64,000 nt of DNA, from the NCBI GenBank assembly GCA_900766185.1, contig CAAFUL010000085.1, positions 65,465 to 129,464 on the forward strand, written 5' to 3'. Position 1 is the first letter of the stretch. Each line of letters opens with the position of its first letter. The notes beneath the pieces are model-generated. The model was not told the origin of the DNA. It saw only the letters and a program-made list of their open reading frames with translations, and searched no databases. The position numbers were made by a program, and so were the translations under genes. Positions 1-64,000 of this stretch are shown here, piece by piece. This stretch comes from an uncultured Johnsonella sp. (lineage in GTDB: Bacteria > Bacillota > Clostridia > Lachnospirales > Lachnospiraceae).

Positions 1-51
1 AGTGGCAATGGTAAAAAAGAATGGGGTGATAACTACCTATACTATCTTCAT

Positions 52-456
52 ATGGATGAGATATACTCTGATGCAAAAGAGGTGGCTGATTCAGTATATG
101 AAAATAATAAGATATATATCCATATAAACGGTATTACTAATAACTTTAAATTGAATACAGATATATTAGAATTATATAAACGAGGTACATTTACTACATA
201 CATATATACAGACAAGGATATAGAACATAAAGAAGAAGATGCTATAAAAATAAAACAGGGAATGTATGATAAGCAAATGTATGGAATAGTTCGTATTAAT
301 TATTTAAGAAAAGAAGATTTTGAAAAAATGTCTGAAGAAAAAATAGATGAAGTTTCAATGAAGGGTGCATATATTGCTAAGACTAATTTATATATGATAG
401 ATGAGGAAGAAGATATAAAATGGAGGTATGGAGATTTTAATGAAGATTTAGAGTAG
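52..456 (+). CDS. hypothetical acidic protein (134 aa); candidate immunity or accessory protein at the edge of the T7SS locus
   Basis: Intact ORF directly upstream of the hydrolase gene. Highly acidic composition. No signal peptide, TM segment or WXG motif seen. Confidence 0.35.
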   Translation: MDEIYSDAKEVADSVYENNKIYIHINGITNNFKLNTDILELYKRGTFTTYIYTDKDIEHKEEDAIKIKQGMYDKQMYGIVRINYLRKEDFEKMSEEKIDEVSMKGAYIAKTNLYMIDEEEDIKWRYGDFNEDLE

Positions 457-631
457 TGCTAAAAAGTAGAGAGATACAGGAGTGAAAATAAATACTAGGT
501 AAAGAAGTTTTTAGTAGTAAAAAATAGATAAGAATAGGATAATATATACTTGAGTTTTTTATTTACATAATAATGGAAGTTTATGATTAAGATGTCATGT
601 GGAAATAACGATAATTTAAAGGAGTAAAATA

Positions 632-2206
632 ATGGGAGAAAATGTAGTAGTACCGGGTGATGGAAATTATGTTAGTGAAGAAACGATAATAAATGAGGTT
701 TTTTATAATGAAGTTTTATATTTGCCATTAGATAAGATAGATGTCAGTGACAATGCCAATATGGAAGAAGTATTGGACAGTACTAAAAGATATATGTCTA
801 CCTTAGACAACAAGGAGCAAAAAGCTCTAAAAGAAAAGGTTGAATATTTAGAAGGCATGATAGAGCATCATGAAGATCTCAAAGATGTTACCATAAGCAA
901 TATGAGCTGGAAGGATAATGATAATAACGGAAAGAAAGATCACCCTCCACAGGGTATGCAGGCGGCAGTATTTACAAAAGGGGATGAAGTAAATGTTGTA
1001 TACAGAGGCACACCGAACGGTTCATGGATAGATAATGCGGAGATAGTTATAGGCGGAATGTTTTATGCCTTAAACTATGTAGATAAAAACGGAAAAGTGT
1101 ATAAACATTTATCTCCTATGCAAGTAGAGGCTCTTAAATATATGGATACAGTACTTGAAAAAAACGGAGATGAATGGGAAGATAAAATCCTTACAGTAGG
1201 TGGACATTCTAAGGGAGATTCATTGGCGGCTTTGGCAATGATGGTACATGGTGATGAATTTGATCTGTGTTTCGGAATAAATGGTCCGGGGGTGTCACCT
1301 GAAACACTTAAGGATATATTAAGAAACATAGGCGAAGAAAAGTTTTATGAATATCAGAAAAAAATGTATAAATTAAATGAGGCTAATGACTATGTAAATC
1401 CCTTTGGTGTACCACTTTATAATTCTGAAAACATAAGGTGGTATAAAGGTTTCTATCCTTCATGGGCTTTTGATAAAGCTCACTATGTCAGTCCGATTTA
1501 TGATATGAAAACAGGAAAACTTGCAAATTTTGTTGAAGGTCAGGGATTTCTAGGTGAACTTATAAGAGATATGTATTTAGAGGTGGAAGAGTTAAGTCCG
1601 AATGATAGAGAAGCTTCATGTTATGCAATCATGTCAATATTACAATTTTTCATCAATAGAGAACCTCCGGTAGAGAAGGATCCTCTTTTTTATGCATATC
1701 TTATAGAAAAAATGGATGCAATGACAATGGATATAGTGACTATCATGTTATCCGTTTTAGATAATCGCATAAAAGGAATTCAAAGAGACAATCCGCTGCG
1801 AAATATGGATGCTCTAGTGATTTATGCTAAATCTCTAAGAATCCTAATTGCTCATAAACCAAGGTTAGTAGGCTATTGGTTGCATCTTCCACACTATTAT
1901 GACCATAATACCGAGATAGCAGCAATCAGTTACAGTAAAGTAGATGGGCTTATTACAAAACTGGATCTCTATATTGAAGAAGTGGAAAGAAGATATATAA
2001 AACCTGCAAAAGATGCAAAAAGTGATTTATCAACTATAACCGGAGCAGGTGGTTCAAAAAGTTCATTGAATACGGTTATAAAAAACTACAAAGACATAAA
2101 AACAGGACTTGAAAACTACAAAGACCTATTAAACCAATATAAAACATGGTGTGAAGAAACCGAAGACAGATTTATAAAAAATCTTCAAGGAACAGAAACA
2201 GCATAA
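632..2206 (+). CDS. alpha/beta-hydrolase, lipase-like (DUF2974/Mbeg1-like) with a C-terminal helical domain; candidate T7SS-associated lipase effector
   Basis: Nucleophile-elbow motif GGHSKGDSLAALAM. A YRGT...W..N block lies upstream of the motif, as in lipase_3/DUF2974 proteins. The C-terminal ~220 aa are predicted helical. Good RBS (aaggag) 7 nt upstream of the ATG. Confidence 0.6.
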   Translation: MGENVVVPGDGNYVSEETIINEVFYNEVLYLPLDKIDVSDNANMEEVLDSTKRYMSTLDNKEQKALKEKVEYLEGMIEHHEDLKDVTISNMSWKDNDNNGKKDHPPQGMQAAVFTKGDEVNVVYRGTPNGSWIDNAEIVIGGMFYALNYVDKNGKVYKHLSPMQVEALKYMDTVLEKNGDEWEDKILTVGGHSKGDSLAALAMMVHGDEFDLCFGINGPGVSPETLKDILRNIGEEKFYEYQKKMYKLNEANDYVNPFGVPLYNSENIRWYKGFYPSWAFDKAHYVSPIYDMKTGKLANFVEGQGFLGELIRDMYLEVEELSPNDREASCYAIMSILQFFINREPPVEKDPLFYAYLIEKMDAMTMDIVTIMLSVLDNRIKGIQRDNPLRNMDALVIYAKSLRILIAHKPRLVGYWLHLPHYYDHNTEIAAISYSKVDGLITKLDLYIEEVERRYIKPAKDAKSDLSTITGAGGSKSSLNTVIKNYKDIKTGLENYKDLLNQYKTWCEETEDRFIKNLQGTETA

Positions 2207-2282
2207 GTAGTATATTTATAAGTTTACTTTTATAGAACACATAATAAAGAAAGGTCCGGCTGGCAAAGAGCTACATACAAAT

Positions 2283-2708
2283 ATGTCCTATATAAACACA
2301 AACTCAAAACTAAATCTTGATACGGATGTTTTAAATCAGAAAAATTATAATAATAATCAGGCTTTTACCGACAGCTTTGATGTGGATATACTTACAGAGG
2401 ATGCAGGAAAGCTATTTAAGAGTGCAGAGGCTAAAGAGCTTGAAAGTATGGATTTATTAAGGCAGGGGCTTTGGAGCGGTACTTTAGATACCAAAATCAA
2501 TGTAAGCTTGAACCTTCAAAAAGAAGTTGAAGAAAGCAATATATTTGCCACAAGCCCCAAGTACTACAGGATAAATGTACTTAATTCCAATACGGATGAA
2601 AAGAGCTACTTTTATGTATTTATTTTTTCGCTGTGGTTTGTGTTTCTTATTCTTTTTGCAGTATATCTAAGGTCAAGGAGTAAAAAAAGCAATGCAGATA
2701 ACATTTAA
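2283..2708 (+). CDS. essA: EssA-like small T7SSb membrane protein (141 aa, single C-terminal TM)
   Basis: Size and topology match EssA/YueC: soluble N-terminal region, then one hydrophobic helix (FYVFIFSLWFVFLILFAVYL), then a basic tail. Lies immediately upstream of the esaB-essB-essC genes. Confidence 0.4.
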   Translation: MSYINTNSKLNLDTDVLNQKNYNNNQAFTDSFDVDILTEDAGKLFKSAEAKELESMDLLRQGLWSGTLDTKINVSLNLQKEVEESNIFATSPKYYRINVLNSNTDEKSYFYVFIFSLWFVFLILFAVYLRSRSKKSNADNI

Positions 2709-2952
2709 TCTACAAATAGCTTCTATAAATGTTGAATTATGTATGGAAAGCAATAATATAATAGATCGTGCATTTAAGGAAATTGTAAAGCAGCAGGAAA
2801 TACTGAAAATGATGAGTATAGATTTTTATTATTCATATATGCAAAAGAGGCTTGTAAGTGCATATTTCACTTTGGAAGAGGCAGGCATAGTCTCAGGTGA
2901 TAAGTTAATAGCGGTATGTAACGGAAAGGTACTAAATGGAAAGCACATATAA
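2692..2952 (+). CDS. esaB: EsaB/YukD-like ubiquitin-fold T7SS protein (86 aa)
   Basis: About 80 aa with a beta-grasp-like pattern (ITFNLQI...LEEAGIVSGDKLIAV). Overlaps the upstream and downstream genes. Canonical position before essB. Confidence 0.55.
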   Translation: MQITFNLQIASINVELCMESNNIIDRAFKEIVKQQEILKMMSIDFYYSYMQKRLVSAYFTLEEAGIVSGDKLIAVCNGKVLNGKHI

Positions 2953-4027
2953 ACTCAGGATAAAAAACTCGCAGATAAATATAAAAAAGGATAAAAGGTT
3001 CTTACTCAGCTTTCCACACAAACATCTTTTAGACTGTAGTATAGAAGAGACGGAAGATGAGAGTATTTTTATATTTGATCTAAGTGAACAAAGTAAGCTA
3101 AGTGAAGCTTTAGACCTAAAGTTAAAGGATAAGTACAGGCTGCTTTACAATGTAGGAGAGCTTAATACCATAAGTGATAAATATATCGTAGATATAAGTC
3201 CGGATAATTTAGTCTATGATGTAAACTTGATTCCCTCATTACTTTTTAGGGATAAGGCAAGGGCAGATGAGGAGGATAGCTTTTTACCCCGTTATAAAGC
3301 ACTGGTAGCCTATGTATTAAAACCGAATTTAGGATTTGAGGATTATTATGTAGGCGGAGACGAGTTTTATATAAAGTACAAGGAGCTTAAACAGCTTGCA
3401 GCTATAGAAAGTACCAAAGATTTAAGAGCATGGCTTTTGTCAATGTATAAGTCTTTGGAAGACTATATAAATACTAAAACCAGGAGTATTTCTATAAGAA
3501 ATTATAAACTTATAAAAGTTTTCATGCCTATTATGCTGGGAATTGCCGTATTAAGCCTTGCCTACTCATTATATTTATATAAACATGATTTTGTATTTAA
3601 GGACAGAATTATCAAGGCACATCAGCTTTATCTGTCCATGGATTATGTAAAGCTTGAAGAAAGCCTACAGAATATAAATCTTGACAGACTTCCCACAGAA
3701 TCTAAGTATATACTTGCCAGAGCCTATGTATCTACGGAGGGTCTTACTCCAAAGCAAAGGGAGAATGTCCTGTCGGCTATGAGCCTTAATATTGACAGCC
3801 ATGTGTATGATTTTTGGATTTTAATAGGCAGGCTTAAGTTTGCGGATGCCATAGACATGGCAAAGAGGCTTGGAGATAAGGAGATGCTGCTTTTTGCCTA
3901 TATTAAAGAGTTTAACTATTTAAAAGCGGATCTTAGTAAAAGCGGTGAGGAGAAGGCGGCTCGCATATCTGAACTTGAAAAGCTTATAGAGGAAATGAAA
4001 AAGACTACAGAAAATGTAAATCAATAG
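2936..4027 (+). CDS. essB: EssB/YukC T7SSb membrane protein (N-terminal pseudokinase-like domain, single TM, extracytoplasmic C-terminal domain)
   Basis: 363 aa with one central TM (VFMPIMLGIAVLSLAYSLYLY). Soluble domains flank it on both sides, as in EssB. Translationally coupled to esaB and followed by essC. Confidence 0.65.
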   Translation: MESTYKLRIKNSQINIKKDKRFLLSFPHKHLLDCSIEETEDESIFIFDLSEQSKLSEALDLKLKDKYRLLYNVGELNTISDKYIVDISPDNLVYDVNLIPSLLFRDKARADEEDSFLPRYKALVAYVLKPNLGFEDYYVGGDEFYIKYKELKQLAAIESTKDLRAWLLSMYKSLEDYINTKTRSISIRNYKLIKVFMPIMLGIAVLSLAYSLYLYKHDFVFKDRIIKAHQLYLSMDYVKLEESLQNINLDRLPTESKYILARAYVSTEGLTPKQRENVLSAMSLNIDSHVYDFWILIGRLKFADAIDMAKRLGDKEMLLFAYIKEFNYLKADLSKSGEEKAARISELEKLIEEMKKTTENVNQ

Positions 4028-4045
4028 CAAAGGGAAGTTTTTTAG

Positions 4046-7000
4046 ATGACAAGCCTTATATTATATAATGATAAAAAGTATATAGAATTATCAATTAAGA
4101 GTAAGATAACAGTTGACAAAGCCGTATTTGCTTCAAAGGAAGATTTGTGCATAAGTCCTGCTTTAGAAAAAGACAGCTATACAAAGGGTGAGGAAGATAT
4201 AAAGTCCGGTAATACTCGAAAGGTAGAAGATATAAGTATCAATTCTCTAAGTTTGGAAGATTTTTCAAAGTCAAATCCTGATAAAATAATGCCTCTTCTT
4301 TTTGAGAATGTGCCGTATCAAAGATATTATCTAAAAAATATCATAAGAATATCGGCTGATGAAGATGCCGATATAGTAATAAAAGATAAGAGTATAGACC
4401 TGATTCTTGAAGGACTTAAGTTAAATATTTTATCAGGAAGAGTATATGTTAATGCTGTTATTAAAGAAAGGGGAATTTATGAGCTTGACAAGGGTACAAT
4501 GATTTTTTTCCCTGAGGTCAAGATAAATCTATATGATTCTTTTATAGAGATTTCTTCTAATAGCTACAAAACCTCCTTGCAGGCTGTACTTGAGGAGTAT
4601 TCTGTATTTGAAGGTTTTCCCGTATATAAAAAAGCCCCCAGAATAAGAAAATCCTTACCAACTGACAGTGAGGATATTAAAAATCCTAAAACCAAGGAAG
4701 AAAAGCCTAAGTTTGATATGGCAAAGCGTATAGCGATGCCTCTTCTTACTATGCTTATGACGGTAGGTGTCAGTATAGTCTTAAAAAGAGGTATGTATAT
4801 ACTTATGAGTGTAAGTACCTTTATTTTGAGTATTGTATTTTCCGTATATACCTCCATACAGGAAGGTAAGGAGTTTAAGGAAAGAGAGCTTAAGAGGGTA
4901 AAAAACTATGAAAAGTATCTGCTTGAAAAAAGAAAGACTTTGCATAAGTTATACTTAAAGCAAAAGGAAGCACTTGAGTTTACTTATCCAAGTATACAGA
5001 GTATAGAGAAAATGATAGCCGGGTATTCTGACAGGATATATGAGAGAGGTTTTGATGATAGTGATTTTTTACATATCTCCTTAGGAAAGTCCGGAATGAA
5101 GTCAAGCTACAATATAAGCTACAGTGAAGATATAGAGTCCTTAGAAGAAGAAAGGCTTAAAGATGAAGCAAAAAGTCTATATGAAAAGTATTCTTATATA
5201 GATGATTTGCCTATGGTGGTGGATCTTAAAAATGCCAATCTGGGCTTGGTCGGTGAGAAGCCCTATGTGCATAAACTTATCAAAAGCATTATAACTCAGC
5301 TTTGTTTTTTCCACAGTTACCATGACCTTGAAATAATCATGTTTGTAGATAAAGAGTTTGAGAAGGAATTTGAAGCCTTTTCTTATTATCCTCATTTTAA
5401 ATTAAAAGATGTAAATGTAAGAACCTTGGTATATACCGATAATCATAGTGAGCAGGTGCTTTCAAGTATGAGCGGTATATTAAAGGGCAGAAAAAATAAG
5501 TTAAATGAAGAAAAAAAGGATATAAAGTTCTTACCGCACTATGTATTTATCGTAGATGAGCCCAAATTCATTATGGATAATTCCGTTATGGAGTATATAC
5601 AGGAGTTTGATAAAAGAATGGGTGTTTCTATAATCTTTTCAAGTGATGATAAAAGTAAACTTGCCGAGAATATAAAAACGGTTCTTATAATAGAAGGAAA
5701 AGAATTTGCGACATTGTTACTTAATGAGGGAAGCTTGGTATCTAGAGAACTTTTGCTTGAGGACTCTTCAAAAGTGGATACGGAGTTTATGGCAAGAAGG
5801 CTTAATGCACTTGAGCATATAAAGGGTAGCAGCAGTCGTATACCTGAGAGCCTAAGCTTTTTCGATATGTATGAGGTAGGAAGTCCTAAAGAGTTAAAGA
5901 TACTTGATAGATGGAATAAAAGCCTGATATATAAGTCTATGGCTGTACCGCTTGGTTTAAGAGCCGAGAAGGATATAGTATACCTTAATTTACATGAAAA
6001 AGCACATGGTCCTCATGGACTGGTAGCCGGAACTACCGGCTCCGGTAAGTCGGAGATTATACAAAGCTTTATCCTCTCACTTGCAGTAAATTTTCATCCC
6101 TACGATATAGGATTTTTGCTTATAGACTATAAGGGCGGAGGCATGGCGAATTTATTTGCAAAGCTGCCTCATTTGCTCGGAACTATAACAAACCTTGACG
6201 GAAGCGAGAGTTTAAGGGCACTTGCTTCTATACGAAGTGAACTTGCAAGAAGGCAGACCTTGTTTAATGAAGCCGAAGTCAATAATATCAATGATTATAC
6301 GAAGCTGTATAAGGCAGGCAAACTAAAGAAGCCGCTGCCTCATTTGCTTATAATCTCGGATGAGTTTGCACAGCTTAAACAGGAACAGCCGGATTTTATG
6401 ACGGAGCTTGTGTCTACTGCAAGAATCGGAAGAAGCTTGGGTGTGCATTTAATACTTGCCACACAAAAACCCTCAGGTGTGGTCAATGACCAAATCTGGT
6501 CAAACTCCAAGTTCAAGCTTGCATTAAAGGTGCAAAACAGTGCGGACAGTAAGGAAGTTATTAAAACTGAAGATGCCGCCCATATAACTCAGGCGGGAAG
6601 GGCGTATCTGCAAGTAGGTAACAATGAGATCTATGAGCTTTTTCAGTCGGCTTGGAGCGGTGCACCCTACTTTGAGAGGAAAGAATTAAGTTTTGACAGC
6701 AGCATATATAGAATCAATAAAATAGGGCAAAAGGTTTTGCTAAGTGATTTGGAAGAAGAAGAGTATAAAAAAGAAACTAAGCCGAGTACTGAACTTGATG
6801 TAAGTGTAGACTATATAAGGAAGGTTTATGACGGGTTAAATATTGAAGACATTGAAAGACCTTGGCTTGAACCTTTGAAGGATAATATATTAAATCCCTA
6901 TGTAACAAAGTATTTGGAAGTTCCTTTTGATGTGGCACTTAAGCCTGATTTAAGTATGAAGGCTCATATAGGACTTGCAGATATACCGGATAAGCAACAG

Positions 7001-8461
7001 CAGCTTGAATATGAGTTTGATTTTATTAAAGAGGGGCATCTTGCGATATTTTCATCGCAAGGCTTCGGTAAGTCTACCTGTATTATGAATATTATTCTGG
7101 ATCTGGCTATCAATAACTCTCCGACTAATTTGCATATGTATGTGTTGGATTTTGGTAACTCGGGACTTATACAGCTTAAAAGTATGCCTCATGTAGCCGA
7201 TTATATAGTATTTGATGATATGGAAAGACTCGGAAAGCTTATTGTAAGTATAGAAAATGAAATTAAATTAAGAAAAAAGCTTTTATCCAAGGCACTTGCA
7301 ATGAATTTTACCATGTATAATGAAATCAGCAAAGAAAGACTTCCGGCTAAAATCATCTTTATAGACAATATTGATATTATCAAAGAGATAGAATTTGATA
7401 TGGAAGAGTGGATCAATAAGGTGGCAAGAGACGGAGCCGGTCTTGGAATTTACCTCGTTATAAGTGCCGCAAGATACGGAGTGCTAAGGTATGCCACACT
7501 GAATAATTTTAAGACCAAGATTGCTTTATTCTTAGTTGAGGCAAGTGATGTTAATTCTCTTATGGGAAGATCAAAGTATAAGATACCTGAAGTTAAGGGC
7601 AGGGCTTTGGTAAAGCTTGAGGATACCAATCTTATGCAGGTTTACAAAGCGGTAGGCGGTGAAGGTGTGGGGTACTCTAAGAATGTGCTTAGCCTTGTGG
7701 AAACTATAGACAGTATCAATACAGCTAAAAAGCCGGATAAGATCAAGGTTATGCCGGATATTGTTATGTTTAGTGATATATTTAATAAAGATATCTTATC
7801 CGAGCGAAAGGCAGGTATAGGTTTGGATACGGAAAATGTAAGCATACAGGCGATAGAGCTTACAGGTACAGTGAATTTAATACTCGGATTATCACAGACC
7901 GGAAAGACCAATGTACTAAAAATCATATACTCTCAGCTAAGGGGAAGTAAGCTCTTCCTTGTCGATATCAGAGGCGGTGATTTCCTCGATATGGAAACCG
8001 GTCCGAATGATACCTGCGTGGACAGTGCGGCAGGTGTGGATAGTTTTATAGATGCTCTTATAGCTTATGTTGACGAAAGAGAAAACAGGTATATCGAAGA
8101 AGCCTCTGTAAAAAGATTAAAAGATTTTGTAAAGGAGCAGGAAAGTGCCGCTATAATTATAGATGATGCAGATAATTTTATAGAGCTTGTAAAACTTAGA
8201 AAGGCTGAGGCTGAAAGGGCATTTGCCAAGGCTTTGGAGTATGGTTTAAGTATAGTAGTAAGCACTGTGCCTAATAAGTTAAAGGGCTTTGATGAGCTTA
8301 CCAAAATATTCAGAGCGGCTAACAACCTGATAATACTCGGCTCTCCGGAAGATCAAAATATGATTAGAATCCCGAATATAAGAAATTATAAGCCAAGTAT
8401 AGATATGGGATTTATAGTATCAAGGCAGGGAGCAAGGAAGGTTCGTATGCCGAAAGCATAG
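4046..8461 (+). CDS. essC: EssC/YukB type VII secretion FtsK/SpoIIIE-family ATPase (1471 aa)
   Basis: N-terminal FHA-like region and two TM helices (~aa 225-270). Multiple P-loop ATPase domains, including Walker A motifs GTTGSGKSE and SSQGFGKST, with further degenerate P-loops. The length is typical of EssC. Confidence 0.85.
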   Translation: MTSLILYNDKKYIELSIKSKITVDKAVFASKEDLCISPALEKDSYTKGEEDIKSGNTRKVEDISINSLSLEDFSKSNPDKIMPLLFENVPYQRYYLKNIIRISADEDADIVIKDKSIDLILEGLKLNILSGRVYVNAVIKERGIYELDKGTMIFFPEVKINLYDSFIEISSNSYKTSLQAVLEEYSVFEGFPVYKKAPRIRKSLPTDSEDIKNPKTKEEKPKFDMAKRIAMPLLTMLMTVGVSIVLKRGMYILMSVSTFILSIVFSVYTSIQEGKEFKERELKRVKNYEKYLLEKRKTLHKLYLKQKEALEFTYPSIQSIEKMIAGYSDRIYERGFDDSDFLHISLGKSGMKSSYNISYSEDIESLEEERLKDEAKSLYEKYSYIDDLPMVVDLKNANLGLVGEKPYVHKLIKSIITQLCFFHSYHDLEIIMFVDKEFEKEFEAFSYYPHFKLKDVNVRTLVYTDNHSEQVLSSMSGILKGRKNKLNEEKKDIKFLPHYVFIVDEPKFIMDNSVMEYIQEFDKRMGVSIIFSSDDKSKLAENIKTVLIIEGKEFATLLLNEGSLVSRELLLEDSSKVDTEFMARRLNALEHIKGSSSRIPESLSFFDMYEVGSPKELKILDRWNKSLIYKSMAVPLGLRAEKDIVYLNLHEKAHGPHGLVAGTTGSGKSEIIQSFILSLAVNFHPYDIGFLLIDYKGGGMANLFAKLPHLLGTITNLDGSESLRALASIRSELARRQTLFNEAEVNNINDYTKLYKAGKLKKPLPHLLIISDEFAQLKQEQPDFMTELVSTARIGRSLGVHLILATQKPSGVVNDQIWSNSKFKLALKVQNSADSKEVIKTEDAAHITQAGRAYLQVGNNEIYELFQSAWSGAPYFERKELSFDSSIYRINKIGQKVLLSDLEEEEYKKETKPSTELDVSVDYIRKVYDGLNIEDIERPWLEPLKDNILNPYVTKYLEVPFDVALKPDLSMKAHIGLADIPDKQQQLEYEFDFIKEGHLAIFSSQGFGKSTCIMNIILDLAINNSPTNLHMYVLDFGNSGLIQLKSMPHVADYIVFDDMERLGKLIVSIENEIKLRKKLLSKALAMNFTMYNEISKERLPAKIIFIDNIDIIKEIEFDMEEWINKVARDGAGLGIYLVISAARYGVLRYATLNNFKTKIALFLVEASDVNSLMGRSKYKIPEVKGRALVKLEDTNLMQVYKAVGGEGVGYSKNVLSLVETIDSINTAKKPDKIKVMPDIVMFSDIFNKDILSERKAGIGLDTENVSIQAIELTGTVNLILGLSQTGKTNVLKIIYSQLRGSKLFLVDIRGGDFLDMETGPNDTCVDSAAGVDSFIDALIAYVDERENRYIEEASVKRLKDFVKEQESAAIIIDDADNFIELVKLRKAEAERAFAKALEYGLSIVVSTVPNKLKGFDELTKIFRAANNLIILGSPEDQNMIRIPNIRNYKPSIDMGFIVSRQGARKVRMPKA

Positions 8462-8748
8462 GAGTAGGAACTTAAGACTTTAGAATTAAAAACAGAGCAA
8501 GAAATTAGTAGATTGAACACATAAGATAGTAGTTTTATGCTTAGGTTTGGAAGTTATGAAGGTTTATGAAATAATGCTACAGGATATGAAAGTTAAAGAA
8601 ATGTAATTAAAATACCTTGCTTGTTTTTTATTAATATAGTATATTTTTAATTTATAATTATTTATGAAAAATATTGTGATAAGGCAGAAGCTTCACTTTA
8701 CAATATTTTGTAAATTATGCAGCACAAATAATACTACAAGGAGACAGT

Positions 8749-8949
8749 ATGGTTACAACTATAAAGGTAAACGGAATGATGTGTTCACATTGTAAAGCAA
8801 GTGTTGAAAAGGCAGTAAAAGCATTGGATAAAGTTAGCAAGGTTGAGGCTAATGTAGGTGAGAGAGAAGTTGTGGTTACACATGAAGATGATTTGAGTGT
8901 AGAAAAGATACATGAGGCAATTATAGCGGCAGGCTATGAGGTAATGTAA
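8749..8949 (+). CDS. copZ: copper chaperone CopZ (HMA domain)
   Basis: 66 aa with a GMMCSHC metal-binding motif and an HMA ferredoxin-like fold pattern. RBS aaggagac. Confidence 0.8.
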   Translation: MVTTIKVNGMMCSHCKASVEKAVKALDKVSKVEANVGEREVVVTHEDDLSVEKIHEAIIAAGYEVM

Positions 8950-9010
8950 AAATTTATCATATAAAAACCGTTAGCGGTCTTCAATTAGGGATTTTTAGTC
9001 TATGAAGAAA

Positions 9011-9046
9011 GGCACAACATACTACAATGTAGGTTATGCCTTTTTT
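9011..9046 (+). terminator. rho-independent terminator downstream of copZ
   Basis: Imperfect hairpin ggcacaacatactacaatgtaggttatgcc followed by tttttt. Confidence 0.45.
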
Positions 9047-9319
9047 CATGCTCTGACGAGATATTAACTGCACCGGTAAAGTTCCAATTCTTTTGGAAAG
9101 TAAGTGATAAAGAAAACGGATACATTTGAAAAATTGCTTTTCTTTATCTGTTAGCTTTAAAAGGGGTATCAAAAGGACATTCTTAAAAAGTAAAATAAAA
9201 TTCATCTGCAAAAGTTATAGATGGACCGGAGGGAGAGAATTTTTATCGAAATTATGCTATAATTATGCTATAAAACTGAGATGGATACACAAGGAGATGA
9301 AATAATATGACCTAATCAG

Positions 9320-9530
9320 AAGAAATAAAAAAATTAGTCAAAAATGCTTTCTATCACAGGAGATATTTGCTAGAGAATGTGGAGTGTTATTATCATCCAT
9401 CAATTACCGGGAAAGTGGAAAAACCAAGCCAAATATGTCTGCTATGAAAAAAAATCAAAGAATTCTGTGAGGCACAGGGAGTTGATTTTAATGCTTTAGA
9501 AATAGATTGGACTAAAAAATTGAAGGGATA
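9320..9530 (+). pseudogene. frameshifted remnant of an XRE-family HTH regulator
   Basis: Translation gives ...SQEIFARECGVLLSSINYRESGKTKPNMSAMKK / IKEFCEAQGVDFNALE across two frames with an internal stop. The pattern matches HTH_XRE (Cro/C1) proteins. No intact ORF remains. Confidence 0.4.
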
Positions 9531-9767
9531 AATAATATAATGACTAAGAAGAAAACTTATGAAAAATCATTTAATATAGATAGTATCTTATTTTCTTGTA
9601 GAGATCATTTGCGTGCTGAATGTAATTCAGGTTCATTTTTTGAAAAGCTTCTTTTATTCAAGGAGAAGTCGGAATAGGTATATCGGGCTTGGTTATCGGT
9701 TTCCTATTTAGTCCTTATGGGCTTTTGATGATAGGAGCAACAGTGATAGCGTTTATTTAATTGATAA

Positions 9768-10061
9768 ATGATAAGATTTCCTTTGAAACAATTAGCAAAA
9801 GATATTGATGAAAATAATCCTCCAAAAGGAAATGGATTTTCAGGAATTACATTAGCTTACAATGTTGAATATAAAGAAGATGTAGATACTGTAATTGAGT
9901 TAGTAAGAAAAGCAGGTGGAAAAATTGTAAAAGAGCCACAGGAAGTTTTCCGGGGTGGATATCATGCGTATTTTTCGGATTTAGATAGATACTACCGAGA
10001 AGTTTTATGGGGACCAAATTTTCAATTTGATGAAAATGGATTGCTGAAATTTTTAGGATAA
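9768..10061 (+). pseudogene. truncated VOC/glyoxalase-family protein (C-terminal module only)
   Basis: The 97-aa ORF contains only one beta-alpha-beta-beta-beta VOC module (GGKIVKEPQEVFRGGYHAYFSDLD). The N-terminal module expected for a ~125-aa VOC protein is missing. The upstream frame is closed. Confidence 0.45.
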
Positions 10062-10118
10062 ATAGGGAAAGAGTTACCATAAAGTAAGGAATATTCAAAT
10101 TTTGAGGAGGTAATCATA

Positions 10119-10433
10119 GTGAATGAATTTAATGAATTTGTTCGTGAGGCTTTTTCCGCAGCAGGTGATATTGTCATAAAATCCATGATGGGCGGATATC
10201 TTGTATACCTCAATGGCAGACTGATAGGTGATATTTGTGATAATGAACTGTTTCTGAAAAGAACGCCGACAGCTGATAAACTTCTTGCAGACTCTGAATT
10301 GCGTTATCCTTATGAAGGTTCAAAAACATTGATGCATGTATTCGACAGATTTGAGGATACGGATTTGATTACAGAACTACTGGAAGGTATGTATACGGAA
10401 CTGCCCGAAAAGAAACCCAAGAAAACTAAATGA
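10119..10433 (+). CDS. TfoX N-terminal-domain-like protein (104 aa)
   Basis: Motif KSMMGGYLVYLNGRLIGDICDNELFLK resembles the TfoX_N consensus (MGGYGLY..G..F..I....LYLK). RBS gaggagg. Confidence 0.5.
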   Translation: MNEFNEFVREAFSAAGDIVIKSMMGGYLVYLNGRLIGDICDNELFLKRTPTADKLLADSELRYPYEGSKTLMHVFDRFEDTDLITELLEGMYTELPEKKPKKTK

Positions 10434-10575
10434 GACAGACAAGCTTCAGTTTGTTGAACTTAGCAAGTTATAAGTTTATATGAGATGAAACCTATAAAAC
10501 TTGTACGAATATTGTAGGGTAGGAAAAGAAATATTCCTCTATACTAAAATAAACTCAAGGAAAGGGGGAAGCGAA

Positions 10576-11418
10576 GTGAATATTATCAAGTCGTTTAACA
10601 ATACGATTGATTATCTTGAAACAGTTCTTGATGATAAAATTGATGAAAAGAAAATAACTCAATTATCAGGATACTCTTATTCAATGTTCAGTCGCTTGTT
10701 TTCTATTCTAACCGAAACAACGCTCTCAGAATATTTAAGAAGCAGAAGATTAACAGAAGCTGCCTTTATATTAAGAGATACGGATGAAAAGATAATTGAT
10801 GTTGCCTTCAAATTTGGATATGAGTCATCAGATTCGTTTGGAACAGCTTTTAAGAATTTTCATGGATTTACTCCTTCAGAGGTAAGAAATGGGAAACCGT
10901 TTAAATTGGTATCACGAGTTCAATTAGCACTCAGTGTAAGAGGAGGAAGAAGTATGAATATTACAATTCAAAAGAAAAAAGCATTTACAGTTGCAGGTGT
11001 AAATGAACAAAACATCAGTTCATTGCAATGTCCGAGTATCTGGGGTAAGCTGTATGAAAAATATAGCCATGATGAACTTGCAAGTTTGGGAAACGGTCAA
11101 AATGTGGGTGTTTGTCATGATGTGGAAAACCCAAGTACAATAAACTATATGGCAGGCTATATTGTTATTGATGCAGAGAAAGCAAAAAGTATGGGATTAG
11201 ATGTTTTGGAAGTTGAAGAAGCAGAGTATGCCGTTGTAGAGTTAACAGGATCTGTTCCGGAGTGTATTCATAAGGGGTGGAAATATGCGATGGAAGTATT
11301 CTTTCCCGAGCATGGATATGTCCATTCAGGAAAACCCGACTTTGAATATTATTACGAAGGTGATATGGATAGCAAGGACTATAAAATGGAACTTTGGATT
11401 CCGATAACTAAAGCTTAA
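10576..11418 (+). CDS. AraC-family transcriptional regulator with a C-terminal GyrI-like effector-binding domain
   Basis: AraC-type HTH pair (LSGYSYSMFSRLF...SDSFGTAFKNFHGFTPSEVR), then a ~150-aa GyrI-like/Rob-C-like domain. Start chosen at the GTG (10576) preceded by aaagggggaa. The ORF track begins upstream at 10501. Confidence 0.75.
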   Translation: MNIIKSFNNTIDYLETVLDDKIDEKKITQLSGYSYSMFSRLFSILTETTLSEYLRSRRLTEAAFILRDTDEKIIDVAFKFGYESSDSFGTAFKNFHGFTPSEVRNGKPFKLVSRVQLALSVRGGRSMNITIQKKKAFTVAGVNEQNISSLQCPSIWGKLYEKYSHDELASLGNGQNVGVCHDVENPSTINYMAGYIVIDAEKAKSMGLDVLEVEEAEYAVVELTGSVPECIHKGWKYAMEVFFPEHGYVHSGKPDFEYYYEGDMDSKDYKMELWIPITKA

Positions 11419-11665
11419 AAACAGTTTGTCGAGCTGAATAAAACTGAATATCTGAATATATGTGACGATAGAAAGTAAAACATCTATCGTCTTTTCTTAT
11501 GCAAAAAATTAAAAAGAGTGGTGGTGTAAGAATTGGAATTTGATTATTTTCTATAACAGTGAATAAGGGAGATAAGTAGTACTATCATGATTTGAAAAAT
11601 ATTTCATAATATGACAATAGATATCAGGTTATTGTGATATAATAAATATAGGAGATGTTAAGACG

Positions 11666-12565
11666 ATGAAAGATAATAGGCTATTTAGGATACTGTATTA
11701 TATTTTAGAAAAAGGAAAAGTTACAGCAAGCGAACTTGCAGATAAATTTGAGGTATCAGTCAGAACAATTTATAGGGATATTGACTCTATCAGCAGTGCA
11801 GGTATTCCCATTTATGCGTTGCAAGGAAAGGGTGGCGGAATAGAAATTGCTGAAGATTTTGTTCTTAGTAAATCACTACTTTCTGAAAATGAAAAACAGC
11901 AAATTATGTCAGCTCTTAAGGGATTGGATAATACCGCAATACAGCATGAAAATGAGCTTCTAACAAAACTTTCCGCACTCTTTAAGATGAAAAGTACCAA
12001 CTGGATAGAAGTTGATTTTAATAATTGGCAAAACAATAAGCTGTATGAAAAAGCTTTTGACGGTATCAAATCCGCAATTTTGAGTAAAAACATTATTTCA
12101 TTCACATATTTTAGCAGCAATGAAAAAGAAACAAGCAGAAGTGTTAAACCTGTGAGATTACTTTTCAAGAGTCAAGACTGGTATCTATATGCTTTCTGTT
12201 TACTCAGAAATGATTTTAGATATTTCAAGTTATCTCGGATAAAGAATTTAGAGATTCATACTGAAAAGTTTAATGACAGCTTTGAAGATGTAATTCTAAA
12301 AAAAGAAATGCCACACGAGAATACAGTGCATATAAAAGTTAAGTTTGACCGTAAAGTTGCTTTCAGAGTATATGATGAATTAAACAAAGAAATCACTGAA
12401 GATGATGAAGGAAATTTATATTCTGAAATAGAAATACCAAATGATTATAACCTATACAATTATATTTTTTCTTTCGGGGATGGAGCAGAAGTATTGGAGC
12501 CTAAAGAGATACGAATACGGATTAAAGAAATAATAAATAAAATGGCAGAAAAATATATAACTTGA
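11666..12565 (+). CDS. YafY-family transcriptional regulator (HTH_11 - WYL - WCX architecture)
   Basis: N-terminal DeoR/HTH_11-like helix (ASELADKFEVSVRTIYRDIDSISSAGIPI). Central WYL motif (QDWYLYAFCLLRNDFRYFKLSRI). C-terminal extension. RBS taggagatg. Confidence 0.8.
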   Translation: MKDNRLFRILYYILEKGKVTASELADKFEVSVRTIYRDIDSISSAGIPIYALQGKGGGIEIAEDFVLSKSLLSENEKQQIMSALKGLDNTAIQHENELLTKLSALFKMKSTNWIEVDFNNWQNNKLYEKAFDGIKSAILSKNIISFTYFSSNEKETSRSVKPVRLLFKSQDWYLYAFCLLRNDFRYFKLSRIKNLEIHTEKFNDSFEDVILKKEMPHENTVHIKVKFDRKVAFRVYDELNKEITEDDEGNLYSEIEIPNDYNLYNYIFSFGDGAEVLEPKEIRIRIKEIINKMAEKYIT

Positions 12566-12628
12566 CAAAAGGTGTCAAGTATCCTCCTGTATAATAAAAT
12601 CAACCAAATGTTAAGGGAGGATTGGATA

Positions 12629-13243
12629 ATGAAATATGAATGGAGAAAACAAGAAAAAAAATTTTATGGTGTAAAGCAAATACCTATCATTGTAGAAGTG
12701 CCAAAGCAAAAATTTATTTTGGTAAAGGGTAAAGGAAATCCGAATGAAGTAGATTTCTCAGACAGAATATCAGCATTATATGCTCTTGCCTATGCCATTA
12801 AAATGTTGTTTAAAAATGCAATGAAAAATAAAACTGATAACGAGATCACGGATTTTACGGTATATCCATTAGAGGGCTTTTGGAAAAAAGCAAAAGGAGA
12901 AGTGCTTGATAAAAATAAACTGGAATACACATTGATGATCAAGCAACCTGATTTTATTACTCAAGAGATATTCACAGAGGCACTTGAGAATATAAAAAAG
13001 AAAAAGCCAAACTCATTGTATGATGAGATGAGTTTTAGAGAAATAGAAGAGGGTAAAGCCATCCGGATTTTACATGTTGGAAGTTATGATGATGAGCCAA
13101 AATCATTTGAACAGATGAATGAATTTGCAAGAAAACTTGATCTTACAAGAATAGGTGATTCCCATAAAGAAATATACCTAAGTAATAAAAATAGGACATC
13201 TGAAGAAAAACAAAAAACCATATTAAGTTATTCAGTGAAATAG
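12629..13243 (+). CDS. GyrI-like small-molecule-binding domain protein (204 aa from the internal ATG)
   Basis: Two-repeat GyrI-like beta-alpha-beta pattern in the size range of YtkR7/C10R6-type proteins. Start chosen at ATG 12629 with RBS aagggagg. The ORF track starts at 12572. Confidence 0.55.
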   Translation: MKYEWRKQEKKFYGVKQIPIIVEVPKQKFILVKGKGNPNEVDFSDRISALYALAYAIKMLFKNAMKNKTDNEITDFTVYPLEGFWKKAKGEVLDKNKLEYTLMIKQPDFITQEIFTEALENIKKKKPNSLYDEMSFREIEEGKAIRILHVGSYDDEPKSFEQMNEFARKLDLTRIGDSHKEIYLSNKNRTSEEKQKTILSYSVK

Positions 13244-13255
13244 GAGGAATTTGTT

Positions 13256-13798
13256 ATGCCAAGACCAAGGACAAAAAATGATTTATTGACTGCTGCCAAA
13301 GAAAACTATGAAAAGTTAAATTTATCGATTTTACAGATGACCGGGGAAGAGTTAAATACAGCGTTTGATTTTTCAAAAGATGAGAAGAAAAAAGAAGCTC
13401 ATTGGAAAAGAGATAAGAATCTAAGAGATATTTTAATCCATCTCTATGAATGGCATCAGCTTATTTTGAATTGGGTATATGCTAATCAAAAGGGAGAAGA
13501 AAAACCATTTTTGCCCGAGCCGTATAACTGGAAAACTTATGGAAATATGAATGTAGAATTTTGGAAGAAACATCAAAATACTTCTCTTGAAGATGCAAGT
13601 AAAATGTTTCATAAATCCCATAGTGATGTTTTAGAATTGGCTGAAAAATTTACAAGTGAAGAATTGTTTTCCAAAGGCGTCTATAAGTGGACAGCAGGTA
13701 GTACACTGGGTTCCTATTTTGCGAGTGTCACTGCAAGCCATTATGATTGGGCGATGAAAAAGTTAAAAGCTCATCGGAAAAATTGTAAATCAAAATAA
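13256..13798 (+). CDS. ClbS/DfsB-family four-helix-bundle protein (DUF1706)
   Basis: 180 aa with the family hallmark KNLRDILIHLYEWHQLILNWV and the C-terminal HYDWAMKKL. RBS taggaggaa. Confidence 0.7.
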   Translation: MPRPRTKNDLLTAAKENYEKLNLSILQMTGEELNTAFDFSKDEKKKEAHWKRDKNLRDILIHLYEWHQLILNWVYANQKGEEKPFLPEPYNWKTYGNMNVEFWKKHQNTSLEDASKMFHKSHSDVLELAEKFTSEELFSKGVYKWTAGSTLGSYFASVTASHYDWAMKKLKAHRKNCKSK

Positions 13799-14119
13799 TT
13801 GGAATAGGATATTAAAGTGCATTTTACAAAAGAAAAAGGACTACTATCTTCAAAGAATGGAATAATTATGATAAAATTTTTAAAAACTTTCAGATTGGAG
13901 AATTATCGAAGGTAGAAGTATTTTAACAAATTACGAATTGAACAAATGATTTTTTGGATTATATGGAAAGTAATTTAGAGAGGATGAATTGAGAATTTTT
14001 TTAATTATAAAGAATTAAGCGGAAGATAATAATGTTAAGGAAGTAAAAGCATTAAGCCGGATATAGAGAATTAACTAAAATAAATTCAGTCACAAATTCA
14101 CTAATTGAGAATAATAAAA

Positions 14120-14165
14120 CGACCATACATGAGTATCTCTAATTTTGTATGGTCGCTATTTTTTG
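14120..14165 (+). terminator. rho-independent terminator ending the WYL/GyrI-like/ClbS transcription unit
   Basis: cgaccatacatgagtatctctaattttgtatggtcg followed by ctattttttg. Confidence 0.55.
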
Positions 14166-14262
14166 TGACTGCTTGAAGATGTCGCTCAAAAAAGTTTTTA
14201 ATATACTCTCTAAGTGGAGGATTCTTTTAGAACTGTCCTTCTTTGAATAAAGCTACAAGGCT

Positions 14263-14290
14263 AAAACCCCCAAAAAAAAATCCGGATTTT
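14263..14290 (-). terminator. putative terminator for the minus-strand thioesterase gene
   Basis: Palindrome aaaatccggatttt followed by a U-run when read on the minus strand. Confidence 0.35.
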
Positions 14291-14342
14291 GGCACTAAAT
14301 ATAGTAAAGGTTCATATCTCTACAATGATAGGATAAAAAATA

Positions 14343-14741
14343 TTAAAGCTCCTTAGTTATATACATGGTCATTCTTGCGCTTGCTATATAGTCTTCCTCA
14401 GAATCTTTTATAATCACATCATTAACTACAGTTGTTCTGCCTTTATGTATGGTATTGCATATTACTCTAAGTTTTCCGACACCGGCAGGTTTTAGATAAT
14501 TTATAGTACCGTTTAGAGTTACATTGCTACACTCATAAGCGTAAGCACTCATGCCTGAGGCTATATCACAGAGTGTATACAAAACTCCGCCATGTACGCT
14601 GCCATATAAGTTTAGCATAGTTTCTGTTATTTCGACCTCAAGTTCACAATGTCCGGCTTCTATGGTTATTATTTGAATATTCTCAAATCCGCTTATGCTT
14701 TGTATATGATTTTTGATACCATTATAAATGTCTTCTCTCAT
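14343..14741 (-). CDS. PaaI-family hotdog-fold thioesterase
   Basis: 132 aa with the motif LNLYGSVHGGVLYTLCDIASGMSA, typical of the PaaI/YbgC 4HBT family. Confidence 0.7.
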   Translation of the reverse strand: MREDIYNGIKNHIQSISGFENIQIITIEAGHCELEVEITETMLNLYGSVHGGVLYTLCDIASGMSAYAYECSNVTLNGTINYLKPAGVGKLRVICNTIHKGRTTVVNDVIIKDSEEDYIASARMTMYITKEL

Positions 14742-14990
14742 TTCAAGTCTCCAGCTTTAAAAAATAGTTTAGCCTATAAGCACTCCGCCCTTCATATTAT
14801 CACAATAAAAATGATAAATAAAGATTAAAAGTACATTTACAGCGGAGTAGAAAGCACTAAGGATTTTTGTGATAAAAAAGAAACTAAAGCTCACTTATTC
14901 CAAAAACTTAAAAATTACCCCTTGTATATCAATTTATTATGTGTTATTATTAGCGGTAATTATGAAATAAGAAATTTGAAGGAGTGTAAT

Positions 14991-15227
14991 ATGCTTAATA
15001 CTATAGTTTCAGTTATCTATGTTATTATCTGTATATTCTTATCAGCTGTAGTGCTTTTGCAGGAGGGTAAATCCCAAGGATTAGGTGCTATAGGCGGTAT
15101 TGCAGATACATACTGGGGTAAGAATAAGGGTCGTTCCATGGAAGGAACACTTGAAAAATTAACAGCTTTTGCAGCAGGGGCATTTATAATTTTAGCATTT
15201 ATATTAAATCTTAATATTTTTAACTAG
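14991..15227 (+). CDS. secG: preprotein translocase subunit SecG
   Basis: About 79 aa from the internal ATG with RBS ggagtg. Two TM segments with the conserved LLQEGKSQGLG loop. Confidence 0.75.
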   Translation: MLNTIVSVIYVIICIFLSAVVLLQEGKSQGLGAIGGIADTYWGKNKGRSMEGTLEKLTAFAAGAFIILAFILNLNIFN

Positions 15228-15353
15228 ATTTAATATAGTTATCGTAGCATAATCTCTGCATAGCAAATAGTAATGTAAAGGTGGTTTTAGAAGCTGTCGT
15301 AGTATTGATTCTGCGGCAGCTTATTTTAATTAAAACAACAGGAGGCAGAACTT

Positions 15354-15818
15354 ATGGAAGATAAAAAAGCAATGAAAAAATTTGGAAAAATATTTATGGT
15401 TGTAGGATTCTTTTATATCATACTGGTCTTTGTAATATACTATTTTATAGTTAAAGAAACAGGTGAAACTCCTATGTTGGTATTCATATTGCAACTGTTA
15501 AATGGAGTTGGATTTTTTATAATGGGATTTACTATAAATATTATTAACAGTAGAAGAATGAAAGAGATAGATTATCTATTGGAAAATGGAGTTTGCCTGC
15601 GTGCAACTGTAGACAGCGTTACTATAGGAAATAACAGATTTAAGAATATTAAAAACAGAAAAGTTATATGCACTTACGAAGAGGGCGGACAAAAGTATAT
15701 ATTTAAAAGTGATAGCATATACAGACAAGTAGAAAATAATATTCATAAGGGAGACAGTATAAATGTTTATGCAAACCCTGAAGAATACAAGAAATACTAT
15801 GTATATGTAAAAGAATAA
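15354..15818 (+). CDS. hypothetical membrane protein (2 N-terminal TM helices plus a beta-rich C-terminal domain; DUF3592-like topology)
   Basis: Hydrophobic helices at aa 13-35 and 40-62. RBS aggaggcag. Confidence 0.4.
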   Translation: MEDKKAMKKFGKIFMVVGFFYIILVFVIYYFIVKETGETPMLVFILQLLNGVGFFIMGFTINIINSRRMKEIDYLLENGVCLRATVDSVTIGNNRFKNIKNRKVICTYEEGGQKYIFKSDSIYRQVENNIHKGDSINVYANPEEYKKYYVYVKE

Positions 15819-15995
15819 ATCCGGTATAAGTTCTTGACATTGGTATATGTGTAATATGTTAATTAGCAGCATATAGCCGATTTGAATAAGAACTATGATT
15901 TGAAATATTTTTTATTAAAAAAGGCTTATATTACTTATCCGGTTGATAAGTAATTAAGGTAAAATCTAATAGAGTGCATACAGGAAAGGTAACGA

Positions 15996-18137
15996 ATGAA
16001 TATAGATGAATTAAACAGAAGAAAAAAATTAATACTTGAACTTATGTCGGATCCGATATATACAGCTATGAAGATAAAAGAATTGGCTGTTTTTTTGGAC
16101 ATTCCCTTAAGTGCAAGACATGAGCTTAAGGCGGTATTGGAAGAACTGGTGTACGAAGGCAAGATCAAACTTTCTACCAACGGCAGATACAGTAAGATAA
16201 ATGTGGAAAGTTATGTAGGAGTCTACACTGCCAATGCCAGAGGCTTCGGTTTTGTAAAGGTTGAAGGACTTAAAGATGATATCTTTATACCTGCCGGAGA
16301 AGAAAAAAATGCCTTAAGCGGCGATACTGTTCGTGTGGAAGTAAATGTTTATACTAAGTTAAATAACATAGAGAGCGGCAGACGAACAGAGGGCAGTGTA
16401 AGTGAAGTCTTAACTCATGCCAATAAATATGTTGTAGGTATATATAAGAAAAATAAATCCTTCGGTTTTGTGCTTCCGGATAACCAAAAAATACTGAAGG
16501 ATATTTTTATACCTAAGGGCAAGGATAGATTTGCTAAAAATTTAGATAAGGTAGTTGCAGAAATATATGACTATGGGCATAAGAATAAAAAACCGGAGGC
16601 AAGGATAGTAGAAATACTCGGAAAGATGAATGAGCCGGGAGTAGATATACTTTCCATAGCAAAATCTTATGGACTTAGTATGGCATTTGAAAATGATACT
16701 CTAAATGAGGCAAAAAAAGTATCGGAGCAGGATATAAGCGAAGAGTACAAAAAAAGACTTGATCTTAGAGAAGAGGTCATAGTTACTATAGACTCGGAAG
16801 ATGCAAAAGACCTTGACGATGCTGTAAGCCTAAAGCATAACGGTAAAAACTTCGAGTTAGGAGTTCATATAGCGGATGTATCACATTATATAAAAGAAAA
16901 GGGGCTGCTTGATAAAGAGGCGTTAAAAAGAGGCACAAGTGTTTATTTGGTGGACAGGGTCATACCTATGTTTCCTGAAAGCATATCTAACGGTTGCTGT
17001 TCTCTTAATGCTTTGGAAGACAAGCTTACACTGTCTTGCATTATGGAAATAGACGATAAAGGCAGGGTAGTAAGCCACAAAATAGTAGAGAGCATAATTA
17101 ATGTTAATATGAGGATGGCTTATTCAGATGTTGCAAAAATCCTTAAAAATGATAATGCAGAAGGACTTTGCTTCTATGAGCCTTATGTAGACTTACTTAA
17201 AGATATGGAAAAACTTGCCGCTATCTTAAGAAAGAAAAGAGAAGCCCGTGGCTCTATAGACTTTGATATACCTGAAAGTAAGATCAGCTTGGATAAAAAC
17301 GGTAAGGTCATAGATGTAAAAGCCTATCAAAGAAATGTTGCTACTAATATCATAGAAGAATTTATGCTTATAACCAACGAAACTGTAGCACAGGAGTACT
17401 TTTGGCTGGAGCTGCCCTTTGTATACAGAGTACATGATAAGCCCGATCCTGATAAGATGAAGGAGCTTTCAATATTTATCAATAACTTCGGCTTTTCACT
17501 AAAGCCTCTTAATAACGAGATACACTCAAAGGAGCTTCAAAAATTACTTAACAAAATCAAAGATACTAACGAAGAAGCTTTAATAAGCCGTATAACTTTA
17601 AGAAATATGAAGCAGGCAAAGTACAGCCCTGATTGCAGCGAACACTTCGGTCTGGCTGCCAAGTACTATACGCATTTTACCTCGCCTATAAGGCGTTATC
17701 CCGACCTGCAAATACATAGAATAATAAAAGAGAATTTAAATTCCGGTATTTCGGATAGAAGGCTTAAACATTATGAAAATATACTGGAAGAAGTGTGTAA
17801 GCAGTCCTCACAGATGGAAAGAAGGGCTGATGAGGTTGAAAGAGAAACCAATAAATATAAAAAATGCGAATATATGCTGAAGTTTTTAGGCGACGAGTTT
17901 AGCGGAGTTATAAGCGGTGTCAATGCACACGGCATATATGTAGAGCTTGAAAATACTATAGAAGGCATGGTAAGATTATCCGACCTTAGAGATGATTACT
18001 ATGAATATATTGAAAAAGAATACGCCGTAGTAGGGGTGGCAAGCGGTAAAACCTATAAACTCGGGCAAAGGGTTGAGGTCTGTGTGGAAAGAGTGGATAA
18101 GCTTACAAAAACCATAGATTTTATAATGCTGAGTTAG
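15996..18137 (+). CDS. rnr: ribonuclease R
   Basis: 713 aa with N-terminal HTH/cold-shock domains, a central RNB catalytic domain and a C-terminal S1 domain. Canonical position between secG and smpB. Confidence 0.9.
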   Translation: MNIDELNRRKKLILELMSDPIYTAMKIKELAVFLDIPLSARHELKAVLEELVYEGKIKLSTNGRYSKINVESYVGVYTANARGFGFVKVEGLKDDIFIPAGEEKNALSGDTVRVEVNVYTKLNNIESGRRTEGSVSEVLTHANKYVVGIYKKNKSFGFVLPDNQKILKDIFIPKGKDRFAKNLDKVVAEIYDYGHKNKKPEARIVEILGKMNEPGVDILSIAKSYGLSMAFENDTLNEAKKVSEQDISEEYKKRLDLREEVIVTIDSEDAKDLDDAVSLKHNGKNFELGVHIADVSHYIKEKGLLDKEALKRGTSVYLVDRVIPMFPESISNGCCSLNALEDKLTLSCIMEIDDKGRVVSHKIVESIINVNMRMAYSDVAKILKNDNAEGLCFYEPYVDLLKDMEKLAAILRKKREARGSIDFDIPESKISLDKNGKVIDVKAYQRNVATNIIEEFMLITNETVAQEYFWLELPFVYRVHDKPDPDKMKELSIFINNFGFSLKPLNNEIHSKELQKLLNKIKDTNEEALISRITLRNMKQAKYSPDCSEHFGLAAKYYTHFTSPIRRYPDLQIHRIIKENLNSGISDRRLKHYENILEEVCKQSSQMERRADEVERETNKYKKCEYMLKFLGDEFSGVISGVNAHGIYVELENTIEGMVRLSDLRDDYYEYIEKEYAVVGVASGKTYKLGQRVEVCVERVDKLTKTIDFIMLS

Positions 18138-18216
18138 CGGATTATCATGAGAGTATGGAAGAGTAATGTATTTAAGAAAAGATGTAAGTTAGTACAGACA
18201 GAAAAAGAGGGGAAGT

Positions 18217-18675
18217 ATGGCAGAAGGTATAAAACTTATTGCAAACAATAAAAAAGCATACTTTGATTATTTTATATTGGAAAAATATGAAGCCGGCATA
18301 GAACTTTTCGGTACAGAGGTAAAGTCCGTAAGATTAGGGCATTGCTCGGTAAAGGAATCATTTGTCAGAATAGACAAGGCGCAGGTTTACATATACGGTA
18401 TGCATATAAGTCCTTATGAAAAGGGCAATATATTTAACAAAGATCCGCTGAGAGTAAGAAGGCTTTTATTACATAAAACGGAAATAATAAAACTTGCCTC
18501 AAAACTGAAAGAAAAGGGACTTACCCTAGTTCCTTTAAGAGTTTATTTTAAGAACAGCTTGGTTAAGGTTGAGCTTGGGCTGGCAAGGGGTAAGAAAAAT
18601 TATGATAAAAGAGACAGTATAGCTAAAAAGGATCAGCAAAGAGATATAGACAGATCATTAAAAAACATCAAGTAA
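18217..18675 (+). CDS. smpB: SsrA-binding protein SmpB
   Basis: 152 aa. [23 protein letters not shown]...GTEVKS is a near-consensus SmpB N-terminus. Confidence 0.9.
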
Positions 18676-18681
18676 AAACAC

Positions 18682-18710
18682 TTGACAGCACAGTGCTGCT
18701 AGTGTATTAT
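18682..18710 (+). promoter_or_regulatory. sigma-A-type promoter for the ylxM-ffh operon
   Basis: TTGACA, then a 17-nt spacer, then TATTAT. Lies immediately upstream of ylxM. Confidence 0.45.
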
Positions 18711-18717
18711 ATTCGAG

Positions 18718-19065
18718 GTGTGTATGGAAAAATTTGTAACACAGGCACTTTTGTATGATTTTTATGGTGAACTTTTAACTGAGCATCAAAAGCGTATCTA
18801 TGAATTGGTTGTTTTGGAAGATTATTCTTATAGCGAGATAGCTAAGGATGAGGGAATATCCAGACAAAGCGTGCATGATATGATAAGAAGATGTGATGCC
18901 TTACTTGAAGGCTATGAAGAAAAGTTACAGCTTATTGCAAAGTTTCTAAAAACCAAAGAATTGGTGGGAAGGATCAAGACCTTATCAGGAGAGTATAACA
19001 GAAAAAAGGACAGTTCTTTAATATCCGAAATAGAAACTTTGGCTGATTTAATTATTGATTTATAG
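18718..19065 (+). CDS. ylxM: YlxM/p13-like putative DNA-binding protein (UPF0122), upstream partner of ffh
   Basis: About 113 aa with a sigma-70 region-4-like HTH (YSYSEIAKDEGISRQSVHDMIRR). Conserved ylxM-ffh arrangement. The true start may be the ATG at 18724. Confidence 0.7.
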   Translation: MCMEKFVTQALLYDFYGELLTEHQKRIYELVVLEDYSYSEIAKDEGISRQSVHDMIRRCDALLEGYEEKLQLIAKFLKTKELVGRIKTLSGEYNRKKDSSLISEIETLADLIIDL

Positions 19066-19076
19066 GAGATAAGTGT

Positions 19077-20438
19077 ATGGCATTTGAAAGTTTAACTGAA
19101 AAACTGCAAAATGTGTTCAAGAATCTAAGAGGCAAGGGAAAGCTTAGCGAGGCGGATGTAAAGCTTGCATTAAAAGAAGTAAAGCTTGCCCTGCTTGAAG
19201 CGGATGTTAATTTCAAAGTAGTAAAAAAGTTTATAGCCGATGTGCAGGAAAGAGCTGTAGGCGCTGAGGTCATGAATTCACTTACACCTGCACAGCAGGT
19301 CGTAAAAATAGTAAATGAAGAACTTATTAAGCTTATAGGTGAAGATACCAAAGAGCTTGAGCTTAAGTCCGGTGATGCGGTCAATGTCATCATGATGATG
19401 GGATTGCAGGGAGCCGGTAAGACAACTACAGCGGCAAAACTTGCAGGAAAGTTAAAATCAAAGGGGTTCAGTCCGCTTTTGGTAGCCTGTGACATCTACA
19501 GACCGGCAGCTATAGACCAGCTTAAGATCAATGCCGAGAAACAAGCGGTGGCATTTTTCTCTATGGGAGATAACATATCTCCGGTGGATATAGCCAGGGC
19601 AAGTATAGAATTTGCAAAAAACAATCATCACAATGTGGTAATAATAGATACTGCGGGAAGACTTCATATAGATGAAAAACTTATGCAGGAGCTTGTTGCC
19701 ATAAAAGAAAATGTAAAGGTTGACTACAGCTTACTCGTAGTAGACGCCATGACGGGTCAGGATGCGGTAAATGTAGCGGAGAACTTTAACAGTCAGCTTA
19801 ACATAGACGGAGTAGTACTTACCAAACTTGACGGTGATACAAGAGGCGGTGCGGCACTTTCTATAAAGGCGGTTACCAAAAAACCTATACTTTATGCCGG
19901 AATGGGAGAAAAGCTCTCAGACCTTGAAGTTTTTCATCCTGACAGAATGGCAAGCAGGATTCTTGGTATGGGAGATATCCTAAGCCTTATAGAAAAGGTT
20001 GAAATGGATATAGATGCCGAAAAAGCCAAGGAAATGAGCCAAAAGTTCAAGAAGGCGGAGTTTGACTTTAATGACTTTCTTGACCAGATGAAACAACTTA
20101 AGAAGATGGGAGGCATTGCAAGTCTGATGAATATGCTTCCGGGCATGCAATCCATGAAAGGTGCTGCCAATGTAGATGATAGTCAGATGGCAAGGGTTGA
20201 GGCGATAATACTCAGTATGACCTTAAAAGAAAGAAGTAATCCCGATATACTTAATCCTTCAAGGAAGAATCGTATAGCCAAGGGAGCCGGAGTTGATATA
20301 GCCGAAGTAAACAGGATAGTTAAGCAATTCGACCAGATGAAGAAGATGATGAAACAATTCTCAGGTGCCATGAACCAAAGAGGCGCAAGAGGACTGGGAG
20401 GATTATTCGGCGGCGGAAAGAAAGGCTTTCCCTTTTAG
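19077..20438 (+). CDS. ffh: signal recognition particle protein Ffh
   Basis: N domain, G domain with GLQGAGKTTTAAKLA and DTAGR, and a methionine-rich M domain. Confidence 0.95.
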   Translation: MAFESLTEKLQNVFKNLRGKGKLSEADVKLALKEVKLALLEADVNFKVVKKFIADVQERAVGAEVMNSLTPAQQVVKIVNEELIKLIGEDTKELELKSGDAVNVIMMMGLQGAGKTTTAAKLAGKLKSKGFSPLLVACDIYRPAAIDQLKINAEKQAVAFFSMGDNISPVDIARASIEFAKNNHHNVVIIDTAGRLHIDEKLMQELVAIKENVKVDYSLLVVDAMTGQDAVNVAENFNSQLNIDGVVLTKLDGDTRGGAALSIKAVTKKPILYAGMGEKLSDLEVFHPDRMASRILGMGDILSLIEKVEMDIDAEKAKEMSQKFKKAEFDFNDFLDQMKQLKKMGGIASLMNMLPGMQSMKGAANVDDSQMARVEAIILSMTLKERSNPDILNPSRKNRIAKGAGVDIAEVNRIVKQFDQMKKMMKQFSGAMNQRGARGLGGLFGGGKKGFPF

Positions 20439-20524
20439 TAAGTATGTAGGTTTGTAATTGTTAATTCACGAGAATTAAAATAAATTCTTAATTATAATAT
20501 AAAGAAAATTTAGGAGGCTGTATT

Positions 20525-20767
20525 ATGGCAGTAAAGATGAGATTAAAAAGATTAGGACAAAAGAAAGTACCTTTCTATAGAATAGTTGTTGCGGATGCAA
20601 GAGCTCCGAGAGACGGAAGATTTATAGAAGAGCTTGGCTACTATGATCCTACTAAGAAACCAAGTGTTATAAAGTTTGATGAGGAGTCAGCTAAGAAGTG
20701 GTTAAGTAACGGTGCACAGCCTACAGACAGAGTTGCAAAGTTATTGAAGATTGCAGGCATAAGATAA
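20525..20767 (+). CDS. rpsP: 30S ribosomal protein S16
   Basis: [35 protein letters not shown] is the consensus S16 N-terminus. Confidence 0.9.
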
Positions 20768-20781
20768 GAAGAGGGCAGTAG

Positions 20782-21009
20782 ATGAAAGAAATAGTAGAGT
20801 TAATTGCTAAAGCATTGGTAGACAAACCTGAGGAAGTGGTTTTAACCGAAACTATAAGAGAGGATTCCATACTTATAGAACTTAGTGTTGCTGAGTCTGA
20901 TATGGGTAAGATCATTGGAAGATCCGGCAAGATAGCTAAAGCTATTCGCTCTATAGTAAAGGCTGCCACATCTAAAAGTGATAAGAAGGTTATATTAGAA
21001 ATAAGATAG
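20782..21009 (+). CDS. KH-domain RNA-binding protein (YlqC-like)
   Basis: 75 aa with the KH motif IGRSGKIAKAIRSIV. Conserved position between rpsP and rimM. Confidence 0.75.
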   Translation: MKEIVELIAKALVDKPEEVVLTETIREDSILIELSVAESDMGKIIGRSGKIAKAIRSIVKAATSKSDKKVILEIR

Positions 21010-21088
21010 TAGATAGACTGTTGCAAGATTATAGAGTTTTGCAGCAGCCTTTTTGCTTTAATATCGTAAATTAAAGAAAGAAGTTAAT

Positions 21089-21625
21089 ATGACAGATAAG
21101 TTAAGAGTAGGTGTTATTACCAAAACACACGGTTTAAGAGGTGAGGTAAAGTTATATCCTACTACCGATGATACAGAAAAATTTTCATATATAAAAGAAT
21201 TTTATTTGGATAATAAGGGTATATATACCAAGTTAAAGTTAAGCTATGCTAAAGAGATGAAAAATATGTTCATCTGTAAATTTGAGGATATAGACAGTAT
21301 AGAGGCGGCGGAAAAGATAGTTAAAAAAGACCTTTATATAGACAGGAAAGATGCCAAGGAGCTTAAAGAGGGAGAAAACTATATATCAGACCTTATAGAC
21401 TTAAAAGTTATAAGCGATACCTTAGGTTTTATAGGCTATGTAAAGGATGTATTTCCTACCGGTGCCAATCATGTTATGGAAATAAGCCTAAATGAAGATA
21501 TAAAGACAAATGAGAAATCAAAAGATACTTTGCTGCTTCCGTATATAAAGCAATGTATTTTAGATGTTGATCTTGAGAGTAAAGAAGTCCTCGTTCATAT
21601 TTTAGATGGACTGCTTGATATATAG
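21089..21625 (+). CDS. rimM: ribosome maturation factor RimM
   Basis: VGVITKTHGLRGEVKLYPTTDD N-terminus and a PRC-barrel C-terminal domain. Confidence 0.85.
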   Translation: MTDKLRVGVITKTHGLRGEVKLYPTTDDTEKFSYIKEFYLDNKGIYTKLKLSYAKEMKNMFICKFEDIDSIEAAEKIVKKDLYIDRKDAKELKEGENYISDLIDLKVISDTLGFIGYVKDVFPTGANHVMEISLNEDIKTNEKSKDTLLLPYIKQCILDVDLESKEVLVHILDGLLDI

Positions 21626-21634
21626 GGGGAAGAT

Positions 21635-22381
21635 ATGCATTATTATGTAATAACTTTATTTCCCGAAATGATAGAGTATATCATGGCTCAAAGCATTATA
21701 GGAAGAGCCTTGTCTGATGAACTTATAAAACTTAAAATCATAAATATAAGAGATTATGCAAAAAACAGATACAGACAGGTAGATGATTATCCTTACGGGG
21801 GAGGCGCAGGTATGCTTATGCAGGCAGATCCCATATACTCCGCCTATAAGGATATTTGCAAGGGCTTGGAAAAAAAGCCCAGACTTATATACACCACACC
21901 TCAGGGAAGGCTTTTTAATCAGGATTTGGCAAAGGAGCTTGCAAAAGAAGAAGAGTTAATTTTTTTATGCGGGCATTATGAGGGGGTTGATGAGAGAGTT
22001 TTGGAGCTTACCGATGCGGAAAGCATCTCAATAGGAGACTATGTGCTTACCGGTGGGGAACTTCCGAGTGTGGTTATGATGGATGCCATAAGCCGTATGA
22101 TCAAGGGGGTTCTCAGTAATGAAGACAGTGCAGAGTTTGAGTCCTTTGAAGATGGATTGCTGGAATATCCGCAGTATACAAGACCGAGCCTATATGAGGG
22201 AATGGAAGTTCCGGAAATCTTACTTAGCGGACATCATAAGAATATAGAAGAGTGGAAAAGAAAAGAAGCGCTAAGGCGTACCTTTGAGCGAAGACCGGAT
22301 CTTTTGGATACGAAATTTTTAAGTGCAAAGGACTTAAGCTTTTTACAAAGCCTCGGATACTCAAAGGATTTAAAGCAGTAA
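21635..22381 (+). CDS. trmD: tRNA (guanine37-N1)-methyltransferase TrmD
   Basis: SPOUT-fold motifs (ITLFPEM, DDYPYGGGAGMLM, GHYEGVDERV). Follows rimM. Confidence 0.9.
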   Translation: MHYYVITLFPEMIEYIMAQSIIGRALSDELIKLKIINIRDYAKNRYRQVDDYPYGGGAGMLMQADPIYSAYKDICKGLEKKPRLIYTTPQGRLFNQDLAKELAKEEELIFLCGHYEGVDERVLELTDAESISIGDYVLTGGELPSVVMMDAISRMIKGVLSNEDSAEFESFEDGLLEYPQYTRPSLYEGMEVPEILLSGHHKNIEEWKRKEALRRTFERRPDLLDTKFLSAKDLSFLQSLGYSKDLKQ

Positions 22382-22495
22382 GGTGAGCCTTTCGCATTTC
22401 CTAGTAAAATAGTATGAAATGTATTGCAATTAATTTAGATACAGAATATAATCAAGTGTATACAATTAAAGTGATAAAAATTTGGAGGAATTTCG

Positions 22496-23260
22496 ATGTC
22501 AGAAGAAATATTAAAGGTAGAAGACTTAAATGTGAATATTGAAGAAAAGTCAATACTGCACAATGTAAGTTTAAGTATAAATAAAGGTGAAACACATGTA
22601 ATCATGGGACCTAACGGTGCCGGTAAATCTACACTGGGACACTCTATAATGGGTAATCCCAAGTTTGAGATAATAAGCGGAAAAATAGTATTCAAGGGTG
22701 AAGATATCACAGAGGAGTCGGTTGATAAGAGAGCTTTATCTGGACTTTATCTGTCTTTTCAAAATCCTTTGGAAGTTCCGGGAATATCCTTAAGCAATTT
22801 CATAAAACTTGCCGTAGAACAAAAAACCGGTGAAAGACTTAAGCTGCTTTCATTCAGAAAAGGTATGGATAAGACCTTGAATGCTCTCAGTATGGATGCA
22901 TCCTATGCAAACAGAGACTTAAATGTAGGATTTTCAGGTGGAGAAAAGAAAAAGTCAGAGATTTGTCAGTTGATGGAGTTAAAGCCGGAGCTTGCCATAC
23001 TTGATGAGGCTGACTCAGGGCTTGATGTGGATGCTTCCCGTATAGTTTCGGATGCGGTAAGAGAGTATAAGGATAAGAATAACGGTACTTTACTTATTAT
23101 TACTCACAGCACACGCATACTGCAATCTCTTGAAGTTGACAAGGTACATATAATGGTTGGCGGCAGAATAGTTGACAGCGGTGATGCTTCTATGATAGAG
23201 AAGATCAATAACGAAGGATTTGAAAGTTATACTTCTGAAACTGTGGAGGACAAGGCATAA
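22496..23260 (+). CDS. sufC: Fe-S cluster assembly ATPase SufC
   Basis: ABC ATPase with Walker A GPNGAGKST, signature FSGGEKKK and the D-loop. Confidence 0.9.
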   Translation: MSEEILKVEDLNVNIEEKSILHNVSLSINKGETHVIMGPNGAGKSTLGHSIMGNPKFEIISGKIVFKGEDITEESVDKRALSGLYLSFQNPLEVPGISLSNFIKLAVEQKTGERLKLLSFRKGMDKTLNALSMDASYANRDLNVGFSGGEKKKSEICQLMELKPELAILDEADSGLDVDASRIVSDAVREYKDKNNGTLLIITHSTRILQSLEVDKVHIMVGGRIVDSGDASMIEKINNEGFESYTSETVEDKA

Positions 23261-24666
23261 TGAAAGAAAAAACATATGTTGAAGACATAGACAGGAGTAT
23301 GTATGAGATCCACTCTGATTCTAAAGATTATTTTAGGATAGAGGGCGGACTTAATGAAGATGTGATCAGGCAGATCTCAAAGGAAAAAAACGATCCCGAG
23401 TGGATGCTTAACTTTCGTCTGCGTGCATTAAAGACCTATAATGAGCTTCAGATACCTGATTGGGGTCCTTCTATAGATGAGCTTAATGTAGATAATATCA
23501 TTACCTATATCCGTGCCAATACCGGTATGAAGGGAGACTGGTCTGAAGTACCTCAAGATATTAAGGATACATTTGACAGACTTGGTATACCTGAGGCTGA
23601 GAAAACTTCGCTTGCAGGTGTGGGAGCGCAGTTTGACTCAGAGCTTGTATACCACAATATTCGTAAGGAGATTGCAGCACAGGGAGTTATATACTCCGAT
23701 GTGGAAAGTGCTTTGCATGGCGAGTATGGTGATATGATAAGAGAGCATTTTATGAAGCTTGTTACTCCGAGGGATCATAAGTTTGCGGCTTTGCACGGTG
23801 CAGTATGGTCAGGAGGTTCATTTGTATATGTGCCTAAGGGAGTAAAGCTTGATATACCCTTACAGTCATATTTCAGACTTAATTCCCCGGGAGCCGGTCA
23901 GTTTGAGCATACACTTATTATAGTGGAAGAAGATGCTTATCTTCACTTTATAGAGGGGTGCTCCGCTCCGAAGTACAGTGTAGCCAACCTTCATGCGGGT
24001 TGCGTTGAGATATTTATAAGAAAGAATGCCAAGGTAAGATATTCGACCATAGAAAACTGGTCTAAGAATATGTATAACCTCAATACCAAAAGAGCCATAG
24101 TTGAAGAAGGCGGCTCTATAGAGTGGGTATCGGGTTCATTCGGTTCGAGAGTATCCTACCTCTACCCTATGAGCATACTTAACGGTGAGGGGGCAAGGGC
24201 TGAGTTTAACGGAGTTACATTTGCCGGTGCGGGTCAAGACCTTGATACAGGCGCTAAGATAGTACATAACGCTCCTAACACGACTTCATATATTAATTCA
24301 CGCTCCATATCAAAGGGAGGCGGAAAGAATACTTACAGAAGCTCAATATATATATCCGAAAAAGCGAAGAACTCAAAATCTGCAGTAACCTGCGAGTCTT
24401 TAATGCTTGATAATATATCTACCTCCGATACCATACCGGTTATGGATGTTCGTACAAAGGATGCAGATGTAGGGCATGAGGCAAGTATAGGAAGAATCAG
24501 TGATGAGTCGATTTTTTATCTTATGTCAAGAGGTTTTTCGGAAGAAGATGCCAAGGCTATGATAGTAAGCGGATTTGCTGACAATATATCCAAGGAACTT
24601 CCTTTGGAATATGCCGTAGAGATGAATAATCTTATCAGACTTGAGATGATAGGAAGTATAGGTTAG
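23260..24666 (+). CDS. sufB: Fe-S cluster assembly protein SufB
   Basis: 468 aa. The SufB-specific N-terminal region (NEDVIRQISKEKNDPEWMLNFRLRALKTY) and the C-terminal beta-helix. Confidence 0.85.
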   Translation: MKEKTYVEDIDRSMYEIHSDSKDYFRIEGGLNEDVIRQISKEKNDPEWMLNFRLRALKTYNELQIPDWGPSIDELNVDNIITYIRANTGMKGDWSEVPQDIKDTFDRLGIPEAEKTSLAGVGAQFDSELVYHNIRKEIAAQGVIYSDVESALHGEYGDMIREHFMKLVTPRDHKFAALHGAVWSGGSFVYVPKGVKLDIPLQSYFRLNSPGAGQFEHTLIIVEEDAYLHFIEGCSAPKYSVANLHAGCVEIFIRKNAKVRYSTIENWSKNMYNLNTKRAIVEEGGSIEWVSGSFGSRVSYLYPMSILNGEGARAEFNGVTFAGAGQDLDTGAKIVHNAPNTTSYINSRSISKGGGKNTYRSSIYISEKAKNSKSAVTCESLMLDNISTSDTIPVMDVRTKDADVGHEASIGRISDESIFYLMSRGFSEEDAKAMIVSGFADNISKELPLEYAVEMNNLIRLEMIGSIG

Positions 24667-24675
24667 GAGGAGAAG

Positions 24676-25722
24676 ATGAGTATGATAATAAATAAATTAC
24701 CCTCCATAACATGGAATAGGTTAAAGGTAAATTCAACAAGTGTAGATATAAATATTGAAAAAGGCGGAAAGTTTATAAGCGAAGTTCCTTCCGACATAAG
24801 CTTAAAAGTAAGTGAGGAAGTGTCCGATAAATCTTTAGAAAACGGAATGGGAGCTGCATTTAACGATTATATTACTTCTTTGAAACTGCCGGTACATAGC
24901 TTTTTCGTAGCTGAGAAAAGTGTTGTAGAAGAACCGCTAAGACTTAAGTTCGCTTATGATGAGGCTTCCAATGTAGGTAATATTATAGAGCTTCATATGG
25001 CAAAAGACTCACAGGCTACAGTTATTATGGACTACAGTGCCGTAAAAGACCTTGACAGCGTAGCGGCGGTGCAGACCAGAGTACATCTTGAGGACAATGC
25101 AAAGCTTACACTTATTCAGATACAGCTTATAGATAAAGAACTTACTTTCTTTAATGATATAGCGGCAAATTGTGCCAAGAGTGCGGAGTTTGAACTTACA
25201 CAGATAATTATAGGTGATAAGGCAACTTATCAGGGCAGTAAGGTGCTTTTAGCCGGGGATGATTCGGTTGTACAGGCAAATGTGGCTTATCTGGTAAGGG
25301 ATAACGATAAGCTGGACATGAACTATATTGCGGTTCATGAAGGAAAGCTTACAACCAGCAGGCTTTATACAAGAGGAGTGCTAAGAGATAAGGCAGAAAA
25401 GACATTTAGAGGAACTATAGACATAAAACTCGGGGCGGCTAATGCTTCAGGACAGGAGAGTGAGACCGTACTTTTGATAGATGAAGGAGTTGTTAATAAA
25501 ACTATTCCTGTCATACTTTGTGCCGAAGAGGATGTTGAGGGAGCACACGGTGCAACAATAGGAAGACTGGATGAAGAGCTTATGTTTTATATGAAAGCCA
25601 GAGGTTTTTCGGAAAAGGCAATATATGAGCTTATGGCAAGGGCAAGAATAGAAGAAGTTTGTAATTTTATAGAGGACGAGGCAACAAGAAAATTAGTTGA
25701 AGATTTTATGGGAGGTGAGTAG
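24676..25722 (+). CDS. sufD: Fe-S cluster assembly protein SufD
   Basis: 348 aa SufB/SufD-family beta-helix protein lacking the SufB N-terminal extension. Confidence 0.7.
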   Translation: MSMIINKLPSITWNRLKVNSTSVDINIEKGGKFISEVPSDISLKVSEEVSDKSLENGMGAAFNDYITSLKLPVHSFFVAEKSVVEEPLRLKFAYDEASNVGNIIELHMAKDSQATVIMDYSAVKDLDSVAAVQTRVHLEDNAKLTLIQIQLIDKELTFFNDIAANCAKSAEFELTQIIIGDKATYQGSKVLLAGDDSVVQANVAYLVRDNDKLDMNYIAVHEGKLTTSRLYTRGVLRDKAEKTFRGTIDIKLGAANASGQESETVLLIDEGVVNKTIPVILCAEEDVEGAHGATIGRLDEELMFYMKARGFSEKAIYELMARARIEEVCNFIEDEATRKLVEDFMGGE

Positions 25723-26949
25723 ATGTCAGGGTTTGATATTGGAAGAGTCAGAAAAGATTTCCCATTACTTTGTTCAAGTTCCTTAGCCTATCTTGATAAT
25801 GCCGCAACTTCACAAAAACCTGAAGTTGTGCTTAAGGCTATAGAGGACTATTACAAAAATAAAAATGCCAATCCTATGAGGGGGCTTTATGAGCTTAGTG
25901 TAGCTTCAACCACTGCCTATGAGTCTGCAAGAGAGACTGTAGCAGGGTTTATCAATGCTTCACAAAACGAGGGGATAGTATTTACAAGAAATGCCAGTGA
26001 AAGTCTTAATTTAATAGCCTATAGTTACGGAATGAACTTTTTAACAAAGGAAGACGAGGTACTTGTTGCCATTACGGAACATCACAGTAACCTGCTTCCT
26101 TGGCAAAATGTTTGCAGACATACCGGTGCAAGTCTTAAGTTTTTAGACTGCGATGCTACAGGCTTTATAAGTGAAGAAATTATAGATGCGGCTATAAATA
26201 AAAATACAAAATTAGTTGCTCTGACCCATGTATCCAATGTACTCGGTAGGGAGAACCCTATAAGCTATGTAGTTAAAAAGGCTCATGAAGTCGGTGCAAA
26301 AGTAGTACTTGATGCGGCTCAAAGTGTAGCTCACATGTCTGTGGATGTAAGAGCTTTGGATGTGGACTTTTTGGTATTTTCAGGGCATAAGATGCTTGCT
26401 CCTATGGGAATAGGTGCTCTGTATGCAAAGCTTGACTTACTTAATTCGATGCCTCCGTTTTTATATGGCGGCGAGATGATAGAGACGGTAACAAGATATG
26501 ATGCGGTATATGCACAAGTTCCTCATAAATTCGAAGCCGGTACGGTAAATGCCGGTGGGGCGGTAGGACTTGAAGCGGCTATTAAGTATATAAAAGAGCT
26601 CGGATTTGATGCTATAAAAGAAAGAGAAGAGGCTCTTACAAAATTGGCTTTTGATGAACTTGCAGCTTATGATAAGGTGCACATACTGGGTTCTGCAGAT
26701 TATAAAGAACATCATGGAATTATCGCTTTTTCGATAGATGATGTGCATCCCCATGACATAGCACAGATTTTAAGTACGGATGATATAGCTGTAAGAGCCG
26801 GTCATCACTGTGCACAGCCTTTGCTTAAGCACCTGGGATTTATGAGTACTGCAAGAGCAAGTTTAGCTTTTTATAATACTGAAGAAGAAGTAAGAAGATT
26901 TACCGATTCTCTTAAATCAATCAGAAGGAGAATGGGCTATGCAGAGTAA
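25723..26949 (+). CDS. sufS: cysteine desulfurase SufS (group II)
   Basis: PLP-dependent class V aminotransferase with motifs SGHKMLAPMGIGALY and RAGHHCAQP. Confidence 0.9.
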   Translation: MSGFDIGRVRKDFPLLCSSSLAYLDNAATSQKPEVVLKAIEDYYKNKNANPMRGLYELSVASTTAYESARETVAGFINASQNEGIVFTRNASESLNLIAYSYGMNFLTKEDEVLVAITEHHSNLLPWQNVCRHTGASLKFLDCDATGFISEEIIDAAINKNTKLVALTHVSNVLGRENPISYVVKKAHEVGAKVVLDAAQSVAHMSVDVRALDVDFLVFSGHKMLAPMGIGALYAKLDLLNSMPPFLYGGEMIETVTRYDAVYAQVPHKFEAGTVNAGGAVGLEAAIKYIKELGFDAIKEREEALTKLAFDELAAYDKVHILGSADYKEHHGIIAFSIDDVHPHDIAQILSTDDIAVRAGHHCAQPLLKHLGFMSTARASLAFYNTEEEVRRFTDSLKSIRRRMGYAE

Positions 26950-27370
26950 CAGTTATTATAATGAGGTTTTAACCGAGCATAATATGCGCCCTTTACATAA
27001 GCACAAACTGCCGGATGCAAGTTTTAGTTTGGAGGGAATTAATCCAAGTTGCGGTGATGATATAATACTTAATCTTAAGGTTGAAGACGGTATTATCACC
27101 GGAGGCTCTTTTGAAGGCAGCGGTTGTGCCATATCTCAGGCATCGGCAGATATAATGCTTGATCTTGTTATAGGAAAAAGCAAAGAAGAAGCATTGCGCC
27201 TTGGAGAGTTGTTTTTTAATATGATCAAGGGAAATATAAGTGAAGAAGAACTTGAGGAGCTTGACGAGGCAAGTTTATTACAGGATATTTCCCATATGCC
27301 GGCAAGAGTAAAATGTGCTGTGCTTGCTTGGCATACTATGAAGCAAATATTTGAAGAAAACCCGAGTTAG
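26939..27370 (+). CDS. sufU: SUF-system NifU-family Fe-S scaffold/sulfur acceptor SufU
   Basis: 143 aa with NPSCGDD, GSGCAISQASA and the C-terminal HMPARVKCA motif. Confidence 0.8.
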   Translation: MQSNSYYNEVLTEHNMRPLHKHKLPDASFSLEGINPSCGDDIILNLKVEDGIITGGSFEGSGCAISQASADIMLDLVIGKSKEEALRLGELFFNMIKGNISEEELEELDEASLLQDISHMPARVKCAVLAWHTMKQIFEENPS

Positions 27371-27467
27371 AGACTTTTTTATAAAAATCTTGCTTTAATA
27401 TACATAAATAATATATAATCATTTGGAAAGCATATTTGATATTAGAGAGAGCCAAAGAGGTGAGTAT

Positions 27468-27875
27468 ATGAAAAAGGAAGAAAAAACAATAAGTATGGAA
27501 GAAAAGAAAGAAACCAAGGCTGCTAAGAAAAGTACTGCTGAAAATAAAAGTGCTGCTAAAAAAAGCACTAAAGCTAAGACCGGCGAAGTGGCTGATGTAA
27601 AGCTTGCTGCGGCAGAAAGTGAAGAAAAAAAGCCTGCTGCTAAAAAGGCGACTGCCAAAAAAGCGGAAGTAGAGCCTAAAGTATCTGCAGTTGTGGAGTA
27701 TGAAGGCAGATCAGTACTTATAAAAAATATTGTAGCCAAAGCAATCAAGGCTTATAAAAAGGCTAATAAGGGCGTAGTTATAAAGAAAGTCGATATTTAT
27801 ATAAAACCTGAGGAAAATGCTGCTTATTATGTTATAAATGGAGATTCCTCACCCTCTTATAAAGTAGAATTATAA
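27468..27875 (+). CDS. hypothetical protein with a lysine/alanine-rich histone-H1-like N-terminus and a conserved C-terminal ~60-aa domain
   Basis: Start taken at ATG 27468 (RBS agaggtgag). Low-complexity AAKKSTA repeats, then VVEYEGRSVLIKNIVAKAIKAYKK... Confidence 0.4.
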   Translation: MKKEEKTISMEEKKETKAAKKSTAENKSAAKKSTKAKTGEVADVKLAAAESEEKKPAAKKATAKKAEVEPKVSAVVEYEGRSVLIKNIVAKAIKAYKKANKGVVIKKVDIYIKPEENAAYYVINGDSSPSYKVEL

Positions 27876-28193
27876 AAATGAGCGGGCTGTTTCAGCAATA
27901 TTTATATGTTAAGTTATATATAAATGCTGTAACAGCCTCTTTGGCGGTTATAGTCAAGGTAAGTAGATATATATGCATAATATAAATGTAGTATTATCAT
28001 TAAGCGAAATATTATTTATATATATCTATCTGAACAGTATCGGCATTTGTAAGCAAAGAAATGCAAATGACTTACCTAAACTTAAACCTTTACTGTATTA
28101 ACTTTTTATAAACTTTACAATTAAGATTGAAGTTATAGTAGTATAGTGATACACTTGTATAGTTATGGATTAGAAAATGACAGGAGAGTATGC

Positions 28194-30755
28194 ATGAACC
28201 TCATTGAGAAAATATTTGGAACACATAGTGAAAGAGAGATAAAAATGATCACCCCTATCGTGAAGAAGATAGAGGATATGCGTGATAAGATGATGTCTCT
28301 TAGTGATGACGAGTTAAAACAAAATACTGTAAAATTCAAGGAAAGAATTGCAGGCGGAGAAAGTTTGGATTCCATACTGCCGGAAGCATTCGCTACAGTA
28401 AGAGAAGCTGCAAGAAGAGTAGTTAACATGGAGCATTATCCGGTGCAGTTGATGGGTGGTATAGTACTGCATCAGGGGCGTATTGCGGAGATGAGAACGG
28501 GTGAAGGTAAGACCTTGGTATCTACCTGCCCTGCTTACCTTAATGCTCTGGCAGGAAAGGGCGTACATATAGTTACTGTCAATGACTATTTGGCAAAGCG
28601 TGACGCCGAGTGGATGGGAAGTATACATGAGTTTTTAGGCTTAACTGTCGGAGTTGTACTTAACTCAATGAACAATGATGAAAGGAAGGAAGCTTATGCT
28701 TGTGATATAACTTATGTAACCAACAACGAGCTTGGATTTGACTATCTTAGAGACAATATGGCTATATATAAGAATCAGAAGGTACTTCGTGAGCTTGATT
28801 ATGCCATAATAGATGAGGTAGACTCCGTACTTATAGATGAGGCGAGAACTCCGCTTATCATATCAGGTCAGTCCGGAAAATCAACCAAACTTTATGAAGT
28901 TTGTGATGTACTTGCAAAGCAGCTTGAGAAGGGTACAGCCAGTGCGGAGTTTAGCAAAATGAATGCTTTGATGGGAGAAACCATTGAAGAGACCGGAGAC
29001 TTTATAGTCAATGAGAAGGATAAGATAGTTAACCTTACCGAGCAGGGTGTTGCAAAGGTTGAGAAATTCTTCCAGATAGAAAACCTTGCAGATCCTGAGC
29101 ACCTTGAGATACAGCATTGTATAATACTGGCACTTCGTGCAAATAACCTGATGTTCAGGGATAAGGACTATGTAGTTAAGGATGATGAAGTACTTATAGT
29201 AGATGAATTTACCGGTCGTATAATGCCGGGAAGAAGATACTCTGATGGACTTCATCAGGCTATAGAGGCTAAAGAGCATGTAGATGTAAGAAGAGAGTCC
29301 AAGACTTTGGCAACTATAACCTTCCAGAACTTCTTTAATAAATTTAAGAAAAAAGCGGGAATGACCGGTACTGCACTTACGGAAGAAAAAGAGTTCAGAA
29401 ATACTTACGGAATGGATGCTATAGCAATACCTACCAATAAGCCTGTAGCTCGTAAAGACCATGAAGATGCAGTATACAAGAGTAAGAAAGAAAAGTTTAG
29501 GGCGGTTGTTGAGGATATAAAGCAGACCCACGAAAAAGGACAGCCGGTGCTTGTAGGTACCATTACCATAGAGACCTCCGAGATGCTTTCAAATATGCTT
29601 AAAAAAGAGGGTATACCTCATACCGTACTTAATGCCAAGTTCCATGAAAAGGAAGCGGAAATAGTAGCCGGAGCCGGAGTTCACGGTGCGGTAACAATAG
29701 CAACCAACATGGCAGGTCGTGGTACGGATATTAAACTTGACGATGAGTCCAAGGAAAAGGGCGGACTTAAGATCATAGGTACCGAAAGACATGAGGCAAG
29801 GCGTATAGACAACCAGCTCAGAGGTCGTTCAGGTCGTCAGGGAGACCCGGGAGAGTCAAGATTTTACATATCTCTTGAGGATGATCTTATGAGACTTTTC
29901 GGTTCTGAAAGACTTATAGGTATGTTTGAATCTCTTGGAGTGCCTGAAGGTGAGCAGATAGAGCACAGGATGCTTTCCAATGCCATAGAGAGAGCTCAGA
30001 TGAAGATAGAGAGCAATAACTACGGTATAAGAGAAAACCTGTTAAAATACGATCAGGTAAATAACGAGCAAAGAGAAGTTATCTATGAGGAGAGGAACAA
30101 AGTATTGGAAGGCGACAATATGCGAGATACAATACTTAGAATGATCAATAATATCATAGATAATGCCGTAAATATCGCTATATCTGATGATGCAAAACTT
30201 GAAGAGTGGGATCTTAAAGAACTTAAAGAGCTTTTGCTTCCTATAATACCGCTTTTAAAGATCGGTACAGAAGGTATTAACAATAAAAATGAGCTTATAC
30301 ATAACTTAAAAGAGCAGGCTATAAAGTTATATGAAGAAAAAGAAGCCGAGTTCCCGGATTCAGAGCAGATGAGAGAATTTGAGCGAGTTATACTCTTAAG
30401 AGTTATTGATAACAAGTGGATGAACCATATAGATGATATGGAACAGCTTAGACAAAGCATCGGTTTACAGGCATTCGGTCAAAAGGATCCCTTGGTAGAG
30501 TACAAAAAGAGTGCTTATGATATGTTCGGAGATATGACTGCGGCTATTACGGAAGATACCGTTAGAATACTCTACCATGTAAGAGTTGAGCAGAAGGTCG
30601 AAAGAGAACCGGCAGCTAAGGTTACCGGAACCAACAAGGATGACAGTTCTGTTAAAGAACCTGTAAAAAGAGATGCCGATAAGGTATATCCGAATGACCC
30701 ATGTCCATGCGGCAGCGGTAAAAAATATAAGCAATGCCATGGAAGATTAAAGTAA
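28194..30755 (+). CDS. secA: preprotein translocase ATPase SecA
   Basis: MNLIEKIFG start with RBS aggagag. DEAD-like motor. C-terminal zinc finger [14 protein letters not shown]. Confidence 0.95.
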
Positions 30756-30769
30756 AGGCGGTGAGGTAA

Positions 30770-31883
30770 ATGTTGGAGCTTGAACAATACGATGCATTAT
30801 TGTCGAGCTATGAAAAACCTCTTACAGAAGTGAGGGATTCACTTTGACCTTGAGGGAAAAGAAAAGAAACTTGCAGAACTTAACAAGTCAATGGAAGCAG
30901 CTAACTTTTGGGATGATAACTCAAAATCAGCTGAGATATTAAAAGAAGCAAAATCATTGGAAAGTGATATAGAAAGCTTTAAGGAGCTTAAAAGCCTTTA
31001 TGAAGATATAGAGGTACTTATAGAGCTTGCAGGAGAGGAGAAGGATACATCACTTCTCAATGATATAAAGCATTTTCTTAGTACCTTAGAAAGCAAGATG
31101 AATGCACTCAGAACCAAGACCCTGCTTTTTGGAGAGTATGACAGCTCCTGCGCCATACTTAAGCTTAATGCCGGAGTAGGAGGCGTTGAAGCCTGTGATT
31201 GGTGCTCAATGTTATATAGAATGTATTCCAGATGGGCACAAAATATGGGCTATAGTGTTGAAGTATTGGATTTTCTGGAAGAAGATGAGGCGGGACTTAA
31301 GTCTATAACCATGCAGATAAACGGGCTCAATGCCTACGGTTACCTTAAAAGTGAGCATGGTATACATAGACTGGTACGCATTTCACCGTTTAATGCGGCG
31401 GCAAAAAGGCAAACTTCCTTTGTTTCCTGTGATGTAGTACCTGAGATAGAAGAAGACCTTGATCTGGATATCAATGAAGAAGACATACGCATGGATACCT
31501 ATCGTGCCAGCGGTGCGGGAGGACAGCATGTAAATAAGACTTCATCCGCAGTGCGTATAACACATATACCTACAGGTATAGTAGTGCAGTGTCAGAATGA
31601 GAGAAGTCAGCTCCGTAACAAAGAAAAGGCTATGCAAATGCTCAAATCCAAGCTTTATATGATAAAGAAGCAGGAGAATGTTGATAAAATTTCCGATATA
31701 AGAGGTTCGGTTAAGGAAATAGGTTGGGGTTCACAAATAAGATCTTATATCATGCAACCCTACAGTTTGGTAAAGGATCATAGAACAGGCTGTGAAACTG
31801 CCAATGTCAGTGCTGTATTGGACGGAGATATAGAAAAATTTATAACTGCCTACTTGACCTATCTTAGTTTAGGTAACAAGTAG
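30770..31883 (+). CDS. prfB: peptide chain release factor 2, with a programmed +1 ribosomal frameshift at 30842-30848 (CTT TGA C)
   Basis: ORF0 (MLELEQYDALLSSYEKPLTEVRDSL) ends at an in-frame TGA (30845-30847). An SD-like GAGGGA lies 3 nt before CTT. The +1 frame continues as DLEGKEKKLAELNK... through the SPF and GGQ (SGAGGQHVNKT) motifs to 31883. Confidence 0.85.
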
Positions 31884-31938
31884 CAGTCAGGTTATATATT
31901 CACAGATTATAGCAATAGTTAGGTTTTTGAATATCTAA

Positions 31939-31986
31939 GACCGTCATTGTCTGAATAAAATTACATAGGACAATGACGGTTTTAGA
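31939..31986 (+). terminator. rho-independent terminator after prfB
   Basis: gaccgtcattgtc...gacaatgacggt followed by tttta. Confidence 0.5.
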
Positions 31987-32113
31987 TTTATAGCTGCGTA
32001 TTTATAACATCAGGGCTTAAAAGGTACAGTCAAAGCAAGCATTGTGCTTGCTTTTTTGCTGTTTTTATGTTAAAATCCCTGAGTGTCATACATTTGTATG
32101 TGGAGGAAATACA

Positions 32114-32554
32114 ATGCGGGAAGATATATATTATTTGGTGAAAGAAAAGGCTATTCCTGAAGTGCTTATAAAAGTGGTAGAGGCTAAAAAACTTTTAAGC
32201 GAAGACAGGAATATGAGCATTATACAGGCTACAGATAAAGTCGGCATCAGTAGAAGTTCATTTTATAAATACAAGGATGATATATCAACTTTTAGTGATA
32301 ATGCCAGAGGAAAGACCATAACTTTAGCTATGCAAATGTTGGATAAACCGGGGCTTTTATCAGATTTGTTAAAGATAGTATCCACCTATCAAGCCAATAT
32401 CCTGACAATACATCAATCCATACCGGTAAATAATATTGCAAATATTTCACTATCTATAGAGGTATTGGAGGGAACAGGAAATATAACCAAATTACTGGAT
32501 GAAATAAAATCATGCGAAGGCGTATACGAAGTAAAAATTTTAGCTAGGGAGTAA
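32114..32554 (+). CDS. ACT-domain protein (UPF0735 family) preceding hom
   Basis: Start at ATG 32114 after ggaggaaat. C-terminal ACT fold (ITLAMQMLDKPGLLSDLLKIVSTYQANILTIHQ). Confidence 0.6.
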   Translation: MREDIYYLVKEKAIPEVLIKVVEAKKLLSEDRNMSIIQATDKVGISRSSFYKYKDDISTFSDNARGKTITLAMQMLDKPGLLSDLLKIVSTYQANILTIHQSIPVNNIANISLSIEVLEGTGNITKLLDEIKSCEGVYEVKILARE

Positions 32555-32562
32555 ATAAAGAG

Positions 32563-33777
32563 ATGATAAATGTATCAATATTAGGTTTTGGAACTGTAGG
32601 TTCAGGAGTCTATCAAATAATCAATGAAAACAATAAAGAGTTGGAAGCCTCTACAGGAAGACAGATAAGAGTTAAAAGCATTTTAGATAACAGGAAATCC
32701 GTAAATCCTGATATAGCTGCTATACTTGCGGAAAAATTTGAAGATATAGAAAACGATGAGGAAGTATCCGTAGTGGTAGAAACCATAGGAGGTACCGAAG
32801 CGGCTTATGATTTTGTTAAAAGAGCCTTACTAAAAGGTAAAAATGTAGTTACTTCCAACAAGGCATTGGTTGAGATGTACGGAAGTGAGTTACTTAGAAT
32901 TGCAAAGGAAAAGAATGTAGCCTTTCTTTTTGAGGCAAGTGTAGGAGGCGGTATACCTCTTATAAGAACAATAGGAGATGCCTTTGCCGGAGAAGTTATA
33001 AAAGAAATAGACGGAATATTAAACGGTACGACCAATTATATACTGACCTGTATGACGGAAGAGGGACAAAGCTTTGAAGAAGCACTACACAAAGCACAGG
33101 AGCTCGGTTATGCGGAAAGAAACCCTGAAGCCGATATAGAAGGATACGATACCGGAAGAAAAATAGCCATACTAAGCTCACTTGCTTGCAAAAAAGAAGT
33201 AAAGTTCAGCGATATATATACTGAGGGCATAAGTAAGATAGAAAAAGTGGATCTTGAGTATGCTAAGCAGATGTCAATGGCAATAAAGCTTTGCGGAAGT
33301 GCAACAGTTGACGACAATGGAGATATAGCAGCCTATGTCTGCCCCATGATGCTTGATAGAGATAATCCCTTATATATGGTAAAAGGGGTATTTAATGCCA
33401 TATTACTTGAGGGCAATATGCTCGGCAGGACTATGCTTTACGGAAGCGGAGCCGGAAAACTGCCTACTGCAAGTGCGGTAGTTTCAGACATACTCTCAAT
33501 AATTAAGCTTGGAAATAATAGATTACCTATAGAATGGTCTGAGGAAAGAGCGAAGGTACTTCCTATGGACAAAACCTCACATAGATACTTTATAAGATTT
33601 AAGGATGTGGATGATAAGCATATAACAAGGTGTAGAAGAGCCTTTGCGGATTCCGAAGTTATAAGACTTGAAGGATTGGATGAGTTTGCTATTCTTACAG
33701 GTTATATAAGGGAAAAAGATTTTAACTTGGTAAGTGAAAGCCTTGATGATATAATAAAGTTTATAAGGGTAAGGTAA
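32563..33777 (+). CDS. hom: homoserine dehydrogenase
   Basis: N-terminal NAD(P)-binding domain (GFGTVGSGV), catalytic domain and C-terminal ACT-like regulatory domain. Confidence 0.85.
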   Translation: MINVSILGFGTVGSGVYQIINENNKELEASTGRQIRVKSILDNRKSVNPDIAAILAEKFEDIENDEEVSVVVETIGGTEAAYDFVKRALLKGKNVVTSNKALVEMYGSELLRIAKEKNVAFLFEASVGGGIPLIRTIGDAFAGEVIKEIDGILNGTTNYILTCMTEEGQSFEEALHKAQELGYAERNPEADIEGYDTGRKIAILSSLACKKEVKFSDIYTEGISKIEKVDLEYAKQMSMAIKLCGSATVDDNGDIAAYVCPMMLDRDNPLYMVKGVFNAILLEGNMLGRTMLYGSGAGKLPTASAVVSDILSIIKLGNNRLPIEWSEERAKVLPMDKTSHRYFIRFKDVDDKHITRCRRAFADSEVIRLEGLDEFAILTGYIREKDFNLVSESLDDIIKFIRVR

Positions 33778-33947
33778 GAGTTCTATATAAATTTAACCGC
33801 TATACTTTATTGATCGGTTTTAGTTTGCTAAGTATATATCAGGAGTAGAAGCTTGTTTATCGGTTAAAGTTAGAAGCCTTGTATTATTTTTAAATATGAA
33901 TTGGTTAGCATAACTGCAAGCTTAACTTAAATAATGAGGAGGTAATT

Positions 33948-34370
33948 ATGTCAGATAATAGTTGTATATTTTGTAAAATTGCAAATGGTGAGATAAATTC
34001 ATCAACCCTTTATGAAGATGAAGATTTCAGAGTTATACTTGATATAAGCCCTGCAAGTAAGGGACATACACTTATACTTTTAAAAGGTCATTATGCGGAT
34101 ATACTGGAAGTGCCTGATGAGATTTCGGCAAAAATTCTTCCACTTGTAAAAAAGGTTGGAGCTGCCTGTATGAAGGCACTTAATGCAGACGGTTTTAATA
34201 CACTTATCAACACCAAAGAAAGTGCGGGACAGACCGTATTTCACTGCCATATACATATAATACCCAGATTTGCAAAAGAAAAGTCAATACTTACATGGGA
34301 TAATCTTTCTTATAAAGAGGGAGAGCAGGAAGAAATACTTAAAAATATAAAAAAAGAGCTGAAAGCATAA
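33948..34370 (+). CDS. HIT-family (histidine triad) hydrolase
   Basis: CIFCKI and the HCHIHIIP histidine triad. Confidence 0.8.
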   Translation: MSDNSCIFCKIANGEINSSTLYEDEDFRVILDISPASKGHTLILLKGHYADILEVPDEISAKILPLVKKVGAACMKALNADGFNTLINTKESAGQTVFHCHIHIIPRFAKEKSILTWDNLSYKEGEQEEILKNIKKELKA

Positions 34371-34371
34371 T

Positions 34372-34977
34372 ATGTATTATAATATAAAACCAAGATTATA
34401 CACCATAAGTACCTGTATAGTAGTTATAAATATAATATATTTTTTAGTACTTGAGCTAAGCGGCGCATCTTCAAGTGTAGAGGGTATGTTAAGTTTCGGA
34501 GCGGCAAGAGCGGATCTGATTTTTTTCGATCATCAGTATTTCAGGCTTCTAAGTGCTATGTTTATGCATTTTGATATTATGCATATATCGGGAAATATGC
34601 TTATACTTTTCTTGCTCGGCGAAAGGCTGGAACATTTGATAGGCAAATTAAACTTTATCGTACTTTATCTGTTAAGCGGTATATTTTCATCTGTATTCAG
34701 CTGTATATACGATATATATGTTAATGACATGCTTGTAAGCGCAGGAGCAAGCGGTGCGGTATTCGGAGTAATAGGAGCCCTAATATATATACTTACTGTA
34801 AATAAGACAAGAGTAGAGGGGCTGGACCTTAGAAGTATGATATTTATGACGGTGCTTATGCTTTACTATGGTTTTTCGTCATCCAATGTAGATAATATAG
34901 CGCATATAAGTGGCGGACTGATAGGTTTTGTACTTTCTATGGCACTGTATAGACCGTTTAGAAGAGATTATATTTAA
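34372..34977 (+). CDS. rhomboid-family intramembrane serine protease
   Basis: Six TM helices with GASGAVFGV (catalytic Ser) and AHISGGLIGF (catalytic His). Confidence 0.7.
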   Translation: MYYNIKPRLYTISTCIVVINIIYFLVLELSGASSSVEGMLSFGAARADLIFFDHQYFRLLSAMFMHFDIMHISGNMLILFLLGERLEHLIGKLNFIVLYLLSGIFSSVFSCIYDIYVNDMLVSAGASGAVFGVIGALIYILTVNKTRVEGLDLRSMIFMTVLMLYYGFSSSNVDNIAHISGGLIGFVLSMALYRPFRRDYI

Positions 34978-35024
34978 ATGAACAAAAGTGTCGTATTGGA
35001 TAAAAAGTACACAGTTTAATATTT

Positions 35025-35111
35025 GTAGCCTTTATCCCTTGCTAAAAGTAGCTGCAAGTTATACAGAAAGTGTAAAACTTGCAGATGCCTTTAGCAAGGG
35101 ATAAAGGCTAC
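35025..35111. terminator. long bipartite palindrome between the convergent rhomboid and murG genes (probable bidirectional terminator or structured element)
   Basis: 24-bp outer stem (gtagcctttatcccttgctaaaag / cctttagcaagggataaaggctac, one mismatch). It encloses a 9-bp inner stem (ctgcaagtt / aacttgcag). Confidence 0.45.
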
Positions 35112-35142
35112 GATTCATTAATAAAGCTGTATATCAACTATG

Positions 35143-36204
35143 CTATACACAAGCCTCTTCTATTACTTTTATACAAGCGCTCACACCGTCAGATACTCCG
35201 GCAGTCTGCATGCTTTTAATATAGCTGTCTTTATTGGCATAGACCTCATCAATAGCAGCCAACAGCGAGTCTTTATTTAAGGCTTCATCCTCTATTACAT
35301 AAGAAAACCCCTGTTTTTTAAATGAAGCGGCATTTAATATCTGATCTCCCCTGCTTGCTTTGGCAGAAAGGGGTACAAGTATATTCAGCTTTTTTAATGC
35401 AAGCAGCTCTGAGATTGCATTGGCACCGGCACGGCTTATAACTATATCAGCCAAGGCGAATACATCTTTTAATTGTGAAGAGATATATTCATATTGAACA
35501 TAGCCTGAAAGCTTTATATTTGCATCTACATTTCCCTTACCGCAGATATGTACTACATAGAATTTTTCAAGCAACTTATTTATACTGTTTCTTACAGCGG
35601 TATTGACACTGACTGCACCGAGACTTCCGCCGATAACAAGTATTACAGGCTTCTTATCATCAAGCCCGGTAAATTCCCTTGCTTTTTCTACACTTCCGGA
35701 TAAAAGTTCAGCTCTTATAGGCGAGCCGGTAAGCACAGCCTTATCTTTAGAAATATATCCAAGAGTTTCAGGAAAATTATAGCATATCTTCTTTGCATAT
35801 TTTGAAGAAATCTTATTGGCAAGACCGGGACTTATATCAGACTCATGGATGACTACAGGTATCTTAAGCATATGTGCAGCTATAACTACAGGAACTGTAA
35901 CAAATCCGCCTTTGGAAAACACTACATCCGGTTTATATTTTTTCAGTATTTTACGGGCATCAAAAAGCCCCTTAATAACACGAAAAGGATCTGTAAAATT
36001 TTTTATATCAAAATATCTGCGCAGCTTGCCGGAAGATATGGACTTAAACTCTATATTTTCTTTTTGGATAAGCTCTTTTTCTATGCCCTTTTTAGAACCT
36101 ATATATAAAATATCATATCCAAGTTCACGAAGTTTCGGTACAAGAGCAATATTTGGGGTTACATGACCGGCACTTCCTCCGCCGGTAAGAACTATTTTTT
36201 TCAT
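35143..36204 (-). CDS. murG: UDP-N-acetylglucosamine--N-acetylmuramyl-(pentapeptide)-pyrophosphoryl-undecaprenol N-acetylglucosamine transferase MurG
   Basis: MKKIVLTGGGSAGHVTPNIAL N-terminus. GT28 N- and C-terminal domains. Confidence 0.9.
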   Translation of the reverse strand: MKKIVLTGGGSAGHVTPNIALVPKLRELGYDILYIGSKKGIEKELIQKENIEFKSISSGKLRRYFDIKNFTDPFRVIKGLFDARKILKKYKPDVVFSKGGFVTVPVVIAAHMLKIPVVIHESDISPGLANKISSKYAKKICYNFPETLGYISKDKAVLTGSPIRAELLSGSVEKAREFTGLDDKKPVILVIGGSLGAVSVNTAVRNSINKLLEKFYVVHICGKGNVDANIKLSGYVQYEYISSQLKDVFALADIVISRAGANAISELLALKKLNILVPLSAKASRGDQILNAASFKKQGFSYVIEDEALNKDSLLAAIDEVYANKDSYIKSMQTAGVSDGVSACIKVIEEACV

Positions 36205-36258
36205 CAGTATACCTTTCTAAAAAACATAATTATTTATATAATTTATAATGATTACAGC

Positions 36259-36395
36259 TTACAGTTCAGGTGGTTTATATACTTGTATAATACACCAATG
36301 AAAGCTTGCTTTCAGAAACATATTATACATATATATCCGGGCTACATGAACTGTAACAATAAGATGAATGAGTCTACATGAACTGTAACTATTAT
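36259..36395. repeat. intergenic repeat copy A (upstream of mtnN) containing the TGAAAGCTTGCTTTCA palindrome
   Basis: Shares collinear blocks with copy B at 37208-37400: tacagttcaggt, TGAAAGC-NN-GCTTTCA, atattatacatatatatccggRcta, aactgtaac, aataag, aagatgaatg. An internal ctacatgaactgtaac direct repeat occurs twice. Confidence 0.45.
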
Positions 36396-36509
36396 AGTGC
36401 AAAAATCAAATTTTCGTATTAAAATATAATACTGTAGTCAAAATATGATTTTAAGACTTATAGATCCGGTATTTAAATATAACACAAAACATAAAAAAGG
36501 AGAAGATAT

Positions 36510-37205
36510 ATGATAGGTATTATAGGAGCAATGGAAGAGGAGATAACGAATTTAAAATCACACATGCAGGTGGATGAGGTACAGACCATAGCCGGTATGT
36601 CTTTTTTTAAGGGAGCTGTAAAAGGAACCAAGCTTGTACTTGTGCGTTCAGGCATAGGAAAGGTAAATGCCGGAATATGCACCCAAATACTTGCAAGTGT
36701 ATACGGAGTGGATACTGTGATCAATACAGGTATAGCCGGCTCCCTTAATGCCGATATTGATATAGGAGATATAGTTGTATCTACAAGTCTGGTACAATAT
36801 GATGTTGACGCCAGGAATTTCGGATATAAACTTGGTGAAATACCGAGAATGAATATTGTAGAGTTTCCGGCAGATAAATATCTTATAGATAAGACACAAA
36901 GTGTATTTGATAGTCTAGGTCTTGGCATAAAGCTTTACAAGGGCATGGTAGCCACAGGGGATAAGTTTGTATCTGAGGATAGTTTAAAAGCTGAGATTAT
37001 CAGTAATTTCCATGCTTACTGTGTTGAAATGGAGGGAGCAGCCATAGCACAGGCGGCAATGCTTAACAACATGGCTTGTGTAGTTATAAGGGCTATATCG
37101 GATAAGGCGGATAACAGTGCCGATGTTGATTACAGAAGCTTTGAAGCAAAAGCCATAGAAAATATGTCAAAAATCAGTTTGGCACTGGTTGACAGCTTAA
37201 AATAA
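36510..37205 (+). CDS. mtnN: 5'-methylthioadenosine/S-adenosylhomocysteine nucleosidase
   Basis: MIGIIGAMEEEI N-terminus and the PNP/UDP fold. Confidence 0.85.
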   Translation: MIGIIGAMEEEITNLKSHMQVDEVQTIAGMSFFKGAVKGTKLVLVRSGIGKVNAGICTQILASVYGVDTVINTGIAGSLNADIDIGDIVVSTSLVQYDVDARNFGYKLGEIPRMNIVEFPADKYLIDKTQSVFDSLGLGIKLYKGMVATGDKFVSEDSLKAEIISNFHAYCVEMEGAAIAQAAMLNNMACVVIRAISDKADNSADVDYRSFEAKAIENMSKISLALVDSLK

Positions 37206-37207
37206 GG

Positions 37208-37400
37208 TTACAGTTCAGGTAGCTCATTCATCTTCGTCAAAACAACCTAAAAATGTTTGACCTTATTTATAAGTTAGGCGAAGATGAATGTTGACAGTAG
37301 CCTGTTGGATATATATCTATAATATATACCTGAAAGCAAGCTTTCATTTAGTATATTATACATATATATCCGGACTACCTTAACTGTAACCAAATAAGGA
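37208..37400. repeat. intergenic repeat copy B (upstream of pgi) containing TGAAAGCAAGCTTTCA and a ~110-nt hairpin insertion
   Basis: Same ordered blocks as copy A. It also contains an extra inverted repeat (cattcatcttcg ... cgaagatgaatg) that forms a long hairpin. Confidence 0.45.
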
Positions 37401-37495
37401 TTAATTATTATCATATATATAATGCAAGAATAGTATTAAATAGGGAAATATGCTATACTATTTAATCTATAAACAAATATTTAAAGGAGCAAACA

Positions 37496-38845
37496 ATGTC
37501 CAAACTATCATTCGATTACTCAAAGGCACTTGAGTTTGTGTCACAGGAAGAAATAGATAACTTTGAAAGTACAGTAAACTTAGCTAAAGAAACCTTGATT
37601 AATAAAAGGGGAGCCGGAGCTGATTTTTTAGGTTGGCTTGACCTTCCTGTAAATTACGATAAAGAAGAATTTGAAAGAATAAAGAAAGCTGCCAAGAAGA
37701 TACAAAGTGATTCCGAAGTGCTTGTGGTGATAGGAATAGGAGGTTCTTACCTTGGGGCAAAGGCTTGCATCGAAGCACTTAGCCACAGTTTTTATGCTTT
37801 ACTTGATAAAACAAAAAGACCCTATCCTCATATAGTGTTTTGCGGCAATTCCATATCTGAAAAATACCTTCATGATTTGGAAGAGGCGCTGGAAGGTAAA
37901 GATTTTTCAATCAATATTATATCAAAGTCGGGTACGACTACCGAGCCAGCTGTAGCATTTAGGGTATTAAAGAAAGCTTTAATAAAAAAGTACGGCAAAG
38001 AAGAAGCAAGAAAAAGAATTTACGCAACTACAGATAGAGCAAAGGGAGCATTAAAAAAACTTACAGATGAGGAAGGTTATGAAAGCTTTGTAGTACCTGA
38101 TGATGTGGGCGGAAGATTTTCCGTGCTTACCGCAGTCGGACTGCTTCCTATAGCTGTAGCCGGCATAGATATAGATAAACTTATGGAAGGGGCTGCCGCT
38201 GCAAGAAAGTCAGCTTTGGAAAAACCATACAAGGAAAATCCGGCATTATTATATGCGGCTTTGAGAAATATTATACATAGAAAGGGAAAGGCTGTAGAAA
38301 TACTTGCAAACTACGAGCCAAGTCTTCATTATATTTCAGAGTGGTGGAAGCAACTTTACGGAGAAAGCGAAGGTAAGGACAATAAGGGAATATATCCAGC
38401 CTCTGTTGACTTAACAACAGACCTTCATTCTATGGGACAGTTTATACAAGAAGGAAGCAGAATTCTTTACGAAACAGTAATTTCTATAGAAGAGCCTTTG
38501 GTAAATATGCTTTTAGAGGAAGAAGAAAAAGATACTGACGGTATGAATTATCTTGCAGGCAAGAGTATAGATTTTGTCAATAAATCCGCAATGAACGGAA
38601 CCATACTTGCCCACACTGACGGAGGAGTACCTAATCTTTCGATAGTATTGCCAAAGCTCAATGAGGAGTATCTTGGAGAACTTTTCTACTTCTTTGAATT
38701 TGCCTGTGGAGTAAGCGGATATATATTGGCAGTAAATCCCTTTAATCAACCCGGAGTAGAAAGCTACAAAAAGAATATGTTTGCTCTGCTCGGTAAACCG
38801 GGCTTTGAAAGGGAAAGAGAAGAGTTGCTCAAAAGACTACAGTAG
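37496..38845 (+). CDS. pgi: glucose-6-phosphate isomerase (Firmicute-type)
   Basis: 449 aa with SIS domains ([21 protein letters not shown]) and the C-terminal catalytic region. Confidence 0.9.
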
Positions 38846-38848
38846 TAT

Positions 38849-39115
38849 TTATTCATCAAGTATTTGTACTTCAAGATAATCAAAATCAGTTGCCTCTATA
38901 AAGTTATCGGCATAAAATCTTGTCTTTGAGTGTAACTGAAAATCTTTAATATTAAGTTCCAACCATATGGGGGAAGCAAGGTCAAGTTTATGGCAGGCTT
39001 CCTCCAAACATAAAAGAATCATCTTAGTACGGGAAAGATTGTAATTATTACTTTGGGCAACATAGTCCTTAACTATTTTATTGTTCCTATATATTTTGAC
39101 CCACAAACGAAGCAT
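38849..39115 (-). CDS. hypothetical protein (88 aa)
   Basis: Intact ORF divergent from the 39314 gene. No recognisable motif. Confidence 0.3.
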   Translation of the reverse strand: MLRLWVKIYRNNKIVKDYVAQSNNYNLSRTKMILLCLEEACHKLDLASPIWLELNIKDFQLHSKTRFYADNFIEATDFDYLEVQILDE

Positions 39116-39313
39116 GGCTATCCTCCTTTTTTGAGTTTAAGTATAGCATATGTGTCAAGGAGGTACTGAGATGAATAATTTTTACACATGATTTAGTTGG
39201 AGGCTTGACTGTATAAAAAACAATAATAAAGTTTACAAAAGCTGATTTTTGTGAATTTGATTATGGGGTTTTATACTATCTGATAAGTTGTTAAAAATTT
39301 TAAGGAGTTTAAT

Positions 39314-40408
39314 ATGGCACAGCCTATAAGCGATTATAAGAGTTTTTTCGAAAATGCCAAGCAGGCATTAAATGATGCGGATGCACTTGGCATAGAAGAG
39401 GAAAGATTAAAAGAAGAAGAACTTGAGCTGGAAGAAGCTATTAAAAATGAGAATAAAATTTTAAATGATAAGATTGATGAAACCGTTAGAGAGCGTAGAA
39501 AAGAACTTATTGATACCTATGATAATGAAATAAAAAAAATTGAAAATAAATTAAAAGAATTAAAAATCAAAAGACAGGAAGCGAGAGAAAAAGCGGTTAA
39601 GGAAAAACAGGATTTTGAGACTGCACATCTGTATCAGGACATCAAAGATTCAAAAAAGAAGATCAAAGATCTTTGTAAGATGTCGAAACTTCCTATGATA
39701 TGCAGTTCAAAGTTCTATTATACTTTGTACTTTCCAAGAAAATTATATGAATTTATACTGCTGTTGCTGTATTTCATATTGATATTTGCGGCGCTGCCTT
39801 CAATTATATATTATTTTTTACCTAATAAAAGTCCATATTATCTTATAATCATTTATATGTTATTGATTTTAATAGTGGCATCCATATATCTTTACATAGG
39901 CAATATAACAAAGGCAAAAAAATTCAAAGCCCTGAAAGATATAAGGAAGGTATTTGACGATATATCGGATACCAATAAGAAAATAATTAAAACAAAAAAA
40001 ATGATTAAAAAAGATAAGGATGACTCGAATTACAACTTGGCAGAATATGATTTTAATATTTCAGAAGCTGAAAAAGAGCTTGAAGATATTAATATTAAGA
40101 AAAAAGAAGCCATTAAGAATTTTGATAATTCGACAAGGCATATTATCGCAGACGAAATACTTACGGCGGCAAAACCTAAGATAGATGAACTTGACTCAAG
40201 GCGTGTAATCATAAGCAGTGCTATAAATAGAGTCTCAAAAGAATTAAAGGATAAGAATATTTATATCTCGGAGAATTATGAGGTATACCTCGGCAGAGAA
40301 TTTTTAGATGTGGAAAAAATAGACGCTCTTGCAAATATTATGGATAAGGCTATTGTAACTAACTTAAGAGAAGCTATAGAAGAGTATAGAAACAGTATGG
40401 AAGTGTAA
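39314..40408 (+). CDS. hypothetical coiled-coil membrane protein (coiled coil - 2 TM - coiled coil)
   Basis: Heptad-rich E/K segments at aa 1-120 and 200-364. Two hydrophobic helices at aa ~150-200. Translationally coupled to the next gene by a 1-nt gap. Confidence 0.4.
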   Translation: MAQPISDYKSFFENAKQALNDADALGIEEERLKEEELELEEAIKNENKILNDKIDETVRERRKELIDTYDNEIKKIENKLKELKIKRQEAREKAVKEKQDFETAHLYQDIKDSKKKIKDLCKMSKLPMICSSKFYYTLYFPRKLYEFILLLLYFILIFAALPSIIYYFLPNKSPYYLIIIYMLLILIVASIYLYIGNITKAKKFKALKDIRKVFDDISDTNKKIIKTKKMIKKDKDDSNYNLAEYDFNISEAEKELEDINIKKKEAIKNFDNSTRHIIADEILTAAKPKIDELDSRRVIISSAINRVSKELKDKNIYISENYEVYLGREFLDVEKIDALANIMDKAIVTNLREAIEEYRNSMEV

Positions 40409-40409
40409 T

Positions 40410-41873
40410 ATGGATGAAAGACGGCAGTTGCCACCTAATGATAAAAGAAAAGGCAAAAACAATATTCGAAAGATACCAAATGACTATCAAAGGAAAAATA
40501 TTGTAAGAAAAGTGCCCGTAAAAAAGAATAATAAAGATAAAGAAGAATATCCTTTACATAACAGGCAAAAAAAAGTCAATATCAATGAAGAAAATAGAAA
40601 AAAAGAGGTCCCAAGAAGAAAGATAAAAAGAGAACCTGAAAAAAATGAGCAGCGATATGAGAAGAGTTTAACAGATAGAGCTGCCAGACAAAAAAATCAG
40701 CTAAAGGAAGTAAAGTCTAAAAATTCTTCAAAGGATCCTAAGAAAAAATCAAGAGCAGGTGCTTTCATTTTATTTGTAGCTGTAATTTTACTGTTGTGGG
40801 GAAGCTTTATACTTATAAAAAATAAATTTTATAAGTACAAAAGCTACTCACTTAAGTGGACTAAGGAACTTAAGCAAGGAAGTATAGTAGGCTATGAAAC
40901 TTTTAATGATTATATAATTAAGTACTCTAAAGACGGAGTGGTCTGCCTTGACAGATCCGGTAATGAAGTATGGATAGACAGTTATGAAATGAAGGATCCG
41001 ATAGTTTCGGTAAGCTCTTCGTATGTAGCCATAGCAGACAGACAGGGAACCAATATATATATATTCGGAAAAGACGGAAGGATAGGAAGTGCCTCAACCG
41101 GTCTTCCGATATCAAGAATAAGTCTTTCGGATATAGGAGTATTGGCTGTGATAGTAGAAGACAGTAGCTCTACAGCTATTAATTTTTTCAGTAAAGAGGG
41201 TAATGTTATAGACATAACTGTAAAAAACTCCCTTACCGGAGACGGATACCCTACGGATATAAGTCTTTCTCCTGACGGTAATAATTTGCTTGTATCTTAC
41301 CAGTACATACAAAATTCCATGTTAAAAGGAAGCGTAGTATTTTATAACTTTTCCAATATAGGTAAAAACACTCCTAACAGAATAATGGGGGGTTTTAATG
41401 AGCCTTTTGAAGACAGCCTTATAAGCAAGGTGAGTTTTTCCAAAAAATTGGATTCCTATGTGCTGGCAAGCAGCGGAGTTTATTTTTTTACTTCGCAAAA
41501 TATCGTAAGCCCTAAGCTTAAAAGTTCCTTCCCGGAACAGTCTGAAATAAAAAGTGTAGCTTATAACAAGGACTATATAGTTATGATCGTGGATAATATA
41601 ACGGATCAGTATAAGTATACATTAAAAGTTTATAGTACAAACGGCAGATTGGTCTTGGAAAAGGGAATCAATTATGACTATGAAAGACTTGACATAGATA
41701 AGGATTATATATTTTTATCAGACAATAATTCCTGTCTTGTATATAATATAGAGGGTAAGGTAAAGTTTGAAAGTGATTTGGAGTTCCCTGTACTTAAGTT
41801 CTTAAAGGCGGGAATGGGGGACGGACTTATATTACTTGGTGATTCCAAGATGAACTATATTGATCTAAAATAA
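40410..41873 (+). CDS. hypothetical membrane-anchored protein with a basic K/R-rich N-terminus and a large beta-rich (propeller-like) extracytoplasmic domain
   Basis: About 115 aa of K/R/E-rich low-complexity sequence, then a single TM (AFILFVAVILLLWGSFILI), then ~350 aa rich in beta-strand-like repeats. Confidence 0.4.
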   Translation: MDERRQLPPNDKRKGKNNIRKIPNDYQRKNIVRKVPVKKNNKDKEEYPLHNRQKKVNINEENRKKEVPRRKIKREPEKNEQRYEKSLTDRAARQKNQLKEVKSKNSSKDPKKKSRAGAFILFVAVILLLWGSFILIKNKFYKYKSYSLKWTKELKQGSIVGYETFNDYIIKYSKDGVVCLDRSGNEVWIDSYEMKDPIVSVSSSYVAIADRQGTNIYIFGKDGRIGSASTGLPISRISLSDIGVLAVIVEDSSSTAINFFSKEGNVIDITVKNSLTGDGYPTDISLSPDGNNLLVSYQYIQNSMLKGSVVFYNFSNIGKNTPNRIMGGFNEPFEDSLISKVSFSKKLDSYVLASSGVYFFTSQNIVSPKLKSSFPEQSEIKSVAYNKDYIVMIVDNITDQYKYTLKVYSTNGRLVLEKGINYDYERLDIDKDYIFLSDNNSCLVYNIEGKVKFESDLEFPVLKFLKAGMGDGLILLGDSKMNYIDLK

Positions 41874-41886
41874 TAAGGAGAGCAAA

Positions 41887-42837
41887 ATGGAACAACTTTG
41901 TATAGGTATAGATTTGGGTGGTACTTCCATAAAAATGGGTATTTTCGGTGCTGATGCAAAACTGTTAAAAAAGTGGGAAATCCCTACAGATACAAGCAAT
42001 AAGGGTGAAAATATTATAAAGGATATTGCAAAATCCATAAAGAAGGAATTAAAAGCCTCAGACCTGTCCATAATGGATTGCATAGGTATAGGAATGGGAG
42101 TGCCGGGGCCGGTGCTGAAGTCAGGTTATGTAAAGGTCTGTGTAAACTTAGGTTGGAAAGATGTATATCCCGGAAGGGAACTTTCGGATATACTCGGGGG
42201 TATAGCGGTCTACCTTGGAAACGATGCCAATGTGGCTGCACTTGGAGAAGCATGGCAGGGTGCAGCTAAGGATATGCAGGATGTAGTACTTGTAACTATA
42301 GGAACCGGTGTGGGAAGCGGTATTATTATAGATGGCAAGATAGTTGTAGGAAGACACGGTTTGGCAGGAGAGATAGGGCACATCCATGTAGAGGACAATG
42401 AAAGCAAACAATGTAATTGCGGCGCCTATGGATGCCTTGAACAGGTGGCAAGTGCTACAGGTATAGTAAGGCTTGCTAAAAATGCCTTGGAAGAAGGAAA
42501 AAGAACTTCAATGCTTCAAAATATAGAAAAAATAAGCGCAAAAGATGTACTTGAAAGTGCAAAAGCAGGAGATGAACTAGCCATGGAGGTTGTTCAAAAA
42601 GTATGCGCCTACTTGGGCGTGGCTATATCAAAGGTCTCACTTACGGTAGATCCCGAAGTTATAGTAATCGGAGGCGGAGTATCTAAGGCAGGAAGTTTCT
42701 TAACCGATCTGATCAAGAAAGAATACTTGAAGTATACAACTCTATCAGATGAACAAGCGGATATAGTTTTGGCTAAACTTGGCAACGATGCAGGAATCTA
42801 CGGCGCAGCTAAGCTTGCACTTTCCGCTCTTACATAG
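41887..42837 (+). CDS. glcK: ROK-family glucokinase
   Basis: IGIDLGGTSIKMG ATP-binding N-terminus. ROK signature and zinc motif (CNCGAYGCLE). Confidence 0.8.
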   Translation: MEQLCIGIDLGGTSIKMGIFGADAKLLKKWEIPTDTSNKGENIIKDIAKSIKKELKASDLSIMDCIGIGMGVPGPVLKSGYVKVCVNLGWKDVYPGRELSDILGGIAVYLGNDANVAALGEAWQGAAKDMQDVVLVTIGTGVGSGIIIDGKIVVGRHGLAGEIGHIHVEDNESKQCNCGAYGCLEQVASATGIVRLAKNALEEGKRTSMLQNIEKISAKDVLESAKAGDELAMEVVQKVCAYLGVAISKVSLTVDPEVIVIGGGVSKAGSFLTDLIKKEYLKYTTLSDEQADIVLAKLGNDAGIYGAAKLALSALT

Positions 42838-43300
42838 AAGATTTTGAACTCCGCAATTTTTGAAAAAAGCTTTTTAAGAGTAGGGAACATTCCTCGTGTA
42901 TGCTTCCCTTGCAGATTTCAAGCTCTACTTTATGATTGAATTTATCAATATCAAAAAGGTTGATTATAGATCCGGCACAGCCGGCTTTTGGATTAAGGCT
43001 GCCTACAATTACTTTTTTAATTCTGGACTGGATTATTGCCCCTGCACACATTGGACATGGCTCCAAGGTTATATACATGGTGCAATTTTCAAGTCTCCAG
43101 TCTCCAAGTTTTTTGCAAGCCTTCTTGATTGCCAGTATTTCAGCATGAGACAGGGTGGACTTATCCTTGTTGCGTCTGTTGTATGCCTTGGCTATAACCT
43201 TGCCTTCATGCACTATAACACAACCTATAGGTACTTCATTTATACTGTACGCTTTTTTTGCCTGCCTGATTGCCATATTCATAAAATGTAAAGTGTTCAA
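42830..43300 (-). CDS. tadA: tRNA-specific adenosine deaminase TadA
   Basis: Deaminase zinc-binding motifs HAEILAI and PCPMCAGA. Confidence 0.9.
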   Translation of the reverse strand: MNTLHFMNMAIRQAKKAYSINEVPIGCVIVHEGKVIAKAYNRRNKDKSTLSHAEILAIKKACKKLGDWRLENCTMYITLEPCPMCAGAIIQSRIKKVIVGSLNPKAGCAGSIINLFDIDKFNHKVELEICKGSIHEECSLLLKSFFQKLRSSKSSM

Positions 43301-43437
43301 TTATTATTCTCTCTTTCTTATAATATTTGTTATATGTTATAGCTGATAAAATGTTATACTATACAATTATAGCTTATAATAAGCCTATTAGGCAATAAAG
43401 ATAAAATTATATGGTGAATAAAACCGGAAAGGAATTT

Positions 43438-44133
43438 ATGCAGAAGATTCTCGTATGTGATGATGATAAGGAGATAGTAGAAGCCATTAGTATATATTTA
43501 ACAGGAGAAGGTTTCGAAGTAATAGGAGTGCATGACGGCACTGAAGCACTCAAGAAATTGGAGGACGGAGACATAGATCTTTTGATCTTGGATGTTATGA
43601 TGCCCGGACTTGACGGAATCAGAACAACTTTGATGGTAAGAGAGAAAAGCTCCGTACCTATTATTATACTTTCAGCCAAGTCTGAAGATGCCGATAAGAT
43701 ATTGGGACTTAATATAGGTGCGGATGATTACCTTACAAAGCCCTTTAATCCTCTTGAACTGGTAGCCAGAGTAAAGAGTCATATAAGAAGATATACAAAG
43801 CTCGGTAATCTTTCCATCCAATCGGAAGCTATGATATACAGAAGCGGAGATCTGGAAATAAATGATGAGACCAAAGAGGTAAGTATACTTGGTGAAATAA
43901 TAAAGCTGACACCTATAGAATACAACATACTTTTGCTTTTGACCAAGAATGCCGGCAAGGTATTCTCTATTGATGAAATATATGAAAAAATATGGAATGA
44001 AGACGCAATCGGAGCTGATAATACAGTTGCGGTGCATATAAGACATATAAGAGAGAAGATAGAGGTCAATCCCAGGGAACCTATGTATTTAAAGGTCGTA
44101 TGGGGAGTAGGTTATAAGATTGAAAAAAGATAG
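43438..44133 (+). CDS. OmpR-family response regulator
   Basis: Receiver domain (ILVCDDDKEI, LDVMMPGLDG) and a winged-helix trans_reg_C domain. Start at ATG 43438 with RBS aaaggaa. Confidence 0.85.
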   Translation: MQKILVCDDDKEIVEAISIYLTGEGFEVIGVHDGTEALKKLEDGDIDLLILDVMMPGLDGIRTTLMVREKSSVPIIILSAKSEDADKILGLNIGADDYLTKPFNPLELVARVKSHIRRYTKLGNLSIQSEAMIYRSGDLEINDETKEVSILGEIIKLTPIEYNILLLLTKNAGKVFSIDEIYEKIWNEDAIGADNTVAVHIRHIREKIEVNPREPMYLKVVWGVGYKIEKR

Positions 44134-44145
44134 TGGTAAGGTAAG

Positions 44146-46494
44146 ATGAATAAGCGAAAAAAATCAAAGCTGACCTTCGGCAATACCTTAATGTTGATTC
44201 ATTTTATCGCCTTGATTGTATTTATTGTTGGAGTAGTAATGTTATATACCAATGATAATCTGAAAAAGGGAATTACATGGATCAATAATGAAAGTTATGA
44301 AGATTCTCCCGCCTTTGTAAATCAATTGGAAGAAGATATACAAAGTATATTTGATTATATACGGTATAAGGATGTATTTGAAACTGACGGTGTATTTGAT
44401 TTGAAGAAAGAAATGTTCAATATCAATATGGCTCCGGATGATGATGTATCCTATACCGTAGAAGATGTGATTAAAAATGCCAAACAACTGGGTTACTACA
44501 TAGATGAAAATTACAATTTCAGTATTTATGAAGGTGCGGATAAACAAAGTTTAAGCGATAGCTCTTTACTTGTAAATTCAAGGGCATATATGCAGAATGT
44601 TCAAATATATGAACCCGGAGATGCATACATGACCCTGCCGGTTCTTATAGAAGAAAGTCTTGGAGTATTAAGAAAATACTACGCCGCATATAACAGAATC
44701 GTGCTTAATCCCGGTAATATAAAGTACCGTATTGTATATGACAGTAATGAGTACACTAATGACAAAGAGCTTAACGCCCTTAATGTAAAGCAGTACGGCA
44801 AGTATGTTATAAGCAATTCACAGAGTATGCTTATGGATTACAATCTTTCTTCACCGCCTTCAAACTTATCATATCTTGCAACATCATTCGGAAGAGATAT
44901 TGAAGTCAGTGATTATGACATTATGATAGCGGTAGATACCTCATATCCTGTAAAAGATCTGTATTCAATAGGGCGGGACAGGTACATACAGCAAAGAAAT
45001 ATGTACTTTTACGGTTGTGTAAATATTTTATGCAGTCTTCCCATTATGTTGTTAAGTATAGTATTTTCACTCATCTTATACAAAAAGAAGGATGAAAACC
45101 CTGCAAAGCATATGTTTTACAGAAAGGACGAGTGGGGTATAGATGTTAATATATTCGTGTTTCTTATTGAAGTTCTATTGGTTTTGTTTTTCTGTTCTAC
45201 AATAGGAGATAAGTTTATACACATTTTTATTCCCATGGAAGCTTGGTATTTTTCTCAAATGCTTTTAAGATATGTACTTATATACCTGCTTGCCCTAAAT
45301 ACATTTATATCAATAATAAGGGGCATGAAGAGTGGAGTTATATACAATGAGCATTTGTTTAATTACATTAAAAAACAATTCAGTATATACAAATTAAAAA
45401 CCAATAATACAAAAAAGGTAGTGCTTTATTTTATCCTTTACAGCCTCGTTAATATAAGTATATACATTGCTTTATTGGCAGTTTATTTTATAGAGAAAAC
45501 TTTAACGGACAGATTTATCATGTTATTACTGTTTTTATTTATAGTAATATTTAATTTCGTGGTTTATCATATAATATACAAAAAATCAATAGAGCTTGAT
45601 AAATTGGAATATGCCGTAAAATCAATGGCTATAGGTGATATTAATTATAAACTGGAGGTTGAGGATTTTTCGGGTAAAGAGGTTGTTACCGCTAAAAGCT
45701 TAAACAGTATAGGACAGGGACTCGAAAAGGCAATAAGCAATCAGGTAAAAAGCGAGAGGCTTAAGGCGGATCTTATAACAAATGTTTCGCATGATCTTAA
45801 GACACCGCTTACTTCTATTATAAATTATGTGGATCTTATAAAAAGAGAAGATATACAAAATAAAAAGGTAGCGGAATATGTAGAAGTTTTGGAAAGAAAG
45901 TCAAGGCATCTTAAAAACCTTACCGAAGACCTACTTGAAGCAAGCAAACTTTCAAGCGGAAATGTATCTGTTGAAATGAATAATATAGATATTGTTGAGA
46001 TGATACTTCAAATGAATGGTGAGTTCGAGGAAAAGTATGCCGAACATAAGCTTACAATAGTATCCGAGCTTCCTAAAGAGACTGTTATGGTCAATGCGGA
46101 TGTAAGGCATCTGTGGAGGATCTTGGATAATATATATACCAATGCCTATAAGTATGCCAGAAAAGATTCAAGGGTCTATGTAAGTATAGAATCCGAAGAT
46201 GATATGGCTGTATTTACTATGAAAAATATATCCGAACATCCTCTTAATATCAATTCAGATGAGCTTACCGAAAGGTTTGTAAGGGGTGATATAAGCAGAA
46301 GTACTGAGGGTAGCGGACTCGGACTTTCCATAGCCAAATCTTTGGCAGACCTGCAAAAGGCGGTATTTAATATACAAATAGACGGAGATTTATTTAAGAT
46401 CATTATTAAACTGCATAAGGCTGATAAGGAAGGTAAGAAAGATAAAGAAGAAGCCCAAAACTTTGAGGAAAATGATGATTTATCTATCACATAG
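44146..46494 (+). CDS. sensor histidine kinase with a ~250-aa extracytoplasmic N-terminal domain and a multi-TM block
   Basis: N-terminal TM, large periplasmic-type domain, about six more TM helices, then HisKA (SHDLKTPLTSI) and HATPase_c (GSGLGLSIAKS). Confidence 0.85.
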   Translation: MNKRKKSKLTFGNTLMLIHFIALIVFIVGVVMLYTNDNLKKGITWINNESYEDSPAFVNQLEEDIQSIFDYIRYKDVFETDGVFDLKKEMFNINMAPDDDVSYTVEDVIKNAKQLGYYIDENYNFSIYEGADKQSLSDSSLLVNSRAYMQNVQIYEPGDAYMTLPVLIEESLGVLRKYYAAYNRIVLNPGNIKYRIVYDSNEYTNDKELNALNVKQYGKYVISNSQSMLMDYNLSSPPSNLSYLATSFGRDIEVSDYDIMIAVDTSYPVKDLYSIGRDRYIQQRNMYFYGCVNILCSLPIMLLSIVFSLILYKKKDENPAKHMFYRKDEWGIDVNIFVFLIEVLLVLFFCSTIGDKFIHIFIPMEAWYFSQMLLRYVLIYLLALNTFISIIRGMKSGVIYNEHLFNYIKKQFSIYKLKTNNTKKVVLYFILYSLVNISIYIALLAVYFIEKTLTDRFIMLLLFLFIVIFNFVVYHIIYKKSIELDKLEYAVKSMAIGDINYKLEVEDFSGKEVVTAKSLNSIGQGLEKAISNQVKSERLKADLITNVSHDLKTPLTSIINYVDLIKREDIQNKKVAEYVEVLERKSRHLKNLTEDLLEASKLSSGNVSVEMNNIDIVEMILQMNGEFEEKYAEHKLTIVSELPKETVMVNADVRHLWRILDNIYTNAYKYARKDSRVYVSIESEDDMAVFTMKNISEHPLNINSDELTERFVRGDISRSTEGSGLGLSIAKSLADLQKAVFNIQIDGDLFKIIIKLHKADKEGKKDKEEAQNFEENDDLSIT

Positions 46495-46583
46495 ACCGTT
46501 ACCGATGTACCTTGCCTTGGGCACGCCTTCTTAACTAAAATCTTGCAGCAGTATTAAGTTTTATTTTAGCCTGAGGGCTTGAT

Positions 46584-46631
46584 AAAAAAAGGTGTTGTAG
46601 AAAGCTTGAATCAGCTCTACAACACCTTTTT
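46584..46631. terminator. bidirectional rho-independent terminator between the convergent histidine kinase and 3D-domain genes
   Basis: A-run, then ggtgttgtaga...tctacaacacc stem, then T-run. Confidence 0.6.
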
Positions 46632-46653
46632 AGTTCTTATCTTTAGTGAACTA

Positions 46654-46799
46654 CCCATAGTCTAAAGCCTATGGGCTTCCTGCTTCGCTGACCTCGCAAC
46701 CTACTATCTCCACAGGCGTTAATTCGGGCAGTCCCTGCCCTATTGTTTTTTTCTTATACTACCTTAACCCACCGTCTAAAGCCAGTGGGTTAAGGTAGT
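46654..46799 (+). ncRNA. candidate structured RNA or repeat: two hairpins with near-identical GTCTAAAGCC loops flanking an intrinsic-terminator-like hairpin
   Basis: cccatagTCTAAAGCctatggg (46654-46675). gggcagtccctgccc followed by tattgttttttt (46726-46752). 15-bp stem actaccttaacccac-CGTCTAAAGCCA-gtgggttaaggtagt (46758-46799). No ORF. Confidence 0.3.
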
Positions 46800-46813
46800 A
46801 TTATTTCAATAAT

Positions 46814-47323
46814 TTATTGCTCAATTAAATACACATCAAAATACTGAACTCCATGAGCCATAGCCTCAGGGTATGAAGCATAGAATACATCTACCGTATT
46901 GCCTCTTACTGCACTTCCCTTATCTTCAACAGTATATACCGTAGGGCTGTCTCCAAGTCTTATCTTAGATCCCTGAGGAAGCACGGACCAGTCGGCAGCA
47001 ACGGTATGTGCAGCCTTTGGAATAACTCCGCTGGCAGTTTTTTGAGGATTAAGCTCAGTGCTGTCATTGTAACCTGTTGTTTTAAATTTACCTATATATT
47101 TTCCTTTAGCTTTTAATCTTGCTTCTTCGGCGAGCCTTGCTTCTTCAGCAAGTCTTGCGGCTTCTTTTTCCTTTAACTCAAGTGCATATCCTGGACCTGA
47201 CTTAGCATTTATCTCCTTTTGTTTTTGACTGTCTACGGCTACAGCTGCAAAAGCAGGCACATAGGTGCAAAGTGTAAACACGAAAGATAGCGCAACAATG
47301 CAGGATAAAATTCGTCTAACCAT
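46814..47323 (-). CDS. secreted 3D-domain protein (MltA-like lytic transglycosylase-type fold, cell-wall associated)
   Basis: Signal peptide. A/E/R-rich linker with LAEEARLAEEARL repeats. C-terminal 3D domain (AADWSVLPQGSKIRL...VEDKGSAVRGNTVDVF). Confidence 0.7.
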   Translation of the reverse strand: MVRRILSCIVALSFVFTLCTYVPAFAAVAVDSQKQKEINAKSGPGYALELKEKEAARLAEEARLAEEARLKAKGKYIGKFKTTGYNDSTELNPQKTASGVIPKAAHTVAADWSVLPQGSKIRLGDSPTVYTVEDKGSAVRGNTVDVFYASYPEAMAHGVQYFDVYLIEQ

Positions 47324-47481
47324 TTTATTTCACCTCCAAAGTGTAAATAAAAGTAAAAATTTACTTTGTTACATTATAATTACAAAAGTGTTAAAGGTCA
47401 ATAGTAAGAGAAAAATTTTAAACTTTTGTTCGATATAAATATATGTAAAATTTATACAACTTAAGTTAATAGAGTGTGCAC

Positions 47482-47847
47482 TTATTTTTTATATTTTGAA
47501 GTATCGTAATCCTCAACTACTATCTTATCCACATCTTGAAAAGGAGCAAGAGTGGAAACCATTTTGATAGGTTTATCATAGTTATTCACACAGTAATGCA
47601 CTTCGCCCGGCTCAATGTGGATAAAATCTCCAGCTTTTAAATGGTTAACCACATCGTCAACCACTATGTCGATCTCACCCTCAAGAATATAGAAATTTTC
47701 TTCCATAACATTATGATAATGGGCTTCGAAGTCCTGTCCCGGCATAAACTGAACCACTGCAAAGTTACTTCTGGGGCCCCTCATAAGGTATTTAGGACCG
47801 CTGTCTTTGAATCTGTATTCTCTTTCATTCTCATTTAATAAAAACAT
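47482..47847 (-). CDS. metal-binding cupin-2 protein encoded in an operon with lsrK (candidate LsrG replacement)
   Basis: Cupin motif 1 GQDFEAHYHNVMEENFYILEGE and motif 2 GDFIHIEPGEVHYCVN. Starts 1 nt after the lsrK stop on the same strand. Confidence 0.7.
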   Translation of the reverse strand: MFLLNENEREYRFKDSGPKYLMRGPRSNFAVVQFMPGQDFEAHYHNVMEENFYILEGEIDIVVDDVVNHLKAGDFIHIEPGEVHYCVNNYDKPIKMVSTLAPFQDVDKIVVEDYDTSKYKK

Positions 47848-47848
47848 A

Positions 47849-49414
47849 TTACCTCCTATTACTTCCGGGTGCAGCCCACATATGGTTTGTTAAGCCTGCA
47901 TCTGCTATTTCAAGCTCTTTGGCATACCATTTTTTCCATGAGGCAAACACATCACTGTAAACTGCATAATTTTTTATATCCGGCTTATAAACGGCACTTA
48001 TTTTCACCAGTTTTTTTGCCGTTTCAGACACATTATTATATATACCTACGCCCACACCTGCCAGTATAGCGGCACCAAGGGCTGTAGCTTCTTTAACTTC
48101 CGGTACTCTTACTTCCAAGCCTGTAGTGTCGGCTAAGATCTGACACCAAAGAGGGCTTTTTGAAGCTCCTGAAGCAAAGGTTATAAACTTAGGTTTATTT
48201 CCTGTTTGCTCGTATACAAGCTCTATATGTCCACGAGTAACCAAAGCGGCATTTTCAAGTATTGCTCTGTAGAAAGTATACTTGTTGAATTTCTCAGGAT
48301 CTAAACTGAAATTTGAAAAAGTGGGAGCGGCATGTCTCCAGCTTGGGTAGTCCATAATATCTGAAAAAGCACACTTCATACCATAGCAACCTATAGGAAC
48401 TTTACTTGCTTTTTCATTCATCAAGTCATACACATCCTTGCCTGATTTTTTTGCTTCTTCTTTTTCATATTCACAAAAGGCATCTCTGAACCAACGCATG
48501 ATAAGTCCGGGATTAAAAGCTATTGCCTCGTATTGCCAAATATTTTTAACTGCATGACAATTAACTCTGACCTTAGACTTATCGTTAATTACAGGAGATG
48601 AGGTATTGTACTCATACTGCCAAAAACTTCCGCCAAATACGGCAGCTTCAAAATCATCAACCACTCCTACTCCTATACAACCAAGTTGAGCATCTCCTCC
48701 GCCTACAACTATCAAAGTTCCTTCTTTAAGACCGGTCTCAAGAGCCGCATCTTTACTTACTTTTGAAAACAAACTTCCAGACTCAACTATTTTAGGAAAT
48801 ATATCGGGGTTTATGTCAAACTTTTTTGCAATATCAAGATCCCAGTCCCTTAATTTCAAATTAACCAAACCAGTAGTGGAGGCATTGGACGGCTCACAGC
48901 AAAACTCACCGCTTAACTTATATATAAGCCAATCATTAAACATAGTAAGTTTACTTATCTTTTTATATATCCCCGGCTCTTTGTTTTTGATCCAAAGCAG
49001 ACGGGGAATAGCATCGAGCGCACTGGTCTGACCGGTCTTTTTGTAGACTTCAAGCTCAAGCTTCGGATTTTGGGTAATGATTTCTTCGGCTTCATCCTTT
49101 GCTCGTGAGTCTACATTGGCACATGCCCATATTTCCTTGCCCTCATCATCATAAAGTACTATACCTTCACGCATACAGGTAGTAGATATGGCGGCAATTT
49201 CACCGGGGTCGGCACCTGTTTGTGTTATAACATCTTTAATACATTCCTTAGTTAGTTCCCAGTTGTTGACCCAGTCAAAGTTCATACTGCCGGGGTATTT
49301 GTCCTCTTTGTGATACCATTCCCTTGAAACACAGCCCAGCTGATGACCTTCAAGGTCAAAAAGCACAGCCCTTACACTTCCGGTTCCGGCATCAATAGCC
49401 ATCAGTGTTTTCAT
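47849..49414 (-). CDS. lsrK: autoinducer-2 kinase LsrK (FGGY carbohydrate kinase family)
   Basis: N-terminus AIDAGTGSVRAVLFDLEGHQL...PGSMNFDWVNNWEL closely parallels E. coli LsrK ([20 protein letters not shown]...PGSMEFDLNKNW). 521 aa. Confidence 0.8.
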   Translation of the reverse strand: MKTLMAIDAGTGSVRAVLFDLEGHQLGCVSREWYHKEDKYPGSMNFDWVNNWELTKECIKDVITQTGADPGEIAAISTTCMREGIVLYDDEGKEIWACANVDSRAKDEAEEIITQNPKLELEVYKKTGQTSALDAIPRLLWIKNKEPGIYKKISKLTMFNDWLIYKLSGEFCCEPSNASTTGLVNLKLRDWDLDIAKKFDINPDIFPKIVESGSLFSKVSKDAALETGLKEGTLIVVGGGDAQLGCIGVGVVDDFEAAVFGGSFWQYEYNTSSPVINDKSKVRVNCHAVKNIWQYEAIAFNPGLIMRWFRDAFCEYEKEEAKKSGKDVYDLMNEKASKVPIGCYGMKCAFSDIMDYPSWRHAAPTFSNFSLDPEKFNKYTFYRAILENAALVTRGHIELVYEQTGNKPKFITFASGASKSPLWCQILADTTGLEVRVPEVKEATALGAAILAGVGVGIYNNVSETAKKLVKISAVYKPDIKNYAVYSDVFASWKKWYAKELEIADAGLTNHMWAAPGSNRR

Positions 49415-50349
49415 GATTCATACCCCTCCAGATCCACTAATTTTGCAGCGGTTTCCTCATCGGTAATAAGTACATCAAGATATCCTCCTACCAAGGCTGC
49501 CTTGATGATATCCAGCTTATGCATACCGCCGGCTATTCCTATAACATTATTAAGAGCCTTTAATTGGAACAAAGAGGTGCTTATAAGTCTGTCTTCAAGC
49601 ATACTTTGTATAGGAGTACCGTCTCTATCCACAAAGTGCGTAAGTATATCACCTACAGCTCCCTGCATGGAAAGATAAGCAAAGTCATTAGCTGAGAGTA
49701 TACCGTTTTTTAATATGGTAGCCGAACTGTCCATTGATCCGAGTCCTATGATGGAAAATGAGGCAAGCTCAGTCATTCTGCTGATTTCTATAACACTAGG
49801 CTCATTTAACAAAGCACGGCATACATACTTGTCTGAGAGCATTAGCGGACTGGGGTATAGGTAAAGTTTTGCATTAAATATATTGGACTGTGTATTAGGC
49901 AGATAGTAGCTTACACCTCCGGTCAAAGAAACTACTGAAATAGGTACTTCAGTAGTTCTTGCAAGGTGGTTGAGTACCTTGGAAGGAGTATCACCGTATC
50001 CCATATTGATATACATAGGCTCCTGCATTTCCATCATACGATCTGAAATATAAGTGGCAGCTGATTGAGCAAGTACATCATTCATTCTTGAAGGTTCTTT
50101 TGGAGTAGGTATTACAAAAACATCTTCAAGTTTATACTTATCAAAAATAAGTTTTTCCAGAAGTCTTTTCTTTTCCTTGTTTTGAGCTATCCTAAATTGA
50201 ATAATTCCGTTTTGTTTAGCAAAATCAAGAAGCTTAACAACTCTCATTCGTGAAATACCGAGTTTTTCTGCTATAGCCTGTTGAGTTAAGTTCTCAATAT
50301 AATAATGCCAAGCAACCTTAGTTATTATCTCATCTTTATAATCAGTCAT
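49411..50349 (-). CDS. lsrR: SorC-family transcriptional repressor LsrR
   Basis: N-terminal HTH (QQAIAEKLGISRMRVVKLL) and a C-terminal sugar-phosphate-binding domain. Overlaps the lsrK start by 4 nt. Divergent from lsrA. Confidence 0.75.
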   Translation of the reverse strand: MTDYKDEIITKVAWHYYIENLTQQAIAEKLGISRMRVVKLLDFAKQNGIIQFRIAQNKEKKRLLEKLIFDKYKLEDVFVIPTPKEPSRMNDVLAQSAATYISDRMMEMQEPMYINMGYGDTPSKVLNHLARTTEVPISVVSLTGGVSYYLPNTQSNIFNAKLYLYPSPLMLSDKYVCRALLNEPSVIEISRMTELASFSIIGLGSMDSSATILKNGILSANDFAYLSMQGAVGDILTHFVDRDGTPIQSMLEDRLISTSLFQLKALNNVIGIAGGMHKLDIIKAALVGGYLDVLITDEETAAKLVDLEGYES

Positions 50350-50482
50350 ATTCCCTCCTTATTAATATAAATAAAGTTTTTAAACATTAAATTTATTTTA
50401 GAACAAAATATCATATTTATAGTATAAATGTCAAACTTAAATATGCATAAACTTTATTAGCAATATATAGTAAAAATGCTAC

Positions 50483-50511
50483 TTGAATATTTTTGACAAA
50501 TAATATATAAT
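50483..50511 (+). promoter_or_regulatory. putative sigma-A promoter of the lsrACDBF operon in the lsrR-lsrA divergent region
   Basis: TTGAAT, then a 17-nt spacer, then TATAAT, about 100 nt upstream of the lsrA ATG. Confidence 0.4.
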
Positions 50512-50609
50512 CTTTTACAAAAGTTTCAAGATGAACAAATGATATAGGAAAAAGGTGTGAAAAATAGGTTATTTTTCAGTTGAGATAATTATTATAGGAG
50601 GATTGGTTT

Positions 50610-52115
50610 ATGAATAATCTCCTTTCAGTGAGCGCTATTACAAAACAATTCGGTTTAAACAAAGTTTTAAAAGGTATAGATTTGGAAGTTAATGAGGGTG
50701 AAGTCTTATCTTTAATAGGAGGTAACGGTGCCGGAAAATCAACCTTAATGAAGATCATTATGGGTATATATCCGCCGGATACGGGATCTATAAGTGTAAA
50801 AGGTGAGAAGATACACACATTTAAGCCTTCTGTGGCGCTTGCAAAGGGTATATATATGGTTCCTCAAGAACCCATGCTTTTTCCGAATATGAGTGTAAGA
50901 GAAAATATACTTATAGGTTTTAGAGAAAGTCAGGCAGTACTTAATAAAAGACTTGATAATATTATAAATGAGATAGGCTGGAAGTTTGATCTTGAACGAA
51001 AGGCACTTAGTTTATCCATAGCGGAACAGCAACTTGTAGAGCTTTTAAGAGGTCTTATGCGTGAAAGTAAGGTACTTATACTTGATGAACCTACTTCATC
51101 ACTGACCTTTGAAGAGGTGGAGTCCTTATTTAAAGTAGTGGAAGACTTAAAGAAAAAGGGCATAGGTATAATATACATAACTCACAGACTTACGGAAGTA
51201 TTTACTATAAGTACTCATGTGGCGATAATGAGAGACGGAGTTATAACCGTACAGGGTAAGATATCCGAATTTACAAAAGATATGCTTATAAAAGGCTTGC
51301 TCCCGCCAAATATAGAAGAGTTTGAAGAAAAAAGCGAGAGTGAATCCAAGATAGAATATGACAAATTAAAACCGGTATTCAGCCTTGAAAATTACAGCGG
51401 ATACGGATTTAAGGATGTAAGCTTAGAGGTATATCCCGGAGAAATACTTGGAATTGCAGGGCTTGTAGGTGCAGGCAGAACAGAGCTTGCCACAACAATT
51501 TTCGGAATGGAAAAGGTGCTGTCGGGTAAGGCGTATCTTGAGGGGAAAGATATAACCGGTATCTCTACAAAAGAGGCTATTGCTGTAGGAATCAATTATG
51601 TACCTGAAGACAGAAGATTAAACGGACTTTTCGGAATAAGCTCCGTAGCTGCTAATACTACATCATCACTTTTATCAAATAATTTTTTAGGTTCGTTTTG
51701 GCTTAACAGAAAAAAAGAAAAAGAAATTACTGCAAAATATGTAAATGATTTTAAAACCAAAATAACCGGTCAAGATCAGGAAACTGGAAGTTTATCGGGT
51801 GGAAATCAACAAAAAGTTATAATAGGCAGGATACTTGCCACTGCACCTAAGCTTATTATTTTGGATGAGCCTACAAGAGGTATAGATGCGGCTGCAAGAT
51901 CCGATGTGTATAGCATTATAAAGGAATTAAAAGCAGCCGGTGCGGCAGTACTGCTTATTTCATCCGACATGGAAGAGATAGTGGAGCTTTCAGACAGAGC
52001 CGTAGTTATGTTTCAGGGACATATCAAGGGAGAGCTGGCAAAAGAAGAGATATCACAGGCATCTTTAATGAATGCTTCCTTTAATGTAGTAAATACAAAA
52101 AGCAAAGGAGTTTAG
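50610..52115 (+). CDS. lsrA: AI-2 ABC transporter ATP-binding protein (tandem ABC domains)
   Basis: 501 aa with two Walker A motifs (GGNGAGKST, GLVGAGRTE) and two signature motifs. Sugar-importer type, like RbsA. Confidence 0.8.
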   Translation: MNNLLSVSAITKQFGLNKVLKGIDLEVNEGEVLSLIGGNGAGKSTLMKIIMGIYPPDTGSISVKGEKIHTFKPSVALAKGIYMVPQEPMLFPNMSVRENILIGFRESQAVLNKRLDNIINEIGWKFDLERKALSLSIAEQQLVELLRGLMRESKVLILDEPTSSLTFEEVESLFKVVEDLKKKGIGIIYITHRLTEVFTISTHVAIMRDGVITVQGKISEFTKDMLIKGLLPPNIEEFEEKSESESKIEYDKLKPVFSLENYSGYGFKDVSLEVYPGEILGIAGLVGAGRTELATTIFGMEKVLSGKAYLEGKDITGISTKEAIAVGINYVPEDRRLNGLFGISSVAANTTSSLLSNNFLGSFWLNRKKEKEITAKYVNDFKTKITGQDQETGSLSGGNQQKVIIGRILATAPKLIILDEPTRGIDAAARSDVYSIIKELKAAGAAVLLISSDMEEIVELSDRAVVMFQGHIKGELAKEEISQASLMNASFNVVNTKSKGV

Positions 52116-52116
52116 T

Positions 52117-53145
52117 ATGCTGAATAGATTAATTAGAATAAGGGAAACAGGGAGCTTATTATTCCTTATAGTGTTGATACTGGGAGTCGGAATAAAAAAT
52201 CCGTCATTCTTACAGCCTACTTCCTTGCTTAATATATTAAATGACTCCGTAGTATTTGTATTACTTTCTGTAGGAATTGCTTTTGTAATTCTGACAGGTG
52301 AGATAGATGTTTCAATAGGTGCGGTACTGGGGCTTAGCGCTGCTGTAGGAGGTACTATATTAAGAGACGGTGGCAATTTATTTGTTGCAATATTCGCAGC
52401 AATACTCATAGGTGCGTTTATAGGTTTTTTTAACGGAATAGGAGTTACTTATTTGGGCATACCGTCTTTGATTTTTACATTGGGTACAAACGGACTTATA
52501 AGAGGACTTGTTTATGTATACACCAAGGGTGAGTGGGTAGAAAATTTGCCGGCATACTTTACTAACGCCGCTACTCAAAGACTGTTTTTTAAAGAAGGTA
52601 TAACTTATTTTTACTTGGTTACAATTATTGCCGTGTGTGTAATTTTTTATATGACCAATAACATAAGAGTCGGAAGGTATTTTAAAGCTATAGGTGATAA
52701 TATGCAAGGTGCCGCCCTGGTCGGTATACCGACTAAAGAAGTAAAGGTCTTGTCCTATGTACTTTGCGGAGTTTTTGCGGCAGTTGCAGGTATGCTATAT
52801 TCATCAAGAGTAGGCTTTATTACACCTATAGCCGGAAATGGTTACGAGATGAAGGCGATAGCTGCCTGTGTTATAGGCGGTATAGCACTTACGGGAGGCC
52901 AGGGAAGTGTACTGGGAGCTACCATAGGAGCTACTATAATGTCTTCTATAAGCAGGAGTTTGGTGTTCTTAGGTTTTTCATCGGACTATGACAATACGAT
53001 TACCGGAATTATACTTATAGTAATAGTTGTTGTAACTACAGTAACTCAAAACAGAGAGATTATTAAAAATAAGCGAGAGGTACTTTTAGCAAGAACATCA
53101 GGCGGTGATACAGTATCTAAGATAGGGGAGAGTAACAATGAATAA
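52117..53145 (+). CDS. lsrC: AI-2 ABC transporter permease
   Basis: Polytopic RbsC/BPD_transp_2-like permease. Translationally coupled to lsrA. Confidence 0.7.
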   Translation: MLNRLIRIRETGSLLFLIVLILGVGIKNPSFLQPTSLLNILNDSVVFVLLSVGIAFVILTGEIDVSIGAVLGLSAAVGGTILRDGGNLFVAIFAAILIGAFIGFFNGIGVTYLGIPSLIFTLGTNGLIRGLVYVYTKGEWVENLPAYFTNAATQRLFFKEGITYFYLVTIIAVCVIFYMTNNIRVGRYFKAIGDNMQGAALVGIPTKEVKVLSYVLCGVFAAVAGMLYSSRVGFITPIAGNGYEMKAIAACVIGGIALTGGQGSVLGATIGATIMSSISRSLVFLGFSSDYDNTITGIILIVIVVVTTVTQNREIIKNKREVLLARTSGGDTVSKIGESNNE

Positions 53146-54154
53146 AGAAAAAACAAGCTTGCTTAAAAAAGCATCCTCTTGGGAATATGTACTCGTACTG
53201 CTTTTAATTTTTGAAATAGTAGTATTTGCAACTAAGAATCCTAAATTTCTTATGCCGAGAGTTTTATTCGGAAGTCTCAATGATATAATTTCAATATGTA
53301 TTATATCATTATTTGTTACCTTTGTTATGATTACCGGAGGTATAGATATACAGGCAGGTGCATTGGTAGGACTTACTTCCATAGTACTTGGCGTTTCATG
53401 GCAGGATTTCGGTATTAATATTTGGCTTGCCGCCTTTTTGGGAATTGTCGTTTCGGCGCTTTGCGGAGCTTTATCGGGATTTTTTGTAGCCTATTGCAAT
53501 GTGCAGCCCATGGTGGTAACTCTGGGAGGAAGTTTCCTCTATTCGGGGCTTGCCCTGCTTGTGTCCAATGTTTCCGCTACGGAAAGTTATAAAGGAATAA
53601 GCGGTTTCCCGGAAAGTTTTACGCAGCTTTCAAAATACAGATTTGGCGGAGTTTTACCTTTGCAGGTATTAATATTCCTGGTATTGGCAATTATCGCCTT
53701 TCTATTGTTAAATAAAACTGTATATGGAAGAAAGATATTTCTTATAGGAGTTAATAAGAATGCAGCCGAGTATTCGGGTATTAATACAAGGCTTATTACC
53801 TTAAGTACCTACGTACTTTCTGCAATCAGTGCTTCTATAGCGGGTATTATACTTACTTCTTATCTGGGTACCGCAAAGTCGGATATAGGAGCAACTTTAA
53901 CGCTTCCTATCATTACTGCGGTAGTGCTTGGCGGAACACTGTCTACAGGAGGAAAAGGTTCGGTAGTAGGAACGGCTTTGGCAGCGATAATTATAGGAGT
54001 ACTTAAGTTCGGTCTGCCGCTCAGCTTTAAAGTTCCGCAGCAATATCTTGATATACCGGTAGGTGCTTTACTTTTAATAGTTGTTATAGGAAGGGCAATT
54101 ATTTCAAGTCCGGCTTTTAAGAAGTATATAAATAAGTTAAAAAAGGGTGATTAA
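53138..54154 (+). CDS. lsrD: AI-2 ABC transporter permease
   Basis: Second RbsC-like permease. Overlaps lsrC by 8 nt. Confidence 0.7.
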   Translation: MNKEKTSLLKKASSWEYVLVLLLIFEIVVFATKNPKFLMPRVLFGSLNDIISICIISLFVTFVMITGGIDIQAGALVGLTSIVLGVSWQDFGINIWLAAFLGIVVSALCGALSGFFVAYCNVQPMVVTLGGSFLYSGLALLVSNVSATESYKGISGFPESFTQLSKYRFGGVLPLQVLIFLVLAIIAFLLLNKTVYGRKIFLIGVNKNAAEYSGINTRLITLSTYVLSAISASIAGIILTSYLGTAKSDIGATLTLPIITAVVLGGTLSTGGKGSVVGTALAAIIIGVLKFGLPLSFKVPQQYLDIPVGALLLIVVIGRAIISSPAFKKYINKLKKGD

Positions 54155-54205
54155 TCACCTTAAAAATATAGGCAGTGAGAACTGCTAAAAAGGGAGGTAC
54201 TTTTA

Positions 54206-55369
54206 ATGAAAAGGAACTTATTAACATTAACCGCATTGGGTCTTGCACTTCTTAGCTTAAGTGCTTGTAGTGCTAAAACTACAGAGCAGACCACAACCGC
54301 TGCAAACGATTCAAGTGCACAGTCAGGTGAGAGCAGTCAAGCGGCTTCTTCACAGGCGGCAGGTGCAGATGTTAAGTCTGTACAGGGGCTTACTATAGCT
54401 TTTGTTCCTAAGCTTACCGGTAATGCTTTCTTTGAGTCAGCTAACAAAGGTGCTCAAAAGTATGCTAAGGAGTGGGGATTTACAGTAGATTATCAAGGCT
54501 CTCCCAATGCTTCCGTTGCAGATGAGGTTCAGGTTATCAACAATGCGGCAGCTTCAGGAGTTGACGGTATCTGTGTATCTTCGGTAGATGCTACAGGTCT
54601 TGACTCAGCACTTAAAGATGCGGCAGCTATGGGCGTAACAATAGGTACATGGGATTCAGACGTGTCAGACTCTGCAAGAACTATTATGGTATCTCAGGGT
54701 ACACCTGAAATACTCGGACAGATGCTTATAGACATGGGTACGGATGCTCTTAAGAAGAGAGGCAAGGATCCTGAAAAGGATGCTATTAAGTATTGCTGGC
54801 ACTATTCACAGGCTACGGTTGCAGATCAGAACTCATGGCAGGTAGCGGGTGAGGCTTATATTAAAGAAAAGTATCCTAACTGGGTCAATGTTGCACCAAG
54901 CAACTACTATTCAGAGCAGGATGCGGAGAAGGCTGTGTCTATAGGTGCATCAATACTTGAAGCACATTCGGATATAGACTTAATTATCTGTAACGACTCT
55001 ACAGCACTTCCGGGACAGTGCAAGGCTGCTCAGAATGCAGGTCTTTCAAAGAACGATGTAACTATAACAGGATTTGCTTCACCTATGTCAATCAAGGACT
55101 ATGCCGAGGCTGATGTTATTGAAGAGTGGGGACTTTGGGACTGCGGTATACAAGGAGCACTTGGTTGCTATATGACAGCTTATATAGCTGCAGGCAATAC
55201 TGTTAAGGTAGGAGATAAGATCAATGTACCTTCTATCGGTGAAGTGGAAGTATTGGCAAACGATGTTCTGGTACCGGGAGCTAAGACGGCAGAGAGCAAC
55301 AACGGTGTTGTGCTTCTTCCTGAAAGACTTACATTTACAAAAGAAAATGTAAATGACTACGATTATTAA
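54206..55369 (+). CDS. lsrB: AI-2-binding periplasmic-type substrate-binding lipoprotein LsrB
   Basis: Lipobox LSLSAC. The core IAFVPKLTGNAFFESANKGAQ...VQVINNAAASGVDGICVSSVD...TIGTWDSD aligns with E. coli LsrB ([21 protein letters not shown]...[20 protein letters not shown]...ILTWDSD). Long S/A/Q-rich linker after the lipid anchor. Confidence 0.75.
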   Translation: MKRNLLTLTALGLALLSLSACSAKTTEQTTTAANDSSAQSGESSQAASSQAAGADVKSVQGLTIAFVPKLTGNAFFESANKGAQKYAKEWGFTVDYQGSPNASVADEVQVINNAAASGVDGICVSSVDATGLDSALKDAAAMGVTIGTWDSDVSDSARTIMVSQGTPEILGQMLIDMGTDALKKRGKDPEKDAIKYCWHYSQATVADQNSWQVAGEAYIKEKYPNWVNVAPSNYYSEQDAEKAVSIGASILEAHSDIDLIICNDSTALPGQCKAAQNAGLSKNDVTITGFASPMSIKDYAEADVIEEWGLWDCGIQGALGCYMTAYIAAGNTVKVGDKINVPSIGEVEVLANDVLVPGAKTAESNNGVVLLPERLTFTKENVNDYDY

Positions 55370-55418
55370 AATTTATCTTTTATAATGACTTAAACATCAT
55401 TGTAATATACAGAAAGGT

Positions 55419-56315
55419 TTGGTTAAGATTATGGCAGATTTAGATAACTTAAAGGTAGCGAAGAATTATTATTTAGATGTACCTTTTTCAAATGATAAAG
55501 GTTTTTATGTTAAAGGTGCCAATTCGCTTGATTGGGGCATGAAGAAACATCTTTCCAATATATTTAATCCTGAAAGCAAAAATACAGTGATGTTTGCTTT
55601 TGATCATGGTTATTTTATGGGTTCAACAGCAGGTCTTGAAAGGCTGGACTTGATAATTCCAAGGGTGTTACCTAACATAGATGTACTTATGGGTACAAGA
55701 GGAGCTATAAGAAGCTGTGTAGACCCGGCTTTGGCAGCCGGCAAGGGAATTGCCCTAAGAGCTACATCAGGTTCTTCTATGGTACAGGATGACTTAAGTC
55801 ATGAGATACTTGCAGTAGATGCTGAAGAAGCTTGCAGAATGAATGCGGATTGTCTTGCAGTACAGACCTTTATAGGAGGAGACGGTCAGCTTTCAAGTTT
55901 GGAGAATTTATCAAAGGCGGTTAATTTCGGAGTAAGATACTCTATTCCTGTAATGGGAGTAGTTGCTGTAGGTAAGGAAATGGAAAGAACTCCTAAATTT
56001 TTCAAGCTGGCAACAAGAATACTTGCAGAACTTGGAGCCAACATCATAAAGACCTATTACTGTGAAGACTTTGAAGAAATTGTTGCAGCCTGCCCTGTAC
56101 CTATAGTAGTGGCAGGAGGCAAGAAACTTGCAGAGGACGAGGCGCTTACCCTTGCTTATCAGTCTATAAGAGATGGTGCCAACGGTGTTGATATGGGAAG
56201 AAATATCTTCCAGTCAAACAACCCTGAAGCAATGAGCAAGGCGATAAATAAGATCGTTCATGAGAAGTTCACTGATAAGGAAGCCTTTGAGTATTTCAAA
56301 GAATTAACTAAGTAA
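55419..56315 (+). CDS. lsrF: 3-hydroxy-5-phosphonooxypentane-2,4-dione thiolase LsrF (class I aldolase fold)
   Basis: The run GANSLDWGMKKHLSNIFNPESKNTVMFAFDHGYFMGSTAGLERLD aligns closely with E. coli LsrF. Confidence 0.8.
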   Translation: MVKIMADLDNLKVAKNYYLDVPFSNDKGFYVKGANSLDWGMKKHLSNIFNPESKNTVMFAFDHGYFMGSTAGLERLDLIIPRVLPNIDVLMGTRGAIRSCVDPALAAGKGIALRATSGSSMVQDDLSHEILAVDAEEACRMNADCLAVQTFIGGDGQLSSLENLSKAVNFGVRYSIPVMGVVAVGKEMERTPKFFKLATRILAELGANIIKTYYCEDFEEIVAACPVPIVVAGGKKLAEDEALTLAYQSIRDGANGVDMGRNIFQSNNPEAMSKAINKIVHEKFTDKEAFEYFKELTK

Positions 56316-56689
56316 CAAAAATAATAAAAAGGACTGTTATATTAAAAAACACATTGGAATCTGATTTTAATTAAAAGAAAGGATATCTTGTGTATTTATA
56401 TTAATAAACAGTCCTTTATTTTTTTAAGTTAGATCAGGCTTACAAACAAAAAAATACAAAAGCTGATAAATCAATTTATAGAAGTATTATAAGTGTTTTT
56501 CTTGAATTTAGCAGTGCTTTTTAAGGCTTTGAATACAAGCGGTTTTGCAGTGGAGCCGTATTTTTTATATGCAAATAAATTACATTTTCTTTTCTTTTTT
56601 AAAACACAAAAAAAACAAATTTTTGTACTATTTTTACTTAAGTTTATATGCTATACTTAAAATCATATTAATGTATATACAGGTGAGTT

Positions 56690-58459
56690 ATGGACAGGGA
56701 ACATTTAAATAAAAGTACAAGAAATTCTAAATATAGATCGAATAATTCTTCCTCGAGAGGCAGTTACCGTCCGAGAAGAAAATATAAAAATACATTTAAT
56801 TATCCTATGATTGCAGCTGCAGCAGCAGCGGTCATACTTATACTTATAATAATAATATGGGTAGTAAGTGCTGTTATGGGAGCGCTAAAGCCTAAAAAAG
56901 AAAAAACGGCAGAAACCACAACGGAAAGCGTATCGGTATCCGAGCTTAGCAAGGCTGTTATGATTGATAACATAGTTATAACAGGACTTTCAAAAGTACA
57001 GGCAAAAGAGACCATAATGAAAAACTACGCTTGGGATATGAAGGCAACTTTGGAAGGAAAGACCGAGGATAATACCTATGAAGTTAAAAATCTTATAGAA
57101 TCACGCATAGATGATATACTTAATGAGGTTTACGGAGGGACTCCGAAAGAAACCTATAGCTTAGATTTAAGCAATATGGATGATGCCATTAAGGGAGAAA
57201 TCGCAAATATGGCAAAAAAATGGAATGTAGCTCCTAAAAACGGATCTATAGCAGGCTTTGACAAAGCCAGCGGTTCATTTATATATGATGGAGAAGCTTC
57301 AGGAACAAAAATAGATGAAGATACATTGTTTAATGATATAAAGACAGCCATAGAGCAAAAAAACTTCAAGATAAATATAAATGTAAAGTCCCAAAAGGTT
57401 GATGCTGAGATCAGCGAAGCCAAGGCAAAGGAAATGTACAAAGTAATAGGTACATTTACAACTACAACTACGACCAATAAGGATAGAAATACCAATATCG
57501 GTCTTGCGGTAAGTGCTTTAGACGGACGCATACTTGCACCGGGAGAAGAGTTTTCTTTTAATAACACGACCGGAAACAGAACCTTGGAAAGAGGTTATAA
57601 GCCGGCAGGTGCCTACCTTAACGGTGTTTTGGTGGAAGAGCCCGGAGGAGGTGTATGTCAGGTGTCATCCACACTGTATAATGCGGTTGTATTTTCAGGC
57701 TTACAGACTACCGAAAGACACGCACACTCATTTGAGCCTTCTTATGTAACTCCCGGAGAAGATGCTATGGTAAGCTATGACGGATATGCAGGACCTGACA
57801 TGAAGTTTGTAAACAGCTCCGATACCGCTATAGCTATAAGAGCCAAATTAGTTGATCAAAAACTTACAGTATCGATAGTGGGTATACCGATACTTAAAGA
57901 AGGCGAAAAGATAAGTATGAGTTCCAAGAAGATGTCTGAGTATGAAAGCCCGCAAACCGTATATGAAGAAGACCCCAATATGGCAACCGGAGTGGAGCAG
58001 ACTATTCAAAAGGGCACAAAGGGAAGCAGATGGATCACAAATATTGTAAAAAAAGAAGGAGATAAGGTAATATCTGATGAGTTCTTGCACAACAGTACTT
58101 ATAAGGGAAAGCCTACTATAATTAAAAGAAATTCATCGGGAAGTTCTGTAAAGCTTGGAGGCACAAGCAGTGCCGCCTCAAGTGAAGTATCCTTATCTGA
58201 GTCAAGTACGGAAAGTGCGGAAAGCACGGCTCATTCTTCAACAGCTGCGGCAACGGAGGGCAGTACTGCAAAGTCAAGTGAAACTACCAAGGCTAAGGAA
58301 AGTACGAAAGCCAAAGAAAGCACTAAGGCTAAGGAGAGTACCAAAGAAAGTACTAAGGAAAGCAGCAAAGAAAGTACTGCTGCCGAGACTACCGCTCCGG
58401 CTACACAAGCACCAACTACACAGGACTCAGGCTTTATAGAAGCTAAACCTACTTCTTAG
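56690..58459 (+). CDS. VanW-family protein with a G5-like domain and a C-terminal Ser/Thr/Lys-rich tandem-repeat tail
   Basis: Basic N-terminus plus TM. VanW core (GEEFSFNNTTGNRTLERGYKPAGAYLNGVLVEEPGGGVCQVSSTLYNAV). C-terminal KAKESTKAKESTKAKEST repeats. Confidence 0.8.
   Translation: MDREHLNKSTRNSKYRSNNSSSRGSYRPRRKYKNTFNYPMIAAAAAAVILILIIIIWVVSAVMGALKPKKEKTAETTTESVSVSELSKAVMIDNIVITGLSKVQAKETIMKNYAWDMKATLEGKTEDNTYEVKNLIESRIDDILNEVYGGTPKETYSLDLSNMDDAIKGEIANMAKKWNVAPKNGSIAGFDKASGSFIYDGEASGTKIDEDTLFNDIKTAIEQKNFKININVKSQKVDAEISEAKAKEMYKVIGTFTTTTTTNKDRNTNIGLAVSALDGRILAPGEEFSFNNTTGNRTLERGYKPAGAYLNGVLVEEPGGGVCQVSSTLYNAVVFSGLQTTERHAHSFEPSYVTPGEDAMVSYDGYAGPDMKFVNSSDTAIAIRAKLVDQKLTVSIVGIPILKEGEKISMSSKKMSEYESPQTVYEEDPNMATGVEQTIQKGTKGSRWITNIVKKEGDKVISDEFLHNSTYKGKPTIIKRNSSGSSVKLGGTSSAASSEVSLSESSTESAESTAHSSTAAATEGSTAKSSETTKAKESTKAKESTKAKESTKESTKESSKESTAAETTAPATQAPTTQDSGFIEAKPTS
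58285..58380 (+). repeat. 15-nt coding tandem repeat (AKEST/KEST units) within the VanW-family gene
   Basis: Reiterated aaggctaaggaaagtacg / aaagccaaagaaagcact / aaggctaaggagagtacc / aaagaaagtactaaggaaagc units. Confidence 0.5.
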
Positions 58460-58721
58460 TATGATTTTGCATTACGATATTATTTATTAAAAGCAAGTAG
58501 CTGTTATATTGATTTTTACAGGTATATAAGCTGTTGTCCGAGTCTTTTTACCTGTGAAAATCATAAGTCGATCTGTACACCTGTTATATAAAAGGGCACT
58601 CGTTTTATAAAGTTATTTACAAAATATAATTAAATAGTTTTTATTGGAAAATAAATCGGGTTTTATTTAGAAAAAAGCCTAAAATGTTTCAATAATAATA
58701 CACAAAAAAGCTTTTTTATTA

Positions 58722-58750
58722 TTGGCAATTACTGGATATATTGCTATAAT
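58722..58750 (+). promoter_or_regulatory. putative sigma-A promoter of the PFOR gene
   Basis: TTGGCA, then a 17-nt spacer, then TATAAT, about 60 nt upstream of the ATG. RBS aggagga. Confidence 0.45.
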
Positions 58751-58807
58751 TAATATGAAGCTTTTTTGTTTTAATTTTAAACATAATAAAGTAGGAGGAT
58801 ATTATTT

Positions 58808-61800
58808 ATGGTAAAAAGAAGTATGAAGACCATGGATGGTAATCAAGCGGCTGCTCACGCATCTTATGCTTTTACAGATGTTGCTGCGATCTATCCGATT
58901 ACGCCTTCATCAAATATGGCAGAGCACACTGATTCGTGGTCTGCTGAAGGTCGTAAGAATTTATTCGGACAACCTGTTCAAGTTACAGAGATGCAATCAG
59001 AGGCAGGTGCTGCAGGTGCGGTACACGGTTCATTGACTGCCGGTGCACTTACAACAACATATACGGCATCACAAGGTTTGTTGCTTATGATTCCGAACCT
59101 TTACAAAATAGCGGGTGAGCTGCTTCCGGGAGTGTTTAATGTGTCAGCGAGAACTGTAGCTACACACGCACTCAGTATATTCGGAGATCATTCTGATGTG
59201 TATGCCTGCAGACAGACAGGCTGTGCTATGCTTTGTTCATCATCCGTGCAGGAAGTTATGGACTTGACACCTATATCACACTTATCAGCAATAAGCGGAA
59301 GAGTTCCGTTTATCAACTTTTTTGACGGTTTCAGAACCTCACATGAGATTCAAAAGATTGAAATGTGGGATTATGAGGACTTAAGGGATCTGGTTGATTT
59401 GGATGCTGTAGATGCATTCAGAAAAAGAGCATTGAATCCAAACAATCCTGTAGCTAAGGGTTCAGCACAAAACCCGGATATATTCTTCCAGGCAAGAGAA
59501 GCCTGCAACAAGTACTATGAAGTGCTTCCTGAAATAGTACAAGGATATATGGACAAAATCAACGCAAAAATAGGAACCGATTATAAATTATTTAACTATT
59601 ACGGTGCTGCGGATGCAGAGCATATAATAGTTGCTATGGGTTCCGTAAACGACACTATTGAAGAAACTATAGACTACCTTGCAAATAAGGGTGTTAAAGT
59701 CGGACTTATAAAGGTAAGACTTTACAGACCGTTTGCCAAGGAAGCTTTTGTAGCAGCTATACCTGATACTGTTAAGCATATTTCAGTACTTGACAGAACC
59801 AAGGAGCCGGGAGCTATAGGAGAGCCTCTTTACCTTGATGTAATAGCTGCATTAAGAGGAACCAAATTCCAGAATATTAATATAATGAGCGGAAGATACG
59901 GTTTAAGCTCTAAGGATACCACTCCCGCACAAATAGTTGCAGTATATGAAAATACTGAAAAACAAAGATTTACAGTAGGTATCAAGGATGATGTTACACA
60001 TCTTTCATTAGAGATAGGAAAGCCTCTTATCACAACTCCTAAGGGAACTGTAAACTGTAAATTCTGGGGACTTGGAGCTGACGGTACTGTAGGAGCTAAT
60101 AAAAACTCCATTAAGATCATAGGTGACAATACGGACATGTACGCTCAGGCATACTTTGACTATGACTCAAAGAAATCAGGCGGTATCACCATGTCTCACT
60201 TAAGATTCGGACATAAGCCTATCAAGTCTACTTACTTGATTCGTAAAGCCGACTTTGTAGCCTGCCACAATCCGTCATACATGCATAAGTATAACATGGT
60301 TCAGGAACTTGTAGATGGCGGAACCTTCCTTCTCAACTGTTCATGGTCAAAAGATGAGATAGCAGATCATCTTCCGGGACAGGTTAAGAAGTATATGGCT
60401 GAGCATGACATAAAGTTCTATATAATTGACGGTGTTAAGATAGGTCTTGCAACCGGAATGGGTGCAACCCGTATCAATACTATATTGCAGTCAGCATTCT
60501 TCAAACTTGCCAACATTATACCTGAGGCTGAGGCTATAGAGCTTATGAAGAAGGCAGCTGCAAAGACCTACGGTAAAAAGGGTGAAGAGATCGTAAAGAA
60601 GAACTGGGCAGCTATAGATGCAGGTGCACAGGAGATAGTAAAGGTAGATGTTCCTAAAGAATGGCTTAACTGCGAAGATGAAGGTCTTAGCCGTGAAGTT
60701 GTTATAGAAGGAAGAAATGAAGTTACAAGATTTGTTAATGACATTCAGACCGCTGTAAATGCACAAGAGGGTAACAACCTTCCTGTATCAGCCTTCCTTG
60801 ACTATGTAGACGGTACTACCCCAAGCGGAACTGCTGCATATGAAAAGAGAGGTATAGCCGTATCGGTACCTGAGTGGAACAGCGACAACTGTATCCAATG
60901 CGGTTTCTGCTCATATGTATGCCCTCATTCAGCTATAAGACTTTTTGCAATGACCGATAACGAGGTCAATAATGCACCTGAAGGACTCAGTAATGTAGGA
61001 CTTAACGGTATGCCTGATTACAAGTTCTCGGTTATAGTATCACAGATGGACTGCACCGGCTGTTCTTCATGTGCTAATGTATGCCCTGGTAAGAAGGGTG
61101 AAAAGGCACTTGTTATGAAGAGTTATGATGAGCAGGTTGAAAAGCAGAAATACTACGACTATGCGGTTAAATTACCTGAAAAGACGGAAGTTATTGCTAA
61201 GTTTAAGGAAAGTACAGTAAAGGGCTCTCAATTCAAGAAACCTTTACTTGAGTTCTCAGGAGCTTGTGCAGGCTGTGGAGAGACACCTTATGCAAGACTT
61301 ATTACACAGCTTTTCGGAGACAGAATGTACATAGCTAACGCTACAGGTTGTTCTTCAATCTGGGGTAACTCTTCTCCTTCAACTCCTTATACAACCAACG
61401 CACAGGGCAGAGGTCCGGCTTGGTCAAACTCACTTTTTGAGGACAATGCGGAGTTTGGTTACGGTATGTTCCTTGCAAACAGAGCTATAAGAGACGGATT
61501 AAAGCTTAAAGTTGAAAGACTCCTTGAGGCTTCAGTAAGCCCTGAGCTTAATGCGGCATGTCAGGAATACCTTGATACCTTCTTGCAAAGTTCAACCAAT
61601 ACAAAGGCAAGTGATGAGCTTATCGAGCTGCTTAAAGGTGTAGATAATGAAGATGCGAAGGCTTTACTTAATGACGCTCCGTTACTTTCAAAGAAGAGCC
61701 AGTGGATCTTCGGTGGAGACGGTTGGGCTTATGATATAGGCTTTGGCGGTCTTGACCATGTACTTGCAAGCGGACAGGATATAAATGTCTTCGTATTTGA

Positions 61801-62335
61801 TACCGAGGTTTATTCCAATACCGGAGGACAGTCATCAAAATCAACCAATACCGGTGCTGTAGCACAGTTTGCTGCAAGCGGTAAGGAAGTTAAGAAAAAG
61901 GATCTTGCAAGTATTGCAATGAGCTACGGTTATGTATATGTTGCTCAGGTAGCTATGGGAGCTGATTACAATCAGACCTTAAAGGCTATACTTGAGGCTG
62001 AGGCATATCCGGGACCATCTCTTATCATCGGCTATGCTCCATGTATAGCACATGGTATCAAGAAGGGTATGGGAGCTTCTCAGGAAGAAGAAAAGATTGC
62101 TGTTGAGTCAGGTTACTGGCATAACTTCAGATACAATCCTAATGCGGAAAAGAAATTCACTCTTGACTCCAAGCCACCAAAGAGAGAATTCAGAGAGTTC
62201 ATCGAAGGTGAGGTAAGATACACCGCATTACAGCTTAAGAATCCTGAAAGAGCCGAAGAACTCTTTAAGAGAAATGAAGAGAATGCAAAGGCAAGACTTG
62301 AGTATCTTGAGAAATTAGTTACATTATATTCATAA
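58808..62335 (+). CDS. nifJ: pyruvate:ferredoxin (flavodoxin) oxidoreductase, single-polypeptide PFOR
   Basis: 1175 aa. N-terminus MDGNQAAAHASYAFTDVAAIYPITPSS. Two 4Fe-4S ferredoxin motifs (CIQCGFCSYVCP, CTGCSSCANVCP). TPP-binding domain GDGWAYDIGFGG. Confidence 0.95.
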   Translation: MVKRSMKTMDGNQAAAHASYAFTDVAAIYPITPSSNMAEHTDSWSAEGRKNLFGQPVQVTEMQSEAGAAGAVHGSLTAGALTTTYTASQGLLLMIPNLYKIAGELLPGVFNVSARTVATHALSIFGDHSDVYACRQTGCAMLCSSSVQEVMDLTPISHLSAISGRVPFINFFDGFRTSHEIQKIEMWDYEDLRDLVDLDAVDAFRKRALNPNNPVAKGSAQNPDIFFQAREACNKYYEVLPEIVQGYMDKINAKIGTDYKLFNYYGAADAEHIIVAMGSVNDTIEETIDYLANKGVKVGLIKVRLYRPFAKEAFVAAIPDTVKHISVLDRTKEPGAIGEPLYLDVIAALRGTKFQNINIMSGRYGLSSKDTTPAQIVAVYENTEKQRFTVGIKDDVTHLSLEIGKPLITTPKGTVNCKFWGLGADGTVGANKNSIKIIGDNTDMYAQAYFDYDSKKSGGITMSHLRFGHKPIKSTYLIRKADFVACHNPSYMHKYNMVQELVDGGTFLLNCSWSKDEIADHLPGQVKKYMAEHDIKFYIIDGVKIGLATGMGATRINTILQSAFFKLANIIPEAEAIELMKKAAAKTYGKKGEEIVKKNWAAIDAGAQEIVKVDVPKEWLNCEDEGLSREVVIEGRNEVTRFVNDIQTAVNAQEGNNLPVSAFLDYVDGTTPSGTAAYEKRGIAVSVPEWNSDNCIQCGFCSYVCPHSAIRLFAMTDNEVNNAPEGLSNVGLNGMPDYKFSVIVSQMDCTGCSSCANVCPGKKGEKALVMKSYDEQVEKQKYYDYAVKLPEKTEVIAKFKESTVKGSQFKKPLLEFSGACAGCGETPYARLITQLFGDRMYIANATGCSSIWGNSSPSTPYTTNAQGRGPAWSNSLFEDNAEFGYGMFLANRAIRDGLKLKVERLLEASVSPELNAACQEYLDTFLQSSTNTKASDELIELLKGVDNEDAKALLNDAPLLSKKSQWIFGGDGWAYDIGFGGLDHVLASGQDINVFVFDTEVYSNTGGQSSKSTNTGAVAQFAASGKEVKKKDLASIAMSYGYVYVAQVAMGADYNQTLKAILEAEAYPGPSLIIGYAPCIAHGIKKGMGASQEEEKIAVESGYWHNFRYNPNAEKKFTLDSKPPKREFREFIEGEVRYTALQLKNPERAEELFKRNEENAKARLEYLEKLVTLYS

Positions 62336-62377
62336 AATACTTTCATTGTATAAAGTAATCAATTAGTATATAATAAA

Positions 62378-62420
62378 GGCTGTTATACTGTTTATAAAAC
62401 GGTATAGCAGCCTGTTTTTA
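62378..62420 (+). terminator. rho-independent terminator after the PFOR gene
   Basis: ggctgttatac ... gtatagcagcc stem followed by tgttttta. Confidence 0.6.
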
Positions 62421-62541
62421 TCGCAGGGGCTGTGTAAGGAAACTATCGCATTGCGGCAAACACCGCTAACAATCAAGTACGGAGCCAAAGCCTGCCTACT
62501 TGACTAAACTATAGAAACATTATATAGAAAGAAGTTTAACT

Positions 62542-63519
62542 ATGAAGAGTATACTTGTAACCGCCATAGGCTCATTTGCGGCTGATATAATAATAAAAAA
62601 ATTAAAAGACTTATCGTATAGAGTTGTGGGCTGCGATATATACAGCAAAGAATTGATAGTGGATGCCTACAATGTGGATGAATTTTATAAAGTTTCACCG
62701 GCAGCCGATGTAAAAGAATATTTGGAAGATATTATTGATATTTGCAAAAATGAAAATATAGACTATATACTTCCCTTTATAGATATAGAGGTGGATGTAT
62801 TCAATACACACAGACATATATTTGAAAAGCTTGGGGTAAAACTGCTTATTGCAGAAAAACATTGCATAGATATATGCAGGGATAAGTTAAGAACTTATGA
62901 GCAACTTTCAGGAGACAAGGAAATTAAACTTATAAACAGCTATACAAAAGAATATATAGATAAACAAATAGAAGATGACAACTTTCGTTATCATTTATTG
63001 GTAAAGCCTTTGGACGGAAGAAGCAGTGAGGGTCTAAGAAGAATAAACAGTAAATATGATTGGTATGCCTTTATAAATTCGGAAGATACTGACAGGTATG
63101 TAATGCAGGATTTTATCAAGGGCGAGGTAATTACTGCAGATATAGTAAGGGATAAGTATAAAAACAGCGTTGCAGTTTTAAGAAAAGAGCTGATAAGAAC
63201 CAAGAACGGTGCCGGACTTTCGGTATATGTCTATGAGGATAAGAAGCTTGAAAAAACTGTAAAACATATAGCAGATAAACTTGATGTACTTGGTTGTGTA
63301 AATATGGAATTTATAAAAACAGATGAAGATGAATATTATTTCCTTGAGTGCAATCCGAGATTTTCAGGAGGTGTGGAGTTTTCACATATTGCAGGCTATA
63401 ATTTTCTTAAAAACCATATCTTGGCAATACTTGACAGAGAGATAGAAGGTTTTATATTTAATAAAGCTATGTATATAGCAAGGAAATATGAGGAGTTTAT
63501 AACAAAGACAGAAAGTTAG
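62542..63519 (+). CDS. ATP-grasp domain protein (carboxylate-amine ligase-like, CarB/PylC-type fold)
   Basis: 325 aa. ATP-grasp elements LVKPLDGRSSEGL, MQDFIKGEVITAD and NMEFIKTDEDEYYFLECNPRFSGG. Confidence 0.65.
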   Translation: MKSILVTAIGSFAADIIIKKLKDLSYRVVGCDIYSKELIVDAYNVDEFYKVSPAADVKEYLEDIIDICKNENIDYILPFIDIEVDVFNTHRHIFEKLGVKLLIAEKHCIDICRDKLRTYEQLSGDKEIKLINSYTKEYIDKQIEDDNFRYHLLVKPLDGRSSEGLRRINSKYDWYAFINSEDTDRYVMQDFIKGEVITADIVRDKYKNSVAVLRKELIRTKNGAGLSVYVYEDKKLEKTVKHIADKLDVLGCVNMEFIKTDEDEYYFLECNPRFSGGVEFSHIAGYNFLKNHILAILDREIEGFIFNKAMYIARKYEEFITKTES

Positions 63520-63540
63520 ATTAAAAGGTGGTGGGCTTTT

Positions 63541-63891
63541 TTGCTGAATAATACCGAGGACAGTTGTAAGGTTAACCTAAAAAGAGTAATACCTTTTATA
63601 AAGTCCGAATTAAAAGATGATGAAGTGGAAGAGTTTTTAGAGCATATAAATGAGTGTGAAACTTGTAAAGAAGAGCTGGAGCTTTATTATATTATAGAAA
63701 CTAAACTTAAAGAGGCGGAAACTGAGGATAAGGGCATATATCTGCCTTCACTTAAAGATTTTATAATTAATGAATATAAAAGGGTGTATTTGACGACAGC
63801 ACTTAAGGTTACTTACTATGCGGTCAATACATTAGTGATACTGGCTGCAATATTTACTTTGCTTTTGCAGCTTCGTGTATGGATATATTAA
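63541..63891 (+). CDS. putative zf-HC2-type anti-sigma factor-like membrane protein
   Basis: H-x3-C-x2-C motif (HINECETCKEE) and a C-terminal TM (LVILAAIFTLLLQL). No adjacent sigma factor gene. Confidence 0.4.
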   Translation: MLNNTEDSCKVNLKRVIPFIKSELKDDEVEEFLEHINECETCKEELELYYIIETKLKEAETEDKGIYLPSLKDFIINEYKRVYLTTALKVTYYAVNTLVILAAIFTLLLQLRVWIY

Positions 63892-63901
63892 GGGGGGATC
63901 T

Positions 63902-64000
63902 ATGTCAAAACTTGTTTTAATTGACGGAATGAGTATATTAAACAGAGCATTTTATGCACTGCCGATACTAAGCAATGCCAAAGGAGTGTATACCAATGCG
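63902..64000 (+). CDS. polA: DNA polymerase I, N-terminal 5'-3' exonuclease domain (partial, runs off the window end)
   Basis: MSKLVLIDGMSILNRAFYALP is a near-consensus PolA N-terminus. RBS aagggggga. Confidence 0.7.
   Translation, partial: MSKLVLIDGMSILNRAFYALPILSNAKGVYTNA

Follow-up and report, generated by a model that had tools for sequence, protein, structure and literature searches.

The window, by which we mean the whole 64,000-nucleotide stretch that was analysed, comes from an oral Johnsonella. It carries the following features:

10119..10433, + strand: standalone TfoX_N-like protein, 104 aa (Pfam PF04993, E=2e-8)
10576..11418, + strand: AraC-family regulator, 280 aa (Pfam HTH_18, HTH_AraC, GyrI-like and Cass2; E=2e-24)
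11464..11498, + strand: intrinsic terminator belonging to the AraC-GyrI gene (11464-11491, stem of 9 bp), with UUUUCUU after it (dG -11.3 kcal/mol, z -2.5)
11609..11629, no strand assigned: putative operator 1, an imperfect 21-bp palindrome, ATATGACA-ATAGA-TATCAGGT, 8 nt upstream of the WYL -10
11638..11643, + strand: TATAAT, -10 of the WYL promoter, TG-preceded (extended -10), with TGnTATAAT kept at other loci
11666..12565, + strand: WYL transcription factor, HTH_11-WYL-WCX, 299 aa (Pfam WYL E=1.5e-20, WCX E=4.6e-14)
12560..12580, no strand assigned: putative operator 2, a perfect 21-bp palindrome, ACTTGACA-AAAGG-TGTCAAGT, 9 nt upstream of the hydrolase -10
12590..12595, + strand: TATAAT (TGTATAAT), -10 of a putative internal promoter of the hydrolase and DUF1706 genes, recognised from its sequence
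12629..13243, + strand: standalone GyrI-like protein of the Lin2189-type cyclopropanoid cyclopropyl hydrolase (CCH) subfamily, 204 aa (Pfam E=2.5e-14)
13256..13798, + strand: DUF1706 protein (ClbS/DfsB fold), His-type subfamily, 180 aa (Pfam E=4.5e-55)
13817..13867, + strand: SplB-like radical SAM remnant, first 16-17 codons (VHFTKEKGLLSSKNG...), whose translation matches the N-terminus of the full gene
14120..14164, + strand: terminator-like hairpin, 10-bp stem and 16-nt loop, then CUAUUUUUU (dG -14.9 kcal/mol, z -2.3)

The open reading frames described in an earlier note on this DNA are all present on the + strand, and its family calls (TfoX_N, AraC/GyrI-like, WYL, standalone GyrI-like and DUF1706) all hold by HMM. 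The true start of the AraC-GyrI gene is GTG 10576 and not 10501, according to gene callers on identical contigs; that of the hydrolase gene is ATG 12629, behind the RBS AAGGGAGG, and not GTG 12572, as indicated by the Lin2189 alignment and by gene calls.

The WYL, hydrolase and DUF1706 genes keep their order across oral genera and phyla at 70-90% DNA identity, and all three are under purifying selection (dN/dS 0.06-0.09, 0.14-0.26 and 0.08-0.20, respectively; 0.06-0.26 overall), so that the module proposed from the window alone is a real one. Because gene order and spacing recur in many genera and in unrelated genomic contexts, the adjacency of these genes is far beyond chance. At a number of loci (L016, L017, L022, L023, L025, L029, L042, L049, L050, L077, L091 and L178-180) the DUF1706 gene is followed by a full-length radical SAM gene of roughly 292-300 aa. 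Compared across loci, the full cassette is thus made up of a WYL regulator, a GyrI-like hydrolase, a His-type DUF1706 protein and an SplB-like radical SAM protein, in that order. Cross-genus homology in the window stops at 13867, and a break at the equivalent point (w13867) is found in many loci; by this comparison, what the window holds is a small mobile cassette in a trimmed, chromosomal copy that has lost the last gene. In streptococcal copies, the cassette is flanked by relaxase/MobC genes on one side and by a large serine recombinase on the other. From its occurrence, we conclude that the cassette is real, mobile and circulating in human oral bacteria and in some gut bacteria. Judged by record titles, it is mainly oral. 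Our literature search found no paper describing the linkage of these cassette genes. The association of hydrolase and DUF1706 may go back to one ancestral fusion spread by horizontal transfer, since neither of two divergent His-type DUF1706 genes had such neighbours, about 60% of the close DUF1706 relatives are without the hydrolase gene, and hydrolase pseudogenes occur in some cassette copies.

The two upstream genes had been suggested to belong to the same island. For TfoX this does not stand: by its distribution it is outside the conserved cassette, being found nearby only in L032, with a weak match in L011. The AraC-GyrI regulator has a Rob-like architecture, with a C-terminal GyrI-like/Cass2 effector-binding domain in which BLASTP detected no similarity to the hydrolase. 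Copies of it (phmmer E about 1e-157 to 1e-169) occur close to the cassette in L021, L025 and L032; in L132 and L138 they sit immediately upstream of DUF1706. Across these loci it is only an occasional companion whose position varies, and in the window its own terminator (11464-11498) parts it from the cassette. Nor does one terminator directly follow the three genes: the nearest candidate for the cassette transcript, the hairpin at 14120-14155 with its U-run, lies about 320 nt downstream of DUF1706, past the truncated gene remnant.

The three genes probably do not make up a single, simple transcription unit, because a conserved operator and a -10 occupy the 63-nt gap between the WYL and GyrI-like genes. 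The DUF1706 gene is probably co-transcribed with the hydrolase gene, given the 12-nt gap between them and the RBS GGAGG. Both promoters share a design, a 21-bp palindrome (ATATGACA-N5-TGTCAAGT) followed after 8-9 nt by (TG-)TATAAT, with no correctly spaced -35; at the WYL promoter no -35 was found at normal spacing, and ATGACA lies 21 bp upstream. Across genera, most copies of the cassette have the motif TGACA-N5-TGTCA at an equal distance from the start codon of the WYL gene. Operator 2 overlaps with the stop codon of that gene (12563-12565), and 28 of 31 loci have its exact core; we read it as a protein-binding site and not as an RNA structure, because half-site changes are uncompensated and no U-tract follows the hairpin. 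The internal -10 is kept in nearly all loci, WYL-less ones included. Both palindromes are likely WYL operators, and the WYL protein is the predicted regulator of the cassette; the proposed tie between the regulator and its downstream genes is strengthened by these conserved putative operators at the WYL and hydrolase promoters.

The nearest solved relatives of the WYL protein are PafBC (6sj9, E=4e-13), PafC (7p5x) and the WYL protein 7qfz. A WYL dimer would bind both palindromes through its HTH domain, controlling its own gene together with the hydrolase and DUF1706 genes, and the WYL domain would sense a nucleic-acid-type or related signal. We lean slightly towards repression relieved by that signal, because the -10s come close to consensus and because, among 40 copies with the promoter retained and the hydrolase gene intact, about 16 have a decayed or deleted WYL gene. 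Against this, PafBC, SiwR and DriD, the stress-linked WYL factors that come nearest among those characterised, are activators.

The hydrolase is the best anchored part of the cassette. It matches the PDB entry for Lin2189 at E=7e-37 with 35.5% identity. In Lin2189, the pair E157/E185 is essential, with W85 and Y187 being critical (PMC5684135); the equivalent residues of the window protein are E156, E181, W85 and Y183, and they are invariant across 74 homologues. Elsewhere, Y54 and Y58 correspond to Y51 and Y55, while Y46 is replaced by F43, F154 by Y153 and W99 by L98. Seven hydrolases of the subfamily were tested, one of them from the human-associated Streptococcus anginosus: all converted yatakemycin and four protected E. 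coli; GyrI-like proteins without those catalytic residues gave no hydrolysis (PMC5684135). The placement of the window protein in the cyclopropane-hydrolase subfamily is upheld by the presence of every residue essential in Lin2189, and its prediction as a hydrolase for cyclopropane-type DNA-alkylating toxins is well supported. The enzyme would open the cyclopropane warhead of spirocyclopropyl-cyclohexadienone-type alkylators (yatakemycin/CC-1065-like), or of a related electrophile, before they contact DNA. Points against this reading are the low identity to Lin2189 (35.5%), the replacement of the cage residue W99 by Leu and the fact that oral producers of yatakemycin-like compounds are not known.

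The DUF1706 protein tells a different story. Its AF2 model (pLDDT 96.9) aligns in Foldseek with 5cof and ClbS at TM 0.80, and the profile match to ClbS is strong (E=4e-22). Tyr55 of ClbS is critical, as Y55F gives no protection; it is His62 in the window protein, His in 50 of 57 family representatives and Tyr in every solved member. Pro153 of ClbS is likewise replaced, by H162. D58, H62, H122 and H162 are conserved at 84-98%, and the three histidines form a conserved set absent from all solved, Tyr-type members. By its residues, the protein has the ClbS fold without the ClbS active site; its chemistry is likely different and possibly metal-dependent. Its three conserved His and an Asp speak for a metal-dependent DinB/YfiT-like enzyme over ClbS tyrosine chemistry, and it might act on the hydrolase's toxin, on a product of that toxin or on a second electrophile. 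The earlier note had named the ClbS catalytic Tyr as a point to check and the absence of active-site residues as speaking against its reading; with His62 in place of that Tyr, a ClbS-type function is not supported. The idea of two independent cyclopropane-hydrolase families is therefore only half supported: the GyrI-like half stands, whereas for DUF1706 the loss of Tyr55 leaves hydrolase activity unproven and colibactin resistance not indicated.

The radical SAM gene has relatives in the PA0069 and Rv2578c families, and also in a 'DNA repair photolyase' group from phages. PA0069 is a gene of the SOS regulon and is SOS-induced. In copies that have it, the radical SAM protein would handle DNA lesions, and as kin of an SOS-regulated family this fourth gene reinforces the proposed genotoxin and DNA-damage theme.

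Taken jointly, we consider it rather probable that this is a mobile, WYL-controlled cassette combining a cyclopropane-alkylator hydrolase with a His-type, non-ClbS DUF1706 protein (and a radical SAM protein). The earlier observation is thus partly confirmed, and its interpretation partly supported. As first formulated, with both proteins acting as cyclopropane hydrolases under a damage-sensing WYL activator in an anti-colibactin/anti-duocarmycin defence, that interpretation seems unlikely to us. It draws on the ClbS-like fold, on the solid hydrolase half and on the damage-responsive PafBC as nearest solved WYL relative, and in the work of Silpe et al. (PMC8907063) all the ClbS-like proteins assayed, the most distant at 27% identity, gave protection from colibactin. 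But the tested, protective B. longum protein is apparently of the Tyr type (read from OCR-garbled text), and the correlated Pro153 to His change and the third conserved His (H122) suggest a different active site from that of ClbS. The mainly oral distribution of the cassette also fits poorly with colibactin producers, which are enteric.

Somewhat less likely still, the module could bind xenobiotics, the GyrI-like protein sequestering planar or cationic aromatics (antibiotics, plant alkaloids, antiseptics) without cyclopropane hydrolysis, its buried Glu pair and aromatic cage serving as a BmrR-like drug pocket and DUF1706 being an unrelated detoxifying enzyme. Yuan et al. report binding of 3-6 out of 17 antibiotics by each of YtkR7, SbmC and Rob, and call GyrI-like proteins "intracellular scavengers"; SAV2435 and CTR107 are proposed multidrug binders, and CtaZ, a resistance protein of anaerobes, is GyrI-like and binds an antibiotic. 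The Rob-like AraC-GyrI gene, a xenobiotic-type regulator, also accompanies the cassette repeatedly. However, the invariant residues are exactly the catalytic pair and two critical aromatics without which GyrI-like proteins did not hydrolyse, and the companion radical SAM gene suggests DNA lesions over drug sequestration. An anti-phage island, with a BrxR/CapW-like WYL repressor and defence effectors downstream, is very improbable: the WYL protein strongly matches CRISPR-associated WYL models (PADLOC E=4e-69), the cassette travels on mobile elements and phage orthologous groups exist for the radical SAM gene (weaker for WYL and DUF1706), but the effectors match none of 5027 PADLOC models and belong to small-molecule detoxification families, one with tested members, and no phage record carries the cassette.

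Among known systems, the hydrolase comes closest to YtkR7, C10R6 and Lin2189 (Yuan et al. 2017, PMC5684135), with which it shares the standalone GyrI-like fold, identical Glu pair and critical Trp/Tyr, and most of the aromatic cage. It differs in sequence (the 35.5% identity to Lin2189 and the W99 to Leu change) and in context, lying outside any biosynthetic cluster, under a WYL regulator, in a mobile cassette of oral commensals. With ClbS (PDB 6anr), the colibactin self-resistance cyclopropane hydrolase, the DUF1706 protein has in common the four-helix-bundle fold at about 22% identity, a conserved Trp (W59/W66) and, four residues ahead of the key site, an acidic or polar side chain; it departs from it in His62, His162 and the extra conserved His122, and no pks genes were found near it. 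The radical SAM gene has the CxxxCxxC core and its best NCBIfam matches in the PA0069 and Rv2578c families, relatives of spore photoproduct lyase, but at 142 bits it is far under the 360-bit cut-off and so forms a distinct clade, of which the window keeps 16-17 codons only. The WYL protein has the domain architecture of the damage-responsive activators PafBC and DriD and of the repressors BrxR and CapW from mobile defence islands; PafBC is its closest solved relative, with a basic WYL-loop motif FRLDR where the window has FKLSR. Unlike these, it is a single-chain, homodimer-type factor with a tiny local regulon. A precedent for the regulatory layout is SiwR of Mycobacterium smegmatis, a WYL factor whose 19-bp binding palindrome lies between -35 and -10 and which controls adjoining DinB-superfamily genes under genotoxic stress (PMC10693628). 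SiwR is actinobacterial, transcribed divergently from DinB_2 and DUF664 targets (msmeg_1357-56) and not from DUF1706 or GyrI-like ones, is a proven activator binding ssDNA and is not reported as mobile. Still, both systems place an HTH-WYL-WCX factor beside genes for DinB-superfamily four-helix bundles, with a palindrome of roughly 20 bp between the -35 and -10 positions, and the glyoxalase-like gene sometimes adjacent to SiwR has a counterpart in a glyoxalase fragment upstream in the window.

The juxtaposition of a WYL regulator, a GyrI-like protein and a DUF1706 protein that the earlier note had singled out in the window is real and non-random: the three genes recur in the same order and spacing across genera. 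The genes and signals of the region are the following:

9768-10061, forward strand: glyoxalase/bleomycin-resistance-family protein, C-terminal fragment
10119-10433, forward strand: TfoX_N-like protein
10576-11418, forward strand: AraC-HTH and GyrI-like regulator (AraC-GyrI), true start GTG at 10576
11464-11491, forward strand: terminator of the AraC-GyrI gene
11666-12565, forward strand: HTH_11-WYL-WCX regulator (Pfam HTH_11 E=1.4e-16, WYL E=1.5e-20, WCX E=4.6e-14)
12629-13243, forward strand: standalone GyrI-like protein of 204 aa (PF06445), true start ATG at 12629, RBS AAGGGAGG
13256-13798, forward strand: DUF1706 protein (Pfam PF08020, E=4.5e-55)
14120-14155, forward strand: hairpin and U-run, the terminator candidate nearest to DUF1706

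The GC content (~33%) and skew of the region are uniform with those of the flanking DNA. By sequence the window belongs to an uncultured Johnsonella of the mouth: in a Johnsonella MAG the hydrolase protein is 99% identical to that of the window and the DNA of the locus is ~93% identical, and metagenome contigs show an identical layout. The neighbours of DUF1706 in the window are the WYL, GyrI-like, thioesterase, SecG and RNase R genes. A single terminator had been placed after all three genes; this one we do not recover, since folding of the window DNA yields none directly 3' of DUF1706 and the nearest hairpin with a U-run lies only at 14120-14155. Upstream of the cassette, the glyoxalase-family ORF at 9768-10061 is a C-terminal half (profile positions 57-117 of 121). 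Its counterpart in the same place of a related Johnsonella genome, L011 (3204-3638), is a full-length ORF of ~145 codons, ~420 bp of which are missing in the window. Glyoxalase-like genes also accompany siwR, which encodes a mycobacterial WYL factor, in some Actinobacteria. Also upstream lie a 1471-aa protein with multiple FtsK/SpoIIIE domains (4046-8461), resembling the type VII secretion ATPase EssC, and a 66-aa HMA copper-chaperone-like protein (8749-8949), neither of which is linked to the cassette in other genomes.

The full cassette has a fourth member. Cross-genus homology stops exactly at position 13867 in many loci, and the 51 nt before this point encode the N-terminus of a radical SAM protein of ~292-300 aa. 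The window retains only 16-17 codons of this gene, while at least 11 other loci carry it in full length after DUF1706; the window therefore has the four-gene cassette in a trimmed form, with three genes. Full-length copies contain the CxxxCxxC motif (Pfam Radical_SAM, E=4e-16), and their best matches are the SplB-like PA0069 and Rv2578c families, with 142 and 131 bits, below the respective cut-offs of 360 and 430. PA0069 belongs to the SOS regulon of P. aeruginosa. The protein also matches a phage "DNA repair photolyase" group. The copy at 1069-1989 of locus L029 and its equivalents match phrog_13321, of unknown function, with E=4e-86, so phages or prophages carry close relatives of this gene.

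Using the hydrolase as an anchor in species-representative genomes, we found that the order and spacing of the WYL, hydrolase and DUF1706 genes are constant, with 70-90% DNA identity across hosts. All three are present in Johnsonella, Oribacterium, six Lachnoanaerobaculum species, Catonella, Filifactoraceae, Peptostreptococcaceae, Tissierellia, Granulicatella, Peptostreptococcus, Streptococcus mitis, S. infantis and S. pseudopneumoniae. Two shorter forms occur: the WYL and hydrolase genes only, in other streptococci, Aggregatibacter, Fusobacterium and Granulicatella adiacens, and the hydrolase and DUF1706 only, in Saccharibacteria, S. australis, Peptoanaerobacter and Campylobacter. All relatives below ~55% identity (Bacillus, Listeria, Companilactobacillus) have the hydrolase alone. 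Selection on the genes is purifying, as judged from dN/dS against the window copy (0.06-0.09 for WYL, 0.14-0.26 for the hydrolase and 0.08-0.20 for DUF1706).

In contigs with a hydrolase that is named for S. pneumoniae or S. agalactiae, the four genes sit between relaxase/MobC genes and a large serine recombinase, and the chromosomal DNA past the recombinase differs in each contig. The same recombinase family adjoins the cassette in L. saburreum, Catonella and mitis-group streptococci. We discarded phages and plasmids as carriers: no catalogued phage record matches the cassette, the three-gene stretch of the window included, and the only plasmid matches are DUF1706 genes on Enterococcus megaplasmids. 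The hydrolase gene of five Candidatus Saccharibacteria/Nanosynbacter species (loci L012-L016) is 91% identical to Lachnospiraceae copies, and these are clear cases of cross-phylum transfer into reduced-genome epibionts; in L016, alone among the five, DUF1706 and the radical SAM gene are present as well. A ~110-bp segment that includes the AraC-GyrI terminator (window 11442-11557, upstream of the cassette) recurs with 88-91% identity in a Lachnoanaerobaculum MAG (L022, 8070-8182) and an Oribacterium MAG (L032, 8075-8182). There it lies ~840 bp downstream of DUF1706, just beyond the radical SAM gene, and in the Oribacterium MAG it is found on both sides of the cassette. Recombination may have left this repeat as a scar, or it may be a junction sequence.

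Viewed from DUF1706, the association is looser. Among 62 loci with a DUF1706 relative of at least 73% identity and enough flanking sequence, the hydrolase gene lies upstream in 24. Elsewhere WYL directly precedes DUF1706 without a hydrolase, hydrolase pseudogenes stand between the two, or a solo DUF1706 still bears the radical SAM 5' remnant; in two loci (L132 and L138) AraC-GyrI is immediately upstream of DUF1706. Close DUF1706 homologues stand alone in S. downei and Gemella, and two divergent His-type DUF1706 genes have unrelated neighbours. The cassette is thus a mosaic, recombining gene set and not an obligate hydrolase/DUF1706 pair, and probably derives from one ancestral assembly. The suggestion that AraC-GyrI and TfoX belong to the same island holds for the former only in part. 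AraC-GyrI recurs with the cassette at varying positions in Lachnoanaerobaculum gingivalis, a Filifactoraceae MAG, an Oribacterium MAG and several metagenome contigs (phmmer E ~1e-157 to 1e-169 in the three named hosts, 83-85% DNA identity where measured), and is absent from the closest Johnsonella genome; TfoX shows no conservation with the cassette.

The GyrI-like protein had been proposed to be of a cyclopropane-hydrolase family, and its membership is well supported by sequence comparison. PF06445 covers the whole 204-aa protein (E=2.5e-14), which aligns over its full length with Listeria Lin2189 (E=7e-37), a member of the cyclopropanoid cyclopropyl hydrolases (CCH), the GyrI-like subfamily set out by Yuan et al. 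(PMC5684135). The essential residues of Lin2189 are E157 and E185, with W85 and Y187 as critical ones; SbmC, BmrR and Rob are without these key residues and inactive (PMC5684135). With a numbering offset verified on nine named residues, the essential acidic pair is present in the window protein as E156 and E181, and W85, Y183 (Lin2189 Y187), Y51 (Y54) and Y55 (Y58) are identical. The aromatic cage shows the conservative changes Y46 to F43 and F154 to Y153, and its W99 is replaced by L98, a Leu found in all cassette-clade copies. The four key residues do not vary among the 74 homologues that we gathered. Yatakemycin is hydrolysed by every one of the seven subfamily members assayed, including that of human-associated Streptococcus anginosus (ETI84332.1), and four of the seven protect E. 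coli (PMC5684135); ETI84332.1 was not found among the named matches and cluster members listed for the cassette-clade hydrolase. Both the hydrolase activity and the natural substrate of the window protein are predictions, and sequestration of a drug in place of its hydrolysis is a live alternative.

Several observations concern the hydrolase gene more broadly. Tandem or fragmented duplicates occur in Lachnospiraceae oral taxon 107 (L041 and L054, on one scaffold), L056 and L062, which suggests local amplification in some genomes. A 623-aa fused ABC transporter (ABC_membrane and ABC_tran) is encoded within a few kb of it in nine loci of Saccharibacteria, Oribacterium, Mesocricetibacter and Peptoanaerobacter (L012-L017, L039, L043, L094); it is possibly an exporter partner of the hydrolase, or a coincidence. 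We also considered a common origin of the two GyrI-like domains of the window, that of AraC-GyrI and the hydrolase, and dropped it as they share no BLASTP similarity.

The DUF1706 protein belongs to the ClbS fold family, as had been claimed. Its AF2 model (pLDDT 96.9) superposes in Foldseek on E. coli 5cof and on ClbS (6anr), the colibactin self-protection cyclopropane hydrolase, with a TM of 0.80, that is, the DUF1706 four-helix-bundle fold; second-tier matches are metal-dependent YfiT and DinB-like bundles. Despite the shared fold, the residues differ. Tyr55 of ClbS is critical, as Y55F abolishes protection (preprint, later work by the same groups as the Tripathi 2017 ClbS paper), and opposite to it phmmer, MAFFT and profile alignments all place His62. 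ClbS, 5cof, DfsB, IRC4 and 4n6c have Tyr at this position, against His in 50 of 57 full-length clade representatives clustered at 50% identity. ClbS Pro153, a Pro in every solved structure, is His162 in the window protein, which has H122 as an additional conserved histidine. In the clade, H62, H122 and H162 are conserved at 84-93% (H122 at 87%) and D58 at 98%, and the AF2 model places the three histidines on three different helices. We know of no solved structure and no assay of a His-type member. Among ClbS-like proteins with demonstrated protection against colibactin, the most distant, that of B. longum (PMC8907063), appears to be Tyr-type, its motif reading A-Y-Q-V-G-W in an OCR-garbled source text. 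ClbS and DfsB are without the histidine triad usual in the DinB superfamily (PMC10693628); the His-type clade seems to carry one, and because of this a metal-dependent mechanism is the likelier reading. Neither the window neighbourhood nor the related loci that we examined contain clb (pks) genes. The earlier note finds no support for ClbS-like chemistry or for colibactin resistance, with the catalytic Tyr55 replaced by His62.

The split has consequences for surveys. A 2026 preprint counts all DUF1706 genes in gut metagenomes as "clbS-domain homologs", a count made questionable by the His/Tyr division within DUF1706. A "ClbS-like" clade that lacks the catalytic Tyr and has three conserved histidines is very common in human commensals, and metagenomic surveys that equate DUF1706 with colibactin immunity are probably over-calling. 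Seven His-type representatives (P0124, P0171, P0182, P0241, P0250, P0253 and P0262) reach 330-350 aa, and since some proteins of this size match the query in two stretches, tandem-duplicated or fused DUF1706 forms exist. GyrI-like and DUF1706 domains are combined in the database proteins P0008 (256 aa) and P0436, and a single cluster built at 90% identity contains both GyrI-like proteins of 204 aa and ClbS/DfsB proteins of 180 aa; we regard these as probable annotation and clustering artefacts, from gene calls that run through the 12-nt gap.

The link to a regulator stands, with WYL domains confirmed and conserved candidate operators at the promoters of both the WYL and the hydrolase genes. 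Among solved structures, PafBC comes closest to the regulator (E=4e-13). In WYL factors of the PafBC/SiwR/DriD/BrxR class, basic residues of the WYL beta4/beta5 loop serve to bind the ligand, ssDNA; the motif of the window regulator, FKLSR, aligns with FRLDR of PafBC, keeping the basic character with the first Arg changed to Lys; in SiwR, R204 and R207 are essential (PMC10693628). Operator 1, before the WYL gene (11609-11629), is the imperfect palindrome ATATGACA-ATAGA-TATCAGGT, followed after 8 nt by a TG-extended TATAAT. Operator 2 (12560-12580), a perfect 21-bp palindrome, ACTTGACA-AAAGG-TGTCAAGT, overlaps the WYL stop codon; 9 nt beyond it comes TATAAT, ahead of the RBS of the hydrolase. 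Both operators are conserved in place and in sequence between genera, including those whose proteins share only 50-70% identity. Half-site variants are uncompensated and there is no U-tract, so we take the palindromes for protein-binding sites and not RNA structures; a terminator or attenuator at operator 2 is dismissed on the same grounds, the same motif being found upstream of the WYL promoter. Within the 64-kb window the search for extra copies gave a single near-match, inside the EssC-like gene and within chance expectation. We infer that the WYL protein binds both predicted operators.

The sign of this regulation can be approached through gene decay. Of 43 loci of the cassette clade, 24 have an intact WYL gene, 11 a degraded one and five none, while three at contig ends could not be judged. 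Degraded copies include internal deletions, frameshifts and five Saccharibacteria species in which only the last ~120 bp persist, the operator and promoter being kept beside this remnant. In loci where WYL is degraded or absent the hydrolase gene is nearly always intact. Together with the near-consensus -10 elements, this would fit the loss of a repressor slightly better than that of an activator; those stress-linked WYL factors that have been characterised are, however, activators (PMC10693628).

Genotoxic small molecules, colibactin among them, shape microbiomes and have links to cancer; for toxins still to be found, no better signpost is available than the genes that confer resistance. Here, unrelated bacteria of the mouth exchange a validated class of cyclopropane-warhead hydrolases that is under strong purifying selection; they include Lachnospiraceae, streptococci (among these S. 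pneumoniae and S. agalactiae), Saccharibacteria, Fusobacterium, Aggregatibacter and Campylobacter, which implies an unnamed selective agent in this niche. Of the genotoxin-defence module first proposed, support remains for the hydrolase, the link to the regulator and a genotoxin theme, but not for the ClbS-like part. A fuller scenario, which we hold to be speculative and rather improbable as a whole, would make the cassette a mobile island against genotoxins, favoured in the human mouth by an undiscovered DNA-alkylating natural product from a member of the oral microbiome; in it the GyrI-like protein would destroy the warhead, the His-type DUF1706 would be a new metal-dependent detoxifier unlike ClbS, and the SplB-like radical SAM protein would repair the adduct. 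If it were true, the cassette could serve as a resistance-gene probe for the toxin and its producer. An anti-phage role is unlikely: PADLOC returned generic WYL models only, leaving the hydrolase, DUF1706, radical SAM, AraC-GyrI and TfoX proteins without a match.

Our literature searches retrieved no paper with both "WYL" and "GyrI-like", none linking DUF1706/ClbS to GyrI-like hydrolases by genomic context, and no characterised WYL factor of Firmicutes with a link to defence against toxins or DNA damage. The cassette offers a compact and testable WYL regulator/operator pair from this group, and can be seen as a new form of WYL-controlled genotoxic-stress module. Its nearest precedent is SiwR with its DinB-superfamily genes, where a 19-bp palindrome spans the -35 to -10 region (PMC10693628), an architecture that the operators of the window match.

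Follow-up and report, generated by a model that had tools for sequence, protein, structure and literature searches.

The locus at 47482-56315 of the window (the whole 64-kb stretch of DNA analysed, from a Johnsonella-like oral member of the Lachnospiraceae) appears, with a probability of roughly 85% as judged from sequence, to be a functional Lsr-type system of the clostridial class, characterised by a noncanonical LsrB, through which the organism may take up AI-2. Beside its kinase gene lies a small cupin gene, and we tentatively propose, at slightly under even odds, that the product is the P-DPD to P-HPD isomerase of most non-proteobacterial lsr systems, a metal-dependent and non-homologous analogue of LsrG. 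Loci of this type have been known from Clostridia before, and Lachnospiraceae have been reported to carry lsr genes; the view of Lsr systems as best known from enterics and the Bacillus cereus group, given in the initial annotation of this DNA, is outdated, Lsr being known more widely.

Organisation of the lsr locus

Two minus-strand genes, lsrR and lsrK, diverge from lsrA-C-D-B-F on the plus strand. All seven had been placed correctly in the initial annotation, and the E. coli-like stretches quoted there (FDHGYF...GLERLD in LsrF, the LsrK N-terminus and the LsrB core) are real; its description of the locus as complete is inaccurate by the standard of E. coli, as LsrG is missing from the window and an eighth gene in the same interval, encoding a 121-residue Cupin_2 protein (47482-47847, minus strand), had been overlooked. 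The divergent architecture, the seven families and their order are shared with E. coli K-12 lsrRK/lsrACDBFG, with identities of 31–50% (LsrK 49%, LsrR 31%, LsrA 44%, LsrC 38%, LsrD 40%, LsrB 40%, LsrF 50%), and the best NCBIfam model for each of the seven is the corresponding E. coli Lsr protein. Equivalog cut-offs are exceeded by LsrK (NF008187, 713.8 bits, cut-off 528) and LsrF (NF006081, 391.8 bits, cut-off 297); LsrA (NF011967, 555 bits, cut-off 586), LsrB (295 bits, cut-off 384), LsrR (187 bits, cut-off 486), LsrC (NF011961, 234.6 bits) and LsrD (NF011612, 258.7 bits) score below theirs.

LsrK (47849-49414, minus strand), the AI-2 (DPD) kinase of the FGGY family, has 5YA0 as its best PDB match (E 2.4e-160). 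Its gene overlaps by 4 nt that of the LsrR-like SorC-family repressor (49411-50349, minus strand), which contains the PF04198 sugar-binding domain and whose best PDB match is E. coli LsrR (4GO1, E 1.5e-41), with DeoR ranking lower; given its score below the cut-off, the identity of LsrR rests on context. On the plus strand, lsrA (50610-52115) encodes an ATPase with two ABC domains, seen as two ABC_tran stretches, and is followed by the permease genes lsrC (52117-53145) and lsrD (53138-54154); these importer genes adjoin lsrB (54206-55369), in the E. coli gene order. The last gene, lsrF (55419-56315), encodes the P-HPD thiolase, whose best solved relative is 3GLC (E 1.9e-86) and whose K211 aligns with K203 of E. 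coli LsrF, the Schiff-base lysine. Translation of lsrF probably starts at the ATG of position 55431, which yields the 294 residues called for this gene in contigs of the same species.

The divergent operons are separated by a 260-bp control region (50350-50609, GC 0.20), in which a promoter scan gave candidate promoters for lsrA (TTGAAT-17-TATAAT, 50483-50511) and lsrR (TTGACA at 50434, minus strand), and which contains a candidate LsrR operator, AACAAATGAT, at 50534-50543. The motif AACANNTGTT, allowing at most one mismatch, occurs in 81 of 83 lsrR-lsrA spacers, with a mean of 2.2 copies per spacer against 0.31 in shuffles, and is a putative LsrR operator. Downstream of lsrF, a long imperfect hairpin followed by U7 (56329-56428, plus strand; -26.9 kcal/mol, z = -4.5 against shuffles) is likely to be the terminator of lsrACDBF.

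The LsrB receptor

The window LsrB carries a lipobox (LSAC, with Cys21) and is a predicted lipoprotein, unlike the periplasmic E. coli LsrB. It is 68% identical over 328 residues (E 2.4e-155) to 6DSP (Torcato et al. 2019 J Biol Chem), the Clostridium saccharobutylicum LsrB, which is listed in the literature as an AI-2 receptor and comes from another member of the Clostridia, albeit of a different family; the next-best solved relatives are rhamnose binders (E 1e-21). Of the six E. coli contacts with AI-2 (K35, D116, D166, Q167, P220 and A222), the first four are kept as K69, D150, D207 and Q208, while P220 and A222 are replaced by N263 and S265, which leaves the strict canonical set incomplete. 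It had been suggested that an LsrB without the AI-2 contacts would bind ribose or another sugar; as the deviating pair is the same as that of the 6DSP receptor, the two replacements need not point that way. The resulting KDDQNS signature is common to 6DSP and to 58 of 58 LsrBs from related loci and, together with the 68% identity, assigns the window LsrB to the noncanonical (clostridial) receptor class.

The cupin adjacent to lsrK

The cupin gene is separated from lsrK by 1 nt, with its AGGAGG ribosome-binding site inside the last lsrK codons, and is translationally coupled to it. All 78 loci from related species, which span Lachnospiraceae, Oscillospiraceae, Clostridium, Christensenellales, Treponema and Chloroflexi, have a cupin gene immediately 3' of lsrK, and the same adjacency is seen in Anaerobiospirillum and a ‘Planctomycetes’ MAG. 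Across related loci, median identity to the window protein is 72.5% for the cupin, level with LsrF (72.9%) and higher than LsrK (62.1%), and the exact cupin protein occurs in 375 blocks of an assembly index, including human-microbiome-project assemblies. Quan & Bentley (2012) had earlier pointed out the adjacency, along with a ‘possible AI-2-P processing role’; we found no report in the literature on the function of the lsrK-adjacent cupin.

By its match to PF07883 (68 bits), its complete metal-binding site and its fold, the protein is a metalloenzyme of the Cupin_2 superfamily. The His/His/Glu/His ligands H43, H45, E50 and H84 do not vary even where identity falls to 42%, and the AF2 model (pLDDT 86) is a β-barrel cupin, whose closest solved folds are small cupins, including phosphosugar isomerases and KdgF. 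The lsr-linked family alone has the N-terminal 27 residues, in which R12, K19 and Y20 are invariant. In sequence and in fold, the closest characterised relatives are the Thermococcus cupin phosphomannose isomerases (7ZVY, 7ZVM), which share with KdgF (5FPZ, 5FQ0) the single-domain fold and His/His/Glu/His motif of the window protein. These small monocupin isomerases give the cupin its best sequence match (E 2.4e-10) and are among the top fold matches with TM scores of 0.67–0.79. Their substrates are sugar phosphates or keto forms of sugar acids, and at 16–28% identity to the window cupin a shared substrate is not implied. The cupin has no match to PF03992, and its β-barrel is not the ferredoxin-like ABM fold; lacking homology to LsrG, it would, if it does the job of LsrG, be an analogue rather than a member of the same family.

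Distribution of LsrG and the cupin

A tblastn search with E. coli LsrG (E ≤ 10) gave zero matches in the 64-kb window and chance-level matches only (E 2.9–8.3) in 80 related loci; it covered these regions, and an unlinked LsrG or other isomerase elsewhere in the genome is possible. Among the lsr loci fetched, LsrG occurs without the cupin in E. coli, Yersinia, Photorhabdus, Morganella, S. meliloti and Roseicitreum, both occur together in Salmonella, and the cupin occurs without LsrG in every Firmicutes-type locus; none has neither. LsrG follows lsrF in E. coli K-12, with no cupin after lsrK, and in S. meliloti lsrG fills the slot directly after lsrK. Around 90 Firmicutes-type loci were examined, with the lsrK-adjacent cupin in all and LsrG in none. 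The LsrG-bearing loci sampled are all from Proteobacteria, and the near-complementary pattern may reflect few evolutionary events. A candidate ring-opening enzyme of the RbsD/FucU type adjoins the cupin in L. paracasei and LsrG in Roseicitreum.

In the Gram-positive Bacillus cereus group, lsrACDB diverges from genes in the order lsrR-lsrK-cupin-lsrF, and the locus has no ABM/LsrG gene; its cupin is 43% identical to that of the window and its LsrB has the canonical contacts (KDDQPA). Salmonella enterica has a homologous cupin (46% identity) directly after lsrK, corresponding by gene order to STM4071, and differs from the window in also carrying LsrG and LsrE and in its canonical LsrB. In published Salmonella transcriptomes the expression of STM4071, still labelled a hypothetical gene, shifts alongside that of the lsr genes, and the isomerase-like gene adjacent to lsrK has been reported in the LsrR regulon.

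Putative pathway and role of the cupin

By homology, the extracellular R-THMF form of AI-2 would be bound by lipoprotein LsrB and imported via LsrA, LsrC and LsrD, and LsrK would phosphorylate linear DPD to P-DPD, which would free LsrR from operators in the divergent region and induce both operons. At the end of the pathway LsrF, through K211 as Schiff-base lysine, would cleave P-HPD with CoA to give DHAP and acetyl-CoA. For the step between, P-DPD to P-HPD, carried out by LsrG in E. coli, the metal-dependent cupin would be the most likely supplier, by a keto/hydroxy transposition through a metal-stabilised enediol resembling that of the cupin phosphosugar isomerases. That every sampled lsr locus has LsrG, the cupin or both is what suggests the cupin as source of the isomerase. 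Clostridium and Treponema, among its carriers, are strict anaerobes, which argues against oxygenase chemistry. Against an isomerase role, the cupin fold is functionally promiscuous, and Salmonella keeps LsrG alongside its cupin; loss of lsrG in Salmonella reportedly does have a phenotype, and the cupin would thus not be a full substitute there.

The cupin could instead act before or with the kinase, by speeding, as KdgF might suggest, the ring opening or dehydration of cyclic R-THMF to linear DPD, with the isomerisation of P-DPD being spontaneous or catalysed by LsrF or an unlinked enzyme, an arrangement that we consider rather unlikely. The coupling is always to lsrK and not to lsrF, KdgF structures rank high in the fold comparison, and the Salmonella cupin sits in a system that already has LsrG. 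In Deinococcus and one Epsilonproteobacterium, lsrK-cupin pairs occur with no LsrF nearby, and these lone pairs agree at least equally well with a function linked to the kinase. However, such a role would leave more than 85 loci lacking LsrG with a conserved LsrF and no source of its substrate, would not explain the absence of the cupin from most LsrG-bearing loci, and sits poorly with the RbsD/FucU neighbours, which place cupin and LsrG as equivalents.

Genomic context

The locus had also been described as an acquired block, and here composition, repeats, neighbours and synteny in a sister species all argue otherwise. The GC3 of the block is 0.324, as against 0.320 in the remaining genes of the window (p=0.75), its codon usage does not differ discernibly from that of its neighbours (p=0.33), no direct repeats bracketing the block were found, and no integrase or transposase is present among the annotated flanking ORFs. 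The flanks contain core genes (MurG, MtnN, PGI, glucokinase, TadA and PFOR) and are shared with a sister species whose proteins are 88–97% identical. Both flanking features cited for acquisition exist, namely a 3D-domain gene (PF06725) and an AT-rich spacer after lsrF, but the spacer has an ordinary GC of 0.227, compared to 0.20–0.24 in other intergenic regions of the window. The same eight-gene block does occur across phyla, in Anaerobiospirillum (LsrB 76% identical), Treponema and Chloroflexi, and, flanked by IS elements, on a conjugative plasmid of L. paracasei, which indicates horizontal movement of the system over evolutionary time; a recently acquired genomic island in this organism is nevertheless improbable. 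As regards AI-2 production by the organism, MtnN lies 10 kb upstream of the locus, and luxS is not in the 64-kb window.

That a different pentose-like sugar is taken up and degraded through the locus, its Lsr names reflecting homology only, would fit the five proteins scoring below their equivalog cut-offs, the matches also given by ribose, rhamnose and related models, and the lsrF-annotated genes in non-lsr sugar contexts of Bacteroidota and Alphaproteobacteria, yet is highly improbable given the cut-offs passed by LsrK and LsrF, the identity to 6DSP at all six LsrB contact positions, far ahead of the rhamnose binders, and an eight-gene architecture that matches E. coli gene for gene, LsrG apart.

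Biological significance

As an Lsr-type system of the clostridial class, the locus predicts removal of AI-2 from the community by an abundant Johnsonella-like member of the Lachnospiraceae, a prediction that agrees with published surveys and adds little to them. The gap lies within the pathway, as the textbook route needs LsrG and Firmicutes-type loci carry a conserved, uncharacterised cupin instead. The adjacency to lsrK being already known, what would be new, if the proposal holds, is the specific reaction of the cupin and its near-complementarity with LsrG. Salmonella would then represent the lineage still holding both enzymes, E. coli would stand as an exceptional rather than a typical model, and settling the cupin reaction would correct genome-based predictions of which organisms are full AI-2 degraders.

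Identity of the lsr locus

Eight genes, co-directional or divergent in the ORF listing, lie within 47482–56315. On the minus strand lsrR (49411–50349) overlaps lsrK (47849–49414) by 4 nt and is followed by an ORF for a 121-residue cupin (47482–47847), while lsrA, lsrC, lsrD, lsrB and lsrF (50610–56315) occupy the plus strand, the lsrA/lsrC/lsrD junctions being 1-nt gaps or short overlaps. The top NCBIfam match of all seven named proteins is the corresponding E. coli Lsr equivalog, with LsrK (713.8 bits, cut-off 528) and LsrF (391.8, cut-off 297) above the curated cut-off, and LsrA (555 vs 586), LsrB (295 vs 384), LsrC, LsrD and LsrR under it. Pfam domains are consistent with these assignments, and identities to the E. 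coli K-12 proteins (from NC_000913) are 49% for LsrK, 31% for LsrR, 44% for LsrA, 38% for LsrC, 40% for LsrD, 40% for LsrB and 50% for LsrF. The nearest solved structures are 5YA0 (LsrK), 4GO1 (LsrR), 3GLC (LsrF) and 6DSP (LsrB). K211 of the window LsrF aligns to E. coli K203, the Schiff-base lysine. As called mechanically, lsrF would begin at TTG 55419; the alternative ATG at 55431 is more likely the true start, because the resulting N-terminus (MADLDNLK) resembles that of E. coli LsrF (MADLDDIK) and contigs of the same species call a 294-residue gene.

The core of the initial annotation stands: the locus is a bona fide, well-preserved Lsr system for AI-2 import and processing, of the known clostridial class. 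The interval holds the seven named genes as first described, but an eighth, the lsrK-coupled Cupin_2 gene, had been overlooked, and the locus cannot be called complete, since tblastn with E. coli LsrG (E ≤ 10) finds no match in the 64-kb window. An MTA/SAH nucleosidase, MtnN/Pfs (36510–37205, plus strand; NF004079, 243 bits, cut-off 169), the step preceding LuxS in AI-2 synthesis, is encoded 10 kb upstream. No luxS was found in the window or in any fetched locus, a result uninformative on the rest of the genome.

The AI-2 receptor was examined in an alignment of the window LsrB with those of E. coli and 58 related loci. Four of the six AI-2 contact residues are canonical (K69, D150, D207 and Q208, equivalent to E. 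coli K35, D116, D166 and Q167), whereas P220 and A222 are replaced by N263 and S265. The resulting KDDQNS signature is found in 58/58 LsrBs of related loci and in C. saccharobutylicum LsrB (6DSP), which shares 68% identity with the window protein over 328 residues and is the noncanonical clostridial AI-2 receptor reported by Torcato et al. 2019. The strict canonical signature is matched at four of six positions, and the refutation proposed at the outset, an LsrB homologue without the AI-2 binding residues, does not apply. A Ser/Ala/Gln-rich tether follows the LsrB lipobox (LSAC, Cys21).

Genomic context and distribution

The locus had been read as an acquired block. In GC (0.391 vs 0.366, p=0.14), in GC3 (0.324 vs 0.320, p=0.75) and in codon-usage distance (p=0.33) the lsr genes do not differ from the window's 35 remaining long ORFs, no direct repeats were found bracketing the block, its neighbours are core genes (MurG, MtnN, PGI, ROK glucokinase, TadA, a two-component system and PFOR), and the flanks are unchanged in a sister species with Lsr proteins 88–97% identical. 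The lsr block is resident in this lineage. The AT-rich spacer 3' of lsrF is real, but no more AT-rich than other intergenic regions. The unusual terminator region seen beside the 3D-domain gene does exist, as the spacer 46588–46805 between convergent histidine-kinase and 3D-domain genes, which holds four stable hairpins (241-nt fold, -81.7 kcal/mol, z = -7.2) matching no Rfam family. Two of these (46654–46675 and 46768–46789) share CCCA-NN-GTCTAAAGCC-NN-TGGG, found only here in the window and, among fetched loci, only in same-species contigs. The 3D-domain gene carries a tandem 18-nt repeat (47118–47153), presumably encoding the EARLAEEARL stretch, and the downstream VanW/G5 protein (56690–58459) ends with a Ser/Thr/Lys-rich repeat (KAKEST...); by appearance both are cell-surface proteins with no link to lsr.

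The closest genome locus is that of an uncultured Johnsonella sp. MAG (LsrK identity 94%), Johnsonella being a member of the Lachnospiraceae. For the exact cupin protein of the window the assembly index lists 375 blocks, the contigs shown being from ENA metagenome assemblies, and the sister species was found in a Human Microbiome Project assembly. The implied rarity of lsr outside its known groups does not hold: a 2025 survey places more than half of the gut Firmicutes species with functional lsrB in the Lachnospiraceae, so an lsr locus in a Johnsonella-like host is expected. Related loci come from Lachnospiraceae, Oscillospiraceae, Clostridium, Christensenellales, Treponema and Chloroflexi, and a cupin-homologue search recovered the same eight-gene block in Anaerobiospirillum (Gammaproteobacteria) and a MAG labelled Planctomycetes. 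Past transfer of the lsr system from one phylum to another is evident. The conjugative L. paracasei plasmid pMGB0747-1 (comparison locus L095, 3084–11765) carries a complete cupin-type lsr block with a noncanonical KDDQNS LsrB, flanked by IS30 and IS5 transposases and with rbsD directly 3' of the cupin; such a plasmid could plausibly spread the system horizontally.

Regulatory sequences

The lsrR-lsrA spacer (260 bp, GC 0.20) contains a good candidate promoter on the plus strand (TTGAAT-17-TATAAT, 50483–50511) and minus-strand candidates near 50434. Of 83 lsrR-lsrA spacers, 81 carry the palindromic motif AACANNTGTT (≤1 mismatch), the E. coli and Salmonella ones among them; the mean is 2.2 per spacer vs 0.31 in shuffles. 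The window copy, AACAAATGAT (50534–50543), immediately 3' of the lsrA -10 element, may be an LsrR operator. After lsrF, a long hairpin with a trailing U7 run (56329–56428, z = -4.5) likely acts as a terminator. No Rfam family reaches gathering score in the window, and the hairpin region gives chance-level matches only.

The lsrK-coupled cupin

The product of 47482–47847 is a Cupin_2 protein (PF07883, 68 bits) matching no specific NCBIfam family. Its start codon lies 1 nt past the lsrK stop, with an AGGAGG ribosome-binding site inside the last lsrK codons, and the gene is directly 3' of lsrK in all 78 related loci whose contig continues. Across related loci its median identity to the window (72.5%) matches that of LsrF (72.9%), with LsrK, LsrA and LsrB at 62% and LsrC, LsrD and LsrR at 51–58%. 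The classical cupin metal ligands H43, H45, E50 and H84 are invariant among 30 close homologues and kept in the cupins of Salmonella, Bacillus, Lacticaseibacillus and Deinococcus (42–62% identity). Fold matches of the AlphaFold model (pLDDT 86, pTM 0.81) are small single-domain cupins, including Thermococcus phosphomannose isomerases (also the top PDB sequence match), KdgF and putative sugar-phosphate isomerases.

The link to lsrK had already been described: for Salmonella, Spirochaeta smaragdinae and the B. cereus group, Quan & Bentley (2012) found an Lsr-associated 'mannose-6-phosphate isomerase' to be 'consistently adjacent to lsrK'. Citing evidence that places it under LsrR control in Salmonella, as part of the LsrR regulon, they proposed 'a possible AI-2-P processing role'. 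In Salmonella transcriptomes the expression of STM4071, annotated hypothetical, shifts alongside that of the lsr genes; by gene order, STM4071 is probably the Salmonella cupin. A literature search of limited coverage returned no functional characterisation of the lsrK-adjacent cupin, and nothing relevant on lsrG in Lachnospiraceae or the cupin as a P-DPD isomerase.

Across the 80 related species loci (up to 21.5 kb each) tblastn matches to LsrG are at chance level only (E 2.9–8.3); the best 120 LsrG homologues listed are all Enterobacterales, a survey that could not show absence from Firmicutes. A small census took in lsr loci of several lineages. In it, LsrG occurs without the cupin in E. coli, Yersinia, Photorhabdus, Morganella, S. 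meliloti and Roseicitreum. The S. meliloti pSymB-like plasmid (L110, 4636–12315) has lsrG directly 3' of lsrK and a class II aldolase/adducin replacing LsrF, and the Roseicitreum plasmid (L111) encodes RbsD/FucU, an ABM protein and a class II aldolase consecutively; with such an aldolase at the alphaproteobacterial LsrF slot, terminal phospho-AI-2 processing seems to differ between lineages. Salmonella has both, the cupin directly 3' of lsrK and lsrG 3' of lsrF. The cupin occurs without LsrG in the window, all clostridial-type loci, the L. paracasei plasmid, a B. thuringiensis-like Bacillus (lsrR-lsrK-cupin-lsrF, canonical LsrB, no ABM-domain ORF in the locus) and B. cereus (a bare lsrK-cupin-lsrF module). 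No census locus has neither. The lsrK-cupin pair stands alone on a Deinococcus psychrotolerans plasmid (L101, 8412–10381) and in an Epsilonproteobacteria MAG (L104/L105), where neither a Lsr transporter nor LsrR nor LsrF is encoded within 10 kb; this pair appears to be the conserved core module. LsrF matches on Parabacteroides, Aureibacter, Shinella and Sagittula plasmids, in other sugar contexts, were left out. On Bacteroidota (L097, L098) and Alphaproteobacteria (L099, L100) plasmids, genes named 'lsrF, 3-hydroxy-5-phosphonooxypentane-2,4-dione thiolase' adjoin DhaK/DhaL or other sugar genes and lack any further Lsr component beside them; that name may have been stretched to cover LsrF-family aldolases acting in different pathways.

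The distribution of LsrG and cupin is what one would expect from non-orthologous displacement, although the LsrG-bearing census loci are all Proteobacteria and few independent evolutionary events therefore lie behind it. Conversion of P-DPD to P-HPD is an alpha-hydroxyketone transposition, the type of reaction that metal cupin isomerases catalyse. P-HPD, the LsrG product, is needed by LsrF, established biochemistry for which Marques et al. 2011 is the cited source. Pattern, chemistry and LsrF requirement together favour an LsrG-analogous isomerase as the cupin's most likely role, at a probability of about 0.45; the cupin would then perform the P-DPD to P-HPD step in place of LsrG. The lsrK-cupin pairs that lack LsrF are accommodated at least as well by a role tied to the kinase, for instance opening the ring of cyclic AI-2 in the manner of KdgF, and the retention of LsrG and cupin together in Salmonella is a counterpoint to the isomerase role. 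Alternatively, an unlinked isomerase may be encoded elsewhere in the genome, outside the 64-kb window. An oxygenase role is unlikely, as carriers of the cupin include lineages of strict anaerobes (Clostridium, Treponema). The lsrK-coupled cupin, standing where LsrG is missing, is the one feature of this locus that merits experiment.
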